Source: Octopus sinensis
Lineage: Eukaryota
Assembly (NCBI RefSeq): GCF_006345805.1
Contig: NW_021828079.1
Location: 1 to 35,319, forward strand
DNA: 35,319 nt
Direction of reading: 5' to 3'
In this document: piece by piece, positions 1-35,319 of the stretch
Layout of the letters: each line of letters starts with the position of its first letter
How positions within the stretch are numbered: the stretch's first letter is position 1
Translations under genes and position numbers: made by a program
The notes under the pieces: generated by a model
Told to the model about the DNA's origin: nothing
What the model saw: only the letters and a program-made list of their open reading frames with translations
Databases searched by the model: none

Positions 1-584
1 CAAAATATCTTCCATATATTTGTATTTCCAAGTGGTATTACGCACGAATCAAAATGGCGTCTTTGCATCTAGTCAAGCAATTCTATATTATTGTAGCTTA
101 GATAAATTTGATTATCTTTCTATTATTTAAAATGTAGCGTTGTTGAAACGGTCTTCAGATTGTACATTAATGGTTAAATATCGTAAAATGTAACGGAATT
201 ATTGTTGGCATTCTGTACCGCGAGAAATTCAACCCTTAATGTCCGTTTGACTTTATTGCTTACATCCAGTATGTCAATTAGATTCTAGTTGGATACTATT
301 ATTTTCTGGGCAGAATTTGTTTCCGTATCCCTATTTGAAGCATGCGTTTATCTTATTAGTATCTACGAATTATCGTGCAGCACAGAATTTTGTCAGTGAA
401 CAGGTCGCAGTCTCAAAGCGACGAAAATATTTCGACAAATTAAATTTAAATGTTGAAGTGAATGCAACAGATTTTGTGTGTTTATTAAATGGCTTATAAA
501 CACCTTCCACGCTGCAATTGTTTACTGTTTCTCTGTTGTGCGCAAAAGGCATTGCCTTATTCAATATAACTAAGATATGCTAAC

Positions 585-815
585 AGGCGGCGAGCTGGCA
601 GAAGCGTTAGCGCACCGGGCGAAATGTTTAGTGGTATTTCGTCTGCCGCTACGTTCTGAGTTCAAATTCCGCCGAGGTCAACTTTGCCTTTCATCTTTTC
701 GGGGTCGATTAAATAAGTACCAGTTACGCAGTGGGGTCGATATAATCGACTTAATCCCTTTGTCTGTCCTTGTTTGTCCCCTCTATGTTTAGCCCCCCGT
801 GGGCAGTAAAGAAAT
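585..815 (+). mobile_element. tRNA-derived SINE, family A (my label), full length
   Basis: Head AGGCGGCGAGCTGGCAGAA...GAGTTCAAATTCC with A/B-box-like motifs; near-identical copy at 13455-13685; 13 bp TSD ATATAACTAAGAT at 564-576 and 816-828. Confidence 0.9.
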
Positions 816-852
816 ATATAACTAAGATGTTCTGTGTTCACGACTTTTTTTT

Positions 853-1010
853 TTTTTAATCTTATAATTAAGATGGGACACAGCGTGCGTAACCATTTGC
901 AGAGCCTCCAAAAGTCTTGGGAAGGAGAGGAGAATGTCTCTTCATACCGGAGATCTAACTTGAATGCTTGCAACAGGGAGGACTCTGCCAAAAACGCTCA
1001 TAGAACAGAT
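853..1010 (-). pseudogene. Possible decayed LINE ORF2 fragment (linker between endonuclease and RT)
   Basis: Minus-strand translation AESSLLQAFKLDLRYEETFSSPSQDFWRLCK loosely resembles the S-x-x-DFW-x-L-x-K segment of CR1/Jockey-like ORF2 proteins; judged by eye only. Confidence 0.3.
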
Positions 1011-1867
1011 GGTGCTGTTAAAATGGGCGATGTACTCAGTCTACTGCCTGAGGATTGATCAGATAATTGAGGTAATGGCTTAATGATCAACACATCATTC
1101 TTTCGGTTTTTTATGGCTACTACATCAATGATAGATATGATACCACACTTCTCTAATTAGAAAGCAATTGCACTCACTTTATCTATACAAAAAGAAACAA
1201 AAATTCAATTCCACCCACAACTAAAACATCTATCAGCTTATATATGTTTTCCAATAAATTAATTACTGACAACGGAAACTATACCAGCTACCTCCAACAG
1301 CGGCAGCATTCCCTATTGTTCTATTACTCCTTCACGGCGGACTTACGAGCGAAGGAATGGATTTTAAAGCAGCCTTCAATCATGCCAATATAAGATTAAT
1401 TTCTTTCCAAGTTACTCGCCCGAGATTTGATTTAACCTTCGCTTCGTAGATAATTGCTTTCATTAATCACATTTCATTTAGGAGCCAAGACTCTCAAAAT
1501 TTATACATTATCAGGTTACCCACATTTTTCGATTTTCATACACACGTCACTGACTTTAATGTTGCTTGAATTAAACAATGAACGACCGGAAAGTGTTTTA
1601 TAAGTAGCTTTAATAGATTTTTACCTCTGTTTGATACACATAAGACTTTCATTAAACTTTCCGCACGACTAATTTCTTGCAGTCTCCAGGTCCGATGTTA
1701 CGCAGAGGGAAGCCAACAATGCTTACAATAGTTGGAACTGCTTTGTAAAAGCTAAAAACCCAGAACGGACTGCAAGGTATTTTGTCCATAGTTTACCGAT
1801 TCTTCAAATCTTCGATCCTTTAAATAGAAATAATGTTTTGTTTTTAGCATTAACGTAACGCAACGTA

Positions 1868-2052
1868 CTTTGGGAGAAAGTGGAACCGATTAAATCGATT
1901 TCAATACTTAACTAGTATTTTATTCTATTGATCCTTAGAAGGATGAAAGACCAAACTGTGTTCGGCATATTTGATACAAGAAAGTAAAGGAACCGTGATT
2001 AAATACCGCAAAACTTTTTGTGCGACGCTCTAACGATTTCTGCCAATCCACA
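1868..2052 (-). mobile_element. Degenerate family A SINE
   Basis: Diverged reverse complement of family A (GAAGGATGAAAG...AAATACCGCAAAAC...CTAACGATTTCTGCCAATC). Confidence 0.65.
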
Positions 2053-2199
2053 GTCTTATTTCGGAGAGAAATGTGAATATCAAACGTTGTAGAATGAAGA
2101 AAGAATGGAATAACAAATTGATAACAAGATAAAAGAATCGAACAAGCAATTATTAATACATATAGAAGCAGACAGACAGACGTGGTTCTTCCTTCCTTT

Positions 2200-2355
2200 C
2201 ACCTTCTCTCTCTCTCCATACGTGCACACACATTCGTGTATATATACACGCTTACACACACACACACACGTACATACAAGCAAACATACATATGCATACG
2301 TATATGTATATATGCTTATATGTACGCGTTTGTATGAGTGTGCGTCTATGTGTTT

Positions 2356-2386
<31 letters not shown>

Positions 2387-2400
2387 CTGCTTTTCTCCCT
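2200..2400. repeat. (CA)n/(TA)n/(TG)n compound microsatellite
   Basis: Direct reading. Confidence 0.9.
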
Positions 2401-2554
2401 CACTCCCAGGCAAATGATTATTTCTGCCTTTTAATATCGAATCAGAATTATTTGAAAGTTTCTACTATTTTGATTTAAGACTCCGTAAAGACATTGCACA
2501 GACTTAGACTTAATACAAATGGCGACTCCATTCAAGGGTGAAAATTCAACGAAC

Positions 2555-2568
2555 ATACTACTACTACA

Positions 2569-2630
<62 letters not shown>

Positions 2631-2664
2631 AAATATAATAATAATAATAATAAATAAATAAATA

Positions 2665-2725
<61 letters not shown>

Positions 2726-2745
2726 TGATAATAATAATAATAATA

Positions 2746-2844
<99 letters not shown>

Positions 2845-3107
2845 TCTGTCTGAAACTATCAAATGCGGAAAAACAGCAACAACAACAGCAACAATAATAA
2901 TAGGAATAATAATAATTAATATTGATTGCTTTATTTTTATTTGATTTTAATTAAACGAACAACAACAACAGCAACAACAAAATAACCAGAAGCGTAGCAA
3001 ACTACACAAGGTCAACATGAACGAGAACAACATTAAAAGCAACAACCACAAGAACAACAGCAGCATGAACAACAAAATAATAAAAAATAATAATAATAAT
3101 AATAATA

Positions 3108-3142
<35 letters not shown>

Positions 3143-3157
3143 AATAATAACAATAAC

Positions 3158-3189
<32 letters not shown>

Positions 3190-3223
3190 TAACAATAATA
3201 ATGATATAATAATAATAATAATG

Positions 3224-3257
<34 letters not shown>

Positions 3258-3270
3258 TAATAATGAGTTG
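2555..3270. repeat. (TAC)n, (AAT)n, (CAA)n, (GAT)n trinucleotide tracts
   Basis: Direct reading; these explain the poly-Y/L/S/N/I ORFs. Confidence 0.95.
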
Positions 3271-3672
3271 TTATTGTTGAAAAATCGATATTAAAAATGT
3301 AAGAACACGTATTTCTTTTGGTTTATAAATGTCACGTGGAATAATATTGTTGAAATGAAATAATTCGTTCAGGCGAAAGGCTAAATGCAGATTGGAAACG
3401 AGGCTGTGATTTTACATTTTGCTTTTGTTTAATTTCGACGAAGGATTAAAGTTTATATGGATTTATGGATTTTATTTATTCCCATACAAATCATACGATT
3501 TAACGCAGGCACGCGCGCACGCATGCACACACAAACTCACTCTCTCTTTCTCTCTTACATACACTCACACACATATACATATACATACATAGATATGTAT
3601 ATATAAACGTCTGATTGAAGGTATAGATGCATGTATAGACACAGACAGTTGATGTCCGAATAAAGCCAAGCA

Positions 3673-3673
<1 letters not shown>

Positions 3674-3723
<50 letters not shown>

Positions 3724-3764
3724 TTATATTATCTATCTATTGTCTCTGTCTGTTTGTCTGTCTG

Positions 3765-3815
<51 letters not shown>

Positions 3816-3956
3816 CTATCTATCTATCTATCTATCTATCTCTCTATCTATCTATCTGTCTGTCTATCTGTCGTCTATCTCTGTCTTCTCTGTCTTTCTG
3901 TCTGTCTGTCTGTCCTGTCTATCTATCACTATCTATCTATCTATTCTATCTATCTC

Positions 3957-3993
<37 letters not shown>

Positions 3994-4137
3994 AGACATA
4001 CACAATACACACACACACAATACACGCACACACGCACACACACATACACGACAGGATTGATTCTGTTTTCGGCTTCCAAATCCACTCAGTCGGCCCGGGG
4101 CTATTGTAGAAGTCCCGGGTGCAACGCAGAAGCAAAC

Positions 4138-4182
<45 letters not shown>

Positions 4183-4270
4183 ACGTGCGTGCGTATGTGT
4201 ACGTGTTTGTGAATATGGACATGTATACACGCACACAGACACACACGCAAACACGTGCACACACACGCAT
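3674..4270. repeat. (TATC)n/(TGTC)n followed by (CA)n/(TG)n tracts, with a decayed family B SINE scrap at ~4048-4138
   Basis: Direct reading; TCCACTCAGTCGGCCCGGGGCTATTGTAGAAG matches the family B head on the minus strand. Confidence 0.9.
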
Positions 4271-4405
4271 CAAAAGGTAAGTTCGATCCAGGGATCCAAG
4301 TGTTGAAAGTTAGTAAACTTCAATCAATCAGGCAGTCACTAACAGAGGACAAACACTGGACAATATACTATGAAATATATTTATCAACATCGTATACTAC
4401 ACAAT

Positions 4406-4778
4406 GTGGAGGCGCAATGGCCCAGTGGTTAGGGTAGCGGACTCGCGGTCGTAGGATCCCGGTTTCGATTCCCAGACCGGGCGTTGTGAGTGTTTATTGA
4501 GCGAAAACACCTAAAGCTCCACGAGGCTCCGGCAGGGGATGGTGGTGATCCCTGCTGAACTCTTTCACCACAACTTTCTCTCACTCTTACTTCCTGTTTC
4601 TGTTGTACCTGTATTTCAAAGGGCCAGCCTTGTCACTCTCTGTGTCACGCTGAATATCCTGAATAAGGGTACACGTGTCTGTGGAGTGCTCAGCCACTTA
4701 ATTTCACGAGCAAGCTGTTCCGTTGATCGGATCAACCGGAACCCTCGTCGTCGTAACCGACGGAGTGCTTCCAAAAAA
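4406..4778 (+). mobile_element. tRNA-derived SINE, family C (my label), full length
   Basis: Head GTGGAGGCGCAATGGCCCAGTGGTTAGG...GGTTTCGATTCCC; 12 bp TSD ATACTACACAAT at 4394-4405 and 4779-4790; the same head recurs at 15472 and 32710. Confidence 0.9.
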
Positions 4779-4944
4779 ATACTACACAATTCTTCCAATA
4801 TCGAAGTTAAATAGAATTTTGATGAGCTTATTGTATTCATACAACCCACGGTTTAGTAACTAAATGCAAATAAAAATTTATAAACTAAGGAATAAAAATT
4901 TAAAAACTAAGGAGTGTGCCAGCTCGCCGCCTTATTGATCAAAG

Positions 4945-5143
4945 AATATTCTTTTCTATTCTAGGCACAAGGCCCGAAATATTTGGGGAGGGGCCAATCG
5001 ATTAGATTACTTAATCTATCGATCCCGAGAGGATGAAATGCAAAGTCGATCTCGGTGGCATTTGAACTCAGAAAGTAAAGACAGACGAAACACCGCTAAG
5101 TATTTCGCCCGGCATGCTAACGAATCTGTCAGTTCGCAGCCTT
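4945..5143 (-). mobile_element. Family A SINE, diverged
   Basis: Reverse complement of family A (GAGAGGATGAAATGCAAAGTCGATCTCGG...TTTCGCCCGGCATGCTAACG). Confidence 0.8.
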
Positions 5144-5409
5144 AGATAGAATAATATGAAAGCTGATAAGTTAGGAAAGAGATGTAGCGGGGGGAATAGG
5201 CGATTTAATAATATATTTGAATTAAAAACGAAAATGTGAGATATTAATCTATTCTCCAAGATATAAATTGTAGTTTAGTCGTCTTGGATTGTCTAATCGG
5301 GTAAATTTTTTGATTAGTTTCAAGTTTATTGTATTGTAGTGTACAAAATAAGAAAGTTTATATAGTGAGAGAAGCGAATGAGAGAGTATAGCAAATCGGG
5401 AATAGGAAT

Positions 5410-5749
5410 GCATACATACGCATATACATGCGTACATACATGCGTAATACATACTTTCATACGAACATACATGCATGACTACATACACACATACTTACGA
5501 ACATACATACATGCATACGTACATACATGCACATATACATACATACGAACGTACATACGTACATGCATGCAAGCATACACACATACTTACGAACATACAT
5601 ACATATATACATACGAATATTTATATGTATGTTTATATATATATATATATATATATGTATATTTATGTATATATATATTATGTATATATATATATTTATG
5701 TATATATATAATATATATATACACATATATATATGTATAAATATATATA

Positions 5750-5788
<39 letters not shown>

Positions 5789-5910
5789 TATATATATATT
5801 ATATATATATATAGATAGATAGATAGATAGATAGATAGAAAGATAGATATAGATATATATACATATATATATGCGTGCGTGTATGTGTGTGCGTGCGTGC
5901 GTGTGTGTGT
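5410..5910. repeat. (TACA)n/(TA)n/(GATA)n/(TG)n compound microsatellite
   Basis: Direct reading. Confidence 0.95.
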
Positions 5911-6236
5911 GAGTATGTATCTTTAAAATATCGAGTTGATTTAAAGAAAGTTGTAATATCGTTATGCATATTACTGAGTACAATCGAATTATACGGCAGG
6001 GATAATCTAATCGCGAGTGTGTTGGTTAAGAAGATAGCTTCTCTAACTCAGTGGATATTGGATTTAAAATTCAATAATGGGTACGTTTTGGTGCAAGTTT
6101 CGATTGAATGAACAAAGACAAGATGTGCCACTCTTGGAATTAATGATGTTATACAAAAGTGTAGAGAAACTAAAACCGAGTATAATTTATACTACAGTGA
6201 AGCCTTTGTGTGTCTGTACGTCCTTTTCTCTGTGTG

Positions 6237-6274
<38 letters not shown>

Positions 6275-6407
6275 TATTTGTGTGAGCGTGTGTATGTTTG
6301 CATGCATGAGTGTGTTTGTGCGGTGTATGTGTACTTGTGTGTGTATAGTTACATACATACATACATACCATACATACATACATATAATGTATATATATAT
6401 GTAGCAT

Positions 6408-6566
6408 AGGAGTGGCTGTGTGGTATGTAGCTTGCTTACGAACCACATGGTTCCAGGTTCAGTCCCACTGCGTGGCACCTTGGGCAAGTTTCTTCTACTA
6501 TAGCCTCGGGCCGACCAAAGCCTTGGTTGGTGGATTTGGGAGAGGGAAACTGAAAGAAGCCCGTCG

Positions 6567-6614
<48 letters not shown>

Positions 6615-6835
6615 GTGTCTGTGTATGTTTGTGTGTCTGTGTTTGTCCCGCGCAACACCCCTTGACAACCGATGCTGGTGTGTTTACGTCCCCGTAACTT
6701 AGCGGTTCGGCCAAAGTGACCCATAGAGTAAGTACTAGGCTTACAAAGAATAAGTCCTGGGGTCGATTTGCTCGACTAAAGGTGATGCTCCAGCATGGCA
6801 ACAGTCAAATGACTGAAACAAGTAAGAAGCGAGAG
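6408..6835 (+). mobile_element. tRNA-derived SINE, family B (my label), with central (TA)n(TG)n tract
   Basis: Head GGAGTGGCTGTGTGG...GGTTCAGTCCC and 3' end GACTGAAACAAGTAA; several near-identical copies in the window. Confidence 0.9.
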
Positions 6836-7528
6836 TATATATGAAAGTATATATATGCATGTGTGTATATGTATATATATGTATGTATGTATGTGTGTGT
6901 ATCTGCGTGTCTTTGTGTGTGTAATTATATATATGTATGTATGTGTGTTTGTGTGTTTGTGTATAGTAGCGTATGAGCTTTTAGTGTAAAAGACGAAAAG
7001 TTGAAGAATAATTGTATGCATACAAGAATGTTGTACAATATTATGTAAGTTATTTACAGCAAAGTTTATGAGTAGTCAAGGAAAAGGCATAAAATTCTTG
7101 AATTGAAAATCGGTTGTCTTCTTGCTATTATAGTTAAACAAAGGAGAAATAATAGGCCCTACAATTTGTCTGCTAGTTCTTTGGCATCCTTTGGAATTTT
7201 CATTAAACATTCCCAATACTTTTTATCATTATTTTGTAATTTCATATTTCTAAATAATTTTTTTTGATTGTTTTTTCTTTCACAGACCCTTTTGCCCCCA
7301 CTTTTGCTATCTTAGTTACAACTATTCTTCCATGGCAAAACATTTCATTCTCTCAGACTTGCCTACGCCTCTGTTAAAGCCTCCACATTTCTCTTGCATT
7401 CCTATTTCCCTCACCAAACATTTTTTTCATTACTTGTTTACGATCCTTTGTTCAACACCTTGGAATACTCCACTAAAACTCTCCTGGCGTTTTATTAGCG
7501 TACTTAATTCTTAAATACTTATTGCGTA

Positions 7529-7820
7529 AATGTTCCATTTGCACAAATATATACATGTTAACTAATATAGACGAGAGAAACGACTCGTACTACTAAAAAT
7601 ATCCTTTCAAAAACAAAAATACTCGAAAAATTATTATATCATGCCATAGATAAGGCAAAAGAAATCTCAATGGCTGTCTTACGCAGAAACCCTTCATAAT
7701 GATGGCGAAGACAAAAACAAAAACACAAATATTCCATTTGTAACCACCCATAATCCTAGAAACAGTGACACCTTACACTCAGTTAAACCAATGATTCTCA
7801 GCCAATTTCTAGCTATGAAT
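7529..7820 (+). pseudogene. Penelope-like retroelement relic (RT C-terminus/linker before GIY-YIG)
   Basis: Frameshifted translation NVPF...REKRLVLLKISFQKQKYSK / LLYHAIDKAKEIS / NIPFVTTHNPRN matches the pattern I know from Penelope-like ORFs (...KYP...I...KAK...IPFVTTxNP). Confidence 0.6.
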
Positions 7821-7859
7821 CCCTTAATAATAATATAATAATAATAATAATAATAACAA

Positions 7860-8430
7860 CATGCCCTGATGCAGAACTAGGCAGTGGCTCTCGTGGCTTC
7901 TGATCTTAACTGATTGGAAGTGTTATCATGTACATTGTTTTGTGTTGGTATAAAAGATGGGCTACAGCAAATATTCTGCTCAATACCACAGATTTGCCTG
8001 TCAGTTGTTTGACCGTAACCAGTGATCATGTCCCTTAGTGGCTGACGATATGTGCATCTGATCATGAGCAAAGTAGTGGGGGAGCATCATAGCCATCTGT
8101 TGAGAGGGATTCTTTGAGGTTTGAATAATTCACCTCTGGAAATATGGGTGTTTCGTTCAACATCCTTAAACAACCCTTATTCAGGGACCTTTTGAGCGGG
8201 ATGAGTTACTCGACCAGAAGAAAATTCTAACTGGGCCCTACATGTAAGGTCGTGTGCTGTTTATCTTGATATAAGATCACCATCTCGCGCACATTTGGTT
8301 GTGATGCATGTGACTAGTGTACCCTTATCAGACGGGTAGTCATGCTGGGTATACTGGGCTTCGTATATTTAACCCCAGTGTCACTTTGATGAATTGTACT
8401 CCTCTCTCAATCAATCAATCATAATAATAA
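7860..8430 (+). mobile_element. ~550 bp unclassified interspersed repeat embedded in (AAT)n
   Basis: Inverted second copy at 17204-17776 aligns along nearly its whole length; strand assignment is arbitrary. Confidence 0.85.
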
Positions 8431-8879
8431 TCTGTTCATTGAGCTGCAATGGCCGCGACGGATGTGCTGTAGAAATAACAACATTAACATTGCCTACCCA
8501 CCGCCATCTACTTACTACACATAATCTACACAGAAAAGTCATTTTTATCCACAACTACGAAACACTTGATGTCTTTCTTAATACTTCAAGAAATAACAAA
8601 TGTTTATGAAGAATTGTCATATTTATAGAATTTAAAATGGAATCTTTTCATAACAATTCTATATTTACCAACAAAGAACGATTAAATAGTATTTGATTGT
8701 TCTTGACTGGAGAGAAATAGAATTTAGCAGAAAAAAATACATTGGAATACAGGAAAAATTTTAAAATTTTGTATTTTACGATACAACCGGCCGTTTAATA
8801 AATGTCAGTACATGATGCTTAATATAGTACAGAGAGATAACAAAATGTTATACACAAAGATTGCTATACACAGACACGC

Positions 8880-9038
8880 GTACTCACACATACAGACATG
8901 CACCACAAATGTTTGAACTGTATTGACACATATGTATGAAACGTATAGATTTCTGTATATATGTATGCATATACATAGGCGTGTGTTTACAGATATATAC
9001 AAATATATACACACACATAAATGCATATCTGTCTATCG

Positions 9039-9118
<80 letters not shown>

Positions 9119-9377
9119 CCTCTCTCTATCTCTTCTGTCTGTCTGTCTGTCTCTATATATACATACAAATATCATATACATAAGTCTATGTTTATCATTA
9201 TGTGTATGAATGTATGTGTATATATATATCTATATATATATATATATATATATCTATATATATATAAATACATGTGTGTGTATGTGTGTTTGTATAGGTA
9301 TATGCGTATCGATATCAATTTACTTATCCATCTATAGGAAGTGGGAGTATTTATTGCTGTGTACATGTGTATGTGCG

Positions 9378-9426
<49 letters not shown>

Positions 9427-9444
9427 TTATATATATAAATATAA

Positions 9445-9475
<31 letters not shown>

Positions 9476-9570
9476 CGTATATATCATCATGTTTACATTA
9501 TGTACGTTTATGTATGTATACACACACACAGACACACGCATACACACACACACACACACACACATATAGA
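8880..9570. repeat. (TATC)n/(TA)n/(CA)n microsatellite block
   Basis: Direct reading. Confidence 0.95.
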
Positions 9571-9979
9571 TATGTTTGCGTTATTGAGTATGTAGGTGTT
9601 TGTGGTGGGGTGTATATTCATTTAAACCACACCATTATAGCCATAAATAACATAATAATATTGTAGAAAAAGTATTTGAAAGACAAGTGCCTTGAGAAAT
9701 ACAAGATTAATTATCTATTGATTTCCTTTGTTCCAGATAAATAATCTAAAAGCTATCTATACTAGAACTCCCTTGCAACATAAAAAAAATCTCATATAAC
9801 ATTAAGATATACAATATCTATATTTAAACTTTGTACAAATATAGAATAGTTGTATGACCAAGCATCGCAAATATCATTTAAAATGTACTGCCATTTTGAT
9901 TTCGATCTTTTCATAACGTTGGCATTCACTGTATACTTGCGCAGAGGACAATAAGATAGATAGACAGATAGAGAGAGAA

Positions 9980-10012
<33 letters not shown>

Positions 10013-10317
10013 AAGAAGAGAATGAGTGAGAGAGTGAGTGAAAGACAGAGAGAGAGATAGAGGGGAGAGGGAGGTGAGAAGCAGTTAAGCACAATAAGGA
10101 TTATGTTTAGTGAGCTTATATCGCTGACGGGCTTGCATTACAGAGAAAACAAATTAGGATTCTGAATATATCTATATTAATTTAAAGCAAGGTAATAATA
10201 TAAATGCCGACCCACCATATATCTATCTTTATAAGCAAAGGATCAGCAAGAGAAATACGTCATGACCATTTGACCTGACTGAAATGGCTGCCTGCTCTGC
10301 CACAAGCCGTCCATATA

Positions 10318-11006
10318 CGAGGTGGTATCAAAAAGTTCGCGGACGTGTTCTGTAGCGTGCTTAATGGATGGCATCACATGGTTGCGTGTACAGTGACCTT
10401 CATGAGGCACTGTGCCGAGTGACATCGCGGTGTTTACTTCGCAATTTGTGAAATGTATGCTTTTGTGATCACGTGTATGGTGTAATCTATGATTTTGTCG
10501 TGGGCAGGAACAAAGAGCCAACGTGAAACTTTGCGTTAAACTTAGGGAAGTCTGCTGCAGAGACATTGAGCATGCTGCTTCAGCAAGCTTACGACCCACG
10601 AGGCAATGGGGTGCACGCAATGTTTTGAGTGGCAGGGACCATTCAAAATTGGAAGAATTTCCCTGGAAGACGATGAGCGATTTAGGAGACCTGCTTCGAG
10701 CGTCACCCTCGGAAATGTGGTATTATGCATCAAGGATTCATCCCCCAGGGCCAGACCGGCAATCGAGAGATCTACTCGACGTTTGGAAGCGATTGAATAA
10801 GGATATTCGGATCTGTGGAGGGCGAAGTATTGGATTCTTCCCAACGACAATGCACTTTGTCACCGAGCTCTCTTTACCCGTGAGTTCCTCGCCAAAAACA
10901 TGGTATCACTTCCACACCTACCTGCCCTATTCGCCAGATTTAGCACCAGCTGACTTCCGTCTCTTCCCCAAGATGAAAAGGCAGCTCAAAGAAGGTCACC
11001 TCTTCG
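10318..11006 (+). mobile_element. mariner (Tc1/mariner) transposon relic with internally deleted transposase pseudogene
   Basis: TA then TIR-like CGAGGTGGTATCAAAAAGTTCGCGGAC; frameshifted motifs EQRANVKLCVKL, TQCFEW..FKIGRISLEDDER, GIMHQGFIPQGQT, WILPNDNA, PYSPDLAPADFRLFPKMK. No right TIR found. Confidence 0.9.
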
Positions 11007-11051
11007 TTGCCTTACAGTATTTGTATACTAGTTTCAAATTTTGGCACAATG

Positions 11052-11277
11052 CCAGCAATTTCAGAAGAGGGTTAAACCGATTGCATCAACCCCAGTACGC
11101 AAACGGAAAGGCAAAGTCGACCTGGCAGAATTCGAAATCACAGCGTAAAGGGACGAACGAAACACAGAAAAGCAAAGTCGACCTCGGCAGAATTCAAAAT
11201 CACAGCGTAAAGAAAGGGACAAAATGTCGCCAAGTATTTTCTCCGACGTGATAACGATTCTGCTTGCTCGCTGCCGT
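11052..11277 (-). mobile_element. Family A SINE with internal ~60 bp tandem duplication
   Basis: GCAAAGTCGACCT(C)GGCAGAATTC(G/A)AAATCACAGCGTAAAG occurs twice; the rest is the reverse complement of the family A head. Confidence 0.75.
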
Positions 11278-11619
11278 CCCATATTTATCTATATGAACGC
11301 TACCGAAAGTTTTCCTCGGGATGTTTTCCCTCTGACCATTGCGTTGATAGTTCTTACTGGCAAACACTCTCGAGAGATCCACCAGCTGCCGTCTCTCTCT
11401 TTTTAATAATGTTACAACGAATGCAGGACTCCAGCTGTTCAGTTCACTGTGTTAAGAAGTAGTTAAGCTGGAAAAACAGGAATGGTGTGGAACGCTGTTT
11501 ATATTTGTTTAATGTATAATGTTATGTTCGTTTGCAAGAATAAAACCGGAGAAACGGAGGGGTATTTTGCTTTGGTTCTTCACCCACAGAGACATAGTAT
11601 AGCTTATATACACACACCA

Positions 11620-11623
11620 CACG

Positions 11624-11662
<39 letters not shown>

Positions 11663-11741
11663 GCATACATGGATACATATATATATTATATAATATAATA
11701 TATATTTGTATGTATAATGTATAGTATATGTTATATGTATA

Positions 11742-11776
<35 letters not shown>

Positions 11777-11791
11777 GATATATATATATAT

Positions 11792-11830
<39 letters not shown>

Positions 11831-11851
11831 TATATATTATATATATATATT

Positions 11852-11883
<32 letters not shown>

Positions 11884-11994
11884 ATACACTGCGTATGTGT
11901 GTATGTGATGAAATTAGGTATGTACAATACATTCATACACACGTGTGTGTAGTCTCGTATTCTTACCTACATACATAATCACACTCACATACAG

Positions 11995-12039
<45 letters not shown>

Positions 12040-12040
12040 G
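11620..12040. repeat. (CA)n/(TA)n microsatellite block
   Basis: Direct reading. Confidence 0.9.
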
Positions 12041-12523
12041 TACACAGAATCTTGCCCTATACCATTGCTCAGTTGATTTGAGCAAAGCATTCGATATTCT
12101 TAGTCGAAATGCTCTGTGGATAATTCTAAAGAAAATAGGTTGCCCAGAGAAATTTGTAAACATGATCAGAGCTTTGCATCAAGATATGAAGGCTAGAATT
12201 AATTTTGGTGGTAGGCTTTCTGAATCTTTTGCCGTGGAAAATGGAGTAAAGCAAGGAGACTTTGATGCACCCACCATCTTTGCAATATACTTTGCTGTTG
12301 TGCTGTCACACGCTTTTCAAAACTCCGAGGAGGGTGCTTACATAGAATATCGAACAACAGGGAATATTTGCGATTTGATCAAACTGAAATTCAAAACAAA
12401 GGTTTTTACTTCACTCATTAGGTAACTCTTATACGCTGATGATTGCGATCTTGTCAGTCACTCTGAAACGGGCCTGTAGTCCCTTGTATCTGCATTAGAC
12501 ACAGCTTGTAATGATTTTGGCTT

Positions 12524-12926
12524 ACTCTTTACTCTTTTACTTGTTTCAGTCATTTGACTGCGGCCATGCTGGAGCACCGCCTTTAGTCGAGCAAATCGAC
12601 CCCGGGACTTATTCTTTCTAAGCCTAGTACTTATTCTATCGGTCTCTTTTGCCGAACCGCTAACTGACGGGGACGTAAACACACCAGCATCGGTTGTCAA
12701 GCAATGCTAGAGGGACAAACACAGACACACAAACATATACACACACATACATATATATACATATATACGACAGGCTTCTTTCAGTTTCCGTCTACCAAAT
12801 CCACTCACAAGGCTTTGGTCGGCCCGAGGCTATAGCAGAAGACACTTGCCCAAGGTGCCACGCAGTTGGACTGAACCCGGAACCATGTGGTTGGTTAGCA
12901 AGCTACTTACCACACAGCCACCTCCT
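12524..12926 (-). mobile_element. Family B SINE inserted in the LINE
   Basis: Full reverse-complement copy flanked by a 54 bp direct repeat (12470-12523 and 12927-12980). Confidence 0.92.
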
Positions 12927-13454
12927 GGGCCTGTAGTCTCTTGAATCTGCATTAGACACAGCTTGTAATGATTTTGGCTTGACCACCAAAAAAAAAAAAA
13001 AAAAAAGAAACAGTTGTAATGTTTCGATCTGCATGTGGTGCTGTTTCCAACCCCTTGAACATTTTCGTTGAGAGTAAGTTACTTGAGTTTGTTGACTCTT
13101 TCATTTACCTAGGAAGCTCTGTACAAAATGATGGAAATCTGAACACAGAAATACATCTGCGAATTCAAAGGGCAGCAGAAGCATTTGGTGATTTAGAGTC
13201 ACATGTTTGGCGCCAACAACATATAAATAACAACACCAAATTGGCTCTTTACGAATCCTTTGTCTTACCATCTCTGTTGCATTCTACTGAAATATGGATG
13301 TTTTATTAAGACATTTCAAATTGTTAGAACGATTCCACCAAAACTGCCTTCGCCGCATTTTAATCATTAAACGAGGCTTTTTTTTTACTCCAGACTCAAA
13401 TGTCTTTACGTCTGCAGGCACCACTTCAGTTAAATCAATGGTTCTGAAAAACCG

Positions 13455-13685
13455 AGGCGGCGAGCTGGCAGAAACGTTAGCACGCCGGGCGAAATGCTTA
13501 GCGGTATTTCGTCTGAGTTACGTTGTGAGTTCAAATTCCGCCGAGGTCGACTTTGCCTTTCATCCTTTCGGGGTCGATAAATTAAGTACCAGTTGCGCAC
13601 TGGGGTCGATGTAATCGACTTAATACCTATGTCTGTCCTTGTTTGTCCCCTCTGTGTTTAGCCCCTTGTGGGTAATAAAGAAATA
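13455..13685 (+). mobile_element. Family A SINE inserted in the LINE
   Basis: Full copy; 13 bp TSD GGTTCTGAAAAAC at 13440-13452 and 13686-13698. Confidence 0.92.
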
Positions 13686-13929
13686 GGTTCTGAAAAACTA
13701 TATGAGGTCTGTCCATATTGTTCGAATGGCGGATGAACGCACACCCAAACAGCTGTTTTATGGCGAGTTTGCAGAGGGGAAACGCCATCGGTGTATACCT
13801 AAAGAGAAGTTTAAGGACGGTATAAGGACTGCCATGAAGTCACTTGGAATAGATCCAAAAGCCATGGAATCCCTTGCTTCGGATCGGGCAGGATGGTGAA
13901 ACAAAAGCAGACTCACACACAAACATAGC

Positions 13930-14242
13930 AATGACGGCGACTAATGATGTTGAAGACGACGACGTCGACGGCGATGATGACGACGAAGTCGATGATGACG
14001 GCTTCGGTTTTGGTGATGATGATGATGATGGTAGTGTTAGTGGTGCTGGCGACGGTGGTGATGACGACGACGACGATGACAGGGATGATGATGGTCATTA
14101 TGATGATGATGATAATGAGGTTGATAACAAACAACGGCGATGACTATGCCGCTGCTGCTGCTGCTTCTGCTGTTGCTGCTGCTTGTAGAGGTTTTGGTTA
14201 CGAAACTGCTGGTAGTATTGTCAACGACGACGACGATGGTGG

Positions 14243-14273
<31 letters not shown>

Positions 14274-14697
14274 AGTGGTGGATGTGGTGAAGGTGGTGGT
14301 GGTGGTGATGATGATGATGGTGGTGGAGGTGGTGGTGGTGGTGATGATGATGATGATGATGATGATGTTGATGATGATGATGATGATGATGGTGGAGGTG
14401 GAGGTGGGAAGGTGGTGTTGGTGATGATGATGATGGTGGTGGAGGTGGTGGTGGTGGGGTGATATGAATGATGATGATGATGTTTGATGATTATGATGAT
14501 GATGATGGTGGAGGTGGAGGTGGTGAAGGTGGTGGTGGTGATGATGATGATGGTGGTGGAGGTGGTGGTGGTGGTGGTGATGATGATGATGATGATGATG
14601 TTGATGATGATGATGATGATGATGGTGGAGGTGGAGGTGGTGAAGGTGGTGGTGGTGATGATGATGATGGTGGTGGTGGAGGTGGTGGTGGTGGCGG

Positions 14698-14728
<31 letters not shown>

Positions 14729-14930
14729 GGTGGTGGTGGTGGTGGTGATGATGATGATGATATGATGTTGATGATGATGATATGATGATGGTGGAGGTGG
14801 AGGTGGTGAAGGTGGGGTGTGTGATTGAATGATGGTGGTGGTGGAGGTGGTGGTGGTGGTGATGATGATGATGATGGTGGTGGTGGTGGATGTGGTGAAG
14901 GTGGTGGTGGTGATGATGATGATGATGAAG
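13930..14930. repeat. (GAT)n/(GGT)n/(GAC)n mosaic with ~118 bp higher-order period
   Basis: Direct reading; the variant marker (T/G)GAAGG recurs at 14288, 14407, 14524 and 14641. Confidence 0.9.
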
Positions 14931-14994
14931 CGTACATAAATTTAGAATTGTTTGCTTTTGTTTGTATGTCAGTGTGCATGTGAACATGCAAATT

Positions 14995-15283
14995 AGATGT
15001 GTGTGTGTGTGTGCGCGCGCGCGCGCGCGTGTGTGTGTGTGCGCGTGCGTCTTTGTGTGTGTGCGATCGTGTTTGTAGATGTGTCTAAGATTCTCCGTGC
15101 ATGCATGCGCGCGTGCGCGCATGTGTAAGTGCGTGTGAGAGTGAGACTGAAAGTAAGAAAGAGAGAAAGAGAGAGAGAGAGAGAGAGGAAGAGAGCGAGA
15201 GCGAGGAGGATGGAGAGAGAGAGAAGAGCGTGTGTGTGTGTGTGTGTGAGTGCAAGTGAAAGAAAGAAAGAGAGAGAGAAAGA

Positions 15284-15340
<57 letters not shown>
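14995..15340. repeat. (TG)n/(CG)n and (GA)n microsatellites
   Basis: Direct reading. Confidence 0.95.
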
Positions 15341-15342
<2 letters not shown>

Positions 15343-15471
15343 GCTTGTGTCTTCATGCGTGAATGTTTACTTTTTAAGAGTCGCATTGGTATGTTTTCGT
15401 AATCACTTGATATCACCATGGTAGCTGCTTGCCTGCGACACAAAAAAGTATCTGCAACAGCAGCAGCAGCA

Positions 15472-15660
15472 GTGGAGGCGCAATGGCCCAGTGGTTAGAG
15501 CAGCGGACTCGCGGTCGTAAGAACGCGGTTTCGATTGATGTTTCGACAGGGCATTGTGAGTGTTTATTGAGCAAAAACACCTAAGCTCCACGAGGCTCCG
15601 GCGCGGGGTGGTGGTGGTGGTGAATTCCGCTGTACTCTTTCACCACAACTTTCTCTCACT
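15472..15660 (+). mobile_element. Family C SINE, 5' part only
   Basis: Matches 4406-~4585, then switches to family B sequence. Confidence 0.85.
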
Positions 15661-15831
15661 GTGTGGCAAGTAGCTTGTTTACCAACCACACGATTCCGGG
15701 TTCAGTCCCACTGCGTCGCACCTTGGGCAAGTGTCTTCTACTATAACCTCGGGCCGACCAAAAATTTGTGAGTGGATTTGGTAGACGGAAACTGAAAAAA
15801 AGCCCGTCGTATATATATATATATATATATA

Positions 15832-15990
15832 TAGGGAAAGTTTACGAAAAAAACAAAAGACGAAGACAGGTGGTGTACAAAACAAACAGATGTATTAGTA
15901 TAACGCTCAGGAACAGAAAAAGTCTTTTACGTTTCGAGCCTACGCTCTTCTACAGAAAGGGACACAGAAAAAACAAGGAGAGAAAAATAA
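15832..15990 (-). mobile_element. Element D (my label): short repeat carrying a minimal hammerhead-like motif
   Basis: Homologous copies at 21187, 22448 (fragment), 23533, 24621, 32158 and 35060; strand given is the ribozyme-sense strand. Confidence 0.85.
15922..15963 (-). ncRNA. Putative minimal type I hammerhead ribozyme, variant core (U6), GUA cleavage triplet
   Basis: Minus strand GTCCCTTT-CTGTAGA-A-GAGC(GTAG)GCTC-GAAAC-GTA-AAAGAC: stem I CTTT/AAAG, stem II hairpin, loopless palindromic ACGT helix III. Activity is inferred, not shown. Confidence 0.55.
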
Positions 15991-16321
15991 ATATAAAAAT
16001 AACGTAATGACAAAAATGACAGTTTTACGTCAGTGCGTGTTTGTGTGTCTGCGTTTGTCCCCCCAACATCACTCGACAACTGATGCTGGTGTGTTTACGT
16101 CCCTGCAACTTAGCGGTTCGGCATAAGAGACCGATAGAATAAGTATTAGGCTTCCAAAGAATAAGTCCTGGGGTCGATTTGCTCGACTAAGGGCGGTGCT
16201 CCAGCATGGCCGCAGTCAAATGACTGAAGTAAAAGAGTAGAATCGCCTCATTGCGACCTAAATAGGAAGTTTTTCTTTCCAAATGAGAAAGGGACAGGAC
16301 CCACAACTGGGAGTTCTTTTT

Positions 16322-16520
16322 ATATGATATTTACATGCAGGATACAGTCGAAAGCTTTGCTGACGTCACGGATGCCATCATTAGTTTTTGTAAATTTCTC
16401 TAAGGAAAGAGAGCCCACAGCTGATTGACAGAGAGAAGTAGGGCTCCAGTGAAATGTAGCTGTAGGGAAGCCATATTGGTTGTTGCTAAGAACAGGTCCT
16501 GCCTGCACAAAAGTCGTTCA
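16322..16520 (-). pseudogene. LINE reverse transcriptase fragment (CR1/Jockey-like group)
   Basis: LSNNQYGF, TGALL (second frame) and DVSKAFDCILH correspond to the QYGFR...STGDLL...DISKAFDRVWH block of LINE RTs. Confidence 0.72.
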
Positions 16521-16661
16521 TGTTGGAGGTATTTGTTTCGGCCCATTAATTTTTGAGTTCGAATCTCACGAAGTTCAACTTAGATTTTGATTCTTATGGA
16601 ATCGATAAAATATGATACCTGTCAAGTACTTCAGTCGATAATTATACATACATTAACCTTA

Positions 16662-16860
16662 AGGCGGCGAACTGGTAGGACGGTTAGCTCGCCGGGCAAA
16701 ATTCTTAGCAGTATTTCGTCAGTCTTTACGTTCTGAGTTCAAATTCCGCCGAGGTCGACCTTGCCTTTCATCCTTTCGGAGGAACGATTAAAATTAGTAC
16801 CATTTGAACACCAGGGTCAACGTTATCGACTTATCCCTTCCACAAAGCTGCAGGTCCTGG
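16662..16860 (+). mobile_element. Family A SINE, diverged
   Basis: AGGCGGCGAACTGG...TTCAAATTCCGCCGAGGTCGACC...CTTTCATCCTTTCGG. Confidence 0.8.
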
Positions 16861-16995
16861 GACTATTATGGAAAGGATATCATGTATTAATCTTACTCCA
16901 GAAAATTCTGGTTTTGTTCCCGAAATCTGGTGGTGTAGGTTTCGAAAATATCATGATGATGATGTTGATCATCATCATCATTACAATCATTATTA

Positions 16996-17170
16996 AGGCG
17001 GCGAATTGGTACAATCGTTACCGTATCGTCCGCCTTTACGTTGTGAGTTCAAATTTCGCCGAGGTCGACTTTACTTTTCGGGGGTCATTAAAATAATTAC
17101 CAATTGATAACAAGGGTCGATATAATCGACTTGGCCCCCCCCGAACCTGTTGGCCTGGTGCCAAAATTTG

Positions 17171-17175
<5 letters not shown>
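16996..17175 (+). mobile_element. Family A SINE, diverged and internally deleted
   Basis: AGGCGGCGAATTGG...TTCAAATTTCGCCGAGGTCGAC...GGGTCGATATAATCGACTT. Confidence 0.75.
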
Positions 17176-17203
<28 letters not shown>

Positions 17204-17204
<1 letters not shown>

Positions 17205-17776
17205 TATTATTATTATTATTATTATTATTGAGTGAGAGAGCAGTTCATGCCATCAAAGTGACACTGGGGTAAAATATACGAAGCCCAATATACCCATCAT
17301 GACTACCCGTCTGATAAAGGTACACCAGGCACATGCATCACAACCATATGTGCGCGACATGGTGATCTCATATCAAGAAATAACAGCACATGACCTTGCA
17401 GGTGGGGCCCAGTTAGAATTTTCTTCAGGTTGAGTAGCCCATCCCGCTCAAACGGTCCCTGAATAAGGGTTGTTTAAGGATGTTGAAAGAACCACCCATG
17501 TTTCCAGAGGTGAACTATTCAAACCCCAAAGAATCCCTCTCAACACATGGCTATGATGCTCCCCCACTACTTCTGCTCATGATCAGAGATGCACATCGTC
17601 AGCCACTAAGGGACATGCTCAACTGGTTACGGTCAAACAACTGACAAGCAAATCTGTGGTATTGGCAAGAATATTTGCTGTAGCCCATCTTTTATACCAA
17701 GACAAAACAATGTACATGATAACACTTCCAATCAGTTAAGATCAGAAGCCAGAGAGCCACTGCCTGGTACTTGCAT
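17204..17776 (-). mobile_element. Second copy of the ~550 bp (AAT)n-embedded repeat
   Basis: Reverse complement of 7860-8430; (ATT)n on both sides. Confidence 0.85.
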
Positions 17777-17784
17777 TATTATTA

Positions 17785-17830
<46 letters not shown>

Positions 17831-17908
17831 GACAGTAGGTCTACTAGTAGCAGAAGCAGCTGCGGCAGAAGTGGTAGCAGAAGCAGCAGCAGCAGCAGTA
17901 GTAGCACC

Positions 17909-17957
<49 letters not shown>

Positions 17958-18127
17958 ATTGTAAGTAGTGTATGTAATAGCAGAAGCAGAGACATCAGCA
18001 ACCGACTGGAAAACAACATAATTACTCCGTAACACTGCAATCATCATTAACTTCCTCAGAAACACATCGTGGCTTTACAGAAGTAGCATCACCCTTGTCG
18101 CTACATTCGCCGTGATCATCACCATAA

Positions 18128-18158
<31 letters not shown>

Positions 18159-19740
18159 GTCGTCGTCGTCGTCGTCGTCATCACCACCTTCACCACCACC
18201 ACCACCACCACCACCATCATCATCATCATATTATGATCAACATCAACATCATCGGTATCACACACTCATGATCTACACCACCACCACCACCTCTACCTCC
18301 ACCACCACTACCATCAGCTACACCACCATCATCACCAACATCATCATCGTCGTCGTCTTTGTCATCGTCATCATCATCGTCATCATCATCACCACGACCA
18401 CGACCACCTCTGCCCCCACCCTCACCAACATCATCACCGTCATCATCATCATCATCGTCATCACCAACACCACCACCTCAGCCACCGCCTGCATTCCCAC
18501 CACCACCACCAACATCATCGTTGTCGTCTTTGTCATCGTCATCATCGTCATCATCACAACCACCACCACCACCACCACCACCAACCCACAACAAGAACAA
18601 CATCAACAACAACAGCAACAACAACAACATGGATGCTTCTACTCTAATCTATTTTCGCATTTAAGCTCCTTCCCTTTGCATCATACCCCCCCCCCCCACC
18701 TACACCCCTCTTTCCCATCGCCACCAACACGTTCTTCTCTTTTCTTTATTCTGCTTTACTACCCAGGAGCAAGACAGCTGTCATTGCCGTTTATACTACA
18801 GTCCACCCCACTCACCTACCCTATGGTACCTACCATCTTTTTTTAAACTGCTATTCCCTCCCCCACCCTTACCCCCCACCAATAAAGTCACACCGCCAGA
18901 ATTACCAGCAGCAGCACCAGAGCAGCATCGTCACCATCATCTTTATCACCACATCTCCTACCATCCCCAAAGCTGTCATATCTACGAACACCACTACCAC
19001 CACCATACCGCCGCCGCTACCACTCCACCCCCACCTCCACAACCAACACCACCAACGCTACTATTTCCATCACCGCTGCCGCTGCCACCGCCAAACCAAA
19101 GACCTTAAACTCCTCTTCATAGTCCCTAACACTACCCTTAAGACCACCACCACCACCACCACCATCACCGACGTAACTTCGAACCATCATGGGGGCTTCT
19201 AGAAATAGTATCCTAATATCCCTCAAATTACGTACTGGCATCTTAGGAACAAAAAAGACAATTGAATAATGTGGTTCTGGGTACCTTATGTGTAAGGAAT
19301 CGAATGAGATGGTCACAGCTGGAAAGCTGTCCATTGTAGGTTTGCTTGTCCAAGAATCACGTCGCTTGTCCAGCATTTACCGACGCGACCACCGTCACCA
19401 TCACTTTATACGACACCGCAGCCACCATCACCACTACCACCGCCACCACCGCCACCTTCTTTGACACAACTACCATCCCCGCCGCGACCATCCTCGCTAT
19501 CACCATCACCAATATCATCATCAACATTCTCATCTCTCCACCACCATCATCACTACCTCCACCATCGCCACCACCAAGACGACGACCACCAACTCCACCA
19601 TCCTACCGTCATCGTCGCCGCCGTAGCAATCACCAGCATCAACAACACCACCAAAACCATACCCACCACCACCATCAACACCATACCCATCATCGGCCCC
19701 CATCACCTGCCCTCCACTCACCCCGACATCACTTAATGTG
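17775..19740. repeat. Cryptically simple (ATT/TAG/CAG/CAT/CAC/CAA)n mosaic
   Basis: Direct reading; all frames give homopolymeric peptides. Confidence 0.85.
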
Positions 19741-20002
19741 AAATACATTTATCACCAAAACATAAAGGCTTTTATTGTCTTCATTTTTCTTAGCAATGTC
19801 TTCTGTTCAGCCGAAAATAACCCCCAAACCCCACCGACCCACCCAGCACTTCATAACTCAGAGCCCCATACCTAGCCAACCCACCTCCAAGTATCACCCC
19901 AACTGTATTTCTATCCTGTGCACAGGGTCTCTTTTAAAAATACTACCCCATGTCGTAATCTACTCACTCATTGCACACACGCACGCACGCACACACACAC
20001 AC

Positions 20003-20041
<39 letters not shown>

Positions 20042-20118
20042 ACGCACAGAGGCGCGCGCACATAGATATAATGATTGCTTTCACAAACTAGAGTACGAGC
20101 ACTTAATGCATAAAACAA

Positions 20119-20523
20119 GAGTGTGGCTGTGTGGTAAGTAGCTTGCTTACCAACCACATGGTTCCGGGTTCAGTCCCACTACGTGGCACCTTGGGCAAGT
20201 GTCTTCTGCTATAGCCTCGGGCCGACCAATGCCTTGTGAGTGGATTTGGTAGACGGAAACTGAAAGAAGCCTGTCGTATATATGTATATATATATGTGTG
20301 TCTGTATGTGTTTGTGTGTCTGTGTTTGTCCCCCTAGCATTGCTTGACAACCGATGCTGGTGTGTTTACGTCCCCATCACTTAGCGGTTCGGCAAAAAGT
20401 GACCGATAGAATAAGTACTGGGCTTACAAAGAATAAGTCTCGGGGTCGATTTGCTCGACTAAAGGCGGTGCTACAGCATGGCCGCAGTCAAATGAATGAA
20501 ACAAGTAAAAGAGTAAAAGAGTA
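20119..20523 (+). mobile_element. Family B SINE, full length
   Basis: Matches the other family B copies end to end, tail (GTAAAAGA)n. Confidence 0.9.
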
Positions 20524-20937
20524 TATGTCCTTAAAATATATAGGGTAGCGAATATTTTTAGAAATTTCACCACCAGTGGTCTAGCATGTATAAAAGGTCA
20601 ATAGACAACATATTCTCAATATAAAATAGTGTACATTTTAACACGAGAGAAACTACCATAAACAGGTAATTTTATACACCAGAAGCAGTCAAAACGACCC
20701 AAAACCACATTTAAGAGCAATTTTCGAAGGCAATGAAAAATAAAAACTTTTACCGTGTTATTTTTTTACGGTTATACCTAGGTTTCAAATTTCGCCTTGC
20801 AAATTATTTTATTTGCTAAAAAAATTTGAAACATAGCGAAATCACGTGATCTGGTTTTTCCGGCGACAGTAGCGGACGGTCATCGCTCGTCAGCGATATA
20901 AAAACGAGTTCTTTTATGCACCAGGAGTATGTGTTGT

Positions 20938-20972
<35 letters not shown>

Positions 20973-21014
20973 ATGTGTGAGTATGTGTATGTGTATGTAT
21001 ATATAGACAGATAA

Positions 21015-21053
<39 letters not shown>

Positions 21054-21102
21054 AGGTTTTTATCCAGCATGCGGCAGCTGCATGGCTGAAACGAATAAAG
21101 GA

Positions 21103-21173
<71 letters not shown>

Positions 21174-21186
21174 TATATATATATAT

Positions 21187-21380
21187 GGGGAGAGTTTACA
21201 AAAAAAAAACATGAGACGAAGACAGGTGTGTACAAACAAAACTGATGTATTAGTATAACACTCAGGAATAGAAAAAGTCTTTTACGTTTCGAGCCTACGC
21301 TCTTCTACAGAAAGGGACACAGAAAAACACGAGGAAACCAGGAGAGAAAAATAATGTGTGCAGTGGCTAACGATCTATCA
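21187..21380 (-). mobile_element. Element D between (TA)n tracts
   Basis: Homologous to 15832-15990; hammerhead-like motif at 21277-21318 (core CTGTAGA, GUA). Confidence 0.85.
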
Positions 21381-21398
21381 TATATAATATATGTATGT

Positions 21399-21476
<78 letters not shown>

Positions 21477-21489
21477 ATATATATATATA

Positions 21490-21725
21490 TGTTTGTGTTT
21501 GCGTTTGTGCCTCATCACTCATCGCTTCGCAATCGGTTTTGAACTGATTTCGTCCCCATGACTTAGCAGTTCAGGAAACAGAGAAGAATAGAATAAGTAT
21601 CAAGCTGAAAAAAAACAAGATAAGCAGTTATGTCGATTCGTTGAATTAAAAAAAAAACTTTATAAACTTTCCAAGCGGTGCCCCAGCTTGGCCGGCCTCA
21701 TTCTAATAACTGACACAAGTAAAAA
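21490..21725 (+). mobile_element. Degenerate family B 3' half
   Basis: TGTTTGCGTTTGTGCC...GACTTAGCAGTTCAGG...TAGAATAAGTAT...GCGGTGCCCCAGC. Confidence 0.6.
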
Positions 21726-22398
21726 AAAAACAAAACAACAAAAAAAAAAAAAACGAAATAAGCGATAAATGATAAAAGACACAGGCTTTCAGAGTTCTCT
21801 TATTTTACTATGAACGAAATGCCGTATCTCGAGGTATTTGCTTACGTCGTTCTCAAGTAGGGAGACATTGACACTGAAGATAAAAACTTGGCACATGTAA
21901 CAACTCGCTCGCACGCATACACAAAACACATACACTCGTACATGCTCGAAGCCATACGTACGTATACACACATGCAAATGTGTATGGAAAAGAACGAGCG
22001 TACACACCTCCCCTTACATGCTGAAGAATGCCAGCTGATAAATTTGTATGTGCAGACATTTGGCAGAAATTCACACAACGATTCATACCGCTTCATGTTT
22101 TTTGCCTCTTTTCCCCACCAAAATTTCCTCATTTGAATAATTTGCAATCGCTTTCACAATTTACTTGTTTTACGATCTGGAACCGACACTCTATTGGCAC
22201 TTTGTGATAACGTAGATATATTAGGCGAGGGCCGTGGTCTATATTTGTAAAACAACGCATGTTTTACAGATGGAAACAAAATCTGGTAAATATTTGATAT
22301 ACATTTTGCTCGCCCAATATTTTGAAAAAAATGAAGTCGAAGTCAGCGACACGAAACTATAAAAGTATACGAGCAGAATATAAGAAAAAATAAATGCG

Positions 22399-22456
22399 CC
22401 CTTTTTAAAGCCTAGCCAGGCTCAGGAGCCCGGTTTCCCGGTTTCTATCGCGTATG
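22399..22456 (-). mobile_element. 3' end of a family E SINE (my label), detached from its head
   Basis: Reverse complement GAAACCGGGAAACCGGGCTCCTGAGCC matches 32950-32990. Confidence 0.6.
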
Positions 22457-22503
22457 TTGTCTACAGCACCTGTCTTCGTCTTCTGTTTTTTTGTGAATTC
22501 TCT
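22448..22503 (+). mobile_element. Element D terminal fragment, no ribozyme motif
   Basis: TATGTTGTCTACAGCACCTGTCTTCGTCTT...GTGAATTCTC matches 32240-32300. Confidence 0.75.
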
Positions 22504-22517
22504 CTCTCTCTCTCCCC

Positions 22518-22554
<37 letters not shown>

Positions 22555-22873
22555 ATATAGATATAGTATATATAATATATATAAAATTAGTTCATGTTTA
22601 AAACCTCGCTAAGATAAATTTCAGTCACCTGAAGATTGACTGTGTAACTCGAATTATTACGAATTGGACAGCCATGAAACGATCGTAGTGTTATACTCAT
22701 TATCTTTTTTTAATAATTTTGATATATTATTTAATAATATAAATTAATTAATCTTATGTATTGGCTTAAGGTTTTCATTGTATGATTTGCCTAATAGTGG
22801 TTTTATCTCTAAATTTAATATAATATCTATCTATCTATCTATCTATATCTATCTATCTATCTATCTATCATCT

Positions 22874-22905
<32 letters not shown>

Positions 22906-23037
22906 CTATCTATCTATCTCTATCTATCTGTCTATCTATCTATCTATATATATATATATACACATAAGTGAAAACTCATGGCTCAGTGATTAGAGCGTCA
23001 AACTTACATCGTGAGGCTGTGAGCTCGATTCCCGGCT

Positions 23038-23220
23038 CCCCAGCTGGATGGGAGCCAGTCCATCGCAGCGTTACTCCTTTTTGCCGGCTGAGTGGACTTG
23101 GAGCAACGTGAAATGAAGTGATTTGCTCAAGAACTCAACGCGTCGCCCGGTCCAGGAATCGAAACTACAATCGTACGATCATGATGCTGACACCCTAACC
23201 ACTAAGCCACGCGCCTCCAC
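23038..23220 (-). mobile_element. Family E SINE head and central domain
   Basis: Minus strand GTGGAGGCGCGTGGCTTAGTGGTTAGG...GTTTCGATTCC...CTGCGATGGACTGGCTCCCATCCAG. Confidence 0.75.
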
Positions 23221-23386
23221 ATACGAGCAGAATATGATACTGGAAAAATCTTTGAGTCTAATTATTTATGTAACTCTCTTATATACGTAATTCTGTTATA
23301 AATGGAACTCTCTGTTATGCATGAAATTCCCTACTCCTTTTTTTTCAGTAGCAGCTTGATGTATTGGTGAAAAGTAAACGGTGTTA

Positions 23387-23426
<40 letters not shown>

Positions 23427-23501
23427 TACTCTTTTACTTGTTTCAGTCATTTGACTGCGGCCATGCTGGAGCACTGCCTTTAGTCGAATCAAATCGACCC
23501 C
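23427..23501 (-). mobile_element. Family B 3' end fragment
   Basis: CTCTTTTACTTGTTTCAGTCATTTGACTGCGGCCATGCTGGAGCAC. Confidence 0.85.
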
Positions 23502-23532
23502 TATATATAGATATATATATAGCGGTGGGGGC

Positions 23533-23725
23533 GGGAAATCACGAAAAAAAAACAACAACAAAAGACGAAGACAGGTGGTGTAGAAAACAAACAGATGTAT
23601 TAGTTTAACGTTCGGGAAGTGAAAAAGACTTTGACGTTTCGAGCCTACGCTCTTCCACAGAAAGGAACATAGAAAGGAGAGAAACAAGGAGAGAGAAAAT
23701 GTGTGTAGTGGCTACCGATCTATCA
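23533..23725 (-). mobile_element. Element D
   Basis: Hammerhead-like motif at ~23629-23665 (core CTGTGGA, GUC triplet). Confidence 0.85.
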
Positions 23726-23800
23726 TGGCGAATGCCGGACAGAATGGTCACACAGGAGAGCTAATAAGAAGTAGGGGATATATATATATATATACAATAT

Positions 23801-23872
<72 letters not shown>

Positions 23873-23876
<4 letters not shown>

Positions 23877-24246
23877 CTTGACTGCGTCGTCACGAATGAC
23901 CATGGGTGCACCTAAGAAGTTCCCCTCCGGGGTACGTATCTGGGCGAAAAATTCGCCTCACCAGTGAACGGACAACCTAGGTTTGTTTTTATGGAAGACC
24001 AGCAGTCACCCATGCATACCAGCCTCTCCTCTCCATGCCCCCGATGTTATTTAAGGGAAAGGCAAAGGGGTCGATACAGCTTGACACCAGTGATGCTGCA
24101 ACTCATTTCCACAGCTGAGCAAACTGGAGCAGCGTGAAATAAAGTGTCTTGCTCAGGAACATAACCATGCAGCGCAGTGCGGGAATCGAGCTCACAGCCA
24201 CACGATCGTAGCTTGACGCTCTAATCCCTGGGCCATGCGTCTTCAC
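23873..24246 (-). mobile_element. tRNA-headed SINE related to family E, different 3' body
   Basis: Minus-strand head GTGAAGACGCATGGCCCAGGGATTAGAGCG...GAGCTCGATTCCC; shares GAAATAAAGTGTCTTGCTCA with 23110-23130 and 28265-28285. Confidence 0.65.
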
Positions 24247-24247
24247 T

Positions 24248-24620
<373 letters not shown>

Positions 24621-24778
24621 GGGAGAATTCACAAAAAAAAAATGGAAGACGATGACAGGTGCTGTAGACAACATACAGATGTATTAGTTTAACGCCCGGG
24701 AAGTGAAAAAGTCTTTTAACTTTTCGAGCCTACGCTCTTTCCACAGAAAGGAAAACAGGAAGAAACAGGGAAATGGGA
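24621..24778 (-). mobile_element. Element D with degenerate ribozyme motif
   Basis: Core CTGTGGA and stem II intact; helix III mutated (GAAAAGTTA). Confidence 0.8.
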
Positions 24779-24792
24779 AATATATATACATC

Positions 24793-25606
24793 AGGCTTCT
24801 TTCGATTTCCGTTTTACGAAATCCACTCACTAGGCTTTAGTCGGATCGACGATATAGTAGAAAGCACTTGTCCAAGGTGCCACATAGTGGGACTGAACTC
24901 AGAACCATGAGACAGGGAAGCAAACTACTTACCACACCCATGCCTGCATATGAAACAATTCTATCACATGTATGTAACTCTCTTCTGGACATATAATTAT
25001 TTTCTTTGCATGTACTTACAACTTATGTATGTTACTCTCCATTCATCTGGCGTTCTCTCTATGATACGCATTTCATTCCGTCATTCTAACTAAACCACAC
25101 ATTTCATTCTCTTATTCTATACATAGAACACGCTTCGTTCTTTCATTCTAGTTTATACCTCACACAGAAATGCATTATATAATGAATCACTCAAACATTT
25201 GCGATATAAATACATTAATCAATTAATCAATAGCTGAGCAGTCCCCGGACCAATTGAGATCAATGGGCGTGAAAATGGGGAATGTTGTTGTCGTTGCTGG
25301 CATACCTTCTCAAGTACACTTAAAATGATAATTCACGGGGTCGATAAAGTAAAGTACCATTCAAGAACAGGATCGATAAAATCGAAGAACGCCTCCTCCA
25401 AAACTTCAAGCCTTGTGTCTTTTAATAGAATGAATTATAAGCTGTAAGAATAAGAATATTGAGGTTTTAATTCACAGATCAGTTAAATAGTCCATTAATT
25501 GCTGTCAGGTTGCGTGGTGCCCCAATAGCTCAGTGGTTTAGAGCACTGGTTTCGTAAATCAGGAGTCGTGAGTTCGAATCTCACTTGGGGCAGTTTTCTT
25601 GGTACA
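24793..25606 (+). repeat. Left arm of long inverted duplication
   Basis: Reverse complement of 30585-31396; about 14 differences over 24901-25518 by eye. Confidence 0.95.
25519..25592 (+). tRNA. tRNA-Thr-CGT: tRNA-Thr(CGT), copy 1
   Basis: 74 nt cloverleaf: acceptor GCCCCAA/TTGGGGC, D stem GCTC/GAGC, anticodon loop TT-CGT-AA (one G-U in the stem), T loop TTCGAAT; T4 terminator at 25594-25597. Confidence 0.93.
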
Positions 25607-25614
25607 TCATTTAT

Positions 25615-26017
25615 CGGTTTGAACGGCAGTTTTTTCTAGCGGTGTCATATGAAATTGTCACCCATAATTATGACCCTAGAATCGATCTATTGCATTTCAA
25701 TCACTTTTAGGGTTGGGGTGGGGTGGAAGGGTATCTTTTTTTCTTCACAAATGTAAATAAACCCAATCTGTTTCTTAAACGAGGGACATATTCATATGGC
25801 ACAGAATGTTTTTTATCTCAATGGACGTCAGTGATTGGTTGAAATTGCAGAAATTGAAGAAAAAAACAACAAATATCTTACAAACTATAGAATTTTCTCA
25901 ATAAAGCCAAGAGAAAAAGATGTTTTATAAACACATTCTACCAGTATACGAAGTTTAAAATTTTTTAGTTACGTGGAAATTATTTTAAAAAACTGCCGTT
26001 CAACCCGAAAAGATCCC
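25615..26017. mobile_element. Non-autonomous TIR (MITE-like) element, copy A
   Basis: Ends CGGTTTGAACGGCAGTTTTT ... AAAAACTGCCGTTCAACCCGAAAAGATCCC; left TIR slightly truncated. Confidence 0.88.
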
Positions 26018-26318
26018 GTATCTCTTTTGCTCCACACACGAAACCAACAAATATTACGTAATGTTCAAATTTCTACGACGCGAGTGTATTGGCCAGGCTT
26101 ACGTCATGAGATCGTAATATTAGATGGTGCGTCTGTTATTCCTTCACGATACGAACTAATGAAGTGAAATTGATATAACCGCCATTGTAATAGTGTATTG
26201 CATATGTCCGTAGAATAATTACCTCAAGAGAGTAGAAGAAAATGTTTGCCGCCTAAACTATATTGGGTAAAGGTTTGCACACCAAAATATAATTACATTA
26301 TGCATAGTAGGTGGGAAT

Positions 26319-26733
26319 CTTTTCGGTTTGAACGGCAGTTTTTAACATAATTTCTAGGTAACTAAAAAATTTTAAACTTCGTATACTGGTAGAATGTGTT
26401 TATAAAACATCTTTTTCTCTTGGCTTTATTGAGAAAATTCTATAGTTTGTAAGATATTTGTTGTTGTTTTTTCTTCAATTTCTACAATTTCAACCAATCA
26501 CTGACGTCTAATGAGGTAAAAAAAAACATTCTGTGCCGTATGAATATGTCCCTCGTTTAAGAAACAGATTGGGTTTATTTACATTTGTGAAGAAAAAATA
26601 TACTCTTCCCCCCACCCCTAGCCCTAACCCTAACCCTAAAAAAATGAATAGATCGATACTAGGGTCATAATTATGGGGGACAATTTCAAATGACACCGCT
26701 AGAAAAAAACTGCCGTTCAAACCGAAAAGATCC
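26319..26733. mobile_element. TIR element, copy B (opposite orientation)
   Basis: Same TIRs; 12 bp direct repeat GTAGGTGGGAAT at 26307-26318 and 26734-26745. Confidence 0.9.
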
Positions 26734-26925
26734 GTAGGTGGGAATAGCATGAATGCTACAACTTAAATTCCTTCCTCAATTTAGTATGTTTCAATATATT
26801 GTTAGGTGAACATGAACAGCAAATATCTAAACAATAATCATTATATTCATATTAGCAGCAGCAAATGACACTTTAAATAGATCGACCAAAGTAATAGTGC
26901 AATAACAAAGATCCCGAAGCGTGGT

Positions 26926-26999
26926 GCCCCAATAGCTCAGTGGTTTAGAGCACTGGTTTCGTAAACCAGGAGTCGCGAGTTCGAATCTCGCTTGGGGCA
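26926..26999 (+). tRNA. tRNA-Thr-CGT: tRNA-Thr(CGT), copy 2
   Basis: Perfect cloverleaf; T stem GCGAG/CTCGC; T-run terminator ~17 nt downstream. Confidence 0.95.
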
Positions 27000-27210
27000 G
27001 TACTTGTTCGATAACTTTTTTTTTATATTTTAAATTGGGATAAATTTCTTTTGTTAAGGCGCGCGTGGTTATTTTAGTTAAGCGATACATTAATTCCTCC
27101 ACTGTCGCTGCTGTTACGTTCCAAAACCTCCCGCAGAAATAATTAAAATATAGATACCTATCGGCCACAAAAACCCGCGATATAAATTTGCATATGTAAG
27201 CCAGAAAGAT

Positions 27211-27285
27211 CCGTGATATACTGAGTGCGTGATAAGTGAGCCGCGATGTACTGAGTGTGCAATAGGTGAGCCGCGATATGGTGAG
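27211..27285. repeat. 30 bp tandem repeat, ~2.5 units
   Basis: CCG(T/C)GAT(A/G)TACTGAGTG...GTGAG starts at 27211, 27241 and 27271. Confidence 0.75.
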
Positions 27286-27404
27286 GGATTACTGTACACC
27301 ATTGAATGCATTTCAGCGTATTACTGGTATGTGTAATTAGATCGTGTATACCACAGTGAAAGTAGACAAGTGTAGCAGGTAATAAAACAATATTTTTTTA
27401 ATCA

Positions 27405-27569
27405 TAGGCGCAGGAGTGGCTGTGTGGTAAGTAGCTTGCTTACCAACCACATGGTTCCGGGTTCAGTCCCACTGCGTGGCACCTTGGGCAAGTGTCTTCT
27501 ACTATAGCCTCGGGCCGACCAAAACTTTGAGTGGATTTGGTAGACGGAAACTGAAAGAAGCCCGTCGTA

Positions 27570-27619
<50 letters not shown>

Positions 27620-27840
27620 CGTGTGTGTTTGTGTGTCTGTATTTGTCCCTTAGTATCGTTTGACAACCGATGCTGGTGTGTTTATGTTCCCGTCACTTAG
27701 CGGTTCGGCAAAAAGAGACCAATAGAATAAGTACTGGGCTTACAAAGAATAAGTCCCGGGGTCGAGTTGCTCGACTAAAGTTGGTGCTCCAGCATGGCCG
27801 CTGTCAAATGACTGAAACAAGTAAAAGAGTAAAGAGTAAA
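27405..27840 (+). mobile_element. Family B SINE, full length
   Basis: End-to-end match with the other copies. Confidence 0.9.
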
Positions 27841-28327
27841 GGAGTATTTGGAATACCTGTTTGGAAATTTTCCAATATTTTTCAATAGGACTCGTTTCAG
27901 CAATGGACAAAGTAATAGCAAATCAACAGATACCACTGAATAATTAAGCCTTTTAGGGCAATTTACTTGCAATATGAGAGTCGCCAGATTAAACTGAGAG
28001 CAGGCAAACATTTATTTTTGAATGTTTCGGCGGGCATTGTATTGCAAATAATGAGATGGTTTGCAGACATCACAATGAGTTTAAATTTTTGTTTTAACCA
28101 ATCATAAAACCGTGATGTAGAATGGAAAGGGAGAAATGAGATGCTAAAATGGCTAGAGAAGGAACAAACAGCAACAAGATTCTTAAGGCACGGGATGGGA
28201 TGAGGCTGGCCCTTAAAATTACATGTACAGCTCAGTCTTCCCAGCTGAGTGGACTGGTGCAATGTGAAATAAAGTGTCTTGCTCAAGGACATGATGCACC
28301 GCCAGGAATCGAACTCATGATATATAT

Positions 28328-28544
28328 ACTCTTTTACTCTCTTTTACCTGTTTCAGTCGTTTGACTGCGGCCATGCTGGAGCACCGCCTTAAATCAAGCA
28401 ACTCGACCCCGGGACTTATTCTTTTGTAAGCCCAGTACATATTCTATCGGTCTCTTTTGCCGAACCGCTAAGTAACGGGGACATAAACACACCAGCATCG
28501 GTTGTCAAGCAATGCTGGGGGGACAAACACAGACACACAAACAT

Positions 28545-28615
<71 letters not shown>

Positions 28616-28778
28616 ACGGGCATCTTTCAGTTTCCGTCTACCAAATCCACTCACAAAGCTTTGTTCGGCCCGCGGCTATAGCAGAAGACACTTGCCCAAG
28701 GTGCCACGCAGTGGGACTGAACCCGGAAGTATGTGGTTGGTAAACAAGTTACTTACCACACAGCCACTCCTGCGCCTA
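28328..28778 (-). mobile_element. Family B SINE, full length
   Basis: End-to-end reverse-complement match. Confidence 0.9.
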
Positions 28779-29006
28779 TGTACATTTATAGTTACGTGTC
28801 TTTCCATTTTTAATATGGTAGAGGCCAATTCTTGGAAATTTGCCTGCTATTCTTAGCGAAATTTATCTTCGATAGTTCAAAATGATGTACGAAATTTTAA
28901 ATACCAATAAATATCCTAAACACTACTCAATCTAAGATCATATTCTCTAACTGCGAAAATTTCGTAGCACAAAATTATCGTCAGTTTGTAAAAGAATGCA
29001 ACTTAC

Positions 29007-29080
29007 TGCCCCAAGTGAGATTCGAACTCACGACTCCTGGTTTACGAAACCAGTGCTCTAAACCACTGAGCTATTGGGGC
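29007..29080 (-). tRNA. tRNA-Thr-CGT: tRNA-Thr(CGT), copy 3
   Basis: Reverse complement is the same 74 nt cloverleaf; T4 run ~14 nt downstream. Confidence 0.95.
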
Positions 29081-29175
29081 ACAACGAATAAAGGTATTTA
29101 TTATTGCACTGTAACTCTGGTCGATCATATTAAAGCAACATCTGTCACTAATGTAAATGTAATGATTAAGCCGGC

Positions 29176-29478
29176 GATGTGTCTTGAATTCTGTGTGTGT
29201 ACGTGTGTGTGTGTATGTGTGTGTTTGTGTGTGTTTGTGTATGTCCTATTAAATTTGAACTGATGTCTCTCGAATTCTGTGTATGTGTGTGTTTGTGTGT
29301 GTTTGTGTATGTCCTATTAAATTTGAACTGATGTCTCTCGAATTCTGTGTGTGTGTGTATGTGTGTGTTTGTGTATGTCCTATTAAATTTGAACTGATGT
29401 CTCTCGAATTCTGTGTGTGTGTGTATGTGTGTGTTTGTGTATGTCCTATTAAATTTGAACTGATGTCTCTCGAATTCT
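29176..29478. repeat. Minisatellite, 66-86 bp unit with embedded (TG)n
   Basis: GAATTC recurs at 29186, 29272, 29340, 29406 and 29472. Confidence 0.92.
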
Positions 29479-29649
29479 CACTGTATTGATCTAAGCCGCA
29501 ATATTATTCAGAAGAATCGTTGAGTTTACTTTCTTTATGAATCACACTTACTTTTGATAATGTACTCGGAACCTCCCGGATATGTATTTAGGTCGTTAGA
29601 ATAAGATCACCACTAAATTCTTCAGTGAACTGAGAAAGTTGTCAATTTT

Positions 29650-30077
29650 GGGTTCTTTTCGGTTTGAACGGCAGTTTTTACTAGCGGTGTCATATGAAAT
29701 TGTCACCCATAATTATGACCCTAGTATCGATCTATTGCATTTCAATCTGTTTTAGGGTTAGGGTTAGTTAGGGTTAGGGGTGGGGGAAGGGTATCTTTTT
29801 TTCTTCACAAATGTAAATAAACCCGATCTGTTTCTTAAACAAGGGACATATTCATACGGCACAGAATGTTTTCACCTCAATAGACGTCATTGATTGGTTG
29901 AAATTGCAGAAATTGAAGAAAGAAAACAACAAATATCTTAGAAACTATAGAATTTTCTCAATAAAGCCAAGAGAAAAAGATGTTTTATAAATACATTCTA
30001 CCAGTATACGAAGTTTAAAAGTGTTTAGTTACGTGGAAATTATTTTAAAAAACTGCCGTTCAAACCGAAAAGATCCC
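29650..30077. mobile_element. TIR element, copy C
   Basis: GGGTTCTTTTCGGTTTGAACGGCAG ... CTGCCGTTCAAACCGAAAAGATCCC; 29 bp exact direct repeat at 29622-29650 and 30086-30114. Confidence 0.9.
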
Positions 30078-30584
30078 TATATTCATCAGTGAACTGAGAA
30101 AGTTGTCAATTTTGCTTATAGTTAACATTGTTATTTTTGTCTTTGTTGCTTAGCCCCTAGTCTATCTTTTATCAAAGATCTTCCAATCATGGTCCTTTCA
30201 TCTATTTCTATTTCTATAAATACATTCTCCGATGAGTGATTGATTATTTAAATGGCAGTTTCAGTAATGGGTAGAGAGTTATATGTACGATTGAGTGTTA
30301 CACATGTAACAGAGTGTTACATAAACAATTGGATTTAAAGCGGTTTCACGCCAACGGCTTCGATTTCATCTTTCAAAACCCCAGACACGTCCTGGAGATT
30401 TGTATGTGATTTGTAGCACGTAGAGCGACCACGTAGAAGCATTCCCATTTATTGACAGAGAAAAACATGTAAGAATTATGGGATACCAGTGCTATACTGG
30501 AATCCGTTCAACAGAACAACGACCTGGTCTTTAAACCAAATAGAAACCACCAAAAATACGAAATAATTGTCATCTAATAAAAAC

Positions 30585-31394
30585 TGTACCAAGTAAACTG
30601 CCCCAAGTGAGATTCGAACTCACGACTCCTGGTTTACGAAACCAGTGCTCTAAACCACTGAGCTATTGGGGCACCACGCAAACTGACAGCAATTAATGGA
30701 CTATTTAACTGATCTGTGAATTAAAACCTCAACATTCTTATTCTTAGAGCTTATAATTCATTCTATTAAAAGACACAAGGCTTGAAGTTTTGGAGGAGGT
30801 GTTCTTCGATTTTATCGATCCTGTTCTTGAATGGTACTTTACTTTATCGACCCTGTAAATTATCATTTTAAGTGTACTTGAGAAGGTATGCCAGCAACGA
30901 CAACAACATTCCCCATTTTCACGCCCATTGATCTCAATTGGTCCGGGGACTGCTCAGCTATTGATTAATTGATTCGTGTATTTATATCGCAAATGTTTGA
31001 GTGATTCATTATATAATGTATTTCTGTGTGAGGTATAAACTAGAATGAAAGAACGAAGCGTGTTCTATGTATAGAATAAGAGAATGAATGTGTGGTTTAG
31101 TTAGAATGACGGAATGAAATGCGTAGCATAGAGAGAACGCCAGATGAATGGAGAGTAACATACATAAGTTGTGAGTACATGCAAAGAAAACAATTATATG
31201 TCCAGAAGAGAGTTACATACATGTGATAGAATTGTTTCATATGCAGGCATGGGTGTGGTAAGAAGTTTGCTTCCCTGTCTCATGGTTCTGGGTTCAGTCC
31301 CACTGTGTGGCACCTTGGGCAAGTTTCTTCTACTATAGCCTCGGGCCGACCAAAGCCTAGTGAGTCGATTTCTTTGACGGAAATCGAAAGAAGC

Positions 31395-31396
<2 letters not shown>
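30585..31396 (-). repeat. Right arm of long inverted duplication
   Basis: Reverse complement of 24793-25606. Confidence 0.95.
30599..30672 (-). tRNA. tRNA-Thr-CGT: tRNA-Thr(CGT), copy 4
   Basis: Identical to copy 3 over 74 nt; T5 run ~15 nt downstream. Confidence 0.95.
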
Positions 31397-31443
<47 letters not shown>

Positions 31444-31572
31444 CCATCCCTCATTAAACACACACACACTCTCTCACAATGATAAAAGAAATATAATTTA
31501 TGGTCTACCTCCCCGCCACCACACACTCAGCCTAGTGAGTCGATTTCTTTGACGGAAATCGAAAGAAGCCTG

Positions 31573-31609
<37 letters not shown>

Positions 31610-31671
31610 ACCATCCCCTATATATACCCACAAAACACACACTCTCTCACAATGATAAAAAGAAATATAAT
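31354..31671. repeat. Local tandem duplication, period ~175 bp
   Basis: AGCCTAGTGAGTCGATTTCTTTGACGG...(TA)n...CTCTCACAATGATAAAAGAAATATAAT at 31354-31497 and 31529-31671. Confidence 0.9.
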
Positions 31672-32118
31672 ATCAGTGACACTGTGAAATGGTCAAAACT
31701 GAAATTCTTTTTCCCAAGACCTTAGAACCCCCTTGGAGTTAATATTCTGTCCAGCAGACCAAAAAATTATTTACTTCTTCTACCCTCTCCCTTCCCCTCT
31801 TTTTCTTTAGCACTCATCCCAAAATACAAAAACACACACACACATACACACATGTTCTCTCTCTCACTTTCTCCTCATCCATCACCCTCTTGTACTGTCT
31901 TATATTCCTCCCCACCACTACAAACTCAATACCACTATAAAATGGTCGAAACTCCTCACACAGGAACTTAGTTTGATTTGAAAACCCCACTAGAATGGGA
32001 GAAAGCGCTAATACATGATCTAAGTTATATGATATATAAAAAATGTAATATACAAATAAATATCTGTAAATATAAACCATCCGATTTTCTAAGTACCTCA
32101 TTTCTTCTAATAATATAT

Positions 32119-32157
<39 letters not shown>

Positions 32158-32160
<3 letters not shown>

Positions 32161-32300
32161 GTTTCTTTCTGTGGAAGAGCGTAGGCTCGAAACTTTAAAA
32201 GACTTTTCCCTTCTCGAGCGTTAAACTAATACTGCTGTATGTTGTCTACACCACCTGTCTTCGTCTTCCGTTTTTTGTGATCCGAGATACGTAACATTGC
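32158..32300 (+). mobile_element. Element D, opposite orientation
   Basis: CTTT-CTGTGGA-A-GAGCGTAGGCTC-GAAAC-TTTA-AAAGAC at 32165-32203; helix III degenerate. Confidence 0.85.
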
Positions 32301-32314
32301 TTTCGAAATTTGGC

Positions 32315-32475
32315 ACAGGGTCAAACAATTTTGAGTGAGTGGGTAGGTTGATTACATCAACCCCAGAAATCAACTGAGGCGTATTTTGTTGATCCCTGAA
32401 AAGAGGGTAGGTAGATTCGACCCCAACGGAATTTGAAATGAGAACGTAAAGTTGGAAGAAATGGCTTTAAGCATT
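32315..32475 (-). mobile_element. Degenerate family A SINE
   Basis: CATCAACCCCAG...GATCCCTGAAAAG...GAATTTGAAATGAGAACGTAAAG. Confidence 0.55.
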
Positions 32476-32709
32476 TTTCATCATGGTTGAACTTGATAAA
32501 GACAATGTTGTGAGACAGCGATCAAAACAGGGAACAGGGAACAAAACAGGGAACAACGATCAAATCTTCAGCCAGTAATCCTTCCATGTATTTGCACATT
32601 CAACTGAGTGGCATTCCATCGGTTATGCCGAGGGTTCCAGATAATCCGATCAACGGAACATCCTGCTCAACAGTACTCCACAAAAACGCAGTTCTTAAGA
32701 TTCTTAAGA

Positions 32710-33005
32710 GTGGAGGCACATGGCCTAGTGGTTAGAGCAGCGGACTCGCGGTCGAGGGATCGCGGGTTCGAATCTCAGACCGGGTGATGTGTGTGTTTAT
32801 GAGCGAAACACCCAAGCCTCACGCGGCTCCGGCAGAAGGTAATAGCGAACTTCTGCTGACTCTTCCGCCACAACTTTCTCTCACTCTTTCTTCGTGCATC
32901 GTGCAGCTCACCTGCGACGTACCGGCGTCCCGTCCAGGTGGGGAACCTATGCTCCAAGGAAACCGGGAAACCGGCCCTAATGAGCCAGGCGTGGCTCGAG
33001 AAAGA
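32710..33005 (+). mobile_element. SINE with family C head and family E-type body
   Basis: Head matches 4406-4585; 3' part CTGCGACGTACCGGCGTCCCGTCCAG...GAAACCGGGAAACCGGCCC matches the family E pieces. Confidence 0.8.
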
Positions 33006-33419
33006 AGGAAGAAAGAAATTTCAATGGTTTAGGGCACCGATGTAACGTGTTCGAACCCTATTTGGAGAAACGTTCTTTCAGTAAATTTTCTTTATTTAAC
33101 GCTGAAATGTTTGTTTTGGCGTGGATCAAGTTATTATTTTTTAATGAAAAGATCATGAATTGACTCTTGTATAGCACTGGTGATTTTAATGCTACCATCT
33201 TGCGTGGCAAAGACGAAATTGATAAAAACGAAGATAGATTGTAATGGCTTCTAGGCCTACCGAAAAACGGTGCTCTGATAATTGTTGTTTTTTTTTAACA
33301 ATGCTATCGTTTCTTGCTCTGTTGATCTATACAATACTGCAATGGTTATATATTTCTCGAAACACTAAAAAAGTAGCTTCTGTGAAATCGCTTGAATTGT
33401 TAGAAAAAGCAGTTGATAC

Positions 33420-33456
33420 TTTCTTCCTTCCTTCTTTTCTTTCTTTCTTTCTTTCC

Positions 33457-33493
<37 letters not shown>

Positions 33494-33690
33494 TACTTTT
33501 CTTCTCATCTTTCATTCATTCATTCATACATTCGTCCATTCATTGAATTCTTTCCTTCACACGCTCTCTCTCTCTCTCTCTGTCCTCAGTCGCTCTCTCT
33601 CTTTGTCTCAGTCTGTCTGTCTGTCTGTCTGTCATTCTGTCTCCTTCTCTCTCTGCCTCTATCTGTCTCCTCTCCCTTCTCCTTCTCACT
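33420..33690. repeat. (TTTC)n/(TTCA)n/(TC)n/(TGTC)n pyrimidine tract
   Basis: Direct reading. Confidence 0.9.
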
Positions 33691-34074
33691 CTATGCCTCC
33701 AATTTTTCTAGGGTTTCAGATAAAACATTTTTACAAATGATTTTCATAGCTAACGCAATCTATTTAAAGATTAACTAAGAAAAAAGAGACCCCCCGCCCC
33801 GCCATCACAAAAAAATTGCATAAATGAAAACATGGAGTAAAATCTTGGAAAGATTTCTGAAGTTCAGTATCATTATTGGTAATTTCAAAATGTCAGCCAT
33901 TCTTCTATTCGGTATATCGACATCCGGTTATTTCATGTCCTCCAGCCTTTCTTTAACGGTCATACTTCTTGCCATTAAAACTCCTTTTCTTGTTGAACAA
34001 TAAACCTAATAGCAGTGACTGAAAGAACCACATCCTGTCCAGAACACAGAATACTCACGAATGGTCATAGACCA

Positions 34075-35055
<981 letters not shown>

Positions 35056-35059
35056 GTTC

Positions 35060-35250
35060 AAAGTTACAGAAAAACAAAAGACGAAGACAGGTGTAGGAAA
35101 AACAAGCAGGTGTATTCGTTTAACACTCGGGGAAAATGGAAAAGTCTTTGACGTTTCGAGCCTACGCTCTTCGACAGAAAGGAATAATAGGGAAAAATGG
35201 ACAGAGAATGAAAAAAAAAAAAAAACGGCGAGAGAAAAAGTACACACATA
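35060..35250 (-). mobile_element. Element D
   Basis: Hammerhead-like motif at 35144-35182 (core CTGTCGA, GUC triplet). Confidence 0.85.
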
Positions 35251-35319
35251 CACGCTCACACACATACACACACACGCACGCACACGCACACACATACACA
35301 CACGTATATGTATGTCTGT

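What the first reader, a model, noticed from the sequence alone, without database searches (positions are those of the whole stretch)
15922..15963. Dispersed short element D encodes a minimal hammerhead-ribozyme fold
Seen: six copies (motifs at 15922, 21277, ~23629, ~24711, 32165, 35144) read CTTT-CTGTNGA-A-GAGC(GTAG)GCTC-GAAAC-GT-H-AAAG on one strand. This gives stem I CTTT/AAAG, a 4 bp stem II, and a loopless palindromic ACGT helix III; four copies are intact and two have a damaged helix III. Established: Penelope-like elements and metazoan non-LTR retrozymes carry minimal type I hammerheads whose palindromic helix III needs dimerisation, and an extra A after A9 occurs in natural hammerheads (CChMVd). 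Inference: D is a 150-200 bp non-autonomous, ribozyme-bearing retroelement (retrozyme-like or Penelope terminal-repeat derivative), abundant here at seven copies in 35 kb. I do not know whether it has been described.
Basis: partly seen in the sequence, partly recalled or inferred. Interest (0 to 1): 0.85.

Follow-up and report, generated by a model that had tools for sequence, protein, structure and literature searches.

The report
Hammerhead-like motif in short retroposon
A short mobile repeat that lands in TA microsatellites has, as its best-conserved part, a sequence built like the minimal hammerhead ribozymes of Penelope-like retroelements, but an essential core base is changed in every copy, so it is probably a relative of a known kind and may not cut RNA.

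Summary
Six copies of CTTT-CTGTNGA-A-GAGC(GTAG)GCTC-GAAAC-GT-H-AAAG sit where stated. Four are intact and two have an altered helix III. A seventh copy is only a 3' fragment.

D is a real mobile insertion. One copy interrupts the internal (TA)n(TG)n of a SINE whose five paralogues are empty. Copies share one 3' end, have laddered 5' ends (54-251 bp), and abut microsatellites, mostly (TA)n. That pattern indicates reverse-transcribed, 5'-truncated copies, not a fixed 150-200 bp unit. 

The motif is not a chance match: the descriptor found nothing in 10 Mb of simulated sequence. It is also the least variable 36 columns of D, and only N7 and H17 vary freely. It carries the published hallmarks of Penelope-like-element "min-HHRs": no helix III, a palindromic 15.2-16.2, an extra base after A9, and G10.1-C11.1. 

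Rfam hammerhead models do not match, and the stems show no covariation. Copies are dispersed, not tandem, so D is not a retrozyme.

Best reading: a 3'-terminal or non-autonomous derivative of a Penelope-like element carrying a min-HHR-derived motif whose catalysis is doubtful. No further copies could be retrieved.

The parts
15834..15987 (-). D copy 1 (154 bp of D homology), inserted into the internal microsatellite of a composite SINE
   Evidence: nhmmer hit, E=7.5e-55. Five paralogous SINE copies lack it. Boundaries.
15924..15959 (-). Hammerhead-like motif of copy 1 (the finding): CTTT/CTGTAGA/A/GAGC-GTAG-GCTC/GAAA/CG/T/A/AAAG
15988..16035 (-). About 48 nt of unique sequence at the 5' junction of copy 1, containing the palindrome ACGTAA...TTACGT. 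It is not homologous to the other copies.
   Evidence: Alignment to empty sites. Occurs only once in the window.
21187..21381 (-). D copy 2 (195 bp, with a 5' extension ATGATAGATCG...). Motif at 21279-21314. (TA)n on both sides.
23527..23777 (-). D copy 3, the longest (251 bp). Motif at 23629-23664. Long (TA)n directly 5', (TA)n about 15 nt 3'.
24621..24779 (-). D copy 4 (159 bp). Motif at 24713-24750 with an extra A and GAAAAGTT (helix III palindrome lost). (TA)n on both sides.
32157..32281 (+). D copy 5 (125 bp). Its 5' end lies only 8 nt upstream of the motif at 32165-32201 (GAAACTTT, palindrome lost). (TA)n directly 5', none 3'.
35056..35240 (-). D copy 6 (185 bp). Motif at 35146-35181. 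Flanked by (TG)n on the 5' side and (ATAG)n/(ACAG)n on the 3' side.
22452..22505 (+). D copy 7: only the 3'-terminal ~54 bp, without the motif. It ends at the common 3' terminus and abuts (TC)n.
   Evidence: nhmmer E=1.3e-9, model positions 135-188. Sequence.

Best explanation
D is the 3'-terminal part of a retroelement that integrates into microsatellites, mainly (TA)n. It could be a set of 5'-truncated copies or a short non-autonomous derivative. It most likely belongs to, or is mobilised by, a Penelope-like element (PLE).

Proposed mechanism:
1. An RNA in the motif-sense orientation is copied into DNA at a nicked microsatellite target, starting from a fixed 3' end (...TTTTTTGTRAAYTCTCCC).
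2. Reverse transcription often stops early, which gives the ladder of 5' ends.
3. About 110 nt from the 3' end the RNA carries a descendant of the PLE 'min-HHR'. This is a type I hammerhead without helix III that can only assemble when two copies pair through the palindrome ACGU.
4. In source elements the motif is under constraint. Because A6 is U in every copy, I expect cleavage to be weak or lost. The constraint may then reflect residual factor-assisted cleavage or recognition by the element's protein.

Shown here: mobility, the microsatellite association, a constant 3' end with variable 5' ends, a non-chance match to the min-HHR architecture, and excess conservation of the motif.

Inferred: the RNA intermediate, the PLE affiliation, dimerisation, and any catalysis.
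For: Mobility:
- Copy 1 lies inside the (TA)n(TG)n of a SINE whose five paralogues are uninterrupted.

Retroposon-like anatomy:
- All seven copies share the same 3' end, and their 5' ends fall at 54, 125, 154, 159, 185, 195 and 251 bp.
- There are no terminal inverted repeats.

Target bias:
- 8 of 12 flanks abut (TA)n, although perfect (TA)>=5 tracts cover only 4.1% of the window. Of the other flanks, three abut (TG)n, (ATAG)n or a (TG)n-rich stretch, and the fragment's 3' end abuts (TC)n.
- Copy 5 has (TA)n only on its 5' side. This argues that (TA)n is the target and not just the element's own tail.

The motif is not chance:
- A min-HHR descriptor allowing at most one core mismatch hits only the four intact D copies in the window.
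- It hits nothing in 10 Mb of simulated sequence, both strands.
- My analytic estimate is about 5e-9 per position.

Constraint:
- The motif has 5 of 36 variable columns, against 44 of 91 in the 3' part and 23 of 29 in the 5' part. Fisher p = 2.6e-4.
- It is the least variable of 121 sliding 36-column windows.
- The three-state columns are exactly N7 (A/G/C) and H17 (A/C/U).

Family hallmarks that are independent of the catalytic boxes (PMC4209133):
- a base between positions 9 and 10.1 (6 of 6 copies)
- the G10.1-C11.1 pair (6 of 6)
- a palindromic 15.2-16.2 (4 of 6)
- helix I of 4-5 bp
- mostly solo copies, interpreted there as truncated PLEs

PLE clades with a (TA)n insertion bias are documented (PMC8557442).
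Against: - The core reads CUGUNGA in 6 of 6 copies. A6 changes are strongly deleterious (PMC3088659, PMC9901934), and min-HHRs are already weak in vitro (PMC4209133).
- No Rfam hammerhead family matches. This is weak evidence, because those models expect a helix III.
- The stems are invariant, so there is no covariation.
- Loop 2 (GUAG) is also invariant. A minimal hammerhead does not require that, so the constraint may be for something else.
- Two of six copies lack the palindrome.
- In whole-element folds the stem II pairing probability is 0.4 or lower in five of six copies, and stem I is about 0.
- No PLE reading frame (GIY-YIG or PLE-type RT) is detectable in the window. The only RT is a LINE fragment.
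- A LINE-mobilised element with a microsatellite tail would give much the same anatomy.
- Only seven copies from one 35-kb window were available.
Confidence: 0.55

Rival explanations
1. One reading: D carries an active hammerhead that self-cleaves as a dimer, and it behaves as a retrozyme-like element, with unit-length and possibly circular RNA intermediates.
For: - The architecture and hallmarks match min-HHRs, and the motif is the most conserved part of D, with free variation only at N7 and H17 (PMC4209133).
- A natural A6C variant keeps measurable activity (PMC3088659).
- The isolated 49-nt motif can adopt the stem I plus stem II structure within 1.2 kcal/mol of its minimum free energy.
Against: - U6 is present in all copies.
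- In pairwise mutagenesis, mutations of the CUGA turn gave low activity that second mutations did not rescue (PMC9901934).
- Even canonical-core min-HHRs cleave poorly, and only as dimers (PMC4209133).
- There are no tandem D-D arrays here. Spacing is 1.1-7.5 kb.
- No copy begins at the predicted cleavage site.
- Two copies lack the palindrome.
- The defining retrozyme features, tandem repeats and a canonical type I HHR (PMC7229834), are absent.
Confidence: 0.15
2. D is an ordinary LINE-dependent retroposon (a SINE-like element or a truncated LINE 3' end) with a microsatellite tail. The conserved hairpin block would be a binding site for the partner's reverse transcriptase or another signal, and its likeness to a hammerhead would be coincidental or an ancient, meaningless relic.
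For: - The constant 3' end, 5' truncation and microsatellite at the 3' end fit LINE-type retroposition equally well.
- The core is non-canonical and there is no Rfam match.
- Loop 2 is invariant and the stems are invariant.
- A second conserved block, CACCTGTCTTCGTCT, exists outside the motif.
- A LINE RT fragment is present in the window, but no PLE frame.
Against: - The chance rate of the descriptor match is about 5e-9 per position, with 0 hits in 10 Mb.
- The motif also has three hallmarks not needed for a hairpin signal: the extra base after A9, G10.1-C11.1, and the ACGU palindrome followed by H.
- D shares no sequence with the LINE fragment or the SINEs in the window.
- Copy 5 has (TA)n only upstream.
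Confidence: 0.22
3. D is a DNA transposon derivative. One option is a MITE of the Tc1/mariner type, which duplicates TA. The other is a Helitron fragment, which inserts between A and T and has a 3' hairpin.
For: TA-rich flanks on both sides of several copies. An internal GC-rich hairpin, GAGC-GTAG-GCTC.
Against: - The only inverted repeats reported at the element ends lie in the flanking AT-rich repeat tracts.
- The 5' ends are variable, not fixed.
- The ends are not TC...CTRR, and the hairpin sits about 110 nt from the 3' end, not 10-12 nt.
- Some copies lie in (TG)n, (ATAG)n or (TC)n.
Confidence: 0.03

Closest known systems
Minimal hammerheads (min-HHRs) in the terminal repeats of Penelope-like elements (Cervera & de la Pena 2014, PMC4209133)
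   Same: Type I layout with no helix III or loop 3. Palindromic 15.2-16.2, so two copies must pair. Helix I of 4-5 bp. An unpaired base between A9 and G10.1. A conserved G10.1-C11.1 pair. Mostly solo, dispersed copies in invertebrate genomes.
   Different: D has U rather than A at core position 6 in every copy. Its helix II is 4 bp, against 6-8 bp in the described min-HHR families. No PLE reading frame or terminal-repeat pair could be linked to D. The six copies show no variation in the stems, whereas published families are full of covariation.
[quoted passage not shown] 2021, PMC8557442)
   Same: Strong insertion bias for microsatellites, (TA)n in Naiads. Extra 30-40-bp 'tails' at one end of insertions, which may correspond to the ~48-nt unique junction sequence of copy 1. 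Naiads lack canonical HHRs, but some carry core-like strings.
   Different: No N-terminal GIY-YIG or RT frame is seen here. The paper reports cephalopod Naiads only as old remnants. The link is by behaviour, not by sequence.
Metazoan non-LTR retrozymes (Cervera & de la Pena 2020, PMC7229834; bioRxiv 10.64898/2026.07.22.740005)
   Same: Short (150-450 bp), non-coding, AT-rich repeats bearing a type I hammerhead. They are proposed to derive from PLE terminal repeats.
   Different: Retrozymes are head-to-tail tandem arrays with canonical-core HHRs and give circular RNAs. D copies are dispersed singles with a loopless, non-canonical motif.
Natural hammerhead core variants: the extra base after A9 in CChMVd (cited in PMC4209133), and the A6C hammerhead of phage Bcep176 (Perreault et al. 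2011, PMC3088659)
   Same: These are precedents for both deviations seen in D. The insertion after A9 is tolerated. A change at A6 exists in nature with low activity (under 0.1 per min).
   Different: D combines both deviations in a minimal, tertiary-contact-free context. A6U itself is not among the natural variants I could find described.
Sm-alpha / Sj-alpha SINE-like retroposons of schistosomes (cited in PMC6765202)
   Same: A short dispersed retroposon carrying a hammerhead.
   Different: Those have a pol III promoter and a canonical, active hammerhead with a helix III. D has no A or B box that I could recognise, and it has a T5 run just after the motif that would stop pol III.

Membership tests
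Hammerhead ribozyme (catalytic core) | 5' box C3-U4-G5-A6-N7-G8-A9 | tested here: not met
   All six copies read CUGUNGA, with U at position 6. The strict descriptor gives 0 hits. Hits appear only when one core mismatch is allowed.
Hammerhead ribozyme (catalytic core) | 3' box G12-A13-A14 followed by A15.1, with U16.1-H17 at the cleavage site | tested here: met
   GAAA is invariant in 6 of 6 copies. U then H (A, C or U) follows in all copies.
Hammerhead ribozyme (catalytic core) | Helix II closed by G10.1-C11.1 | tested here: met
   GAGC/GCUC, 4 bp, loop GUAG, in 6 of 6 copies. The stem is invariant, so covariation cannot be assessed.
Hammerhead ribozyme (catalytic core) | Helices I and III supported by pairing and covariation | tested here: inconclusive
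   Helix I is CUUU/AAAG, 4 bp, invariant. Helix III is possible only between two molecules (ACGU) and only in 4 of 6 copies. Stem I pairing probability is about 0 in whole-element folds.
Hammerhead ribozyme (catalytic core) | Match to a curated hammerhead covariance model (Rfam Hammerhead_1, _3, _II, HH9, HH10) | tested here: not met
   No hammerhead hit at gathering score, none among the 150 whole-window matches listed at E<=10 (50 lower-scoring ones were not shown), and none at E<=10 on the 106-nt slice 15890-15995.
Hammerhead ribozyme (catalytic core) | Site-specific self-cleavage | not testable with these tools
   Needs in vitro transcription or mapping of RNA ends.
PLE min-HHR | No helix III or loop 3, with palindromic positions 15.2-16.2 | tested here: met
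   ACGU in 4 of 6 copies; AAGU and ACUU in the other two. Feature as defined in PMC4209133.
PLE min-HHR | Conserved unpaired base between positions 9 and 10.1 | tested here: met
   An extra A in 6 of 6 copies (two in copy 4). Feature from PMC4209133.
PLE min-HHR | Located in the terminal repeat of an element encoding a PLE-type RT and GIY-YIG endonuclease | tested here: inconclusive
   A Pfam scan of 143 open frames in the window found only one RVT_1 hit, in the LINE fragment, and no GIY-YIG. The published families are also mostly solo copies. No other DNA from this genome could be retrieved.
Non-LTR retrozyme | Head-to-tail tandem repeats of 150-450 bp | tested here: not met
   Copies are 1.1-7.5 kb apart, in both orientations. 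No D-D junctions were found.
Non-LTR retrozyme | Canonical type I HHR (helix I about 6 bp with loop 1-loop 2 contacts, and a short helix III with a loop) | tested here: not met
   Helix I is 4 bp and open, there is no loop 1 or loop 3, and the core is non-canonical. Features from PMC7229834.
Non-LTR retrozyme | Expression as small circular RNAs | not testable with these tools
   No transcriptome data were available.
Retroposon inserted by target-primed reverse transcription (LINE or PLE type) | Constant 3' end, variable 5' truncation, and demonstrable insertion | tested here: met
   Filled versus empty sites. A common 3' terminus with 5' ends at 54-251 bp.
MITE / TIR transposon or Helitron | Terminal inverted repeats, or TC...CTRR ends with a subterminal 3' hairpin | tested here: not met
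   The only inverted repeats reported at the element ends lie in the flanking AT-rich repeat tracts. The end sequences do not fit.

The most novel reading that the evidence does not exclude
The U6 motif is a working natural hammerhead variant: A6U combined with the insertion after A9, in a helix-III-less dimeric format. In that case D RNAs are really cut after GUH in the animal. Alternatively, the hammerhead fold has been taken over as a non-catalytic recognition element for the element's reverse transcriptase. Either reading would explain why a 'broken' core is the best-conserved part of the element across subfamilies.
Probability: 0.12. Interest if true: 0.6.

Novelty: new member of a known kind. 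Interest (0 to 1): 0.3.

Why it matters
Minimal hammerheads scattered by Penelope-like elements are among the most numerous ribozyme-like sequences in animal genomes, yet their activity and purpose are unsettled. D offers a compact case in which the motif is clearly constrained although an essential catalytic-core base is changed in every copy.

If the motif still cleaves, it widens the known sequence space of the hammerhead core. If it does not, the conservation of min-HHRs in these elements need not be about catalysis. Both outcomes can be tested with a handful of transcripts.

Otherwise the finding is ordinary repeat annotation: a microsatellite-seeking retroposon family in a repeat-rich invertebrate genome.

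Tried and rejected
Attempts to collect more D copies all failed:
- An exact-pattern scan of metagenome contigs with a motif-independent D pattern returned five loci, all chance matches with no D.
- Scans of viral contigs and of bacterial and archaeal genome contigs, with the D core and with the neighbouring SINE, returned nothing.
- A protein search with a chimera of D's open translation frames, hoping for spurious ORF calls, returned nothing.
- A protein search with the window's LINE RT gave only relatives at 61% identity or less. The three contigs fetched from them (L006-L008) hold no D and no similarity to the window.
- Exact look-ups of two window ORFs were not on record.
- Full-text searches for the motif string and the SINE string found no paper.
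- One paper's supplement list was empty, and the other paper's single supplementary file held no sequences.
- Lunse et al. 2017 on dimeric PLE hammerheads is not held.

Alternative structures and classes rejected:
- A larger helix III closed by the AAAA/UUUU hairpin downstream. It exists only in copy 1 and leaves no helix I.
- An extended, bulged helix I (GUC/GAC). It is not kept in the other copies.
- Re-registering the core so that an A falls at position 6. This is impossible for copies with G or C at N7.
- A pol III SINE. There is no A box, the B-box likeness of GGCTCGAAAC is only 8 of 11, and an internal T5 run follows the motif.
- A MITE or Helitron.
- The two long copies at 21.2 and 23.5 kb as the paired terminal repeats of one PLE. 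They are only 78.7% identical, and the interval between them has no RT or endonuclease hit.

The nested dot-bracket energy evaluation of the double-hammerhead dimer is not possible, because that topology is not nested.

Full report
OBSERVATION. The pattern CTGTNGAAGAGCNNNNGCTCGAAAC occurs five times, with zero hits in 100 shuffles. A sixth copy has one mismatch in the 17-mer GAGCGTAGGCTCGAAAC. On the motif strand the 36-38-nt units are at 15924-15959(-), 21279-21314(-), 23629-23664(-), 24713-24750(-), 32165-32201(+) and 35146-35181(-). Four units read CTTT-CTGTNGA-A-GAGC(GTAG)GCTC-GAAA-CG-T-H-AAAG. Copy 24713 has an extra A and GAAAAGTT. Copy 32165 has GAAACTTT. A profile of the whole repeat finds these six copies plus a 3' fragment at 22452-22502(+), and nothing else. 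The copy count therefore does not depend on the motif.

WHAT D IS. Self-comparison of the window shows a roughly 400-bp composite SINE built as part A, then (TA)n(TG)n, then part B. It is present many times. At 15659-16239 the two SINE halves are separated by D. An alignment with five paralogous SINE copies shows an uninterrupted microsatellite in all five, and a ~200-bp insertion (15834-16035) only here. D is therefore a mobile element caught as a filled site.

All copies share one terminus...TTTTTTGTRAAYTCTCCC in motif orientation. Their other ends differ: D homology extends 54, 125, 154, 159, 185, 195 and 251 bp from that terminus. The two longest copies share extra 5' sequence (ATGATAGATCG.TAGCCACT...). 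Copy 1 instead has about 48 nt of unique junction sequence. There are no terminal inverted repeats. This anatomy fits reverse-transcribed copies primed at a fixed 3' end and truncated at the 5' end. It also makes the motif strand the sense strand.

Eight of the twelve flanks of the six full copies abut (TA)n, although perfect (TA)>=5 tracts are only 4.1% of the window. Of the other flanks, three abut (TG)n, (ATAG)n or a (TG)n-rich stretch, and the fragment's 3' end abuts (TC)n. Copy 5 has (TA)n only upstream. This suggests that the microsatellite is the target and not merely a tail carried by the element.

IS THE HAMMERHEAD LIKENESS REAL? I wrote a descriptor modelled on the published min-HHR. 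It requires helix I of at least 4 bp, CUGANGA, an optional single base, helix II of 4-8 bp, a loop of 3-10 nt, GAAA, a complementary 15.2/16.2 pair, U, H, and the 3' strand of helix I. With the strict core the window has no hit. With one core mismatch allowed it has four hits, which are the four intact D copies. Ten megabases of first-order Markov sequence with the window's composition gave no hit on either strand at either stringency. My back-of-envelope rate is about 5e-9 per position. A chance match in a 35-kb window is therefore very unlikely, even counting the six copies as a single event.

Within D, the motif has 5 variable columns of 36, against 44 of 91 in the 3' part and 23 of 29 in the 5' part. 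Fisher p is 2.6e-4 against the 3' part. Among 121 sliding 36-column windows, the least variable one coincides with the motif. The two columns with three states are N7 (A, A, G, G, G, C) and H17 (A, A, C, U, U, C), which are exactly the core positions a hammerhead leaves free. Pairwise identity is 89-100% in the motif and 65-89% in the 3' remainder.

COMPARISON WITH THE LITERATURE. Cervera and de la Pena (PMC4209133) defined min-HHRs in the terminal repeats of Penelope-like elements (PLEs). These are type I motifs with no helix III and a short helix I (4-5 bp). The authors list features that emerged independently of their descriptor: a conserved base between positions 9 and 10.1, the G10.1-C11.1 pair, and palindromic 15.2-16.2. 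D has all three. They also report that most genomic copies are solo and probably truncated PLEs, that single motifs do not cleave, and that dimers cleave only weakly. Craig et al. (PMC8557442) document a strong (TA)n insertion bias in Naiad PLEs, a microsatellite bias in Neptune PLEs, and 30-40-bp extra 'tails' at insertion ends. These behaviours match D.

If the window is from an octopus, PLEs would be abundant. This is my recollection of the SINE sequence and is not verified by any tool. In Octopus vulgaris PLEs make up 6.83% of the genome in 190 families (PMC13282606).

WHAT SPEAKS AGAINST A WORKING RIBOZYME.
- Perreault et al. found one natural A6C hammerhead with kobs below 0.1 per min, in line with earlier mutagenesis (PMC3088659).
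- Pairwise mutagenesis shows that mutations of the CUGA U-turn gave low activity that second mutations did not rescue (PMC9901934).
- No Rfam hammerhead model matches at gathering score, among the 150 whole-window matches listed at E<=10 (50 lower-scoring ones were not shown), or in a 106-nt slice at E<=10. Models that expect a helix III are a poor test for a loopless motif.
- All stem positions and loop 2 are invariant, so there is conservation but no covariation.
- Two copies have lost the palindrome.
- In folds of whole copies, the stem II pairing probability is 0.4 or lower in five of six and helix I is not predicted. The isolated 49-nt motif does reach the two-stem structure within 1.2 kcal/mol of its optimum.
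- No copy starts at the predicted cleavage site.
- No two copies are in tandem. Spacing is 1.1-7.5 kb.

The defining features of non-LTR retrozymes, tandem arrays and canonical type I HHRs (PMC7229834), are therefore absent.

AFFILIATION. I could not link D physically to a PLE. Of 143 open frames in the window, only one hits a reverse-transcriptase model. That is the LINE fragment at about 11979-13611, itself interrupted by a SINE. None hits GIY-YIG. D shares no sequence with that LINE or with the SINEs. Every route to more DNA from this genome failed. The PLE assignment therefore rests on the motif's architecture and the insertion behaviour. A LINE-dependent retroposon with a conserved protein-binding hairpin remains a live rival.

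VERDICT. D is a microsatellite-targeting, 5'-truncating retroposon family. Its best-conserved segment is, with good probability, a descendant of the PLE minimal hammerhead. It carries a fixed substitution at an essential core position, it is not arranged like a retrozyme, and its catalysis is doubtful. This is a new family of a known kind. The one point of real interest is that a non-canonical core is conserved, which a few transcription assays and a genome-wide alignment would resolve.

Noticed in passing
window 6416-6817, 12530-12917(-), 15659-16239, 20127-20515, 27420-27831, 28352-28763(-), and partial copies at 24780-24937 and 31253-31424: A roughly 400-bp composite SINE-like repeat, built as part A, an internal (TA)n(TG)n, then part B, is the commonest repeat in the window (77-93% identity between copies). 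From memory it resembles an abundant octopus SINE, but no tool confirmed the organism.
   Followed up: partly
window 25518-25593(+), 26925-27000(+), 29006-29081(-), 30598-30673(-): Four tRNA-Thr(CGU) genes scoring 70-74 bits, arranged as two plus-strand and two minus-strand copies. An inverted segmental duplication (24780-25606 versus 31409-30585, 95.8% over 828 bp) carries the outer pair.
   Followed up: partly
window 24621-24779 versus 31409-31440: D copy 4 ends exactly at the boundary of the inverted duplication. The paralogous arm has only (TA)n there. This may be a second empty site, or it may just be the edge of the duplication. The alignment cannot tell which.
   Followed up: partly
window 11979-13611(+): A degenerate LINE reverse-transcriptase fragment (RVT_1) with frameshifts and stops, split by a SINE insertion at 12530-12917. 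The nearest database relatives are 61% identical or less and come from unrelated contigs.
   Followed up: partly
window 10493-11248(+): An open frame containing ...PYSPDLAPADFRLFPKMKRQLKEG..., which looks to me like the C-terminal part of a mariner-type transposase. Pfam gave no hit.
   Followed up: no
window 14235-14927 and about 18100-19750: A (GAT/GGT)n trinucleotide array (period 3 or 9, about 690 bp) with GC skew +0.56, and a pyrimidine-rich, low-complexity counterpart with GC skew -0.59 about 4 kb away. Together they look like an inverted pair of simple-repeat blocks flanking D copy 1.
   Followed up: no
window 16001-16032: The unique junction sequence at the 5' end of D copy 1 contains an imperfect palindrome (ACGTAA..TGTCA.....TGACA..TTACGT-like). 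It might be the kind of extra 'tail' described at PLE insertion ends, or a fragment of something else.
   Followed up: partly
whole window, e.g. 20958-21054, 34785-34941, 2248-2384: Dozens of sub-threshold Rfam microRNA 'hits' (mir-297, mir-466, mir-3149 and others) all lie on TA/TG microsatellites and are artefacts of low-complexity sequence.
   Followed up: yes
window, one of the 143 open frames (not identified): A single frame matched Pfam ANT (phage antirepressor KilAC domain) at E=7e-5. It is probably a chance hit in repeat-rich sequence.
   Followed up: no
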